Below, piece by piece: positions 1 through 21,780 of a stretch of 21,780 bases of DNA. Both the position numbers and the translations under genes were made by a program. Location of the stretch: the IMG/VR virus record IMGVR_UViG_3300032053_000031. The stretch is one strand, 5' to 3'. Source of the stretch: a virus (Duplodnaviria; Heunggongvirae; Uroviricota; Caudoviricetes). The notes under the pieces are model-generated. The model saw only the letters and a list, made by a program, of their open reading frames with translations, made no database searches and was not told the DNA's origin. Each line of letters opens with the position of its first letter. Within the stretch, counting starts at the first letter, position 1.

Positions 1-18
1 CACGGAACACCTACTAAA

Positions 19-954
19 ATGAACGAAAGGGAAATGGCGGAGAAAAATACAATATTGAAGTTCCTAGCAGGGTCCCATGTTTATGGGACGGTCACACCCA
101 ATAGTGATAAGGATTATATAGGCGTCTTTGTGCCTAGCGAAGAGTATATCCTGGGAACAAAAACTTGTGAACAAGTTCAAATAAGGACAAATCCTTCTGG
201 AAGTAAGAAGCAGAATACTAAGGATGATGTAGATACCGTTCTTTATTCATTGCCCAAATTTGTTAAGTTGTTAACGGCTAATAATCCAACAGTGCTCGAG
301 ACCTTATATTACCCAAAAGCTAACATATTGACTTGTACCAGTCTAGGACAGAAATTATTAGACAGTGCTCCTCTCTTCGTGTCAAAAAAGACTAAACACA
401 CATTTCTAGGATATGCGTTTACTCAAAAGAAGGGACTTACTCATAAGAGGGAAAGGTTTATAGTCATAAGTGAAGCTCTGAAGATGTTAGATACCTTGGA
501 GCAAAGCGGTCATGAAATATTACCTGAACCGTTACAGCTGAAGTCTGAACTACGTGAAGATGGCACCTGGGGAAGATATGAGAAGGGACAAACAATAGTT
601 AAGGTTCGTGAACTATTAGATGACCATCTTAAGTCCTACGGTCATCGTATAGAGGATATAAAAGTTCACGGCTTCAGTACTAAGTTCGCTTCTCACCTTA
701 TAAGGCTCCTAGAAGAAGGATTAGAAGTACTAGTAGAGGGAAAGATAACCTTCCCTCTTTCGTATAACTGCCTTTTAAGAGACATAAAGCTTGGAAAGTA
801 TCCTTTAGATAAGATACTTGAGTTAGCTGAGGCAAAGGAAAAGTTAGTTGAAGAAGCTTACATACGGTCACCGCTTCAGCACTCACCGGACGTTAACAAG
901 ATAGATAATCTTCAAATAGAACTACTCCGCAGTTTTTGGGGCTATACTAAATGA
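19..954 (+). CDS. Pol-beta-superfamily nucleotidyltransferase, RlaP/Nuc-transf (PF10127)-like, 311 aa
   Basis: N-terminal GSHVYG-x5-SDKDYIG motif (GS...DxD), then NPTVLE, FLGYA and TKFASHLIRLL motifs typical of this phage/bacterial family. ATG19 overlaps a TGA (20-22) in another frame, i.e. ATGA coupling to a gene outside the window. Confidence 0.85.
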   Translation: MNEREMAEKNTILKFLAGSHVYGTVTPNSDKDYIGVFVPSEEYILGTKTCEQVQIRTNPSGSKKQNTKDDVDTVLYSLPKFVKLLTANNPTVLETLYYPKANILTCTSLGQKLLDSAPLFVSKKTKHTFLGYAFTQKKGLTHKRERFIVISEALKMLDTLEQSGHEILPEPLQLKSELREDGTWGRYEKGQTIVKVRELLDDHLKSYGHRIEDIKVHGFSTKFASHLIRLLEEGLEVLVEGKITFPLSYNCLLRDIKLGKYPLDKILELAEAKEKLVEEAYIRSPLQHSPDVNKIDNLQIELLRSFWGYTK

Positions 955-1220
955 ACACCCAAAAGTTCAAAGAGACTATCTGTAAGATAGTTGGTCATAC
1001 TTTCGACACAGAAATAGATCTAATCGTCTGTCAAAGATGTGGATATGAACGTGTTATATCATGGCAAAGGCTAGCCGACGCGATGGTACAGCCTCTCAGA
1101 GCCACTCTAGATTATCGGGGAATAGGTAGAAAGATATTAAAGATAGAGGACATAAATGACAAGGATAATGATTCCTCAAAGGGTAAAGATGCTTCGGGAG
1201 AGGAAGGAAAAGACAGTTAA
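951..1220 (+). CDS. Small Zn-binding protein, C-x3-GH...CxRC (DUF1660-like)
   Basis: ICKIVGH...CQRCG motif; ATGA overlap with the upstream stop. Confidence 0.55.
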   Translation: MNTQKFKETICKIVGHTFDTEIDLIVCQRCGYERVISWQRLADAMVQPLRATLDYRGIGRKILKIEDINDKDNDSSKGKDASGEEGKDS

Positions 1221-1344
1221 AGTTGTTGTAGAAATACCTGTATACATGATTAAAGATACGGACGAATATGGTTATGAGATTCTGATGCTGGTAGAAGAGA
1301 AGCTTGGGATAAAGGCGAAAAAGAAATTAACTCAAGGTTGTTAA
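1156..1344 (+). CDS. Hypothetical protein, 62 aa
   Basis: GAGGA RBS upstream of ATG1156; ends 1 nt before the next ATG. Confidence 0.6.
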   Translation: MTRIMIPQRVKMLRERKEKTVKVVVEIPVYMIKDTDEYGYEILMLVEEKLGIKAKKKLTQGC

Positions 1345-1345
1345 T

Positions 1346-1996
1346 ATGGCAAAAACTATAACAGTTAAAACCGTTAAACAGTTATTTGATGATCTTCGAT
1401 ATCATGTTGATATTGAATATAATACGGATACGTCTCACTGTACATGCCAGGATATATGTCGTTGTGGACGGGTAGTTGATATTAAGGTCAAGGGCTTTTA
1501 TGGGGACATCTCAGAGCTATTTTTTGGTTTATGCAAAGATGAAATCGAAAAATATTGTGTCGACAGAATTGTTACTCATGGCGTAGATATTAATAACATT
1601 CAAGTTAGTACTACATGGGGCTACTACGGGGAAGAATTAGGTACTGTTAAATTAAATAATTCTCCTGTGGCTGAACTTGAGAGTGCCTTAAGTACTAAGA
1701 GTCCCTTGAAAAAGATATTTCAGACTCTAACATATGAGTATGGCTATCTCCTTCCGGATCTTGAGAAGATGACGAAGGTTGAAGTGATAGAAATTCCTTC
1801 TGACCTAATTAATATTGGAAACACTGAGCACTACCGCAGATTAGATAAACAAGCTATAGAACGTTATAAGAACAATAAAAATAAGTTACCAAAAGCTGTT
1901 GTATGTGCTGTAGGTGAAGGATATAGACTGATAGATGGTTATCATCGAATAGCTGCACAAGGGAAAGGTAAAATCAAAGTAATTGTTTTATCATAG
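1346..1996 (+). CDS. Hypothetical protein with C-terminal ParB/sulfiredoxin-like motif and N-terminal Cys cluster
   Basis: C-terminal YRLIDGYHRIAA matches the ParB-N DGxHR motif; HCTCQDICRC near the N-terminus; TAG stop. Confidence 0.6.
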   Translation: MAKTITVKTVKQLFDDLRYHVDIEYNTDTSHCTCQDICRCGRVVDIKVKGFYGDISELFFGLCKDEIEKYCVDRIVTHGVDINNIQVSTTWGYYGEELGTVKLNNSPVAELESALSTKSPLKKIFQTLTYEYGYLLPDLEKMTKVEVIEIPSDLINIGNTEHYRRLDKQAIERYKNNKNKLPKAVVCAVGEGYRLIDGYHRIAAQGKGKIKVIVLS

Positions 1997-2003
1997 GAGA
2001 TAA

Positions 2004-2177
2004 ATGAGCTTAATAAAGAATTCGGCAATCAAGAAAGTAATTAAGGAAGCTGGTCTAAGAATTAGTAAGGATTCGTTTCCGCATTTCGAAAGGAAGTTAA
2101 ACATTGCTATTCAGAATGCTATTCAGATGGCAAAGAATGATCGGCGGCAAACTATCCGCCCGGAAGATATTTCCTAA
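2004..2177 (+). CDS. Prokaryotic histone-fold protein, 57 aa (short-alpha2, truncated-alpha3, Bd0055-like); not in the ORF track
   Basis: Hand translation gives MSLIKNSAIKKVIKEAGLRISKDSFPHFERKLNIAIQNAIQMAKNDRRQTIRPEDIS*. AGGAGA RBS at 1995-2000; RxTxxxxD histone L2/alpha3 motif; fills the gap between two genes. Confidence 0.85.
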   Translation: MSLIKNSAIKKVIKEAGLRISKDSFPHFERKLNIAIQNAIQMAKNDRRQTIRPEDIS

Positions 2178-2190
2178 GTAGAGGAACCGC

Positions 2191-2490
2191 ATGAGCTCCG
2201 ACAAAGATAAGTCCGTTATTCCTGAGGGACAGTATTGCTACGACGAGTTTGGGGTGTGTCCCTACTGGTCACTCGATCCCACGCACCCTGAACAAGAAAA
2301 TGGTCATTGTGCTTATCTAGAACAAGGCGACTGGGAAACTGGTGGTCTATTATGGGACCAATGTAAAGAGTGTGGAATTAACGAAGATGGACCCGGAGTT
2401 GAAGAGGAGTTTGAGGAAGTCACGGATTTTGTCCAGAAGCATAGAAATGGCAAATGGAGTTCCAATGACGAGGAAGAAACTGACGAGTAA
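2191..2490 (+). CDS. Cys-rich phage hypothetical protein, 99 aa
   Basis: IPEGQYCY...CPYW...GHCAYL...LLWDQCKECG pattern; GAGGA RBS. Confidence 0.65.
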   Translation: MSSDKDKSVIPEGQYCYDEFGVCPYWSLDPTHPEQENGHCAYLEQGDWETGGLLWDQCKECGINEDGPGVEEEFEEVTDFVQKHRNGKWSSNDEEETDE

Positions 2491-3097
2491 ACAGATCATA
2501 GATATTGCAATAGACGCAGGTATCATACCTGAGGCACAAGTTGGCTTAAAGAAAATGCTCACGACTCCAGTGTCTGTAATAAACGTTCCGCATATTATAC
2601 CTGGACGAATGGGTAGACCTGATCAGGTTAGTTATGGTCCTCAACATTACACTCCTACTGAAAAGGTACCTGTAGCATCCTTTAGCAAGTATATCTCTTC
2701 CTATAAAAAGAAAATGATTAGACGTATGGAAGGCTTTCTTCGGGAAGCGAAGAGAATGGATCATAAACTGAAGGAAATAATATTAAAAATGGACGAGCTT
2801 GGCTATAGAATAGATAGTATTGACATATATGACAAAGATAAGGAACAGATATTTAATAACAGAAAGCGGCCTAAGGCTGTGTCGTTTGAAGTCAAAGCGA
2901 CTAGAGGAGAAATGAAATTGTCCGGTAGCTTACGCATCAAGCCCGCAACAATTCACTTCTCTTTAGGTAGAGTCGACAAGTATTATAGGGGGTGTGTACT
3001 CTCTATGAAATACTTCAGGACTCTGCGAGTAAAGGATAACTATCTTGCAGCTTTAGTTAATAGTTCAGAACAGTTTAATTATGGAATGCACTTCTAG
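2465..3097 (+). CDS. Hypothetical protein, about 210 aa
   Basis: Start re-assigned to ATG2465 (GGAG upstream); the track start at 2342 overlaps the previous gene by about 150 nt. TAG stop. Confidence 0.7.
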   Translation: MTRKKLTSKQIIDIAIDAGIIPEAQVGLKKMLTTPVSVINVPHIIPGRMGRPDQVSYGPQHYTPTEKVPVASFSKYISSYKKKMIRRMEGFLREAKRMDHKLKEIILKMDELGYRIDSIDIYDKDKEQIFNNRKRPKAVSFEVKATRGEMKLSGSLRIKPATIHFSLGRVDKYYRGCVLSMKYFRTLRVKDNYLAALVNSSEQFNYGMHF

Positions 3098-3105
3098 GAG
3101 GATAA

Positions 3106-3291
3106 ATGTACCATCCTATATCCACTGACATAATTTATGCTCGAAAGAAAAAGAAAACGAAGACTACCTTAGATAAGGCTGTTGAAGACCTTCAAAAGAA
3201 AGGTGCGAAGTTTAAGGCGGTCTTTAGGGGAAAGAGATGGTACATAATAGTTCCAAGAAAAGGAAGGATAGATTTGTTTCTTCCTGTTTAG
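3106..3291 (+). CDS. Small basic hypothetical protein, 61 aa
   Basis: AGGAGG RBS; Lys-rich; TAG stop. Confidence 0.6.
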   Translation: MYHPISTDIIYARKKKKTKTTLDKAVEDLQKKGAKFKAVFRGKRWYIIVPRKGRIDLFLPV

Positions 3292-3425
3292 TTTGTTTAG
3301 TAAACCCGACAAATTCATGTAGCATGTGTGGGAAGAAATTCTGTGATTCACATGGGTATTCATTTGAATATCCAAGTTCACATTCTTCGGGTGTTTGTTA
3401 TGGGTGCTGGACTACAAAATGGTAA
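3237..3425 (+). CDS. Small Zn-finger protein (CxxC-x7-CxxC-x4-C-x2-H); paralog of 7754-7972
   Basis: CLVCLVNPTNSCSMCGKKFCDSH...CYGC. Exact start uncertain (55-nt overlap with the upstream gene). Confidence 0.6.
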   Translation: MVHNSSKKRKDRFVSSCLVCLVNPTNSCSMCGKKFCDSHGYSFEYPSSHSSGVCYGCWTTKW

Positions 3426-3856
3426 ACGAAATATATAAAGCCAATCTCATCAAGGCAGGTTGCTTATGCAATAAATGCGGATTGATCTATGGTCTTGATC
3501 ATCCGGAAGATGTAGATTGGCTCTTTGCTAATGGCAGAAAGAATTTCTGTCATGATTACTTCGCTGCAAAACATTTTTCCGCGAATAGATTTAATCTGTT
3601 CAAGCTCAAGGGAAAGTGGTACTCTGTAAAGGGTACACATATACAAATGTTTCTCTACATCGATCTTATTGAAGATGCCTTTGGGGGATACATGAATACA
3701 CCTATTCCGATAAGGTTGTCCAGACAAGTTGATATATTCCGCGTTGCAAAACAGCTAGGAGTAGAAGGTAATCTCTCATTTAATAAGACACAGCTTAAAC
3801 GGGCAAAGACTTTAAACTTCGTAGAGTCTCTTAAAGGTAGACGACGTCGATACTAA
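3419..3856 (+). CDS. Hypothetical protein with CxCxxC motif, about 145 aa
   Basis: ATG3419 overlaps the previous stop (ATGGTAA); long ORF. Confidence 0.65.
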   Translation: MVNEIYKANLIKAGCLCNKCGLIYGLDHPEDVDWLFANGRKNFCHDYFAAKHFSANRFNLFKLKGKWYSVKGTHIQMFLYIDLIEDAFGGYMNTPIPIRLSRQVDIFRVAKQLGVEGNLSFNKTQLKRAKTLNFVESLKGRRRRY

Positions 3857-3857
3857 A

Positions 3858-4166
3858 ATGGCGAAGGTATATCAAAAGAAAAATCCAGATCACAATATCT
3901 CCTGGGAAGAGGTAGAAATAGTCATAGAGACTATGCACATAGTTTATTGCAATGATGTGATTAGGATTTCTTTTGATTATATGGGACGTACAAGAGGTAT
4001 GGTAGCTGACACTGATAATTTCAAAAGAAAGGTTCGTTGGGATTATCAATACCCTTACGGGGCAAAAGCTGAAAGGATTGGATTCGTTCTACATAGAATA
4101 ATTCTATCTGAACCGATGAAATATTTGCGTCGAGATTATGTATTAAGAGTATTGCTAGGAGAATAA
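3858..4166 (+). CDS. Hypothetical protein, 102 aa
   Basis: ORF packed 1 nt from both neighbours. Confidence 0.65.
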   Translation: MAKVYQKKNPDHNISWEEVEIVIETMHIVYCNDVIRISFDYMGRTRGMVADTDNFKRKVRWDYQYPYGAKAERIGFVLHRIILSEPMKYLRRDYVLRVLLGE

Positions 4167-4167
4167 A

Positions 4168-4650
4168 ATGAATACTCTCAAATATAATAATGTTGACTAT
4201 AGGGTAGTTGTTGTGGAAGATCATCTGGACAAGATAATGCAGACGATCGGTGAGATTGTCTCATCTTATGTTAAAGGAGAAGCGGTAGTAGCCGACTTTA
4301 GTAATCTTAGATCCCGTGGGGCAAAAACATCCCATGCGGGTATCTCTTCCGGCGCAGCTTCATTCGCGGAAGCAATGGATGGTGCAATCGTTTCAGTAAT
4401 GCATGAAACGGATATCAAAAGATATCCGCCTATAGCTATACTGGCAGAAAGCCATCCCGACTTCACAGAATTTAAAAGCTCCGATCCCCAAATTGTCCTT
4501 TACGCCAGTCTATCGGATACTGGTCTAAAGATACTTGAAAAGGGAAAGAAGAACATAACGCCACGGTGGGAACTCAAAACCAAAGAGGAGGTGAGACAGA
4601 GTCTGGTGGACGTCGAGAAGCAGGCGAGTCCTTTCTTCAGGAGAGCTTAA
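4168..4650 (+). CDS. Stand-alone fragment of ribonucleotide reductase alpha subunit (specificity-site/dimer-interface region), no catalytic Cys, 160 aa
   Basis: VVEDHLDKIM...DFSNLRSRG...GISSGAASF...D...R...L...HPDFTEF follows the NrdJ/NrdA consensus V-D-S-x-e-x-I...dfS-x-lRp-x-G...G-x-sSG-x-vSF...HPDi-x-eF. The protein has no cysteine at all. GGAG RBS. Confidence 0.75.
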   Translation: MNTLKYNNVDYRVVVVEDHLDKIMQTIGEIVSSYVKGEAVVADFSNLRSRGAKTSHAGISSGAASFAEAMDGAIVSVMHETDIKRYPPIAILAESHPDFTEFKSSDPQIVLYASLSDTGLKILEKGKKNITPRWELKTKEEVRQSLVDVEKQASPFFRRA

Positions 4651-5540
4651 TGTTGAATCCGACTAGTTTTGATGAATATGTAGGACAAAAACAAGTTATA
4701 GAAAATTTAAAGGTATGTGTTAAGGGAGCAGAAACAAACAGAAAGATATTAGACCACGTACTGCTAGCAGGTCCTGCTGGCTTAGGTAAGACAAGTCTTG
4801 CTGAAATAATTGCTAAAGAAGTTAAAGCCCCAATTATAAAATTAATGGCGCCACTTCTAACCGGCACTTCTATGCTTGACTTGTTTGATGTAATGTCATA
4901 TGGAACAGTTCTATTCATAGATGAAATTCATGCCTTAGCTCCTAAAGTGGAAGAAGCTCTTTACGATCCTATAGACAATTTTAAATGGAGAGGAAAGAGT
5001 ATTCTTCCTTTTACTTTAATTGGTGCTACGACAAAAGAGGGAGGTCTAAGTAAACCTTTACGTAGTCGGTTCACTATTGTTGAAACATTTAATTTCTATA
5101 CAGTAGATGAATTGAAGCAAGTAATTAAAAGGTCGGCATTGTTATTAAATATTAATATAGATGATGACGGGGCGACCATTGTAGCACAACGGTCGAGAGG
5201 AATACCTCGGCTTGCAAATCAGAATCTTAAGAGACTGAGTTATTATAGTAATGTTATAACGCGCGAGATCGCTCAAAACACTTTGGACAAAGCGCTTGGC
5301 ATAGATGAAAACGGGTTGGATAGAGTTGACATCAATATATTAGAAACGATCCACAAATCCTTTAATAATGGTCCTGTAGGTATTGAGTCACTGTCGTCTA
5401 TCGTCGACGAAGATTTGTCGACTCTAGAATCTTTAAGAGAACCCTTCCTTGTAAGATCTGGTTTCTTACAAAGAGGTAGTAAAGGTCGTTCCTTAACATC
5501 CAAAGCTATTGAGTATCTCGAAAGGAAAAACAATGGCTAA
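4650..5540 (+). CDS. ruvB: Holliday-junction branch-migration AAA+ ATPase RuvB homolog, 296 aa
   Basis: LNPTSFDEYVGQ, Walker A GPAGLGKT, Walker B LFIDEIH, FTLIGATT, Arg finger PLRSRF, sensor-2 RGIPR, winged-helix GPVG...EPFL...GR. Start at ATG4650 (AGGAG RBS, TAATG overlap). Confidence 0.95.
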   Translation: MLNPTSFDEYVGQKQVIENLKVCVKGAETNRKILDHVLLAGPAGLGKTSLAEIIAKEVKAPIIKLMAPLLTGTSMLDLFDVMSYGTVLFIDEIHALAPKVEEALYDPIDNFKWRGKSILPFTLIGATTKEGGLSKPLRSRFTIVETFNFYTVDELKQVIKRSALLLNINIDDDGATIVAQRSRGIPRLANQNLKRLSYYSNVITREIAQNTLDKALGIDENGLDRVDINILETIHKSFNNGPVGIESLSSIVDEDLSTLESLREPFLVRSGFLQRGSKGRSLTSKAIEYLERKNNG

Positions 5541-5748
5541 AACAAAGAAGGTAGTAATTAAAGAACTTAATCTTCAATACTCTGACTATAAGAATATTGA
5601 AGGTGAACTAGTAGATGTGGAAAATGAAGTAGCTATCGTAGCTCTTCCACTAAGAAGCTTATTCGCAGAGGATGAAAGAGAGCTTCGTAAGGTGGGAGAT
5701 CGTGTACAAGTTCGTGTTCATGTATCGAGGTTGATTATTAAGGATTAG
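5533..5748 (+). CDS. Hypothetical small beta-rich protein, 71 aa
   Basis: AAGGA RBS before ATG5533; TAG stop 2 nt before the next ATG. Confidence 0.65.
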   Translation: MAKTKKVVIKELNLQYSDYKNIEGELVDVENEVAIVALPLRSLFAEDERELRKVGDRVQVRVHVSRLIIKD

Positions 5749-5750
5749 AT

Positions 5751-6011
5751 ATGGATGCAAATAAGTACAAGAAGTTACAACAAGTTAATTGGCATCCAGT
5801 AGCCTGCTGCGCCACATGTACTCATTTCTGTCGAGGTAGAAAAGGAATGGGTACGTGTGGTGATAGTAGAAATAACTATGAACATTTAAAACATAAGAGG
5901 ACACATCCTCTACCGGCGTATGAAGGAGCTACGTGCGATCGCTGGGTAGCTTCTTCTGAAGCTACTAGAATTAAAGAATGGTTTGGGAGGGGTGAAGATG
6001 AACGTCCGTAA
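5751..6011 (+). CDS. Cys-rich hypothetical protein, 86 aa
   Basis: CCxxCxxxC...C...C pattern; AAGGA RBS. Confidence 0.6.
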   Translation: MDANKYKKLQQVNWHPVACCATCTHFCRGRKGMGTCGDSRNNYEHLKHKRTHPLPAYEGATCDRWVASSEATRIKEWFGRGEDERP

Positions 6012-6372
6012 GCCCGCTAAAATCTGGAAAGAAGAAAAGCTTGACTATTTGATGGCTTATGACCTCGAGGGTTCTATAGACGAAGCTATTAAGAAAATTC
6101 AGGAGTGGCCCAAAGCTTATTCAAATCACAAAGACTTTAAACTAATTTATGAGCACAATGGCGAAGATGGTGCGGACGGTCTTGCTTTAGTCGCTAAACG
6201 TCTTGAGACCGACGAAGAGTTAAACAAACGGGCTAAGGCTAATAGTCAGGCTAAGGGAAGAAGGCAGAAAGAAAAAGAATTGAAAAAGCAGGAAGAGCTC
6301 AAACTTTTGGAACAGCTCCAAAAGAAATATGGAGGGGATAACAAGCAACTCTGTGACAATAACAAAGAGTAG
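5998..6372 (+). CDS. Hypothetical protein with charged C-terminal helix, about 124 aa
   Basis: GGGAGG RBS before ATG5998; TAG stop. Confidence 0.65.
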   Translation: MNVRKPAKIWKEEKLDYLMAYDLEGSIDEAIKKIQEWPKAYSNHKDFKLIYEHNGEDGADGLALVAKRLETDEELNKRAKANSQAKGRRQKEKELKKQEELKLLEQLQKKYGGDNKQLCDNNKE

Positions 6373-6565
6373 TTTTACTTGTTACTTCAAAGGACACATC
6401 TTTAATTATAAGCAAAGGCACGGTAAGCCTAAGTGTTCTAGATGTGGTCACCTTAATGAACCGGATACTTATTATAGAGGATTCACTTATGAGGAACATA
6501 AAGGGCTATGTGATAGTACCACTACTAATACTTCTAGCTGGATGTATGACAACCAAGAACTGTGA
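6329..6565 (+). CDS. Small Zn-binding protein, C-x3-GH...CxRC (DUF1660-like); paralog of 951-1220
   Basis: TCYFKGH...KCSRCGH; start uncertain. Confidence 0.5.
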   Translation: MEGITSNSVTITKSSFTCYFKGHIFNYKQRHGKPKCSRCGHLNEPDTYYRGFTYEEHKGLCDSTTTNTSSWMYDNQEL

Positions 6566-6776
6566 AAAGAAGAGTAATAGACAGACAGCGGAAGCTATCC
6601 AGTTACAATATCTGATGGATCAAGCTGTATTGATGAATATTGATCGCGACTGGATGGTGTTAAATTGTGAGCTGCTCCAGAAGTTTAATGAATTGGGTAA
6701 ATATTGTAAAGTTAAAACTAATTTGAAATTACCCTCGGCTTGTGTCGAAGTATTAAAAAATAAGGAGAAACATTAA
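6489..6776 (+). CDS. Putative lipoprotein, 95 aa
   Basis: MRNIK + hydrophobic stretch + lipobox LAGC; GAGG RBS before ATG6489. Confidence 0.65.
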   Translation: MRNIKGYVIVPLLILLAGCMTTKNCEKKSNRQTAEAIQLQYLMDQAVLMNIDRDWMVLNCELLQKFNELGKYCKVKTNLKLPSACVEVLKNKEKH

Positions 6777-6976
6777 TGCATTACGTAATTAGATGTGTTA
6801 AATCTTTCGGGACAGCGAGACCTGGGATGTTTGTTAATATGACTGGTGGCTATACGCGCAAGATTAATAGTGCTGACGTCTTTAGTAAGGATCGGGCGGA
6901 ACAAATGATCGAAGACTACGTGGGCGACGAAAGCGGTGATTATTTTGAATTACTGCCGGTGGAGATTAACTATTGA
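6776..6976 (+). CDS. Hypothetical protein, 66 aa
   Basis: AAGGAG RBS; TAATG overlap. Confidence 0.6.
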   Translation: MHYVIRCVKSFGTARPGMFVNMTGGYTRKINSADVFSKDRAEQMIEDYVGDESGDYFELLPVEINY

Positions 6977-7428
6977 CTCTTTACGAGAAGAACCGTAGGG
7001 AATGTATTTTCGATTTGAAAAACGTTCCTACGGAAATCTTACGATTCCAAAAGTTTAATAAAAAGCTTACGATAATAGAGAGACGCGTGTCTGCTTTCTT
7101 AATCGATTGTATGGGACGTAATTTTATTTCTAAGGTTAGAACTCAGCAAATTATAAAGTTGGGAGATGACAATTACATCATGGTAGACTTCTTAATAGAG
7201 AAACCTGACCTAATAATTGAAGTTGACGGTCCTGAACACAATACTAAAGAAGATGCCTACCGCGACAAGTTAATTAAGAAGTATTTTAATTATGATGTTA
7301 TTCGTATTAAAAATAAAGATACAATAGTTAAGAACAGTGAAATGCGCAATGATCTTCTGACAATCTTTGCTAAGGTACAAAGACTTGATCCAGGGATTCT
7401 GATACAGAACTACTGGAGTGGAAGATGA
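6973..7428 (+). CDS. DUF559 / Vsr-like PD-(D/E)xK endonuclease
   Basis: VDF...LIIEVDGPEH...D..RD...VIRIKN motif; TTG start with GGAG RBS. Confidence 0.8.
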   Translation: MTLYEKNRRECIFDLKNVPTEILRFQKFNKKLTIIERRVSAFLIDCMGRNFISKVRTQQIIKLGDDNYIMVDFLIEKPDLIIEVDGPEHNTKEDAYRDKLIKKYFNYDVIRIKNKDTIVKNSEMRNDLLTIFAKVQRLDPGILIQNYWSGR

Positions 7429-7493
7429 GTATGTGTCATAAAGACTGGTCAAGGGTGTATAAGATGAATAGGAGTGTACGAGCCAGTGATTAA
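7425..7493 (+). CDS. Possible 22-aa micro-ORF (MSMCHKDWSRVYKMNRSVRASD)
   Basis: GGAG RBS, ATGA overlap with the upstream stop; fills the gap and its stop overlaps GTG7486. Confidence 0.35.
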   Translation: MSMCHKDWSRVYKMNRSVRASD

Positions 7494-7767
7494 GATAGAC
7501 AAAGAAACTTACGTAGAACCTATTGGTCAACTGAAAAAGGTGGTGGACTTCTTAGCATCTGCTGACAAAGAGACAATAAGAATATTAAGTTCCTTCTTTG
7601 CAGGCGAAGCCAAAGGGACGACAGACGCTAAAAAGTTTCAGAAGCCTCTTAAGGTTGTCAATGTATATAAGGATACCATAGAAGTAGAAGTTAATAAGAA
7701 CTACTTATGGGAAGAGAAGACTGATCTGTTTAAACCAGCAAAGGAGAACACCGATGTCGTAGAATAA
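7474..7767 (+). CDS. Hypothetical protein, 93-97 aa
   Basis: GTG start at 7474, or more likely 7486 (AGGAG 11 nt upstream). Its last codons carry the RBS, ATG and TAG of the next gene. Confidence 0.65.
   Translation: MYEPVIKIDKETYVEPIGQLKKVVDFLASADKETIRILSSFFAGEAKGTTDAKKFQKPLKVVNVYKDTIEVEVNKNYLWEEKTDLFKPAKENTDVVE
7741..7746 (+). promoter_or_regulatory. Shine-Dalgarno (AAGGAG) for amber-containing ORF 7754
   Basis: 7 nt upstream of ATG7754. Confidence 0.7.
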
Positions 7768-7972
7768 CGATTGTTTAATTTGCTTAGTTAAGCCAGTCGG
7801 AAAATGCTGTTCCTGCCTAATAAGTGTTTGCACTGAACACTCAATTCGTCATTCCTATGAAGGATTAGAAGTTGGTTGCAGATGTGGTTGTTGTCATACA
7901 ATCATTGAAGAATTTTACTGCCTCGATTGTGCGGAGAAAAATAATATTACGGAGGAAGATAATGTAGACTAA
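7754..7972 (+). CDS. Cys-rich Zn-finger protein with in-frame TAG at codon 3 (needs amber readthrough), 72 codons; not in the ORF track
   Basis: ATG TCG TAG(7760-62) then NNDCLICLVKPVGKCCSCLISVCTEHSIRHSYEGLEVGCRCGCCHTIIEEFYCLDCAEKNNITEEDNVD TAA. No ATG/GTG/TTG in frame after the TAG; paralog of 3237-3425. Confidence 0.75.
7951..7955 (+). promoter_or_regulatory. Shine-Dalgarno (GGAGG) for amber-containing ORF 7962
   Basis: 6 nt upstream of ATG7962. Confidence 0.75.
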
Positions 7973-8423
7973 CAAACTTAATTTAGTCTGTATACTTCAT
8001 GGTCATGAACCTTGTAGTACAACTCCTCAAGGATGTCAAAAACATAAATGGCAAGGACATACATATAGGCGCCAGCAGGTTAAGCGGGATGTACTTATTC
8101 ATAGCTGGGGTCATTGGTTTCATTGTAAGTGGTGTGGCATTCCCTTACAGGCCGTTTGGAGAGGAGCTGACGGAAGAGTTCTATCTTTAGCAGAAAGAAA
8201 GTATATTCCATACGACAGAAAGGTCTGTACAAAGAAGGAACATTATCTACCCATTCCTTTTAATAAGTGTGGAGGTCGGCGAGGTGTACCCTGTGCTCTA
8301 CATGGTTTACTATATGATCACTGCGCCATGTGTAAGGAGCCTATTACAATAGAAGAGATGCCAACAGGGTGTTGTCGCAGATGGTGGAATAACTTTTGTG
8401 GTAAGTGTAGAGGTAGGAGATAA
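7962..8423 (+). CDS. Cys/His/Trp-rich multi-Zn-finger protein with in-frame TAG at codon 2 (needs amber readthrough), 153 codons; not in the ORF track
   Basis: ATG TAG(7965-67) then TNKLNLVCILHGHEPC...HWFHCKWCG...CALHG...HCAMCKEP...CCRRWWNNFCGKCRGRR TAA. The next in-frame canonical start is only at 8328. Exactly fills the gap up to the RBS of gene 8429. Confidence 0.75.
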
Positions 8424-8428
8424 GGAAC

Positions 8429-8662
8429 ATGAAGAAAACAGAAATTGATTTAGTTCCTCAGGAAAGGATTAAGGCTGTATTCTGTAATAAGTGTACCCGC
8501 GAAGTTAATTTAAATAAAGAATCTTACTTCGAGGGTATGTGTAAATGGGGATATGAAAGTAGGAGAGATGGGCAGATTCACGAATTTCATCTCTGTGAAG
8601 ACTGTTATGAGGAACTAATTAAGTCCTTCCGAATTGACGTTGATATAGAGGCCTACTTCTAA
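8429..8662 (+). CDS. Zn-finger phage hypothetical protein, 77 aa
   Basis: CNKC...WGYESRRDG..HEFHLCEDCY pattern; AAGGA RBS. Confidence 0.7.
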   Translation: MKKTEIDLVPQERIKAVFCNKCTREVNLNKESYFEGMCKWGYESRRDGQIHEFHLCEDCYEELIKSFRIDVDIEAYF

Positions 8663-8667
8663 GTTTA

Positions 8668-8738
8668 GACTCCGTAGCTTAATGGCAAAGCAACTATCTC
8701 TAAAATAGTGCATGAGAGTTCAATTCTCTCCGGAGTCA
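8668..8738 (+). tRNA. tRNA with anticodon CTA (amber suppressor, reads UAG); CCA not encoded
   Basis: Acceptor GACTCCG/CGGAGTC, T8-A9, D-stem GCTT/AAGC with loop AATGGCA, anticodon stem ACTAT/ATAGT with loop CT-CTA-AA (anticodon 8700-8702), 4-nt variable loop GCAT, T-stem GAGAG/CTCTC with loop TTCAATT, discriminator A8738. All stems are perfect Watson-Crick. Confidence 0.95.
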
Positions 8739-11309
8739 TTACTTTTTCGACGGTTCCACATAAAAGGTCTTGTCGCAGAAAGGATCAAGACACTGCCAGC
8801 GCTGCATTGTTCCAATGTTACCTTTATATCCAGCGGGGCCACCACACTTAGGACACTTAGGCTTTTCTACTTCTTTCTTTGGTTCTTCCTTCTTAAAAAG
8901 ATCTAATATTCCTGCAGTTAATCCTAAATCAGACAGACAGCGGGCGCAAAGCCATTTATCTGTTTTCTCTCCCTTAGTAATAGCTGGGTAGTGCTTACAA
9001 CGTTCGCACCTTTGGGGTTCTTGAATAAGTCCCTTCTCAACCAGATTTTCTAAGTCAGGCTTTCTTCCGCGGTACATACTCGGAAGCTCTTTTGGCTTTG
9101 CTTCCTCAGTCTCTTCCTCTATTTCTTCCTTACTGATAGGCGGCTTCGCTTTGACTGCGGGCTTCGATGGTTCTATAAGAGATTTAGCTCCCTCGTAGGT
9201 AGAAGCCTGTCGAGCTCTCTCAAGTAGATCGTGAATCAGAGTATATGCATGTCTGAGATTGACTCCACTCTGTTCCGAAACTGTTTCAGCATTGGGAGCT
9301 TCCAAACCTTTTATTTGAGTTCTAGCTTTATAAAATTCAATTAGTTTTGCTGTAGGTCCGCCTTGACCATGAGCTAAAGCGTGCCACTGTCCGGGTTGGA
9401 AGTTCTTTAGAAGACCCCAAAGCTCTTCTGCTGGATAGGTGTACTGTCTCTTTGGTTCTTCTATCTTCTCCGAAGGAGCGCGACCCCGCCTACGCTTTTC
9501 TACTAATGTAGTCGCGTCGATGTCGACATCCGACTCCATAAGATTTCCGGCCCAAGTAACTTGGAACCTAACTTTATGAATGTCCATATCTACCTGAATT
9601 ACTTCAACTACCTGATCTTTAAAGGGACCATCTAGTATCTTTATTGTATCACCCTTCTCATAAGGTGTTTTAAATCCTGGAGGTAACTCTCCCTTCTCCG
9701 TTAGATATCTATTAAGAAATCGTTCAATTACGCGCTGTCTAATATCCTGCCTGATGTTTTCTGGCCAAGGCTCTCTAGGAGGTAACTGCTCACCTGTCTC
9801 TCCACTGCGACGTTTCCCTGGAGTACCAAACCACATATAAAAATAGTATTGTTCCCTTGCAAGCTGTTTCTTCTTTGCTTCAGAAGGTTGACGTCTAACC
9901 TCTTCGCGAAAGTTTTCTAACTCAGCTTCGGTTAAAGGTTCTGGAGATGTATTATCTACCTTGGGACGAATACCTTGAAACATATCTTCGACTAACCAAC
10001 CAATGGTCGGCTCATATATACCCAAAGGTTGTCCAGGAACAGCCGCATCCTTTAAAAGAGGCTTTACTCCCCAATCAGTAAATACTGGGAAAGGATAGTT
10101 AAACTTTGCAGCAAGTATACCTACCAATTCACTAGCCCACTGTGCAAAGGGAGTATTCGTAAATTTAGCCACTTCCGAGAAAGAGGGACCAGCCCACTGC
10201 ATACCAGGATCAATATCCGCTTCCTTACGTATCTTCTTAGGAAGAGGCTGCTGCGCAAGCCACCATCGGCGTAAGCCAGTAGGGATAGGTCTATCTTCCG
10301 GCTGATAAGATGTATTGTCTATGAAAGTAATGTTGTCCCCTTCTTTTCTATAATAGAACTTTAATGTAGTATATCTAGGTACCTCATTAATAATCTCTTG
10401 GATATTTTTAGGAAGTTCCTTAAAGGGAACAACTATCTTATTATAATCGCCGGGAGTGACAGTCCACTTATCCAAAGGAATATCTACTTTTAAATAAAAC
10501 CATATCTGCTCTTCCCGGGTTTTTGGTCTAGGACCTTTCTTTTCTTTCTGTTTATAACCAGGAATACCTATCGTGGCTGCACTATCTGTAAGATATTTAG
10601 CGATAGATATATCGCCAGCATCTCCTCCCTTTGCATCAAAACTAAATTTATCAATGGTAAGCCCTTCCTCTTTAAGAGCTGCACCTGCAGCTATTGCTAC
10701 TCTTTCTGCTAATTTTGTAAGGATCTGTCCAGCAGGAGCGGGTTGAAGAGGTATATCCGCTGCTGCATATGCTTCTGTAATTTGTTTTACAAAAGCTATT
10801 GGACCTCCTAACGAAAGAACAACTGATACCTTATCCTCGTCAGGATCAATGCGATCCACTAAAGCTGTCCATGAATTTTTGAGAGAAGAGTTTTGTATAA
10901 AAATACTTCCATTAATATTACCCATCCATGGTTTCGTCGTCTCTCCTTTTCCTGGAATGGTTCTTTTTCCCGTACCCGAGACATTTACTAATGTATCCCA
11001 AGTTTTTACAAACTCGTCTGGAGTGGGAGGAAGCTCTTTAGGAAGCTCCTGCTTCTTTGCGACAGGTATTTCTTTAGGTTCTTCACCAATAGGCGTTGTA
11101 GGTATTTGTACTGGTTCCTCTTCTTTTGTTTTTTCTTCTTTTAATTCATCCAGGAAAAACTTAAGCAAAGATGAAGCGTTGTCCGCTGCCTTAATTTCCT
11201 CGAGTAATTTTTTTCTTTCAGCCTTCTGTTCCTCAATAGGTAACGTCTTAATTCTAGCTATAGCAGTATCTATCTCAACAGCATCTATCTTTTTTCCAAA
11301 ACGTTCCAT
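8739..11309 (-). CDS. 856-aa multidomain protein: NusG-CTD-like KOW domain, putative HTH, two C-terminal Zn ribbons
   Basis: YEKGDTIKILDGPFKDQVVEVIQVD (KOW, about 9495-9662); PNAETVSEQSGVNLRHAYTLI (HTH-like); CERC...CARC and CPKCGG...QRWQC...C; AGGA RBS. Confidence 0.85.
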   Translation of the reverse strand: MERFGKKIDAVEIDTAIARIKTLPIEEQKAERKKLLEEIKAADNASSLLKFFLDELKEEKTKEEEPVQIPTTPIGEEPKEIPVAKKQELPKELPPTPDEFVKTWDTLVNVSGTGKRTIPGKGETTKPWMGNINGSIFIQNSSLKNSWTALVDRIDPDEDKVSVVLSLGGPIAFVKQITEAYAAADIPLQPAPAGQILTKLAERVAIAAGAALKEEGLTIDKFSFDAKGGDAGDISIAKYLTDSAATIGIPGYKQKEKKGPRPKTREEQIWFYLKVDIPLDKWTVTPGDYNKIVVPFKELPKNIQEIINEVPRYTTLKFYYRKEGDNITFIDNTSYQPEDRPIPTGLRRWWLAQQPLPKKIRKEADIDPGMQWAGPSFSEVAKFTNTPFAQWASELVGILAAKFNYPFPVFTDWGVKPLLKDAAVPGQPLGIYEPTIGWLVEDMFQGIRPKVDNTSPEPLTEAELENFREEVRRQPSEAKKKQLAREQYYFYMWFGTPGKRRSGETGEQLPPREPWPENIRQDIRQRVIERFLNRYLTEKGELPPGFKTPYEKGDTIKILDGPFKDQVVEVIQVDMDIHKVRFQVTWAGNLMESDVDIDATTLVEKRRRGRAPSEKIEEPKRQYTYPAEELWGLLKNFQPGQWHALAHGQGGPTAKLIEFYKARTQIKGLEAPNAETVSEQSGVNLRHAYTLIHDLLERARQASTYEGAKSLIEPSKPAVKAKPPISKEEIEEETEEAKPKELPSMYRGRKPDLENLVEKGLIQEPQRCERCKHYPAITKGEKTDKWLCARCLSDLGLTAGILDLFKKEEPKKEVEKPKCPKCGGPAGYKGNIGTMQRWQCLDPFCDKTFYVEPSKK

Positions 11310-11313
11310 GGTT

Positions 11314-14300
11314 TTATCCTGAAATTTTAAGTGAAATAGTTCTATTACCTAGATCAACATCTTCTAATTTTACAGTTTTAAACTGTTCTAATGCCCTTGG
11401 AATATTCGTTTCCACGAAAGAAAGAATGCGAGCTAATGCTTGCTCTTCCTGAATATCTGGAGGTAAATCTCCTTTCTCCCATGTACACTGAATTTTTAGA
11501 TCATTCCCAATAAATTCAAACGTAATAGATATATCTTGGGTCATTTGGGAATACTTTTGGGCAGGCATTGCGTTAAAAAATGTAGGAGACTGTTTGCCGC
11601 CCGCATAAGGTAAAGGTGAACCGTTGTCTCCCTCTCCGCCGACAACGTTATCCTTAGGCCATTCTTCTAAACCAACCTTTCGTTTATCTTTATGAAGGCG
11701 CTTTCTCTTCCAGTCCTCTATGACCTGCTGGAGCTTTTCTCTACTTCGATTCCACTCTTCCTGCTGATGGCGCGCCTTTTCTGGAACCTTAGGAAAATTC
11801 TGAGTATCTTCTATGTAGTCATGATGAGGAAAAACCTGCACTCCATAATCTTCCCTTTCAGATAATTCATGAGTCATGAGCTGGTCAGTCTCCCATGAGT
11901 CATAAGTAGCAGCGGTCTTACCTAGTTTTTCTGGACCTCTTAGTTCCCAAGGTAGAGGTTCGCGTCTTTCGTATTTTAGTTTAATCTCTTTTTCCTTTTC
12001 CTTTTCATATTCCTCAGGAGTCTTAATAGTAGAAACTCCCTTGATTTCATTAATACTTTTCTGAAGTTGTTCTCTGGTATGCCATTTTCTCTTAGCTTCG
12101 TCGCTTGCTAATTTCGTATATAGTTCTGCGTTAAGTTCCTTAATATCATTTTCTAATGCTCTTAAATGACTTTTCAACTCTTTTATTTCTTCATCGTTCT
12201 TATAATAACCCGCAGGACCATGTTTCTTCAAATCTTCGGGTTTAAAGATCCATTTAGGTGTTTTCTCTAAAGTGTGTTCCGTTTTTTCTTTGTTTAGTCG
12301 TAGCTCTTCAAAAGCGTCTTTATATCCCAAATGTTCAACGAAAGCCTCATAATCAGAATCAAACTCTTCCTTTCGGCGTTCAATAACTGATATCAACTCA
12401 TTAAGTAATTTCTTTGCTTCGTTAATATGTTCAGATGAATCAGGATGCTTAGCGACTTCGGGAGCATCCAAAAGTTTATTATTAAACTTATCGATTTCCT
12501 TTTCTAGACCAAAGAGAGCTCCGGAAGACGCCATGAATAGAAATGCTTCGTTCTCTTCAAGATTTTCTAAATCTTTTTCCACCCTCTTTATTTCAGCGGG
12601 ATCTCTATTAGGGGCACTCTCTAACCTTTCTAGATGCTTTAAAAGCCTCTCTTTCATACCAGAAATATCTCTACCGGATATAGTCATTGCCTTTAAAGAA
12701 GTTATCTTACTCTTTAAGAAAACAGCTATATCGGAAAGATGCCGCTGCCATGCAATATGTCTATCGGGAACTTCAATATCTTTTAAAGCGTCCAACTCTC
12801 TCAGTTCACTAGGAGCTTCTAATTTAACAAAGATATCCTTAGCAACTTCGTCTTTTTTAATCTTAGATCCGGGTATATCCTTGATAAGATCATGAAATTC
12901 TTTATCAAAGGATTTTTTCAAAAATTCAAGTTCTAATATTACAAAATCTAATTGGCGTGGAGAATAGATATTACTATAAGTTTCTGGACCTAATTCCTTT
13001 AGTTGACTTAATTTATCGAGAGCTTCTTTTCCTTCACTGAACGATGGAAACTCCTTATTAAACTCTTGGACAAAACGACTGGTAAATATATTCCCGTTTA
13101 TTCTCCACCACTCCTGATTATTTTTAAAGTTAAGATCTTGTGCTACCTTGTTCCATATTAATTCAACACCCCATTTATCGTGAGCAGATGACTCATCTAC
13201 ATATGCTCTATACAATAAGGAACGTCCATAGGGGTCGAAAGCTTTTGCCGCCAAGGTAATAAGTGAATCTATATTTTTCTTTTTCTCGGCAGGATCGAGG
13301 TGTTCATATCCCTTAGTGGGAACTTTTCTGCGTGCTAGCTCCACCTCTATGAGAGAACGAAGTTCTGAGGCGATATCTCCTTTTAAGAAGTTATTAAGAG
13401 TATCGTGCTGTCCATAGTAGGCAAGCCATTGTATAGCTGCTTTCTGAGCATCTACATCTTTGGAATGTAGCACCTTAACTAGAAAATCAACATCTTTACT
13501 CTTTCCCAGGAAATGCGTAATCACTCCCTTAATTTCAGGAACAGAAGTCTCCTGATATTTCTTATAGAGAAGGTCGCTCTGCCCTAGCTCCGCTAGATAT
13601 TTAATTGCTTCCGCCTGAACAGTGATGTTAGGATTGCTTAAAGCTTTAGTTAACCCTTCTACATTACCTAAGTCAGCATAAGCTTTAACAACTGCCAGAC
13701 GCGGGTCAAATACCTTTCCTAGCTCCTTAATTTGAGGGAAAGGTACATTTGTGGGTTTTTGATATTTTTCTGGGAAGAACCTTCCTACATTTTCATAAAT
13801 AGCATTTATTACTTCTAGATTGTCACTATGAACCGCACTTTCGAGGGCTTGTTGAATTACATTTAAGTCTATACGCTCCCCTATTTTTTGAGAAAAGTTC
13901 TCAGCTGCAGATAATATTTTACGTATTTGAACTGCTTTGTCCTGTAGTTCCGCCAGCTTAGATTCATCCTTCGTCGTCTTTATTTCTTCCTCTACCTTGT
14001 TTAACTGATCCTTTGCTTCATTCCCTTCTTGTTTTACCTTCTCGACGTTTTCAAAGTACCAATTAACTGCGTCTAGTTGCTCATGAACGTTACCGTCCAT
14101 CATGTCATAGGCCGTCTTTAAATCGGCAACAGCTTTAACGTCTAAAGAAGAAAGAGGTTTTATTTGAACAAGCTTTTCTTTTTCCCCTTCCTCTTTATCC
14201 GACAGAGGTTTTCTAATAATAACCTTCCACAGATCATTTAAACGTTCGCGCCACTTTCCTATGGGCCTACCTACAAATTGTCGAACATCTTTTAATAATA

Positions 14301-17300
14301 ATTCGTCATCATTAGGGATGTGAGCAGGAAGAGCAGGGGCTAATCCCCATGCAGTACCCGATTCACTGGGCCACGTAGTTGGAGGTTGACGTGCCTGCTT
14401 GAACAACTGCTCGCCTGCTAAAGCTTCTAACTCTTCGGTAGAAACCGGTGGATCACCAGGATCAGGACCCTCATCCGACATCCACTTACTCCATGCTTCA
14501 AACCACTTCTTTGCCGCTTCTATCTTTGAATAACCTTCAAACTCAGGACTTAAAGAAGGTTGATCCATTCCTGAAGGGAGTCTCTTTCGTTCTAATGTCT
14601 CAAACATTCCAATCCATCTGTCATGCTTAAGATACTCTTTTACCATTCGTACAAACGAAAGACCTAGTTTATCGGACGCGCGACGATCTTCATATTCCTT
14701 TTTCTTTTTATCAGTTAGACCAGGACCTAAAGGAGAAAGGAGATCGTCAATATCCTTAATTTGATCATTTAAATAATTGTCTAACTCATCAGCTTTAATG
14801 CTATCTACACCGAAAGTATCAATAAATCCATCAAGAATTTCAACCTTCTTCGAAATAGGAAGGCCTCTCATTGAAATAGCATATCCAAAAAGTGCATCTA
14901 TGGATGAAGGAATTGGTCCAATCTTTTCAGGCTCTCCTAGTTTATATCCAACGGCGGAGTTTAATATATTGGTCTCTTCGCTTAATTTTATATCGGAAGG
15001 ACCGATATTTTCACCCTTCTTCTGTGAGTTTGCAAAATCTTCATCAATCATCTCTAACATTTGAAGGTGTGACTTATCTGGTCCCTTCCCTCTTGCGGCA
15101 CGCACTTTATCCCAAAACTCTTTTCTGGCCGGGGGAATAAGTCGAGTTATCTGACGGTAAATATTCATTCGAATATTCGGATTCTTCTCTTCACGAAGTT
15201 TTTCAAAGAATTCCTCAGGAATCATTCCTAATGAGCCTGTTCCTCCTTCCTCTGTTCCTCTTCCATATCCTAAAATTATAAAGTTCTTAATATAATCTTC
15301 GTAGGCTGCATTACGAACGACATCGTCATTATCATTTAAGCCGTAGCCGCCCTTACTCTTATCCTTCTCATCGATCCATCCAGTTAGAATTTTGGGAGGT
15401 TCGTCTTCTTTGGAAGTATGCTCACTAATGTATTTCATTATTTCCATCTTATCTTCGACACCGGGACTAATTCCCTTTTCTCCCTCGACACCTCTTGGGG
15501 TGCTCTGATATATAGAATACAATGATTCAGCGTTTGAGGGATAACCTACACTCTCTACTGCCGTGATAATAGTCTTTCTTAAATCCTTTACTCTAGATGA
15601 GAGCGTTTCATCCGGGCGAATATAATTACCAATTGATTTATAATAATCCCGAAGAAGCTCTTGAGCATTACTTTGTCCACTCTTTGCAAAGCTCCCGAGA
15701 TAATTCACTCCGAGTAGCTTTCCTTCGTAGCTTCCCTTCTCAATTAAAAGTTTTGCTTCAGCTACTGACGTGGGCTTTTTAGCTCTACTGGAATATGGAG
15801 TTATTTTTTCTCGAAGACCTGGATCATCTGTAGGGCCTGTTTCAAAGATCCTTTCGTATTTTTTACCATATACCTTTTCCAGGACTGGTTTATTTTTATC
15901 TAGCCATGCGAGTGCTCTGTCGAATTCTGAAAGTTGCTCATATTCACAAAGTAATAGCCAAGCAATTCTAGCGAATTCCTTAATAGGAACGACATTGTAT
16001 AGACCTAGTATGGCTGTTTCAGCTTCATCCCATTGTTTGGGATTGCCAGTTTGAGCTGCTCGACTGATAGCATTTTTAGCTTTATGAACTTCCATATCAC
16101 CATCAACAGCTTCTATCTCTAGTGAAGCGATAGGATGCTTCTTCTCATCTTTAGGTTTTAACTTAAGCTTCTTTAAAATTTCGAGTAGTCGGGTGGGATC
16201 TTTAATATCCTCCGGCTTGGTATAAGTTCTGTCAGCATCCCAGGGACACTCGGGATATAGATTTTCAAGAGGAGCTCCCGGTTGTTCTGGACGTATGTCC
16301 CAATGTACGCCAGTAAAGGAAGGCATGAAAGCAGCTTCTACCCCTAATTGCTTCCTTAGACTCTTTTGCATTCGTTTAATCTGGTCGTTCATAATGCCGC
16401 CTCGAGCGACACCATTGAGCAGATTAAGGACGCGAACTCTTTTATTACGAGAAGGATTTTCACCTAGGTACTTACGAAGTCGGCTAAGACTATCACTTAT
16501 ATTGTCTTTAGTCCAAGACAAATCTTCCCGCAGTTTCTGCCAGGTCTCATCTTTAACAATTTGTTGAATCTCTTTGAGCGAAGGCATCTTCGCTTTTTTA
16601 ATCAGAACCTTAAATTTATCAGGATCGTTAGCATCAACGTCTTTATTGGAACAAACTTTCATGTGCTGAGTCATTAATACTTGACCAGTGATATAACTTT
16701 CTGGAGTATCAATTTTTATCTCTGCAACATCTTGAGTACACCAAGGACAGACAACCGTAGCTTCTATTCTTGAAGGATCAATGTCAATATCAATAGCAAT
16801 AGGTCCTTTGCCAATGCCAACCCAGATAGCGTCTACATATCTTCTTACATTGCCTGCTACTTTATTCAAAGAGAAATCCATTTCTACATCAATTGCGGGA
16901 ATACTCCCATCAGCAACATTTTGAACATACTGCTGAAGGCTCATTAATTCGGATTCTTCCTGAGGTACGTCTTCTTCCGCAATCTTTTTAATTTCGGGCT
17001 TTCTTAATTCTTCGCGAATTTCCATCAGTATCTTACCGAGATGGTTCTCACCCTTTCCGCCGCTGATACCCCAAAACTTGTCACCCCAATTATTTCCTTC
17101 TTCGAGAGGTTGATCACCAGTAGACAATAGAAGATTAGCAAGATTAGGATTCTTTTTAAACTTTTGTGTAACCAGATCCTTCATTATATCAATTTTAATA
17201 GATTCCCAGTCTGGACGGAGATTAACTTTCTGACCAAGTCTCTTTGCCTTACCAGGTGTCGAAGCCTTAAGAATAGCTTCTCTTTCAGCCGGATTAATAG

Positions 17301-17787
17301 TTTTAGCTGCCTGGTAGGCGTGTTCTACCGTAGGATAATCAACTCCTTCGTAGGTAACTACAGCTGGTTCAAAGTTAGAGAAGTCTCTATATTCACCAGA
17401 GAATTCTTTAACAGCTTCCGTATATAACTCTTCTCTTGCTAAGAAGCGGGGTTTAATCTTTTTCTTTTTCTTCTTAGCTTCTACCTTACCTGGTAGTGTA
17501 GCTAGGGTAATCTTATATTGGTTAAGTTTGAAGTTAAAACCCAGCTGGCCAGACTCGGCGTCTCGTTTGAGAGGAAGAATCTGACCGCCGAGAATAATCT
17601 TTTGTAGAAGTTCAGTCTCTTCGGGGCTACTTAGAGAGGGGACACTTGCAGCAAGGATACTCCGAAACTTCTCCTCATTTGCAAGGAGACCATTGATATC
17701 TAGGGTACTTATAAGATGATTCTGAACATTGTGCGGAAAGTCTTCTATATTAAAAATTATATACTTGTCTTTTAAATTGTATTCCAT
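11314..17787 (-). CDS. Giant 2157-aa protein with N-terminal NADAR domain, C2HC Zn finger, HEAT-like repeats and coiled coils
   Basis: Uninterrupted ORF. NADAR at aa about 126-262; CPWC...HxxxC at about 16650-16752; HEAT-like helical repeats at about 13327-13707. Start overlaps the protease stop (TAATG). Confidence 0.9.
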   Translation of the reverse strand: MEYNLKDKYIIFNIEDFPHNVQNHLISTLDINGLLANEEKFRSILAASVPSLSSPEETELLQKIILGGQILPLKRDAESGQLGFNFKLNQYKITLATLPGKVEAKKKKKKIKPRFLAREELYTEAVKEFSGEYRDFSNFEPAVVTYEGVDYPTVEHAYQAAKTINPAEREAILKASTPGKAKRLGQKVNLRPDWESIKIDIMKDLVTQKFKKNPNLANLLLSTGDQPLEEGNNWGDKFWGISGGKGENHLGKILMEIREELRKPEIKKIAEEDVPQEESELMSLQQYVQNVADGSIPAIDVEMDFSLNKVAGNVRRYVDAIWVGIGKGPIAIDIDIDPSRIEATVVCPWCTQDVAEIKIDTPESYITGQVLMTQHMKVCSNKDVDANDPDKFKVLIKKAKMPSLKEIQQIVKDETWQKLREDLSWTKDNISDSLSRLRKYLGENPSRNKRVRVLNLLNGVARGGIMNDQIKRMQKSLRKQLGVEAAFMPSFTGVHWDIRPEQPGAPLENLYPECPWDADRTYTKPEDIKDPTRLLEILKKLKLKPKDEKKHPIASLEIEAVDGDMEVHKAKNAISRAAQTGNPKQWDEAETAILGLYNVVPIKEFARIAWLLLCEYEQLSEFDRALAWLDKNKPVLEKVYGKKYERIFETGPTDDPGLREKITPYSSRAKKPTSVAEAKLLIEKGSYEGKLLGVNYLGSFAKSGQSNAQELLRDYYKSIGNYIRPDETLSSRVKDLRKTIITAVESVGYPSNAESLYSIYQSTPRGVEGEKGISPGVEDKMEIMKYISEHTSKEDEPPKILTGWIDEKDKSKGGYGLNDNDDVVRNAAYEDYIKNFIILGYGRGTEEGGTGSLGMIPEEFFEKLREEKNPNIRMNIYRQITRLIPPARKEFWDKVRAARGKGPDKSHLQMLEMIDEDFANSQKKGENIGPSDIKLSEETNILNSAVGYKLGEPEKIGPIPSSIDALFGYAISMRGLPISKKVEILDGFIDTFGVDSIKADELDNYLNDQIKDIDDLLSPLGPGLTDKKKKEYEDRRASDKLGLSFVRMVKEYLKHDRWIGMFETLERKRLPSGMDQPSLSPEFEGYSKIEAAKKWFEAWSKWMSDEGPDPGDPPVSTEELEALAGEQLFKQARQPPTTWPSESGTAWGLAPALPAHIPNDDELLLKDVRQFVGRPIGKWRERLNDLWKVIIRKPLSDKEEGEKEKLVQIKPLSSLDVKAVADLKTAYDMMDGNVHEQLDAVNWYFENVEKVKQEGNEAKDQLNKVEEEIKTTKDESKLAELQDKAVQIRKILSAAENFSQKIGERIDLNVIQQALESAVHSDNLEVINAIYENVGRFFPEKYQKPTNVPFPQIKELGKVFDPRLAVVKAYADLGNVEGLTKALSNPNITVQAEAIKYLAELGQSDLLYKKYQETSVPEIKGVITHFLGKSKDVDFLVKVLHSKDVDAQKAAIQWLAYYGQHDTLNNFLKGDIASELRSLIEVELARRKVPTKGYEHLDPAEKKKNIDSLITLAAKAFDPYGRSLLYRAYVDESSAHDKWGVELIWNKVAQDLNFKNNQEWWRINGNIFTSRFVQEFNKEFPSFSEGKEALDKLSQLKELGPETYSNIYSPRQLDFVILELEFLKKSFDKEFHDLIKDIPGSKIKKDEVAKDIFVKLEAPSELRELDALKDIEVPDRHIAWQRHLSDIAVFLKSKITSLKAMTISGRDISGMKERLLKHLERLESAPNRDPAEIKRVEKDLENLEENEAFLFMASSGALFGLEKEIDKFNNKLLDAPEVAKHPDSSEHINEAKKLLNELISVIERRKEEFDSDYEAFVEHLGYKDAFEELRLNKEKTEHTLEKTPKWIFKPEDLKKHGPAGYYKNDEEIKELKSHLRALENDIKELNAELYTKLASDEAKRKWHTREQLQKSINEIKGVSTIKTPEEYEKEKEKEIKLKYERREPLPWELRGPEKLGKTAATYDSWETDQLMTHELSEREDYGVQVFPHHDYIEDTQNFPKVPEKARHQQEEWNRSREKLQQVIEDWKRKRLHKDKRKVGLEEWPKDNVVGGEGDNGSPLPYAGGKQSPTFFNAMPAQKYSQMTQDISITFEFIGNDLKIQCTWEKGDLPPDIQEEQALARILSFVETNIPRALEQFKTVKLEDVDLGNRTISLKISG
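17002..17412 (-). other. NADAR (YbiA-like) domain within the giant protein
   Basis: FSNF...YPTVEHAYQAAK...AKRLG...RPDW...KF...LLSTG...E...WGDKFWG...GENHLGKILMEIR is the full NADAR motif set. Confidence 0.9.
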
Positions 17788-18509
17788 TAGTTTAAATAGT
17801 CGTAGATAAAAGTTCTAAGGACTTCTCCAGGTATAATAAACCCCAGAGAAAAATTCCCACCTTGATTAAATACCGCTATGCCGATGACATCTCCATCTGA
17901 ATTTAAGATTGGTCCACCGCTATTTCCAGAATTAGTTGCGGCTGATATTTGCACAAATCGTCGGAAGTAAGGTAACGGAATACATCTTTCACCATTAACT
18001 ATACCCGGCTGAACTGTCCATAAGTTACCTTTTGGATGTCCAATACTAATAGCAGTAGTACCTAATCTATAATTACTGGATGCATCTACTTTGAGAATCT
18101 TTGCTTCTGGGGCAGTAGGTATATATAGTACTGCTAGGTCCTGCATTGCATTAAATTTTAATACATGTGCTGCATGCTTTTCAACCGGATCTTGTGAAAA
18201 GCCCTTTGGAAACTCATCCCAATAGACAACACTCACACCGGCAAAGTTTCCCTTACTATCTCTACAATCGTCTACACCATGTGATACTGTAAGAACAAAA
18301 TTATCTTTAAAAACAAATCCTGCAGTGAGGGATCCCCTCTTCATAGCTACATTTGAGCACTGAACAATTACAACACTAGGAATTGCTTCTTCTGCAATCG
18401 TTGTAACAGAAACGGGGCGGCTAAACACATCATATGTAATAATAGCCGTTAATAAAACAACTAATGCCAGCAAGAGGTTTCTTGCTGGTAACTCAGTTAT
18501 CAGTTTCAC
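17787..18509 (-). CDS. Trypsin-like (HtrA/DegP-type, no PDZ) serine protease with N-terminal signal/TM segment, 240 aa
   Basis: Triad TVSHG / QDLAVL / GNSGGP; SIGHP; hydrophobic N-terminus; GTG start with GGGGG RBS. Confidence 0.9.
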   Translation of the reverse strand: MKLITELPARNLLLALVVLLTAIITYDVFSRPVSVTTIAEEAIPSVVIVQCSNVAMKRGSLTAGFVFKDNFVLTVSHGVDDCRDSKGNFAGVSVVYWDEFPKGFSQDPVEKHAAHVLKFNAMQDLAVLYIPTAPEAKILKVDASSNYRLGTTAISIGHPKGNLWTVQPGIVNGERCIPLPYFRRFVQISAATNSGNSGGPILNSDGDVIGIAVFNQGGNFSLGFIIPGEVLRTFIYDYLN

Positions 18510-18537
18510 AATACACCCCCGTCTACAAATTGAGCGC

Positions 18538-18741
18538 CTAATTACCGGGGTCTAAGCCGTCTAATACCTTTGCTAGAAATGTGTCTAACTTAGCCTTTGT
18601 CACACAGTACACATCCATAAATGTGTGACAGTGGGGACATTCGTTGTATATTGCTACTTTACCTTTATATTCAGCAACATAGACATAAAAGTAAAGCGAC
18701 TGCGAGCAGTACACACATCTTACTTTTTTCCGCGTTAGCAT
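18538..18741 (-). CDS. Small Zn-ribbon protein, 67 aa
   Basis: CVYC...CPHC; weak RBS; TAG stop. Confidence 0.55.
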   Translation of the reverse strand: MLTRKKVRCVYCSQSLYFYVYVAEYKGKVAIYNECPHCHTFMDVYCVTKAKLDTFLAKVLDGLDPGN

Positions 18742-18781
18742 AGGTTCTCATAGGCTAATTGGCGCTAATAAGAATTAACTG

Positions 18782-18946
18782 TTACTCGGCCTTCTTAACT
18801 GGCTTGGCGGCAGCTGGCTCATCAAGCTTGATATAACAGTTGCACTCGGAGCAGAATATGAGATTTCGATCCTTACCGATCTTCATTAGTTTAACCTGCT
18901 GGTTTGTTAACTTCTCGCGGCAATTACTGCAGTAGTATTCGGCCAT
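18782..18946 (-). CDS. Small Zn-ribbon protein, 54 aa; not in the ORF track
   Basis: MAEYYCSNCREKL...FCSECNCYIKLDEPAAAKPVKKAE*; AGGAGA RBS. Confidence 0.65.
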   Translation of the reverse strand: MAEYYCSNCREKLTNQQVKLMKIGKDRNLIFCSECNCYIKLDEPAAAKPVKKAE

Positions 18947-19017
18947 GTTTAATATCTCCTCTTTGGTCTATGTTGCTCTAAAGAAAAGAGCTTTAGGAAC
19001 CGAAATCGTTTTCGTTC

Positions 19018-19842
19018 CTACTTGTATATCTTCCCACCATACATAATACAACCATCAATTACTTTTACTACCCGACCGTCAAAGTGTCCGCTTCCAGGTA
19101 AAACATCTGCGGTCCAGATACCCTGTAGCCATCTAGTGCTGGAATCCTTTAGGAATCCAGGGGATAGTTTACAAAGACACGGGGCAAATACATATTGGTT
19201 TGCGCGTTTGCTATCACCACTATTATGAAGAGTCTCAACTAAATGAGTGTGATGATGACCAATAACGATGTTACGCGCGGGGTATCTCTTCTTCAGGGCA
19301 GTCATACTATTAATGTTATGGCCGTGAAGATACGTAATTTTTCCTAGTGTAAGTTCTTTATCTAAAGGTAAAACTTTAATATTAAATCTGCCGGTCTCTA
19401 AAAACTTCGTTATAAGATTAGCTAAAACTACTTTCCGGATGTTTGCTAGATCGGACTTATAAGTAAGATTTTCAACACCTAGGCGAAGACCTCCTGCTAT
19501 AGCTGGATAAGTTAAACAGGCCCAATAGAGCCAATCTTCGTGATTTCCTGGAATAAAATACTTATTACAATCCGTAGGAAGAGCTTCTATTATCTGCGCT
19601 AGAAGATTCCTACCAAACGCCATCTCTTCGTCAAACATCTTAGAAATCTTTTCTAAGCCAATATACTTAAACTCATGCTCATTCCAATGACTGCACCATT
19701 CGTGATTTAGAAAGTCTCCACCAATAATAAAGTCAGTTGGAGCATAATCCTTTGCAAAAGCTAAAACTGGCGTTAAATCTATATTATGTGGACCATGAAG
19801 ATCGAATAAAGCTAGATGCCTTCTCATGTTTCCTTTTGACAT
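19018..19842 (-). CDS. Calcineurin-like metallophosphoesterase, 274 aa
   Basis: DLH, GGDF, PGNHE, LHGH and GHHH motifs; GGAG RBS; TAG stop. Confidence 0.85.
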   Translation of the reverse strand: MSKGNMRRHLALFDLHGPHNIDLTPVLAFAKDYAPTDFIIGGDFLNHEWCSHWNEHEFKYIGLEKISKMFDEEMAFGRNLLAQIIEALPTDCNKYFIPGNHEDWLYWACLTYPAIAGGLRLGVENLTYKSDLANIRKVVLANLITKFLETGRFNIKVLPLDKELTLGKITYLHGHNINSMTALKKRYPARNIVIGHHHTHLVETLHNSGDSKRANQYVFAPCLCKLSPGFLKDSSTRWLQGIWTADVLPGSGHFDGRVVKVIDGCIMYGGKIYK

Positions 19843-19911
19843 ATTTTCTCCGATATCTAGAATTTAGCTCTGTTAATTTTACAGTTTTTCTAGAGCACTT
19901 TGAATAGGTCC

Positions 19912-21432
19912 TTACGCGTACGGTACCGCTTCAATATAATTATCGGGTAGTGGGCCGACGTAAACAGCGTGTAGATCAGCGTCTTTGCCGAACTGATCAC
20001 CTGTCACATCAATTACTTTATCTTCAACTTCAACCCACCAGTGAGCAAGCATTCTTCCTTTAATATCACTTACATAACCAAAAATAGGAGTTGCGTCTAA
20101 ATGAAAATTGTTTTTAAGTACGTTAGCTAAATACTTTGATGTTTTTTCACAGAAGCCTCGGGGACTTACTTTATGATCTTCTACAAACTGTCCTCTAATC
20201 TGTTCTGCGATAGCCTTAATCTCATCCCAATCTATCTTATTAGCAGTCACTACTATAGTGGTATCATACATAGACGCAGCTGATTTATAAAATGGATTAA
20301 AAGGATTAACGACTGATTGTCCCTCTTGACCCTTCGGAAGAAAATAACTATTATGAACAAAAATTCCAGAAGCAAGAGCAAAATTGTGGTAACTTTCTAC
20401 TCCCACAATATCGTAGACGTCTGCGTAACCATCATTTTCTATTGAGATAACTTTGTGATGAATTGTCCACCCCTTAATGTCGCCACATTTATAAATCGCC
20501 GCAACTCTATGAGTTAATTTTTCCTTTCCTTCGCCAGGATTTCTAACACGTTCATACCCGTGATTGTCTAAGCGACGATATAGAGGCATTAGAGAACTAT
20601 TGATAGTTAAATTGTCTGCTCTACAGTAGGTTCCATCTCGAAGTAAAATTAAATGTTCTGGAGTACATCTAAACGATTCGGCGTTATCCAACACTATTTT
20701 CAATATAGGTACTGCTTTCTTAGTTAAAATAACTTCTTTTGCTAATCCACAACGTACTTCTTTTTTATCTTCATTCATGGAATAAACAAAAAAGTCTTTT
20801 TTCTTCTGTAGATATAATTCCTCTAAAGTAGGGTAGGTACCATCTAGTAGAGGTATTTTAGTGTCTCCGGTTAAACAACCAGGATATTCCCGTTTAAAAT
20901 TATTGTCGCCTATGTCAGATGGCCCCCACCAATCAACGTCATTCATTCGACGTTTATATTGAGGTGGCGCTACTGGACGACCCTTAGCTAGCGGAGCGTC
21001 TAATTCTTCTAAAGGAACATTCTCATATACGTTCTTAGCTTCTAAATCGCCAACGTTCACAGTTTTATCGCGATTTACAGATAGAATAACTCCCTCTACT
21101 TCACTTCGCCAAGTAGTGGGTTTAATCTTAACATGGTCGCCTTTAGTGAAAGCTTCTTTCGACATTGGCTCATAAAGTAGTCCAGGCTTATTAGAACTGA
21201 AGCCGTGCGACTTTTCTGAACCAGACCATTGCTTCCCTCTTGTGGAACTCTGGGGCCCTACTGTAAGATTCTTTTCTTTTAAAATGTTCTGTAGCACAGT
21301 GCAGAGTACTTCTGGATCTATATTAAAACCTAGACTCAAACCAGTAAGATCGGAGAAGGTATCAAAAGGAATTTCTCCTTCGATATTCTTTAATCGTTCT
21401 TCTATAAGCTGTCTAATATCTTGTTCTTTCAT
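19912..21432 (-). CDS. Intein-containing 506-aa protein: SH3-like barrel, intein, C-terminal transglutaminase/papain-like domain
   Basis: FTKGDHVKI...G.I..V (SH3/KOW-like); Hint motifs; GFCEKTS...HWWVE...IDVTGDQF (Cys-His-Asp). Confidence 0.85.
   Translation of the reverse strand: MKEQDIRQLIEERLKNIEGEIPFDTFSDLTGLSLGFNIDPEVLCTVLQNILKEKNLTVGPQSSTRGKQWSGSEKSHGFSSNKPGLLYEPMSKEAFTKGDHVKIKPTTWRSEVEGVILSVNRDKTVNVGDLEAKNVYENVPLEELDAPLAKGRPVAPPQYKRRMNDVDWWGPSDIGDNNFKREYPGCLTGDTKIPLLDGTYPTLEELYLQKKKDFFVYSMNEDKKEVRCGLAKEVILTKKAVPILKIVLDNAESFRCTPEHLILLRDGTYCRADNLTINSSLMPLYRRLDNHGYERVRNPGEGKEKLTHRVAAIYKCGDIKGWTIHHKVISIENDGYADVYDIVGVESYHNFALASGIFVHNSYFLPKGQEGQSVVNPFNPFYKSAASMYDTTIVVTANKIDWDEIKAIAEQIRGQFVEDHKVSPRGFCEKTSKYLANVLKNNFHLDATPIFGYVSDIKGRMLAHWWVEVEDKVIDVTGDQFGKDADLHAVYVGPLPDNYIEAVPYA
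20350..20877 (-). mobile_element. Mini-intein, 176 aa (C186-N361, +1 Ser), with a truncated HNH-endonuclease remnant
   Basis: Block A CLTGDTKI, block B FRCTPEHLIL, block F DVYDI, block G HNFALASGIFVHN|S; internal GYERV...THRV...GWTIHH. Confidence 0.9.
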
Positions 21433-21668
21433 TGAGGAGGTAAATCTTTGTCGGGAAGTAATCTATCAGGAATACCTTTAGCTCTCCGTTCTATCTGTGT
21501 CAAGAGCTCAAGAACCCCTTTTATATTATTAGGATCTGATAGAGCAAATTTAACATCGCGAACGGTCGACAAAATCCAACGTTCTATTTCTTCCTGCAAC
21601 GCGTGTTTCAACTTAAGTCTTTCGACCTTGAGAGCCTTCTGATAAAACTCTGCATCTGAGTTTGTCAT
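21429..21668 (-). CDS. Hypothetical helical protein, 79 aa
   Basis: ATGA overlaps at both ends. Confidence 0.65.
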   Translation of the reverse strand: MTNSDAEFYQKALKVERLKLKHALQEEIERWILSTVRDVKFALSDPNNIKGVLELLTQIERRAKGIPDRLLPDKDLPPQ

Positions 21669-21721
21669 GGATTTTCTAGATAGTAAGGTCTTACTGCACG
21701 TTGTTTCTTCTTGCGCTTCAT
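21665..21721 (-). CDS. Possible 18-aa basic micro-ORF (MKRKKKQRAVRPYYLENP)
   Basis: ATGA overlap at both its start and its stop; GGAG upstream. Confidence 0.4.
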   Translation of the reverse strand: MKRKKKQRAVRPYYLENP

Positions 21722-21780
21722 ATTTTAATAAACTCCGTTTCAGTTCCGTCAGGATTCTTCACTTTATATGAAGGACCCAT
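21718..21780 (-). CDS. 3' end of a gene truncated by the window edge (...GPSYKVKNPDGTETEFIKI*)
   Basis: Frame open from the edge to TGA at 21720-21718, which overlaps the next ATG. Confidence 0.4.
   Translation of the reverse strand: MGPSYKVKNPDGTETEFIKI

Follow-up and report, generated by a model that had tools for sequence, protein, structure and literature searches.

The window that we analysed, i.e. the whole stretch of 21,780 nucleotides, carries a gene for a 57-residue protein, P0001, which we identify as a minimal histone of the bacterial alpha3-truncated type encoded in a phage-like replication and repair block. The histone-fold homology of P0001 is well supported by sequence profiles, by the predicted fold and by a predicted handshake dimer, and the agreement of the three upholds the core of the initial annotation, of which the hint at a histone-bearing host finds no support and the implied novelty is overstated. 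The ORF is a true gene under purifying selection, and large phage-like contigs of one clade keep it in the same gene order. Probably, P0001 is an alpha3-truncated handshake homodimer that would bend DNA non-specifically, as HBb does, and would act as a phage-encoded nucleoid-associated protein.

The gene, its orthologues and its genomic setting

The coding sequence of P0001 (2004..2177, plus strand) starts with an ATG at 2004, ends with a TAA stop at 2175-2177 and gives a 57-aa product, whose assignment as an alpha3-truncated histone-fold protein draws on orthologues, purifying selection, histone homology and predicted fold. Read directly from the sequence, a Shine-Dalgarno AGGAG (1995..1999, plus strand) lies 4 nt ahead of the ATG and shares bases with the upstream ORF's TAG stop (1994-1996), which indicates close packing of the histone gene within a block of genes read in one direction. 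An AGGAG at equal distance precedes all the orthologues examined. The scan for sigma-70 promoters and terminators around the gene gave nothing better than shuffles, and no promoter of its own can be claimed. The position of the ORF, its length and its strong ribosome-binding site are as the initial annotation had given them, and the residue pattern that it had read is present as well (I9-K-K-V-I-K-E-A-G17-x-R19-I-S21 ... A43-K-x-x-x-R48-x-T50-I-x-x-E54-D55). The gene had also been described as unannotated, which holds in so far as the public gene calls for this contig of 117,657 bp give it no Pfam family; these calls do include the 57-aa ORF, however, and several orthologues are labelled 'histone H3/H4' by the JGI pipeline.

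Orthologues of 57 aa, with 51-63% identity and the same gene order, are found on other phage-like metagenome contigs of ~30-133 kb. The existence of at least 14 distinct 57-aa orthologue clusters, all with the AGGAG site, together with dN/dS values of 0.04-0.21 in the pairs with unsaturated dS, indicates that the ORF is more than a chance reading frame, and a spurious ORF is ruled out by this conservation and by dN/dS. The exhaustive phmmer search of 1.8 billion representatives yielded six matches only, all bearing the same motif, and a word-indexed protein search with the single sequence returned only P0001 itself. With the clade profile no relative was detected in IMG/VR or in 185,579 species genomes; tblastn of P0001 against 50,697 GenBank phage records gave one chance match only (E 0.5), and megablast of the whole window against the GenBank phages gave no match. 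With no relative found in IMG/VR, the species genomes or the phage records, no link to an isolate, a prophage or a host emerged.

The gene order was compared across the contigs L001, L004 and L006 and two ENA contigs. It runs from RlaP through the histone gene, a conserved unknown protein of 180-250 aa and an RNR fragment to RuvB, with ThyX also within the block in L001 and L004. The phage identity of the contig rests on this kind of gene content, which is phage-like: phage-typical accessory genes are abundant around the histone gene, and neither the window nor the gene lists, which reach 10 kb to either side, showed a recognisable major capsid, portal, large terminase or tail gene. The lack of capsid, portal and terminase genes in this range, the missing relatives in IMG/VR and GenBank phages, and the occurrence of RuvB and RNR-like genes in cells too would also fit a cellular fragment or another mobile element, in which case P0001 would be an alpha3 histone from a bacterial lineage so far unsampled. 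We consider this highly improbable, given small ORFs that lie closely packed in one direction, with HNH, Endonuclease VII, DenV-like, DUF559 and intein elements, and given the T4 NrdC.11-type nucleotidyltransferase (phrog_388, 2.7e-63; 1986 phage records) accompanied by ThyX, DNA ligase and Thg1. The contigs of 117-133 kb, moreover, show no ribosomal or housekeeping gene in the stretches examined, and no relative was found among the 185,579 species genomes.

Further proteins of the contigs were looked up. For the 856-aa protein, neither phages nor IMG/VR gave a match, and the structure-atlas look-up gave weak NusG/KOW-like matches with a query TM of at most 0.12, while for the 506-aa protein only the intein was matched. 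Walking along the contigs, we met large proteins without Pfam families. A ParB/Srx 'DGxHR' motif, seen by eye at the C-terminus of the upstream ORF, found no support in Pfam or PDB sequence searches and was dropped.

Histone homology and predicted fold

Searched with phmmer as a single protein, P0001 retrieved HLp (9QT0) in first rank (7.5e-4), followed by HBb, H4 and HMfA/B. The profile built from the phage clade alone matched HLp at 1.6e-11, HTkC at 3e-7 and HBb at 5e-7, which relates the clade to the alpha3-truncated group, and then HMfA (2e-4), HMfB (3e-4) and H4 (5e-4); among the matches listed, 60 of 60 are histones. That 9QT0 is labelled 'DUF1931' goes back to an automatic name given to HLp by the depositor.

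The initial annotation had named PF00808, DUF1931 and Bd0055 as the comparisons to make. Foldseek and the profiles do match HBb, i.e. Bd0055, and the two Pfam families give less. PF00808 (CBFD_NFYB_HMF) is the sole histone-type family found for P0001, at 16.0 bits (E 0.015), below the gathering cut-off of 21.4 bits, so that P0001 is not filed under the curated Pfam entry; 12 of the 16 clade members match this family at E up to 1, the best with an E of 0.001. PF09123 (DUF1931) shows no match to P0001 at E up to 10, and a DUF1931 pseudodimeric histone, with two folds per chain and without DNA-binding residues, is set aside since P0001 is a single 57-aa fold.

In a tree on 69 columns the phage clade forms one long branch (SH-aLRT 100), split from the 103 other alpha3 histone rows, which include the cellular histones sampled, HBb, HLp and HTkC among them, the forks deeper than the phage clade being without resolution. 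The phylogeny with bacterial histones, from which a host was to be read, thus sets the clade apart and places it with no host. The suggestion of a histone-bearing host lineage has no support, with a long-branched clade whose sister is not resolved, a GC content like that of the surroundings (0.38 in the histone ORF vs 0.39 in the window) and no relative in the 185,579 genomes. A recent capture from such a host finds no support in the tree or in GC either.

The AlphaFold2 model obtained from an 86-row alignment (pLDDT 90.8) presents a helix-loop-long helix-loop-helix arrangement with helices at residues 6-15, 22-45 and 53-56; it supersedes a single-sequence model of pLDDT 80, which gave weak Foldseek rows only. 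Foldseek superposes the model on HLp with TM 0.89/0.91 and an rmsd of 1.0 Å, and on HBb with TM 0.87 (0.80-0.81 target-normalised). By VIA-align the Z-score is 8.7 for HLp (rmsd 1.0, 56 aligned), 8.3 for HTkC, 8.0-8.1 for HBb and about 6 for HMfA/B and H3/H4. The best 50 Foldseek and VIA-align matches are all histone-fold chains.

Residue roles were mapped through sequence alignments and the functional assignments made for HLp and HBb (10.1101/2025.05.08.652872 and PMC11317129). In helix alpha1 (residues 6-15, 2019..2048, plus strand, from the model and the residue map), S7, K10 and K14 align with the DNA-contacting S14, K17 and K21 of HLp and S9, K12 and K16 of HBb, and I9 and I13 align with V16 and I20 of the HLp dimer core. 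Loop L1 (residues 16-21, 2049..2066, plus strand, from alignments, model and dimer prediction) contains G17 and R19, invariant in the clade, and S21, nearly so; K5, R19 and K22 are likewise invariant or nearly so. R19 corresponds to the arginine in L1 of HMfA ('eRVS'), a position held by M in HLp and N in HBb.

Helix alpha2 (residues 22-45, 2067..2138, plus strand) has 24 residues in the model and is also defined by the HMMER alignment and the predicted dimer. HMfA carries a 4-residue insertion in this alignment and one extra L1 residue relative to the phage clade; alpha2 is thus four residues shorter than that of HMfA, as the initial annotation had estimated. Loop L2 (residues 46-52, 2139..2159, plus strand, from alignments and model) opens with D46, which aligns with HBb D49 and is D in 15 of the 16 clade members, and contains Q49, which is K in 13 of the 16. 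From alignments, the R48-x-T50-x-x-x-x-D55 motif (2145..2168, plus strand) combines the RD clamp and the L2 threonine: neither the clamp arginine R48 nor T50 nor D55 varies, whether within the phage clade or over the wider 86-sequence alignment, and the clade consensus is R-K-T-V-Q-P-S-D, vs R-Q-T-I-R-P-E-D in P0001. Helix alpha3 (residues 53-56, 2160..2171, plus strand, from model and sequence) is truncated to one turn, and only residue 57 follows it, without a C-terminal extension. The truncation of alpha3 and the lack of an extra C-terminal domain, both proposed before, are hence found, and P0001 has the features by which Schwab et al. 2024 define alpha3-truncated histones, an alpha3 of 3-4 residues and an alpha2 4-5 residues shorter than the nucleosomal one.

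The archaeal HMfA and HMfB (1B67, 1A7W, 5T5K; profile matches of 2e-4 to 3e-4) share with P0001 the L1 arginine in 'R-V/I-S', the R-x-T...D clamp and the handshake-dimer topology. In contrast to them, P0001 has the short alpha2 and one-turn alpha3 described above, so that the portion of the fold from which the nucleosomal four-helix-bundle tetramer interface is built is missing, and hypernucleosome-type wrapping by P0001 is therefore unlikely.

Predicted handshake dimer and putative DNA binding

The handshake homodimer expected by the initial annotation is what the complex prediction gives for two copies of P0001, with a score of 0.87 vs 0.00 for the best of 3 controls, although this pass may reflect likeness and not an independent result, because the HBb and HLp dimers are already solved. 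Of 30 proteins solved as one-chain pairs, 20 attain that mark, compared with 1 of 23 single-chain structures, a benchmark that holds only roughly since our own alignment was used. The dimer runs agree in at least 98% of contacts, with a partner pLDDT of at least 93. The predicted contacts join L1 residues 18-21 with L2 residues 50-52, alpha2 residue 32 with its counterpart 32, and alpha1 residues 9/13 with alpha2 residues 36/40; F28, L32, A35 and I40 form the antiparallel alpha2 crossing.

HLp of Leptospira perolatii (9QT0-9QT2), a bacterial face-to-face (FtF) alpha3 histone (10.1101/2025.05.08.652872), is the nearest solved relative of P0001; the two chains align without gaps over 53 residues with about 33% identity, and the predicted fold lies within 1.0 Å (Z 8.7). 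The two share the short alpha2, the one-turn alpha3 and the dimer-core hydrophobics; the RD clamp R55/D62 of HLp corresponds to R48/D55, and its DNA contacts S14, K17, K21 and T57 to S7, K10, K14 and T50. They differ in that HLp K15, T27 and G29 are A8, I20 and K22 in P0001, that HLp has about seven more N-terminal residues, and that HLp is chromosomal, abundant and probably essential in its bacterium, whereas the P0001 gene lies in a phage-like genome.

Were P0001 an FtF histone like HLp and HTkC, two dimers would associate into a tetramer wrapping roughly 60 bp, with stronger genome compaction than a bending dimer would give. Tetrameric HLp does outrank dimeric HBb, which speaks against the dimer reading: HLp is the best match in sequence (7.5e-4 with the single protein, 1.6e-11 with the clade profile) and in structure (Z 8.7, 1.0 Å), the archaeal FtF histone HTkC is second in the clade-profile search and in the structural ranking, and R48 and P53 match HLp R55 and P60. 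We nevertheless regard a tetramer as unlikely, considering that the tetramer-forming residues of HLp, R49 and N53 (R48 and N52 in the family logo), are replaced by M42, at a variable position of the clade (A, T, M or S), and by the near-invariant D46; absence of both residues marks the dimer-type histones according to Schwab et al. (PMC11390915). With those two positions changed, we favour a dimer that would bend DNA non-specifically in the manner of HBb, and from these aligned positions we infer that P0001 is dimeric rather than tetrameric.

The 'bacterial dimer' alpha3 histone HBb/Bd0055 of Bdellovibrio bacteriovorus (8FVX, 8CMP, 9EZZ, 9F0E; PMC10627809, PMC11317129), whose category was delimited through clustering and is confined to bacteria, has an equal truncated architecture, with an rmsd of 1.2-1.5 Å to the P0001 model and a Z of 8.0-8.1. 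The likeness to Bd0055-type histones claimed at the outset was a fair one, with HLp being nearer. HBb and P0001 both carry the RD clamp and the extra aspartate (D49 = D46) and both lack the FtF tetramer residues; S9, K12, K16, S24 and T53 of HBb are S7, K10, K14, S21 and T50 in P0001, and the phage-clade consensus reads RKT as in HBb. On the side of differences, HBb is about 28% identical to P0001, has weaker profile scores than HLp and one L1 residue more than P0001, and its K10, N22, K52 and R57 are A8, R19, Q49 and E54, so that two of the three HBb alpha1 lysines are kept (as K10 and K14).

In the favoured mechanism, P0001 would pair head-to-tail into the handshake homodimer, which would grip the DNA backbone non-specifically through the N-terminal end of alpha1 (S7, K10, K14) and through the paired L1-L2 loops (R19, S21, K22, T50), and the DNA would be bent as by the dimeric HBb. 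The protein may thus serve as a nucleoid-associated protein produced alongside the neighbouring replication, recombination and nucleotide-metabolism genes. The pI of 10.4, the net charge of about +5.6 and the match of S7, K10, K/R14, S21 and T50 to the DNA contacts of HLp and HBb make DNA binding plausible, and binding and bending by P0001 are suggested by this analogy; counter to an HBb-like binding, the equivalents of HBb K52 and R57 are Q49 and E54. Both the timing of its expression and the DNA that it would target, of the phage or of the host, are things we infer.

Histone folds are widely reused as protein-protein modules, e.g. in TAFs and NF-Y, and P0001 could also act through protein contacts and not through DNA, by pairing with a host histone or nucleoid protein or as an adaptor serving a phage-encoded partner. 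For the latter, the conserved protein of unknown function encoded two genes downstream would be a candidate; a protein of 180-250 aa is conserved near the histone gene in all the relatives examined. In line with such a role, DUF1931 and transmembrane histones lack DNA-binding residues (Schwab et al., PMC11390915), two basic residues with which HBb contacts DNA are changed to Q49 and E54, and one clade member, P0004, is nearly neutral (pI 8.2). The action through protein contacts is improbable in our view. Strongly basic proteins (pI about 10) make up 8 of the 10 orthologues examined, residues S7, K10, K/R14, R19, S21, K22 and T50 are conserved at canonical DNA-facing positions, the homodimer prediction is confident, and neither the tree nor the 185,579 species genomes give a sign of histones in the host.

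Beyond the non-specific bending that we favour, early-made dimers might sheathe the phage genome, on its entry or during replication, against restriction enzymes or CRISPR nucleases, or condense and silence the host nucleoid, as a counter-defence or takeover factor, which we hold to be quite unlikely. Such activity, if true, would be the first functional 'phage chromatin' made from a true histone fold. The idea of a DNA sheath is reminiscent of the end-on 'nucleohistone filament' that crystals of Bd0055 first showed.

Relation to catalogued phage histones

Histones were, to our knowledge, long believed to be absent from bacteria and their viruses. The bacterial alpha3 histones HBb (2023-24; PMC10627809, PMC11317129) and HLp (2025; 10.1101/2025.05.08.652872) bind DNA in unusual ways. 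The novelty implied by the initial annotation was overstated, as alpha3 histone-fold proteins of tailed phages (Caudoviricetes) were already catalogued in 2024 by Schwab et al. (PMC11390915) and by Liu et al. (10.1101/2024.12.06.627149), the latter distinguishing the types VFFH, BBVH, VHHH, VTTH, VKH and MFVH. In both surveys the phage alpha3 types were characterised by prediction only. Like P0001, these phage histones are alpha3-type folds from metagenomes only, with predicted dimers or tetramers and predicted DNA bending or bridging.

P0001 differs from them in being a bare 57-residue fold, without the C-terminal tetramerisation helix of VTTH and of Schwab's phage histones, without the C-terminal helix described for BBVH and without the KOW domain of VKH. 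Its 5 N-terminal residues before alpha1 might count as a tail of the VFFH type. It keeps RxTxxxxD (R48, T50 and D55 invariant), which Schwab's phage histones do not have. The end of the chain at residue 57 and the kept R48, T50 and D55 rule out an assignment to the C-terminally extended 'phage histones' or VTTH. The P0001 clade lies probably outside the 2024 catalogues, because our scans found no close relative in IMG/VR or GenBank phages. The phage clade is a distinct, minimal and seemingly untailed variant of the catalogued phage alpha3 histones, a modest novelty, and the clade alone does not alter the current picture.

With its 57 residues, strong conservation, no extra domains and no evident tails, P0001 is a very small test object, and its gene keeps one position within the replication/repair block in a phage group of ~120-130 kb. 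HBb-like traits, namely D46 and the lack of tetramer residues, occur in the clade next to an L1 arginine of archaeal type. These properties make it suited to a first biochemical and structural study of how a phage uses a histone. The P0001 fold is also present among the viral models of BFVD, in A0A516M1G1 (TM 0.91, rmsd 0.8 Å) and A0A516LIY4 (TM 0.92), and this database holds 64-aa proteins of uncultured Caudovirales with the same fold.

The histone gene and the fold of its product

The ORF at 2004-2177 (plus strand) encodes a basic protein of 57 residues, P0001 (pI 10.4, net charge about +5.6). An AGGAG ribosome-binding site at 1995-1999 (plus strand), 4 bases 5' of the ATG, overlaps the TAG stop of the preceding ORF, and the following gene begins 14 bases past the histone stop, which places the histone gene within a tightly packed co-directional block. 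The ORF, the strong ribosome-binding site and the residue pattern quoted in the initial annotation are all present in the sequence. A promoter scan with consensus sequences found promoter-like sites no commoner than in shuffled sequence. Searched exhaustively with phmmer, 1.8 billion cluster representatives yielded 6 relatives, and a profile search of a 5.8-billion-protein collection added a set of 57-aa proteins with 51-63% identity to P0001; 6 loci of relatives were found in JGI metagenomes. The orthologues that could be read in DNA are all of the same length and all carry AGGAG at the same distance. The dN/dS values are 0.04-0.21 in the pairs where dS was estimable, most orthologue pairs having saturated synonymous sites. 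The histone ORF is a real gene.

The most divergent of the 16 P0001-like sequences (the phage clade) are P0004, encoded at 772-939 of locus L003, and the product of 1673-1840 of locus L013, with 41% and 30% identity, respectively. Their gene contexts differ from the rest of the clade, P0004 adjoining DnaJ, DUF5131 and a 5'-3' exonuclease, and their pI is far lower (8.2 for P0004 and 9.1 for the L013 member), so the family may be functionally non-uniform.

Against PF00808, P0001 scores 16 bits, under the Pfam cut-off of 21.4. Its best PDB-sequence matches are the Leptospira perolatii histone HLp (9QT0, E 7.5e-4), then HBb (Bd0055 of Bdellovibrio bacteriovorus), H4 and HMfA/B. A profile made from the 16 phage-clade sequences only, with no cellular histone included, gave E values of 1.6e-11 for HLp, 3e-7 for the archaeal face-to-face (FtF) histone HTkC (9F2C), 5e-7 for HBb, 2e-4 for HMfA, 3e-4 for HMfB and 5e-4 for H4; among the matches listed, 60 of 60 are histones. 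The AlphaFold2 model, from an 86-row alignment, has a pLDDT of 90.8; its helices span residues 6-15, 22-45 and 53-56. It superposes on HLp with an rmsd of 1.0 Å across 55-56 residues (TM 0.89/0.91, Z 8.7), followed by HTkC (Z 8.3) and HBb (Z 8.0-8.1), three structures released in 2023-2025, while nucleosomal histones lie about two Z units below. The HMfA alignment places a four-residue insertion in alpha2 on the archaeal side, bearing out the earlier remark that this helix is about 4 residues shorter. In the alpha3 histones defined by Schwab et al. 2024 (PMC11390915), alpha3 has 3-4 residues and alpha2 is 4-5 residues shorter, and P0001 matches both features. The sequence profiles together with the predicted structure thus give good support to the original reading of P0001 as a histone fold of the alpha3-truncated type.

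Predicted dimer and DNA-facing residues

The two-copy fold prediction scored 0.87, compared with 0.00 for the best of 3 controls. Of proteins solved as one-chain pairs, 20 of 30 attain this mark, as does 1 of 23 solved as single chains; these counts are only rough because the author's own alignment was used. Three dimer runs agreed in at least 98% of contacts, with a partner pLDDT of at least 93. The predicted contacts are those of a classical handshake dimer: loop L1 (18-21) against the partner's L2 (50-52), alpha2 crossing at L32, and positions 9 and 13 of alpha1 facing positions 36 and 40 of alpha2. HLp has corresponding dimer contacts (10.1101/2025.05.08.652872), and since dimers of close structural relatives have been solved, the result is a likeness and not an independent proof. 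The family also includes natural tandem fusions of two folds (P0005-P0007, metagenome proteins of 119-150 aa), which fit the dimer as working unit; each half keeps RKT...D, unlike DUF1931 pseudodimers. The N-terminus of P0006 is a hydrophobic, signal-peptide-like segment.

Residue equivalences were taken via ungapped HMMER alignments. The RD clamp is kept, R48/D55 corresponding to HLp R55/D62 and HBb R51/D58, as is the L2 threonine, T50; these three residues are invariant in the clade and in the 86-sequence alignment. The hydrophobic dimer core (I9, I13, F28, L32, A35, I40, I56) is also kept. HLp forms its FtF tetramer through R49 and N53, residues also conserved among FtF histones with a predicted tetramer (10.1101/2025.05.08.652872); in P0001 they align with M42, variable in the clade, and the near-invariant D46, the equivalent of HBb D49, which makes an extra salt bridge to the clamp arginine. 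With the tetramer residues not kept and D46 present, P0001 looks by its sequence like a dimer-type histone, although HLp is its nearest solved relative overall, and an HLp-like tetramer wrapping DNA is unlikely.

Positions contacting DNA in the relatives are largely retained: S7 (HLp S14, HBb S9), K10 (K17, K12), K14 or R14 (K21, K16), S21 (HBb S24) and T50. The changed positions are A8, for HLp K15 and HBb K10, and, compared with HBb, Q49 for K52 (a position with K in 13 of the 16 clade sequences) and E54 for R57. Clade-specific basic residues are K5 and R19, both invariant, and K22 (lysine in 15 of the 16 sequences). R19 lines up with the HMfA L1 arginine, a position occupied by M in HLp and by N in HBb. 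Weighing the substitutions against the kept and basic positions, a role as protein-protein adaptor with no DNA binding of its own seems improbable. P0001 is probably a homodimer of the HBb kind that binds DNA without sequence specificity and bends it; for HBb, a bend of about 84 degrees over 36 bp is reported (PMC11317129). Its expression would accompany that of the DNA-metabolism genes around it, and it could organise replicating phage DNA, aid packaging, shield phage DNA from nucleases or act on the host nucleoid.

Relation to cellular and phage histones

In the tree, a single long branch (SH-aLRT 100) sets the phage clade off from the 103 other alpha3 histone rows. Those rows are metagenome proteins, few of them named (Myxococcota, Bdellovibrionota), and the references HBb, HLp and HTkC; the sister group of the phage clade was not settled by this tree. 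The ORF has the same GC content as the window (0.38 against 0.39), and a search of 185,579 species genomes found no relative. The separate clade, the window-like GC and the missing genome relative leave the suggested histone-bearing host lineage without support.

Scans of IMG/VR and GenBank phages yielded no close relative of P0001, and viral models in BFVD share the fold (TM 0.91-0.92). The 'phage histones' of Schwab et al. 2024 carry a tetramerisation helix at the C-terminus and lack the RxTxxxD motif (PMC11390915). From IMG/VR and PhageScope, Liu et al. 2024 mined a non-redundant set of 289 Caudoviricetes histone-fold proteins, which fall into seven clusters (VKH, VTTH, VHHH, VFFH, BBVH, MFVH and one undefined), with prediction-only characterisation (10.1101/2024.12.06.627149). 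Set against the descriptions of these types, P0001 consists of the fold itself: their C-terminal helix, C-terminal loop and KOW domain are all missing, just five residues precede alpha1, and RxTxxxxD is kept. It is arguably a minimal variant of already described phage alpha3 histone folds and, since such genes were catalogued in the field before P0001, less novel than first assumed. As a clean, conserved and very small protein, it is a candidate with which to begin biochemical work on phage alpha3 histones.

Gene neighbourhood and phage context

The shared gene order runs from an RlaP/NrdC.11-type nucleotidyltransferase, through a few small ORFs that vary, to the histone; then come a variable ORF of ~100 aa, a conserved 180-250-aa protein, a stand-alone fragment of ribonucleotide reductase and a RuvB-like ATPase, with ThyX also within the block in loci L001 and L004. 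Contigs of 10.5, 21.5, 31.6, 117.7 and 133.3 kb carry this order completely or partly. The protein encoded at 2342-3097 (plus strand; public gene call start near 2447) has no Pfam or PHROG match, and its relatives lie two genes 3' of the histone in L004, L006, L008 and L010 (32-37% identity, E 1e-21 to 1e-25); as the sole conserved close neighbour, it is a possible functional partner. The 160-aa fragment at 4168-4650 (plus strand) matches the ribonucleotide-reductase barrel at its start (PF02867, E 1.2e-5) and is a separate small gene directly upstream of RuvB in all related contigs. The ORF adjoining the histone upstream (1346-1996, plus strand) is not conserved beside it in relatives; the likeness by eye of its C-terminal ~40 residues to the ParB/sulfiredoxin 'DGxHR' motif was unsupported by Pfam and PDB sequence searches.

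No capsid, portal or terminase genes were seen in the window or in gene lists to 10 kb either side, on a contig that is a 117,657-bp metagenome assembly. The phrog_388 nucleotidyltransferase (2.7e-63) has relatives in 1986 phage records, T4-like NrdC.11 included, and other large-phage-type genes are a phrog_1017 NADAR domain, HNH, DUF559, Endonuclease VII, a DenV-like gene, an intein, ThyX, DNA ligase, Thg1 and a tRNA. With this gene content, typical of large phages, the phage context of the histone gene is probable, and a non-phage origin of the contig very improbable.

The single tRNA found by ARAGORN (8668-8738, plus strand) has the anticodon CTA, which reads amber UAG, and is labelled tRNA-Pyl. 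The central part of an 856-aa protein (8739-11309, minus strand) matches the KOW motif weakly (PF00467, E 4e-4, under the cut-off); this protein has no relatives in phage collections and weak NusG-like structural neighbours (TM by query at most 0.12). A 506-aa protein (19912-21432, minus strand) is split by an intein (PF14890, 2e-15, residues 193-361); its extein has no family match, and its Atlas structural neighbours cover the intein only. The 2157-aa protein at 11314-17787 (minus strand) carries an N-terminal NADAR domain (PF08719, 1.2e-28; phrog_1017, 2.1e-45) and HEAT-like repeats, whereas its syntenic giant counterpart on the related 133-kb contig has 2700 aa and a DNA_pol_B_thumb match instead.

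Follow-up and report, generated by a model that had tools for sequence, protein, structure and literature searches.

To our knowledge, the allostery of ribonucleotide reductase (RNR) has been studied for decades inside the full enzyme only. In the structures of Eriksson (1997) and Larsson (2004), it is reportedly loop 2 of the other chain that reads the effector. Such a readout is consistent with a class Ib cryo-EM preprint, in which effector and substrate were found on different monomers ("effector-bound" and "substrate-bound"). The specificity site (s-site) lies in the RNR dimer interface, and helices A and B form the four-helix interface of the alpha2 dimer (PMC3267527). In the E. coli enzyme, the allosteric dNTP is held at its 3'-OH by D232 and H275, whereas its phosphates are bound by the amides of L234 and R269 and by the side chains of R262 and R269, all from one chain; the effector contacts of the T. 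maritima enzyme include D141 and R171 (Zimanyi et al. 2016, PMC4728125). Our literature searches yielded no description of a stand-alone RNR specificity-site protein. The phage protein analyzed here, P0001, is an intact, conserved, non-catalytic derivative of the RNR region that comprises the specificity site and the dimer interface.

The gene encoding P0001 (hereafter the mini-RNR gene, and its product and close homologues the minis) is located in a stretch of 21,780 nucleotides, referred to as the window, which belongs to a metagenomic contig of 117,657 bp from a large, uncultured phage (ENA ERZ27247916). Megablast of the window against phages gave no match. The genes around the mini-RNR gene are typical of phages: the window encodes an RlaP nucleotidyltransferase, a RuvB-like ATPase, a DUF559 endonuclease, a trypsin-like protease, a metallophosphatase, an intein-bearing protein, and a 2157-aa giant protein. 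As originally predicted, the mini-RNR gene is complete, with its own ribosome-binding site (Table 1), an ATG at 4168, and a TAA at 4648-4650. The stop codon of the gene upstream is at 4164-4166, and the RuvB-like gene starts within the stop codon of the mini-RNR gene (TAATG); the gene is thus in a tight co-directional operon. The G+C content of the mini-RNR gene was 44.5%, higher than that of the window (39.3%) and of its two neighbours (37% each), which may be due to its Gly/Ala/Ser-rich motifs or to a foreign origin.

Table 1 Features of the mini-RNR gene and its surroundings. Positions are those of the window; residue numbers refer to P0001 except for the 506-aa protein.
Feature	Position	Strand	Remarks
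145-aa protein	3419..3856	+	Family unassigned; upstream neighbour conserved in loci L002 and L024
Shine-Dalgarno-like AGGAG	4157..4161	+	6 nt before the ATG of the mini-RNR gene; read from the sequence
Mini-RNR gene (P0001, 160 aa)	4168..4650	+	N-terminal part of the RNR alpha barrel and family-specific tail
Strand A equivalent	4192..4212	+	Residues 9-15; hhalign, joint alignment, VIA-align
Helix A	4219..4272	+	Residues 18-35; invariant D18, L20, and I23 = E. coli D232, L234, and I237
FS.LR.RG motif and loop 1	4297..4353	+	Residues 44-62; invariant F44, S45, R48, G51, G58, and G62
Helix B	4354..4398	+	Residues 63-77; invariant S65 and F66
Loop 2 equivalent, degenerate	4399..4428	+	Residues 78-87; GG.R.GA consensus of RNRs lost; varies within the family
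HPD..EF motif	4453..4473	+	Residues 96-102; invariant H96, D98, and E101
Family-specific C-terminal part	4561..4626	+	P132-x-W134-E-L136 and helix 139-153
RuvB-like AAA+ ATPase, 296 aa	4650..5540	+	Pfam RuvB_N, 7.7e-38; RuvB_C, 5.2e-24
71-aa protein	5533-5748	+	Family unassigned
DUF559 (Vsr-like) endonuclease	6973-7428	+	Inside the window
97-aa protein	7474-7767	+	Family unassigned
506-aa intein-bearing protein	19912-21432	-	Mini-intein at roughly residues 186-361

The RNR homology on which the original prediction was based proved to be significant. P0001 matched the Pfam family Ribonuc_red_lgC (PF02867) with an E-value of 1.2e-5 and 24.6 bits, the gathering cut-off being 23.9, and this match was limited to residues 14-102, corresponding to positions 6-94 of the 523 positions of the profile. 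A phmmer search of the PDB with P0001 returned 6dqw (2.2e-5) and 1xje (3.9e-4), which are class Id and class II RNRs, respectively. All 12 members of the family described below matched PF02867, with a best E-value of 4.5e-11, and the family profile gave E-values of 3.4e-11 (6DQW) and 5.4e-11 (1XJE) against the PDB. AlphaFold2, given the family alignment, produced a model with a mean pLDDT of 85.5. In Foldseek searches, the best 50 matches in the PDB were all RNR, and the leading significant BFVD matches as well as all 30 AFDB-cluster matches listed were RNR alpha chains or their fragments. VIA-align superposed residues 11-123 of the model on residues 134-296 of T. maritima NrdJ (Z 13.7; rmsd, 1.4 Å over 102 residues) and residues 8-124 over residues 222-413 of E. 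coli NrdA, and residues 9-154 of the Atlas model aligned with full-length RNRs at a TM of 0.65-0.70.

Residues from about 8 to 125 of P0001 thus correspond to the beginning of the RNR alpha barrel by both sequence and fold. These profile matches and superpositions indicate that P0001 is colinear with strand A, helix A, strand B, loop 1, helix B, strand C, loop 2, the HPD..EF helix, and strand D of the barrel, followed by a short extra C-terminal part. About 115 of the more than 500 residues of the RNR barrel are covered. Of the original assignment, which ran from the first strand to HPD..EF, strand A, helices A and B, loop 1, and the HPD..EF motif were confirmed, but the loop 2 equivalent turned out to be degenerate and variable.

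An exhaustive HMMER search of 1.84 billion representatives returned 11 short homologues of P0001 (134-187 aa) with E-values from 2e-33 to 5e-13; full-length RNRs came after a clear gap, at about 1e-5. These homologues occur in related uncultured phages, were 31-49% identical (31-48% to P0001 in the alignment, whose mean identity was 44%), and represent the conserved proteins of the same length that the original prediction had proposed to look for. The alignment of the 12 minis (A1; P0001 as the reference and the 11 homologues) contained 17 invariant columns, namely D18, L20, I23, F44, S45, R48, G51, G58, G62, S65, F66, H96, and D98, which are common to minis and RNRs, together with T54, S55, P88, and E101; P132, W134, and L136 were nearly invariant. 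The mini family was defined by a length of 134-187 aa and by the motifs Y..V..DHL..I, DFS.LR.RG.KTS, G.S.GA.SF, P....H.D..E, and a C-terminal P.WEL, all of which describe P0001, and P0001 carries every invariant column. Minis scored 135-219 bits and full-length RNRs at most 54 bits. A search among longer proteins returned ordinary RNRs only and no fused, longer form of the mini.

Among cultured and deposited phages, tblastn with P0001 detected full-length RNRs only and no mini. A scan of IMG/VR gave no match with P0001 and one full-length 701-aa RNR only with A1, and a scan of JGI metagenomes with the homologue P0010 gave only RNR-like matches with 29% identity. The ESM Atlas contains dozens of mostly viral clusters, with 50-100 members each, of 180-220-aa proteins in which the RNR barrel is the only Pfam family, and the same partial fold was observed in BFVD for A0A8S5ULP8 (154 aa), A0A8S0I612 (131 aa), and the baculovirus p25 protein O55567 (222 aa). 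Short forms may therefore be more widespread, whether these proteins are fragments, products of a first exon (exon 1), or additional stand-alone families. P0034, a full-length RNR among those closest to the family profile, has an ATP-cone, an intein, and a LAGLIDADG domain, and is encoded on a cellular contig (ENA ERZ27247960; 115,620 bp) together with NiFe hydrogenase and heterodisulfide-reductase-like genes. This contig probably belongs to the same sample series, as its ERZ accession is similar, and may hint at an anaerobic habitat.

The minis were compared with RNRs residue by residue in a joint alignment of the 12 minis with the corresponding region of 20 full-length RNRs, E. coli NrdA among them. 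Tyr11 (4198-4200) is located at the position of the redox cysteine (C225 in E. coli and C134 in T. maritima) in both the hhalign comparison with E. coli NrdA and the joint alignment, and VIA-align placed residue 11 of the model over residue 134 of 1xjk. This strand-A column was Cys in all 20 RNRs, whereas it was Tyr in 10 of the 12 minis and Leu or Phe in the others. P0001 contains no Cys at all, and the minis have zero to two per protein with no conserved position. In addition, P0001 ends far short of the finger-loop NxCxE sequence (residues 437-441 in E. coli, with the thiyl-radical Cys439) and does not include the complete ten-stranded barrel. Four elements present in 17-20 of the 20 RNRs were lost in the minis: the strand-A Cys, the GGG.G strand, the G/R/G/A residues of loop 2, and the N.N.SV strand. 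The loop-2 Gln and Arg that link effector and substrate (Q294 and R298 in E. coli) were likewise not conserved in the minis. The catalytic and substrate-contact elements (the Cys, the GGG strand, the loop-2 Arg, N.N.SV, the finger loop, and the remainder of the barrel) are therefore gone.

By contrast with these losses, the residues corresponding to the effector anchor were retained. In hhalign with E. coli NrdA, D18, L20, and R48 were aligned with D232, L234, and R262, as the original prediction had it, and the joint alignment agreed; in the phmmer alignment, D141 and R171 of the T. maritima enzyme corresponded to D18 and R48. All three residues of this putative s-site anchor were invariant in the 12 minis. 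The fourth pair proposed originally, R85 with R298, did not hold, because R298, which is Arg in all 20 RNRs, aligned with K84 of P0001. That column is Lys in three of the 12 minis and the segment of residues 78-87 is variable, indicating that the specificity-site anchor has been kept and loop 2 has not. Taken together, the comparison of 12 minis with 20 RNRs supports at the family level the earlier view of a catalytically dead protein that retains the effector anchor, including its statements on Tyr11, the lack of Cys, and the lack of NxCxE.

The minis also have conserved features of their own, which are T54, S55, R50, L42/D43, A64, P88, and the P.WEL motif (P132 and W134), with T54 and S55 of loop 1 being invariant in the mini family only. 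The C-terminal helix 139-153 is often basic and ends with A-S-P-aromatic. The pLDDT of the C-terminal part was lower (61-79), and MAFFT aligned the W.L of the minis with a W/Y.L element present in class II-like RNRs.

As judged from the alignments, the effector-anchor residues are under strict selection. This conservation, combined with the published contacts, makes it reasonably probable that the mini still binds a nucleoside triphosphate, either a dNTP or ATP, at the anchor. The broader proposal, in which the mini is a nucleotide-binding module that lacks catalysis and works through pairing, the identity of the partner being left aside, is given an even chance. We infer that such pairing would involve helices A and B and would proceed without chemistry. 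Both helices are present in the P0001 model, and their pairing is a prediction only; a homodimer prediction with the A1 alignment scored 0.29 against a mark of 0.42, which is evidence neither for nor against pairing. On its outward side, helix A is polar and differs among family members, with no evident conserved docking surface, and this argues against pairing. Moreover, part of the apparent retention of residues reflects homology detection, since the same residues are the most conserved ones in the RNR segment. If it does pair, the module probably acts through the RNR dimer interface, on either an RNR alpha subunit or the nearby RuvB-like replication module.

The version that we prefer, tentatively, is that the mini is a pseudo-subunit docking on a full-length RNR alpha subunit and thereby re-setting or uncoupling the control of dNTP synthesis. 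The alpha subunit could be that of the host or one encoded elsewhere in the phage genome. The docked mini would present its bound effector to loop 2 of the alpha subunit, and the allosteric control of dNTP synthesis would be re-set or uncoupled during infection. It is possible, although doubtful, that the mini specifically replaces one alpha in the host RNR dimer, where it would hold the effector with its own anchor and loop 1, present it in trans to loop 2 of the host subunit, and capture or uncouple both the specificity and the feedback control of host dNTP synthesis. The pseudo-subunit model predicts that the anchor and the helices are kept and that the mini's own loop 2 is dispensable, in full agreement with the pattern observed. 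Counting against the pairing proposal, the conserved neighbour of the mini-RNR gene is a RuvB-like ATPase and not a nucleotide-synthesis enzyme. A dNTP "sponge", another possibility raised in the original prediction, was unsupported, and stoichiometric soaking up of dNTPs would harm phage replication. The suggested countering of nucleotide-depletion defences likewise found no support.

The mini-RNR gene sits in a replication and nucleotide module, and its surroundings were compared among related loci. The RuvB-like gene is a neighbour of the mini gene in four of six related loci. In L002 and a 90.8-kb contig (mini P0003), the order is dCMP deaminase, 145-aa protein, mini, and RuvB-like protein, so that the dCMP deaminase gene precedes the mini by two genes in L002; this gene is also found a few kilobases upstream of the P0010 mini. 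Two short Clp_N-repeat ORFs (L024, 9433-9991; L025, 110-668) are located directly upstream of the latter. The 145-aa protein gave no Pfam, PHROG, or Atlas match. In L002, L024, and L025, counterparts of the 71- and 97-aa proteins with 48-60% identity follow the RuvB-like gene; together with the 145-aa protein, the two make up a conserved block around the mini-RNR gene. Neither ruvA nor ruvC was observed near the RuvB-like gene of the window. Many unannotated "Bacteriophage sp." contigs from the human gut (MT835xxx-MT839xxx) encode homologues of the RuvB-like protein with 41-44% identity. PADLOC analysis of the mini and its two upstream neighbours gave no match to a defence family.

This gene arrangement bears on the main alternative to the pseudo-subunit, in which the mini would be an autonomous, dNTP-binding, self-dimerising sensor that switches the RuvB-like ATPase or another phage protein, via its tail, according to the dNTP supply. 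The overlap of the mini stop codon with the RuvB-like start codon in the window and the abutting of the two genes in L002 are in line with this sensor, as is the short distance at other loci: one gene, for a 152-aa protein, separates the two in L024 and L025 (61-kb contig; P0010), and the RuvB-like gene is two genes downstream in L003, which carries the most distant mini (P0012) and a RuvB-like protein with an N-terminus of 48% identity. The anchor residues are conserved, as a sensor would require, and the nearly invariant, family-specific P.WEL and tail suggest a partner not shared with RNR. On the other hand, the RuvB-like proteins are 48-64% identical across the loci, which share several further genes, and the linkage may therefore be the inherited synteny of one phage lineage. 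The linkage is also incomplete, since no RuvB-like gene was found within 6.4 kb downstream of the mini in L026 (P0009) and the next gene in L001 (P0002) encodes a small membrane protein; conversely, the gut-phage contig MT835478 has a RuvB-like gene (43% identity) but no mini in 102 kb. The sensor is accordingly regarded as possible at rather long odds, and the pseudo-subunit and the self-pairing sensor versions are about equally likely.

A structural adaptor or scaffold, in which the half-barrel was kept as a stable fold and the anchor residues serve folding or a non-nucleotide ligand, appears unlikely. Several of the conserved residues (G51, G58, G62, F44, F66, and P88) are typical fold determinants, and the change of GGG to hydrophobic residues suggests that the core of the isolated domain has been repacked, both of which would suit a scaffold. 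However, the invariance of D18 and R48 at the ribose and phosphate contacts, together with that of the polar Thr-Ser in a surface loop, is hard to explain by folding alone.

We also considered whether the mini is one piece of a genes-in-pieces RNR whose fragments would jointly rebuild an active enzyme. Phages commonly have split RNR genes, which occur in 16 of 128 RNR-bearing genomes (PMC3653736; see also PMC3045599). The present genome would be a suitable setting: in addition to the DUF559 gene, an HNH_3 endonuclease gene is located about 0.1-0.5 kb upstream of the window, and these genes and the intein indicate a genome rich in mobile endonucleases. Furthermore, about 25 kb of the 117-kb genome is outside the stretches inspected. 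Nevertheless, the strand-A Cys (20 of 20 RNRs), the GGG strand, and the loop-2 Arg are missing in all 12 minis, and the score gap between minis and RNRs is large. When 20 full-length RNRs were used as tblastn queries against the window and five related loci, only the mini genes were detected apart from an intein, and a six-frame hmmsearch with the family profile found a single mini copy per locus. No RNR N-terminal domain or other RNR segment was present in the window, in the gene lists of 10 kb on either side, or in L002, L003, L024, and L026; the Pfam-annotated flanking lists contained no RNR large or small subunit, and no RNR gene was seen near any mini family member in the loci examined. 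The original description of the gene as stand-alone, with no RNR parts to reconstitute an enzyme, thus stands for the window, about 20 kb of flanking gene lists, and the related loci.

The only other match to the RNR queries in the window (20332-20877, minus strand) was intein-to-intein and fell within the 506-aa protein. The intein of this protein begins with Cys, ends with His-Asn, and is followed by Ser at +1; Pfam Intein_splicing matched residues 193-361 (E 2e-15), and the intein resembles those of RNR genes. The exteins (about 185 and 145 aa) had neither a Pfam family nor similarity to RNR. As the RNR matches were confined to the intein and the exteins are unlike RNR, the 506-aa protein was rejected as the missing part of an RNR. 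Considering these results, a split enzyme is very improbable. A decaying, functionless remnant of a deleted RNR gene, as the shortness of the gene and a single-sequence Pfam score barely over the cut-off might suggest, is effectively refuted by the conservation of the family, since at least 12 clusters contain intact ORFs of comparable size, which are 31-49% identical and share the 17 invariant columns and the family-specific C-terminal motif, and it also conflicts with the good ribosome-binding site and operon-like packing.

An isolated, self-folding specificity-site module could provide a minimal system for studying dNTP recognition and a possible scaffold for dNTP biosensors. If the mini docks on host RNR, it would represent a new viral means of controlling the supply of host DNA precursors, and if the pseudo-subunit reading is true, it would be the first known protein regulator acting at the RNR specificity site. 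Some of the short "RNR barrel" ORFs in viromes are separate, selected families beyond gene fragments and split genes, a point of relevance wherever RNR serves as a marker gene in the annotation of viromes.

The closest known relatives of the mini are the alpha subunits of class I and class II RNRs (NrdJ, 1XJE/1XJK; F. johnsoniae class Id, 6DQW; and E. coli NrdA), to which it is homologous from strand A to strand D. The effector Asp and Arg and the FS.LR.G, G.S.G..SF, and HPD..EF motifs are common to both. Unlike these subunits, the mini has no N-terminal domain, redox cysteines, finger loop, or GGG strand, and its loop 2 is degenerate, whereas the loop-1 Thr-Ser and the C-terminal P.WEL tail are its own. 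Another allosteric nucleotide-binding element of RNR, the ATP-cone, is reused outside the enzyme as a regulator in NrdR. The cone of this bacterial protein is, however, an a-site domain fused to a zinc-ribbon DNA-binding domain and is unrelated in sequence to the s-site half-barrel.

According to the summary in PMC3267527, the monomeric class II RNR of Lactobacillus leichmannii (Sintchak et al. 2002) contains an inserted two-helix block that mimics a second subunit. As far as that summary goes, helices and loops that are not a subunit complete the specificity site there, which would be analogous to the logic of the pseudo-subunit; the block it describes is a cis insertion in an active enzyme, whereas the mini is a separate gene product that derives from the N-terminal barrel region of alpha and has no enzyme attached. 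NrdA-a and NrdA-b of phage Aeh1 (PMC3045599) and the other split phage nrd genes (PMC3653736) resemble the mini in being partial alpha chains in an endonuclease-rich genome. The Aeh1 pieces adjoin each other around mobE, jointly keep the catalytic residues, and rebuild an active enzyme, whereas in the mini such residues are replaced and no partner fragment was found. The R1 homologues of betaherpesviruses (HCMV UL45, MCMV M45, and that of HHV-6B; PMC5469499, PMC11772975) are, like the mini, inactive and kept for another role. Whereas the mini is a phage fragment of 160 aa with its nucleotide anchor retained, these homologues are full-length, come from animal viruses, and use added motifs to act on the innate-immune signalling of the host. 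The mini can be placed among the viral non-catalytic RNR derivatives, with a putative role in regulation and not in the production of DNA precursors.

What the first reader, a model, noticed from the sequence alone, without database searches (positions are those of the whole stretch)
7741..8738. Candidate suppressor-tRNA-gated translational switch: two tandem genes with a TAG right after the start codon, next to their own amber tRNA
Seen: the apparent 660-nt gap in the ORF track (7768-8428) is exactly filled by two Cys-rich ORFs. They begin AAGGAG-7nt-ATG-TCG-TAG and GGAGG-6nt-ATG-TAG and have no alternative canonical start. One gene later lies an intact tRNA with anticodon CTA. No other in-frame TAG occurs in any called gene, including about 3,500 codons of long ORFs. 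Established: some phages (crAss-like, Lak) reassign TAG broadly and encode suppressor tRNAs, with recoding enriched in late genes. Inference: here TAG is not reassigned but placed at codon 2-3 as an on/off gate, so these proteins appear only when the phage tRNA has accumulated, at minimal cost of aborted peptide. Gene B's start lies in gene A's tail, so translational coupling could make this a cascade. I do not know of this local arrangement being described.
Basis: partly seen in the sequence, partly recalled or inferred. Interest (0 to 1): 0.95.

Follow-up and report, generated by a model that had tools for sequence, protein, structure and literature searches.

The report
Amber-gated zinc-finger genes with own tRNA
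A large uncultured phage that otherwise uses the normal genetic code keeps a UAG stop codon at codon 2-3 of two small zinc-finger genes, next to its own UAG-reading tRNA; distantly related phages keep the same arrangement, so it is most likely a built-in translational switch and not damage.

Summary
Gene A (7754-7972) reads AAGGAG-7 nt-ATG TCG TAG. Gene B (7962-8423) reads GGAGG-6 nt-ATG TAG. Neither has a usable canonical start after the TAG. A canonical elongator tRNA(CUA) lies at 8668-8738. An independent JGI contig is identical across the region.

The main new evidence is comparative. Gene B belongs to a family found here in six phage lineages with DNA (34-64% protein identity). All six have TAG exactly 8 codons before the first conserved Cys. 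All six have a covarying tRNA(CUA) zero or one gene downstream. Gene A is a specialised branch of the phage's expanded 'LCC' zinc-finger family. It has Ser-TAG at codons 2-3 in all four lineages that carry it, with three different Ser codons.

A complete 210-kb relative is not recoded. Reading TAG as sense gains no more coding density than the TGA control. TAG ends 19% of its called ORFs (23% of window genes). Only its A and B homologues are gated. Searches for PCRF, class Ic/Ib/IIb synthetase and PylS families in it found nothing.

The timing or checkpoint role is inferred. Papers searched do not describe this arrangement. This scan has noted the same kind beside other client genes in other phages, and once in the 210-kb relative itself.

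The parts
7741..7746 (+). Shine-Dalgarno AAGGAG of gene A, 7 nt before the ATG
   Evidence: Read directly from the sequence. An SD at similar spacing precedes the A homologues in G001, L018 and L019.
7754..7972 (+). Gene A: 72 codons, ATG TCG TAG at codons 1-3 (TAG 7760-7762), 12 Cys. An LCC-type (B-box/RING-like) zinc-finger mini-protein.
   Evidence: Translation. No in-frame start after the TAG. Homologues in G001, L018 and L019 have Ser-TAG at the same place. Those three homologues match an HMM of 24 G001 LCC paralogues at E 1.5e-8 to 7e-5 (Z set to 1000); the window's own A scores only E 0.12.
7951..7955 (+). Shine-Dalgarno GGAGG of gene B, 6 nt before the ATG, inside the tail of gene A
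   Evidence: Read directly from the sequence.
7962..8423 (+). Gene B: 153 codons, ATG TAG at codons 1-2 (TAG 7965-7967), 14 Cys plus many His. Member of a conserved Cys/His-rich family of about 125-180 aa with no Pfam or PDB match.
   Evidence: Translation. HMMER hits P0003, P0005 and P0006 and P0007-P0010. 16 invariant columns, 12 of them Cys or His. TAG lies 8 codons before the first Cys in all six lineages with DNA.
8429..8662 (+). 77-aa Cys-containing gene between B and the tRNA, with no TAG. Probably in the same transcription unit.
   Evidence: ORF list. Only weak zinc-ribbon-like hits below the Pfam cut-offs. L020 has a 45-aa gene at the same position; other relatives have none.
8668..8738 (+). 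tRNA with anticodon CUA (amber suppressor type): elongator, class I, G1-C72, A73, anticodon loop CUCUAAA, no encoded CCA. Last element of the + strand gene block.
   Evidence: ARAGORN. Infernal 67 bits. Six homologues from other phages show compensatory changes in 13 of 19 stem pairs.

Best explanation
This is a conserved three-part module of a group of large tRNA-rich phages. It consists of a dedicated amber-suppressor tRNA(CUA) and one or two small zinc-finger genes whose translation has to pass a UAG placed 1-7 codons after the start (codon 2-3 in this window).

Proposed mechanism.
1. Ribosomes start at the normal SD-ATG.
2. They then meet UAG almost at once.
3. Without charged phage tRNA(CUA), release factor 1 ends translation after a peptide of a few residues (1-2 in this window).
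4. With the tRNA, the full A and B proteins are made.
5. Because the tRNA gene sits directly downstream of B, and is probably co-transcribed, protein output needs both the mRNA and the matured, charged tRNA. That gives a built-in delay or checkpoint on phage tRNA expression.

TAG remains an ordinary stop for about a fifth of the other genes.

Shown here: the anatomy, the conservation of the TAGs and the tRNA, the lack of genome-wide recoding, and that A and B are under selection as proteins.

Inferred: that UAG is decoded by this tRNA, which amino acid is inserted, and that the purpose is temporal or conditional control. The biochemical role of A and B is unknown beyond zinc binding.
For: (1) Anatomy and chance controls.

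(2) Independent assemblies.
- L001 is identical to the window across the region.
- The corresponding region of the relative G001 is identical in three datasets.

(3) Gene B family. Six lineages with DNA, at 34-64% pairwise identity, all have TAG 8 codons before the first Cys behind different leaders:
- window: M
- G001: MS
- L018 and L019: ML
- L020: MTNS
- L024: ML-TAG-KEES
. Three further homologues (P0003, P0005, P0010) begin downstream of where the TAG would lie: P0003 and P0005 start at an internal Met, and P0010 starts at Val with no gene on record, so it may be cut.

(4) Gene A family. Four lineages have Ser-TAG, with the Ser codon as TCG, TCA or TCC.

(5) tRNA(CUA). It follows B directly or after one small gene in the window, G001, L006, L018, L019, L020 and L024. 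13 of 19 stem pairs covary and the anticodon loop is invariant.

(6) No general recoding.
- G001 (complete, 210,348 bp): coding density is 0.914 under code 11 and 0.922 with TAG as sense. The TGA-as-sense control is also 0.922.
- Stops among G001's greedily called ORFs: TAA 250, TGA 84, TAG 78.
- TAG-split genes are not enriched.
- Only the A and B homologues are gated in G001. The same holds for the G002 fragment.
- About 40 LCC paralogues in G001 start normally.

(7) No PCRF release-factor domain, class Ic (Glu/Gln), Ib (Trp/Tyr) or IIb (Lys/Asp/Asn) synthetase, or PylS match in G001.

(8) Codon context. The base after the gate TAG is A in 8 of 9 early-TAG sites in the five lineages, and G in 1. 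Genuine TAG stops in G001 are followed by T 23, A 10, C 10, G 8. By recalled knowledge (Bossi 1983; Poole et al. 1995), a purine, especially A, favours suppression and U favours termination.
Against: - There is no expression, proteomic or read-level evidence.
- The tRNA isotype, and so the inserted residue, is unresolved.
- The tRNA(CUA) of three relatives has odd features that might lower its activity: a U4.C69 mismatch and UGC in place of UUC in the T-loop. The G001 copy also has two anticodon-stem mismatches and is missed by ARAGORN.
- An active suppressor would also read through the TAG stops of about 20% of phage genes. In the window that adds 3-46 codons. This is a cost the model does not explain.
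- In G001 and L019 an in-frame TTG or GTG lies 5-6 codons after the TAG, so some tRNA-independent initiation cannot be excluded there. The window and L018 copies of B have none.
- The A after the TAG could simply reflect conserved Asn/Thr codons.
- The lineages are related, so the counts are not independent events.
Confidence: 0.8

Rival explanations
1. UAG here encodes a particular residue, possibly a non-standard one or one that is modified afterwards, that A and B need near their N-terminus. On this view the tRNA is a dedicated decoder and not a regulatory device.
For: The TAG sits at a fixed position in the B protein, 8 residues before the first Cys, in all six lineages. This is how conserved Pyl or Sec codons behave. 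The tRNA isotype could not be assigned to any standard family.
Against: - The tRNA is a canonical cloverleaf, not Pyl- or Sec-like.
- The complete relative has no match to PylS or to the class Ic, Ib or IIb synthetase families tested.
- In gene A the distance from the TAG to the zinc motif varies from 2 to 6 residues.
- The site lies in a poorly conserved N-terminal tail.
- If a standard amino acid were inserted, an ordinary codon would serve equally well and should have replaced TAG in some lineage.
Confidence: 0.08
2. The phage belongs to the TAG-recoded (code 15-like) phages. On this view the two TAGs are only the part of a genome-wide late-gene recoding that happens to fall in this window.
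For: A phage-encoded tRNA(CUA) is the hallmark of code-15 phages (bioRxiv 10.1101/2021.08.26.457843). Only 21.8 kb of a contig of at least 117 kb could be read here.
Against: - TAG ends 7 of 30 window genes.
- Gene calls on the 117-kb contig are dense for 10 kb on either side of the window.
- The complete relative G001 and the fragment G002 gain nothing from reading TAG as sense, compared with the TGA control.
- They use TAG for 15-19% of stops.
- No PCRF (class I release factor) domain was found in G001.
Confidence: 0.04
3. The short ATG-(NNN)-TAG units are start-stop or leader mini-ORFs. On this view A and B are translated from non-canonical starts after the TAG, or A and B are recently inactivated pseudogenes and the tRNA is unrelated.
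For: - G001, L019 and L020 have an in-frame TTG or GTG a few codons after the TAG.
- L018's A copy has ATA in place of ATG.
- Gene callers using code 11 picked internal starts for P0003, P0005 and P0009.
Against: - The window's A has no canonical start at all after the TAG, and B's first is at codon 120 of 151.
- L018's B has CTT where the others have TTG.
- Any downstream start would remove the conserved first Cys pair or the LPC segment.
- The SD is always placed for the upstream ATG.
- Pseudogenes would not keep ORFs of 60-180 codons open, with 16 invariant columns (12 of them Cys or His), in six lineages, and would not all carry the same stop codon at the same site.
- The tRNA(CUA) is adjacent in every case.
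Confidence: 0.05

Closest known systems
Stop-codon recoding in phages with phage-encoded suppressor tRNAs (code 15, TAG to Gln; crAss-like, Lak and other clades; Borges et al., bioRxiv 10.1101/2021.08.26.457843; Peters et al. 2022, PMC9523058)
   Same: A phage-encoded tRNA(CUA) in a phage of a presumably standard-code host. In-frame TAG is proposed to hold back translation of some genes until the suppressor is available.
   Different: In those phages, tens to hundreds of TAGs are spread through structural and lysis genes, TAG is depleted as a stop, coding density rises under code 15, and RF2 is often present. Here there are one or two genes per genome. The TAG is always within the first 2-8 codons. 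The client genes are physically next to the tRNA. TAG is still a normal stop for about 20% of genes. That paper treats standard-code phages with suppressor tRNAs as possible intermediates on the way to recoding, not as a stable arrangement.
bldA tRNA-Leu(UAA) and TTA-codon control in Streptomyces (recalled knowledge)
   Same: One dedicated tRNA decodes a codon that is absent from almost all genes and present in a few regulatory ones. Those genes therefore depend on the level of that tRNA.
   Different: bldA reads a rare sense codon, not a stop. It is a cellular developmental system. The TTA codons are not confined to the first codons, and the target genes are not adjacent to the tRNA gene.
Engineered amber translational switches (UAG placed just after the start codon and opened by an orthogonal suppressor pair; reviewed in PMC6412442, listed but not read here; the design details are recalled knowledge)
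   Same: The same design logic: an early UAG gives near-zero leak at minimal cost, and output depends on a charged suppressor tRNA.
   Different: Those are synthetic and depend on an added synthetase and an unnatural amino acid. This one is natural, conserved and presumably charged by a host synthetase.
Other amber-gated genes beside CUA tRNAs noted earlier by this scan (PTH2-like hydrolases, tRNA-end enzymes; e1-1606556, e1-1696508, e1-5347853, e1-5370690). These are unpublished AI notes.
   Same: A standard-code large phage, a tRNA(CUA), and a neighbouring gene with TAG at codon 2-4.
   Different: The client genes differ: here they are zinc-finger mini-proteins of the LCC family and the new B family, not tRNA or translation enzymes. 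Here the tRNA lies downstream of its clients. I did not test whether the tRNAs are homologous, apart from one look-alike locus (L021).

Membership tests
TAG-recoded (genetic code 15) phages | Many genes with in-frame TAG, typically late, structural or lysis genes | tested here: not met
   Only genes A and B in the window. Only their two homologues in the complete relative G001. Only B in G002.
TAG-recoded (genetic code 15) phages | Coding density clearly higher when TAG is read as sense | tested here: not met
   G001: 0.914 rises to 0.922, the same as the TGA-as-sense control. Window: 0.927 to 0.949, which is the A/B gap only. G002: 0.953 to 0.947.
TAG-recoded (genetic code 15) phages | TAG no longer used as a stop | tested here: not met
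   TAG ends 7 of 30 window genes, 78 of 412 called ORFs in G001 and 12 of 82 in G002.
TAG-recoded (genetic code 15) phages | Phage-encoded suppressor tRNA with anticodon CUA | tested here: met
   ARAGORN and Infernal on the window. Homologues in six other loci.
Pyrrolysine-type UAG decoding | PylS synthetase and the atypical tRNA-Pyl structure | tested here: not met
   No PylS_Cterm match in the complete relative G001. The tRNA aligns end to end with the canonical tRNA model. ARAGORN's 'Pyl' label only reflects the anticodon.
Amber-initiator tRNA (initiation at UAG) | A 1:72 mismatch and three G-C pairs at the bottom of the anticodon stem | tested here: not met
   G1-C72 is paired in all seven tRNAs. 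The window's anticodon stem is ACUAU/AUAGU.
LCC zinc-finger mini-protein family of this phage group (earlier finding e1-1858732), for gene A | N-terminal L-C-C-[LIMV]-[VI]-x motif followed by C-x2-C and C-x2-H/C pairs, and a match to a family profile | tested here: inconclusive
   The A homologues of L018, G001 and L019 match an HMM of 24 G001 LCC paralogues at E 1.5e-8 to 7e-5 (Z set to 1000). The window's own A is divergent (CLICLVKP in place of LCCLVxP) and scores only E 0.12. It aligns well with those three A homologues: 35-39% identity and 18 invariant columns.
Rare-tRNA-dependent regulation (bldA-like logic) | The tRNA's level or charging changes over time and limits translation of the target genes | not testable with these tools

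The most novel reading that the evidence does not exclude
The suppressor tRNA and its early-UAG client genes form a self-contained translational checkpoint that reads out whether the phage's own tRNA supply chain is working in this host, meaning transcription of the tRNA array, processing, CCA addition or repair, and charging. Only then are the zinc-finger regulators A and B released to drive the next step of infection. Together with the other amber-gated genes this scan has noted, this would give the many 'orphan' suppressor tRNAs of standard-code jumbo phages a general job as one-codon switches. They would not be relics or precursors of code change.
Probability: 0.3. Interest if true: 0.9.

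Novelty: new variant of a known kind. Interest (0 to 1): 0.78.

Why it matters
Suppressor tRNAs in phages that keep the standard code have been treated as oddities or as first steps toward full recoding. This module is old and conserved, and in it a tRNA(CUA) appears to exist for one or two specific neighbouring genes, each carrying a UAG just after the start codon. That gives such tRNAs a concrete and testable function.

It is also a natural counterpart of engineered amber switches, and it shows that a stop codon can have two meanings in one genome in a stable state.

There is a practical consequence. Code-11 gene callers miss or truncate these genes: here they left a 660-nt 'gap' containing a spurious 63-aa ORF. 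Annotation pipelines should check for early TAGs next to CUA tRNAs.

The module is small (SD-ATG-TAG plus one tRNA), so reporter tests in a laboratory host are straightforward.

Tried and rejected
- Close relatives by DNA or protein. blastn and tblastn against 50,697 phage records found nothing. The search for related loci with A, B or the 856-aa neighbour alone found nothing in IMG/VR. Word-based protein searches with A or B alone found nothing. Only the exhaustive HMMER search and then profile searches reached relatives.
- Whole genome of this phage. None is held. The 117-kb ENA contig and the Logan contigs carrying the same genes gave gene tables but no DNA. The genome-wide test was therefore done on the complete relative G001.
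- tRNA isotype. BLAST of the tRNA against annotated phage tRNAs gave mixed weak hits to Thr, Val, Cys and Lys. Comparison with the 36 other tRNAs of G001 gave no clear parent. By E. coli identity rules recalled from memory, A73, a strong 1:72 pair and U35 favour Lys over Gln, but this is a guess.
- Function of A and B. Pfam and PHROGs gave no hit. PDB profile searches gave nothing significant. The ESM Atlas gave nothing above noise. AlphaFold models on shallow alignments were poor, with pLDDT 52 and 45, so no fold search was run.
- +1 frameshift from the upstream gene into A, or from A into B. Rejected: the P-site codons GAA and GAC cannot re-pair in the +1 frame, and relatives lack the overlap.
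- Initiation at UAG by the CUA tRNA. Rejected on tRNA features.
- Other ATG-TCN-TAG sites in G001 (8 found; the reversed-pattern control gave 12). None except the A and B homologues opens a gene. The site at 46624 has its real start 5 codons later.
- Promoter and terminator scan of 6700-9000 found nothing above the shuffle expectation. Co-transcription of A, B and the tRNA is therefore assumed from the spacing only.
Full report
**Observation.** The window is a 21.8-kb piece of a large uncultured phage. The same genes lie on a 117,657-bp ENA contig. It carries a RlaP-type nucleotidyltransferase, a RuvB-like ATPase, a 2157-aa NADAR-containing giant protein and many small Cys-rich genes.

Between the 97-aa gene ending at 7767 and the 77-aa gene starting at 8429, code 11 leaves 660 nt with only a spurious 63-aa ORF. 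Reading through TAG fills this gap exactly.
- Gene A runs 7754-7972: AAGGAG, 7 nt, ATG TCG TAG, then 69 open codons with 12 Cys.
- Gene B runs 7962-8423: GGAGG, 6 nt, ATG TAG, then 151 open codons with 14 Cys.
- A has no in-frame ATG, GTG or TTG after its TAG. B has none before codon 120.
- The tRNA at 8668-8738 has anticodon CUA and a perfect canonical cloverleaf (ARAGORN; Infernal 67 bits).
- None of the other 28 genes has an internal stop, and TAG ends 7 of the 30 genes.
- As a chance control, the pattern 'SD + ATG + stop within 6 codons + at least 40 open codons' occurs twice for TAG and never for TAA or TGA.
- An independently assembled JGI contig (L001) is identical over 7400-8760, so the TAGs are not assembly errors.

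**Are A and B real genes?** Simple searches found no relatives. An exhaustive HMMER search with B found three true homologues, and a profile search found four more. The family alignment has 16 invariant columns, 12 of them Cys or His.

Some of these proteins had been called 'with TAG=Q'. I read the DNA of every homologue that could be fetched. The table gives the start of each gene and the position of the tRNA(CUA).

| Lineage (source) | A start | B start | tRNA(CUA) |
|---|---|---|---|
| Window | ATG TCG TAG | ATG TAG | after one 77-aa gene |
| G001 (IMG/VR 210,348 bp, terminal repeats, 100% complete; also L002-L005) | ATG TCA TAG | ATG TCG TAG | overlaps the end of B |
| L018 | ATA TCC TAG | ATG TTG TAG | 6 nt after B |
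| L019 | ATG TCC TAG | ATG TTA TAG | 1 nt after B |
| L020 | no A gene | ATG ACT AAT TCT TAG | after one 45-aa gene |
| L024 / G002 | no A gene | ATG TTA TAG AAA GAA GAG TCG TAG | 4 nt after B |
| L006 | contig starts inside B | contig starts inside B | directly after B |

In the protein alignment the TAG of B is always 8 residues before the first Cys of the (L)(P/V)C segment, while the leader in front of it differs: M, MS, ML, ML, MTNS, ML-TAG-KEES. The six B proteins are only 34-64% identical. A codon that can escape to a sense codon by most single changes has therefore been kept across deep divergence, while the ORF behind it has stayed open and conserved. This rules out pseudogenes and chance.

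Gene A is a specialised branch of the expanded 'LCC' zinc-finger family that earlier work on this genome had described. An HMM built from 24 LCC paralogues of G001 matches the A homologues of L018, G001 and L019 at E 1.5e-8 to 7e-5 (Z set to 1000). The window's own A scores only E 0.12. About 40 other LCC paralogues in G001 start with a plain M-x(1-5)-LCC and no TAG. In all four A genes the TAG follows a Ser codon, written as TCG, TCA or TCC. This suggests that the two codons before the TAG are read as protein.

**The tRNA.** The seven tRNA(CUA) genes are homologous. They show compensatory changes in 13 of 19 stem pairs and have an invariant anticodon loop CUCUAAA. They are therefore under selection as working tRNAs.
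- They are elongators: G1-C72 is paired and there is no G-C run in the anticodon stem. They have a short variable arm.
- The discriminator is A73 (U73 in G001).
- The 'Pyl' label from ARAGORN reflects only the anticodon.
- A36-A37-A38 is the context typical of tRNAs that read U-starting codons (recalled knowledge).
- I could not assign the isotype.
- Three relatives share a U4.C69 mismatch and a UGC T-loop. The G001 copy has two further anticodon-stem mismatches, but it still scores 41.9 bits.

**Is TAG reassigned?** No.
- In the complete relative G001, a simple greedy ORF cover gives 0.914 coding density under code 11 and 0.922 with TAG as sense. The TGA-as-sense control gives the same 0.922.
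- TAG ends 78 of 412 called ORFs in G001. Same-frame neighbours split only by a TAG are no commoner than those split by TAA.
- Only the A and B homologues are gated.
- The 55-kb fragment G002 behaves the same way.
- G001 has no match to the release-factor PCRF domain, to the class Ic (Glu/Gln), IIb (Lys/Asp/Asn) or Ib (Trp/Tyr) synthetase families, or to PylS.
- For this phage itself, gene calls on the 117-kb contig are dense for 10 kb on each side of the window.

**How it most likely works.**
1. Initiation is at the SD-ATG.
2. UAG is met after one to seven codons (one or two in this window).
3. Release factor 1 and the phage tRNA(CUA) then compete.
4. Without the tRNA only a peptide of a few residues (1-2 in this window) is released, so closing the gate costs very little.
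5. With the tRNA the zinc-finger proteins are made.

Two observations fit selection for efficient suppression at the gates and efficient termination at real stops.
- The base after the gate TAG is A at 8 of the 9 early-TAG sites in the five lineages aligned, and G at 1.
- Genuine TAG stops in G001 are most often followed by T (23 of 51).

By recalled literature (Bossi 1983; Poole et al. 1995), a 3' purine favours suppression and a 3' U favours termination. The Asn/Thr codons at that position could also explain the A.

The tRNA gene always lies just downstream of B, without detectable promoter or terminator signals in between (weak evidence). The mRNA and the tRNA are therefore probably made together. 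Protein output then needs both, which is the logic of a delay element or checkpoint.

The strongest argument for regulation is evolutionary. If the tRNA inserted an ordinary amino acid and control did not matter, a sense codon would have replaced TAG in some lineage, and none has. What A and B do is unknown. There are no Pfam, PHROG or PDB matches, and the structure models were poor.

**Rivals.**
- *A special residue encoded by UAG.* This fits the fixed position in B. It does not fit the canonical tRNA, the absence of any match to the synthetase families tested in G001, or the variable spacing in A.
- *Genome-wide recoding.* Excluded for the relatives and unlikely for this phage.
- *Downstream non-canonical starts or pseudogenes.* Excluded by the window's own lack of starts and by the conservation.
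- *Frameshifting from the upstream genes, and initiation at UAG.* Both were considered and rejected.

**Comparison with what is known.** Published work describes broad TAG or TGA recoding of late genes, with suppressor tRNAs acting as a proposed temporal regulator. It notes suppressor tRNAs in standard-code relatives as possible intermediates. A 2026 jumbo-phage survey treats CUA tRNAs only in the context of code 15. Three literature searches found no description of a stable, gene-specific early-UAG gate with an adjacent tRNA.

The closest analogues in logic are bldA/TTA control in Streptomyces and engineered amber switches.

Within this scan the same kind of arrangement has been noted before on other DNA, with different client genes (PTH2-like hydrolases, tRNA-end enzymes). 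Those are unchecked AI notes. I verified the G001 case independently.

**Verdict.** It needs correcting on three points: uniqueness, the cascade idea and the overlap geometry. This is a new variant of a known kind: phage suppressor-tRNA-based translational control reduced to a conserved one-codon lock on one or two neighbouring genes in a genome that keeps the standard code.

Noticed in passing
L024 7560-7600 (- strand); G002: In this relative the B gene starts ATG TTA TAG AAA GAA GAG TCG TAG, so it has two TAGs, at codons 3 and 8. The first TAG is also the in-frame stop of the upstream LCC gene. Read-through could therefore also give an LCC-B fusion.
   Followed up: partly
L018 147-170: The A homologue has ATA TCC TAG: an SD at the right spacing, but ATA where the others have ATG. 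It is in frame with the upstream ORF, so it may be made from a weak ATA start or as a read-through extension of the upstream protein.
   Followed up: no
L002 2260-2331; L018 854-927; L019 821-894: The tRNA(CUA) of this subclade shares a U4.C69 acceptor mismatch and a T-loop UGC in place of the near-universal UUC. In G001 the tRNA overlaps the last 15 nt of gene B, so cutting out the tRNA would remove B's stop codon from the mRNA.
   Followed up: partly
L002 342-662 (= G001 about 108.9-109.3 kb): A raiA-like structured RNA match lies inside the phage tRNA array (61 bits, E 9e-13). It is below Rfam's gathering score of 101.
   Followed up: no
L021 (IMGVR_UViG_3300027902_000006), 1.6 kb upstream of its tRNA(CUA): An unrelated phage with a similar tRNA(CUA) has a GGQ-motif (RF-1-domain/ArfB-like) ORF and a PTH2-like ORF just upstream of the tRNA. 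This echoes earlier scan notes on amber-gated PTH2 genes.
   Followed up: no
window 7999-8190 (+): Code-11 gene callers place a 63-aa ORF here on several public contigs. It lies out of frame inside gene B and is almost certainly spurious.
   Followed up: yes
G001 103-116 kb (L003, L012): The complete relative carries 36 tRNA genes besides the CUA tRNA, most of them in one 13-kb array interleaved with small Cys-rich genes. ARAGORN found no tRNA-Lys, Phe or Pro.
   Followed up: partly
window 19912-21432 (-): The 506-aa protein carries an Intein_splicing Pfam hit in the precomputed table for the 117-kb contig.
   Followed up: no

What the first reader, a model, noticed from the sequence alone, without database searches (positions are those of the whole stretch)
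8668..8738. Intact amber-suppressor tRNA (anticodon CUA) with non-Gln-like, non-Pyl identity elements
Seen: all four stems are perfectly paired, with conserved U8, G18G19, U33, UUC in the T-loop and an A15-U48 Levitt pair, which argues for a functional tRNA. The acceptor is G1-C72/A2-U71/C3-G70 with discriminator A73 and a short variable loop. Established: E. coli tRNA-Gln identity uses U1-A72/G2-C71/G3-C70/G73; bacterial tRNA-Tyr has G1-C72/A73 but a long variable arm; engineered A73 amber suppressors tend to be lysylated. Inference: the inserted residue may be Lys or Tyr rather than the Gln of code 15, which would be an unusual phage recoding. CCA must be added post-transcriptionally.
Basis: partly seen in the sequence, partly recalled or inferred. 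Interest (0 to 1): 0.8.

Follow-up and report, generated by a model that had tools for sequence, protein, structure and literature searches.

The report
Phage amber-suppressor tRNA, non-glutamine type
A large uncultured phage that otherwise uses the normal genetic code carries a genuine tRNA that reads the stop codon UAG, and its only visible clients are two small neighbouring genes with UAG right after their start codon, so it looks like a private key for those genes and not a rewritten genetic code.

Summary
Window 8668-8738 (+) is a canonical 71-nt elongator tRNA with anticodon CUA (ARAGORN; Rfam tRNA 67 bits, E 7e-13). All 21 stem pairs are Watson-Crick. A JGI metagenome contig is 100% identical over 3.2 kb that includes it, so CTA is not an assembly slip.

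The acceptor end (G1-C72, A2-U71, C3-G70, A73) is indeed not glutamine-like. All three suppressors of the TAG-to-Gln phage phAss-1 have G73 and a weak or mismatched 1-72 pair. It is also not Pyl-like and not initiator-like.

The "unusual recoding" reading is not supported. TAG ends 7 of about 27 window genes, and long genes here and 10 kb beyond are intact in code 11. In-frame TAG occurs only at codon 3 of ORF A (7754-7972) and codon 2 of ORF B (7962-8423), just upstream on the same strand. The only detectable homologue of ORF A, in another metagenome, also begins ATG-ACT-TAG.

The tRNA most likely serves as a dedicated reader for these two genes. The inserted residue cannot be inferred and probably matters little. 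Similarity to 451 reference tRNAs favours no isotype, and Gln ranks near the bottom.

The scan has noted similar suppressor-plus-early-TAG pairs on other phage DNA.

The parts
8668..8738 (+). Elongator tRNA, 71 nt, anticodon CUA (amber suppressor), no encoded CCA
   Evidence: ARAGORN. Rfam RF00005 at 67 bits, full length. All 21 stem pairs are Watson-Crick. The sequence is identical in L001.
8700..8702 (+). Anticodon CTA inside the loop CTCTAAA (C32 U33 C34 U35 A36 A37 A38)
   Evidence: A36-A37-A38 is the loop context typical of tRNAs that read U-starting codons (my own knowledge).
7754..7972 (+). ORF A, a 72-codon Cys-rich mini-protein that begins ATG TCG TAG
   Evidence: AAGGAG lies 7 nt upstream of the ATG, and there is no other ATG/GTG/TTG in frame. 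Its only homologue, P0003 (E 1.1e-6 against 1.8 billion representatives), is encoded as ATG ACT TAG AAG CTA TGT TGT on L002.
7760..7762 (+). In-frame TAG, codon 3 of ORF A, followed by A
7962..8423 (+). ORF B, a 153-codon Cys/His-rich protein that begins ATG TAG
   Evidence: GGAGG lies 6 nt upstream of the ATG. The next in-frame canonical start is 120 codons downstream. It resembles the ORF that follows the ORF A homologue on L002 (36% identity, E 3e-5 pairwise), which also has an N-proximal in-frame TAG.
7965..7967 (+). In-frame TAG, codon 2 of ORF B, followed by A
8429..8662 (+). ORF C, a 77-aa zinc-ribbon-like protein with no TAG. Its stop codon lies 5 nt before the tRNA.
   Evidence: The exact protein occurs on 5 contigs from 5 samples. 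Pfam gives only weak zinc-ribbon hits.
8739..11309 (-). Convergent 856-aa gene whose stop codon abuts the 3' end of the tRNA. It marks the end of the rightward transcription block.
   Evidence: No homologues were found.

Best explanation
This is a functional, canonical elongator tRNA with anticodon CUA, encoded by a large uncultured phage that otherwise uses the standard code. It lies at the 3' end of the rightward gene block, 5 nt after ORF C. It is therefore probably cut out of the same transcript that carries ORF A and ORF B (inferred).

After processing and CCA addition, a host synthetase charges it (inferred). Which enzyme does so is open. My own knowledge of identity rules points to LysRS or GlnRS as the commonest chargers of CUA tRNAs. 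The strong G1-C72 pair and A73 argue against the glutamine route used by code-15 phages.

The tRNA then competes with RF1 at UAG. Its dedicated clients are the UAG at codon 3 of ORF A and at codon 2 of ORF B. Without the tRNA, ribosomes release only fMet or a dipeptide. With it, the two zinc-finger-like proteins are made. Because message and tRNA come from one unit, the arrangement would act as a delay or AND gate (inferred).

The inserted residue sits in an unconserved N-terminal position, so its identity is probably unimportant. This is a gene-specific amber gate and not a change of genetic code.
For: The tRNA is real and complete and is identical in a second assembly.

It is an elongator, not an initiator. 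It has G1-C72, C11-G24 and an anticodon stem with one G-C pair.

The surrounding code is standard. TAG ends 7 of about 27 genes. ORFs of at least 100 aa cover 86% of the window under code 11. Gene calls on the 117,657-nt contig have code-11 lengths, and genes of 1453 and 810 aa are intact in the next 10 kb.

Only two ORFs in the window combine an ATG, a Shine-Dalgarno at 6-7 nt, a TAG at codon 2-3, a long open frame and no alternative start. They are adjacent and lie 245-908 nt upstream of the tRNA on the same strand.

The TAG at codon 3 is kept in the only homologue of ORF A (46% identity), with all Cys conserved.

All the early TAGs are followed by A: three clear ones plus one ambiguous one on L002. 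Only 1 of the 7 terminating TAGs is. Fisher p is about 0.015-0.03.

No terminator-like site lies between ORF A and the tRNA.
Against: Nothing here is experimental. Expression, processing, charging and suppression are all inferred.

No homologous tRNA was found in any collection searched, so there is no covariation or conservation evidence for the tRNA itself.

L002 is only 504 nt, so it is unknown whether that phage has a suppressor tRNA.

TAG is not depleted as a stop. An efficient suppressor would extend seven window proteins by 4-47 residues.

Only about 42 kb of a genome of at least 117 kb could be assessed for in-frame TAG. Late genes elsewhere might be recoded.

On L002 the ORF B homologue has ATG codons just after its TAG and may not need suppression.
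Confidence: 0.58

Rival explanations
1. This is ordinary partial code-15 recoding. The tRNA inserts Gln and mainly serves late structural or lysis genes, rich in in-frame TAG, that lie outside the window. ORF A and ORF B are just two more recoded genes.
For: Recoded phages typically keep early and replication genes in standard code and recode late genes, and they carry Sup-CUA tRNAs (10.1101/2021.08.26.457843; PMC7886860). This window holds replication and repair-type genes (RuvB, RlaP). About two thirds of the contig was not readable to me.
Against: TAG is a common stop here (26%), whereas relatives of recoded phages deplete it. Genes of 2157, 1453, 856 and 810 aa are intact in code 11 across about 42 kb. 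The acceptor end lacks the G73 and weak 1-72 pair seen in all three phAss-1 Gln suppressors. Both TAGs sit at codon 2-3 and not at conserved internal positions.
Confidence: 0.13
2. This is a pre-emergent or idle suppressor. A recently mutated or captured tRNA has no adapted client. ORF A and ORF B are translated in another way (non-canonical start, reinitiation) or are decaying genes.
For: Suppressor tRNAs without detectable reassignment are known and have been read as incipient code change (PMC7886860). Jumbo phages XacN1 and RsoM2USA carry Sup-CUA tRNAs with no identified targets (PMC5852040; PMC8504454). No tRNA homologues were found to show conservation.
Against: The TAG at codon 3 is kept across 46%-identical homologues whose frames and cysteines are intact. 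The two gated genes are adjacent to the tRNA. The ATGs have ideal Shine-Dalgarno spacing and no other start is available. The tRNA shows no decay, with 21 of 21 Watson-Crick pairs.
Confidence: 0.14
3. The target is the host. The tRNA causes read-through of host UAG stops to damage host or defence proteins, or to counter a host system, and the two early TAGs are incidental.
For: This idea has been proposed for recoding phages (PMC7886860 discussion). According to an earlier scan note that I did not test, the phage invests heavily in tRNA and RNA repair functions.
Against: The phage would hit its own genes too, since 7 of about 27 end in TAG. The idea does not explain the conserved early TAGs placed next to the tRNA.
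Confidence: 0.08
4. This is the first reader's reading: a dedicated non-Gln reassignment (TAG = Lys or Tyr) forming a new phage genetic code variant.
For: A73 and U35 fit LysRS and TyrRS determinants (established identity rules, my own knowledge). The acceptor end is not Gln-like. Gln tRNAs are among the least similar in the reference set.
Against: There is no evidence of reassignment at any conserved position. TAG remains a frequent stop. The bacterial tRNA-Tyr long variable arm is absent. No isotype stands out by similarity. The residue may well be Lys, but that would not amount to a code change.
Confidence: 0.05

Closest known systems
Suppressor tRNA(CUA) of TAG-to-Gln ('code 15') phages: crAss-like, Lak and phAss-1 (10.1101/2021.08.26.457843; PMC9523058; PMC10607447)
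   Same: It is a phage-encoded class-I tRNA with a CUA anticodon in a CUCUAAA-type loop. It is presumed to be charged by a host synthetase, and it lets the phage translate genes that the uninfected cell would terminate.
   Different: Those phages have tens of genes with internal TAGs at conserved Gln positions and avoid TAG as a stop. Here TAG ends 26% of genes and occurs in frame only twice, at codons 2 and 3. The phAss-1 suppressors have G73 plus U1-A72, A1-U72 or U1/C72. This one has G1-C72 and A73.
Suppressor tRNAs of standard-code phages with no known target: Xanthomonas jumbo phage XacN1 (PMC5852040), Ralstonia phage RsoM2USA (PMC8504454), and 'pre-emergent' suppressors in crAss-like phages (PMC7886860)
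   Same: A CUA tRNA sits in a large phage whose genome is otherwise readable in code 11.
   Different: Here candidate targets are visible next to the tRNA. I did not locate or compare the XacN1 and RsoM2USA suppressors. One pattern search of RsoM2USA found none.
Suppressor-tRNA plus early-TAG gene pairs noted earlier by this scan in other jumbo phages, often with a PTH2-like gene (e1-125904, e1-1835197, e1-1681951, e1-5370690, e1-933198). These are unpublished AI notes.
   Same: The architecture is the same: standard-code phage, CUA tRNA, and a neighbouring gene with TAG at codon 2 or 3.
   Different: The gated genes here are two Cys-rich zinc-finger-like mini-proteins, with no PTH2-like gene in the window. 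I did not test the notes themselves. The other Sup-CUA loci I fetched (L005-L011, L117) showed no clear gate in their short flanks.
E. coli laboratory amber suppressors (supE Gln, supF Tyr, and engineered A73 suppressors that are charged with Lys or Gln).
   Same: It has a CUA anticodon with A37 and A38. Charging would be governed by U35 and the acceptor end. An A following the UAG favours suppression.
   Different: This tRNA is natural, phage-borne, AT-rich and compact (71 nt, 4-nt variable loop), and it is not derived recognisably from any one isotype.

Membership tests
tRNA (Rfam RF00005), canonical class I elongator | Cloverleaf with 7/4/5/5-bp stems, U8, A14, G18G19, U33, purine 37, T54-Psi55-C56 and G53-C61 | tested here: met
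   Rfam gives 67 bits over 1-71/71. All 21 pairs are Watson-Crick and all listed bases are present.
Amber suppressor tRNA | Anticodon CUA at positions 34-36 of a 7-nt loop | tested here: met
   The loop is CUCUAAA at 8698-8704, with the anticodon at 8700-8702.
Amber suppressor tRNA | Is aminoacylated and reads UAG in vivo | not testable with these tools
Code-15 (TAG = Gln) phage suppressor system | Gln-type acceptor identity (G73, weak or mismatched 1-72 pair) | tested here: not met
   This tRNA has G1-C72 and A73. The three phAss-1 suppressors have G73 with U1-A72, A1-U72 or U1/C72.
Code-15 (TAG = Gln) phage suppressor system | Many genes with internal in-frame TAG, and TAG avoided as a stop | tested here: not met
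   There are 2 in-frame TAGs, both at codon 2-3. TAG ends 7 of about 27 genes. Flanking genes are intact in code 11. This covers only about 42 kb of a genome of at least 117 kb.
tRNA-Pyl | 3-nt variable loop, 6-bp anticodon stem, shrunken D-loop without G18G19, non-canonical T-loop, pyl genes nearby | tested here: not met
   It has a 4-nt variable loop, a 5-bp anticodon stem, a 7-nt D-loop with GG and a UUCAAUU T-loop. No PylS-like domain was found among the window proteins scanned.
Bacterial initiator tRNA (a possible UAG-start reader) | 1-72 mismatch, three G-C pairs at 29-31/39-41, A11-U24 | tested here: not met
   It has G1-C72, the pairs U29-A41, A30-U40 and U31-A39, and C11-G24. Shine-Dalgarno spacing fits the ATGs at 6-7 nt and not the TAGs at 9-13 nt.
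Bacterial tRNA-Tyr | Long (class II) variable arm with A73 and G1-C72 | tested here: not met
   The variable loop is 4 nt. A73 and G1-C72 are present.
tRNA-Lys-like identity | U35 and A73 as the main LysRS determinants (my own knowledge) | tested here: inconclusive
   Both bases are present. However, the best identity to 21 Lys tRNAs is 48 of 68 positions, no better than for most isotypes.

The most novel reading that the evidence does not exclude
The tRNA is the key of a self-contained amber gate. One phage transcription unit carries two zinc-finger mini-protein genes locked by a UAG directly after the start codon, and it also carries a non-glutamine-type UAG-reading tRNA that unlocks them. 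This would give a built-in delay, or a check that phage tRNA processing and repair is working. It would also supply the missing targets for the suppressor tRNAs seen in standard-code jumbo phages.
Probability: 0.4. Interest if true: 0.75.

Novelty: new variant of a known kind. Interest (0 to 1): 0.55.

Why it matters
Phage suppressor tRNAs are usually taken as markers of a changed genetic code with TAG read as Gln. Published work on standard-code jumbo phages reports such tRNAs with no identifiable target (PMC5852040). Here the tRNA is not Gln-type, the code is standard, and two plausible targets sit next to it, one of them with a conserved early TAG.

If this holds, annotation pipelines should not switch such genomes to code 15. 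They should instead look for start-proximal TAGs, which standard gene callers miss. Here the callers left a 660-nt "gap" and a spurious 63-aa ORF. It would also offer a compact natural translational switch that is easy to test with reporters.

Tried and rejected
Search for tRNA relatives:
- The exact tRNA and two relaxed patterns in IMG/VR viral contigs gave no homologue. They returned only unrelated GC-rich Sup-CUA tRNAs.
- The same relaxed pattern in JGI metagenome contigs gave 5 loci, none homologous.
- blastn against 50,697 phage records gave only weak hits scattered over Thr, Val, Cys, Leu, Lys and Ala tRNAs.

D-arm pattern in GTDB genomes: 120 or more hits, spread over Gly, His, Thr, Met, Lys, Asn, Phe, Ile, Gln and one CUA tRNA. 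The D-arm is therefore not isotype-diagnostic. The one CUA hit (L117) has an unrelated context.

Isotype by nearest neighbour: against 451 unselected reference tRNAs the best matches are Arg, Cys, Ile, Leu and Thr at 50-55 of 68 positions. Gln is near the bottom at 45. No call is possible.

Protein relatives:
- The 856-aa neighbour has none.
- ORF B has none.
- ORF A has a single homologue.
- P0003 retrieves only itself.
- The ORF A/P0003 alignment finds nothing in viral contigs.

Inferring the residue from P0003's 'Q3' was rejected. That Q is a TAG that the database read as Q.

Other dead ends:
- No whole genome is held.
- DNA of the 117-kb ENA contig is not retrievable.
- BK046881 is not in the phage collection.
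- A pattern search for the RsoM2USA suppressor found nothing.
- A sample-accession search in the literature found nothing.

Readings rejected: Pyl and initiator (see the membership test).

Full report
**1. Is the tRNA there?**

Yes. ARAGORN reports one tRNA in the window, at 8668-8738 on the + strand, with anticodon cta. Its 'Pyl' label is only the program's name for a CUA anticodon.

Rfam's tRNA model matches the same 71 bases end to end at 67 bits, against a gathering score of 29, with E 6.9e-13. With standard numbering (positions 17 and 47 absent), all 21 stem pairs are Watson-Crick. The usual invariant and tertiary positions are present: U8-A14, A15/U48, G18G19, A21, A26/G44, U33, A37, U54-A58, C56 and G53-C61.

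The acceptor stem is G1-C72, A2-U71, C3-G70 and the discriminator is A73. The variable loop has 4 nt and no CCA is encoded. The fold is more stable than shuffled sequence (z = -4.4).

**2. Is CTA a sequencing error?**

The 77-aa protein encoded just upstream occurs on five contigs from five samples. One of these contigs, a 3244-nt JGI metagenome contig (L001), could be read. It is 100% identical to window 5517-8760, including the tRNA, its anticodon and both in-frame TAGs described below.

**3. What genome is this and which code does it use?**

The window is phage-like. It encodes RuvB, an RlaP-type nucleotidyltransferase, a trypsin-like protease, a metallophosphoesterase, an intein-bearing protein and a 2157-aa protein with a NADAR domain. 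It is part of a 117,657-nt metagenomic contig. No whole genome is held and there is no close relative among 50,697 phage records.

The code around the tRNA is standard.
- Seven of about 27 genes end in TAG.
- ORFs of at least 100 aa cover 86% of the window under code 11.
- None of the called genes has an internal TAG, including those of 2157, 856 and 506 aa.
- Gene calls recorded for the long contig have the code-11 lengths. They also show intact genes of 1453 and 810 aa in the 10 kb beyond the window.

Recoded phages and their relatives deplete the reassigned stop codon (10.1101/2021.08.26.457843). That is not the case here. I could judge only about 42 kb of the contig, so recoding of distant late genes is not excluded.

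**4. Where are UAG codons read?**

The one hole in the ORF track (7768-8428) is filled by two Cys-rich frames.
- ORF A (7754-7972) begins AAGGAG, 7 nt, ATG TCG TAG. It has no other ATG/GTG/TTG in frame.
- ORF B (7962-8423) begins GGAGG, 6 nt, ATG TAG. Its next canonical start is 120 codons downstream.

A scan of both strands for a start codon, 0-4 codons, then TAG and a long frame, with a Shine-Dalgarno and no nearby alternative start, returns only these two. They are followed by ORF C (8429-8662). Five nucleotides later comes the tRNA, all on one strand and with no terminator-like site between them. The tRNA ends exactly where the convergent 856-aa gene ends.

**5. Is the early TAG conserved?**

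An exhaustive HMMER search of 1.8 billion representative proteins with ORF A (residues after the TAG) found one homologue, P0003 (E 1.1e-6, 46% identity). Its 'Q3' is a TAG. The tool reports that the gene translates to the query only with TAG = Q, and the DNA reads AGGAG, 7 nt, ATG ACT TAG AAG CTA TGT TGT.

So two homologues that differ at more than half their residues, but keep every cysteine, both keep TAG as codon 3.

On that 504-nt contig the next ORF resembles ORF B (E 3e-5 pairwise). It also has an N-proximal TAG, but ATG codons follow it, so that case is ambiguous.

Every early TAG is followed by A, against 1 of the 7 terminating TAGs. From my own knowledge of the E. coli context-effect literature, an A after UAG favours suppression.

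**6. Which amino acid?**

- *Alignment is uninformative.* The only TAGs are N-terminal, and the only homologue has a TAG at the same place.
- *Acceptor end.* As a control I extracted all 37 tRNAs of phAss-1, a TAG-to-Gln phage (PMC10607447). Its three CUA suppressors all have G73 with U1-A72, A1-U72 or U1 opposite C72, like its own tRNA-Gln genes. The tRNA here has G1-C72 and A73, so "not Gln-like" is a fair statement.
- *Other special classes.* It also lacks initiator features and Pyl features.
- *Similarity.* The best phage hits are scattered over Thr, Val, Cys, Leu and Lys. Its exact D-arm occurs in Gly, His, Thr, Met, Lys, Asn, Phe, Ile and Gln tRNAs. Against 451 unselected tRNAs the top matches are Arg, Cys, Ile, Leu and Thr at 50-55 of 68 positions, with Gln near the bottom.
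- *Identity rules (my own knowledge).* Among synthetases that accept A73, only LysRS and TyrRS use U35. Bacterial TyrRS also uses the long variable arm, which is absent here. GlnRS often charges CUA tRNAs but prefers a weak 1-72 pair and G73.

My rough odds are Lys 35%, Gln 20%, and other residues or a mixture 45%. Because the residue lands at position 2 or 3 of the protein, selection on its identity is probably weak.

**7. Most likely mechanism**

Shown:
- A complete CUA tRNA.
- A standard-code context.
- Two adjacent upstream genes that can be translated from their only plausible start only if UAG at codon 2 or 3 is read.
- Conservation of that UAG in a distant homologue.

Inferred:
- The tRNA is co-transcribed with the genes, processed, given CCA and charged by a host enzyme.
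- It opens the two genes.
- Placing the stop codon right after the start makes failure cheap (fMet or a dipeptide) and makes expression depend on accumulation of the tRNA.

Rivals are distant late-gene recoding, an idle or pre-emergent suppressor (PMC7886860), and host-directed read-through. None explains the conserved early TAG next to the tRNA as well as the gate reading does.

The main weaknesses are three. No experiment exists. No tRNA relatives were found. TAG-terminated phage genes would be extended by 4-47 residues if suppression were efficient.

**8. Relation to what is known**

Phage Sup-CUA tRNAs are well known in code-15 phages. Suppressors in standard-code jumbo phages have also been reported, with no identified targets (PMC5852040; PMC8504454).

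Earlier notes of this scan describe suppressor-plus-early-TAG pairs in other phages, often with a PTH2-like gene. I treated these as leads only. They prompted the initiator test, which this tRNA fails. The other Sup-CUA loci I fetched showed no clear gate in their short flanks.

I file this as a new variant of a known kind: a non-Gln-type phage amber suppressor that serves start-proximal UAGs in a standard-code genome.

Noticed in passing
window 1346-1996, 2342-3097, 3106-3291, 5509-5748, 5983-6372 (+); 18538-18741, 19018-19842 (-): These seven genes end in TAG. Read-through would add 16, 12, 4, 47, 11, 15 and 23 residues before the next TAA/TGA. Their +4 bases are G, G, T, A, T, G, G, whereas all the early in-frame TAGs have A at +4.
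   Followed up: partly
window 7753-7767 and 7958-7972: Both early TAGs lie inside the last codons of the preceding gene (GTA GAA TAA and GTA GAC TAA), 2 nt before its TAA. The homologue on L002 keeps the TAG without this overlap, so the overlap does not explain the TAG.
   Followed up: partly
L153:1404-1494 (phage phAss-1, OQ749652): One of the three phAss-1 CUA suppressors is 91 nt long. Its long variable arm has a loop reading CUCUGAA, which is a Gln-anticodon-like loop. The other two are Gln/Trp-like class I tRNAs with G73.
   Followed up: no
L008:9198-10675 and L010:981-2458 (JGI metagenome contigs): An unrelated phage-like contig carries a tmRNA (tag ADDYYEEYALAA), a Sup-CUA tRNA with G1-C72 and U73, and a dozen further tRNAs, several with unusual lengths.
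   Followed up: no
L117:980-1050 (3.3-kb contig binned with an Altiarchaeales MAG): This 71-nt CUA tRNA has the same D-arm as the window tRNA, a 4-nt variable loop and A73, but otherwise different stems. No early-TAG gene was evident nearby.
   Followed up: partly
window 19912-21432 (-): This 506-aa protein has an intein splicing domain (PF14890) at residues 193-361. The host protein was not identified.
   Followed up: no
window 8739-11309 (-): This 856-aa protein abuts the tRNA. It has no detectable homologue in 5.8 billion clustered proteins, only a weak KOW hit, and C-terminal CxxC pairs.
   Followed up: partly
window 7999-8190 (+): Gene callers place a spurious 63-aa ORF here, out of frame inside ORF B, because code 11 cannot start ORF B. 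This shows how start-proximal TAG genes are missed.
   Followed up: yes
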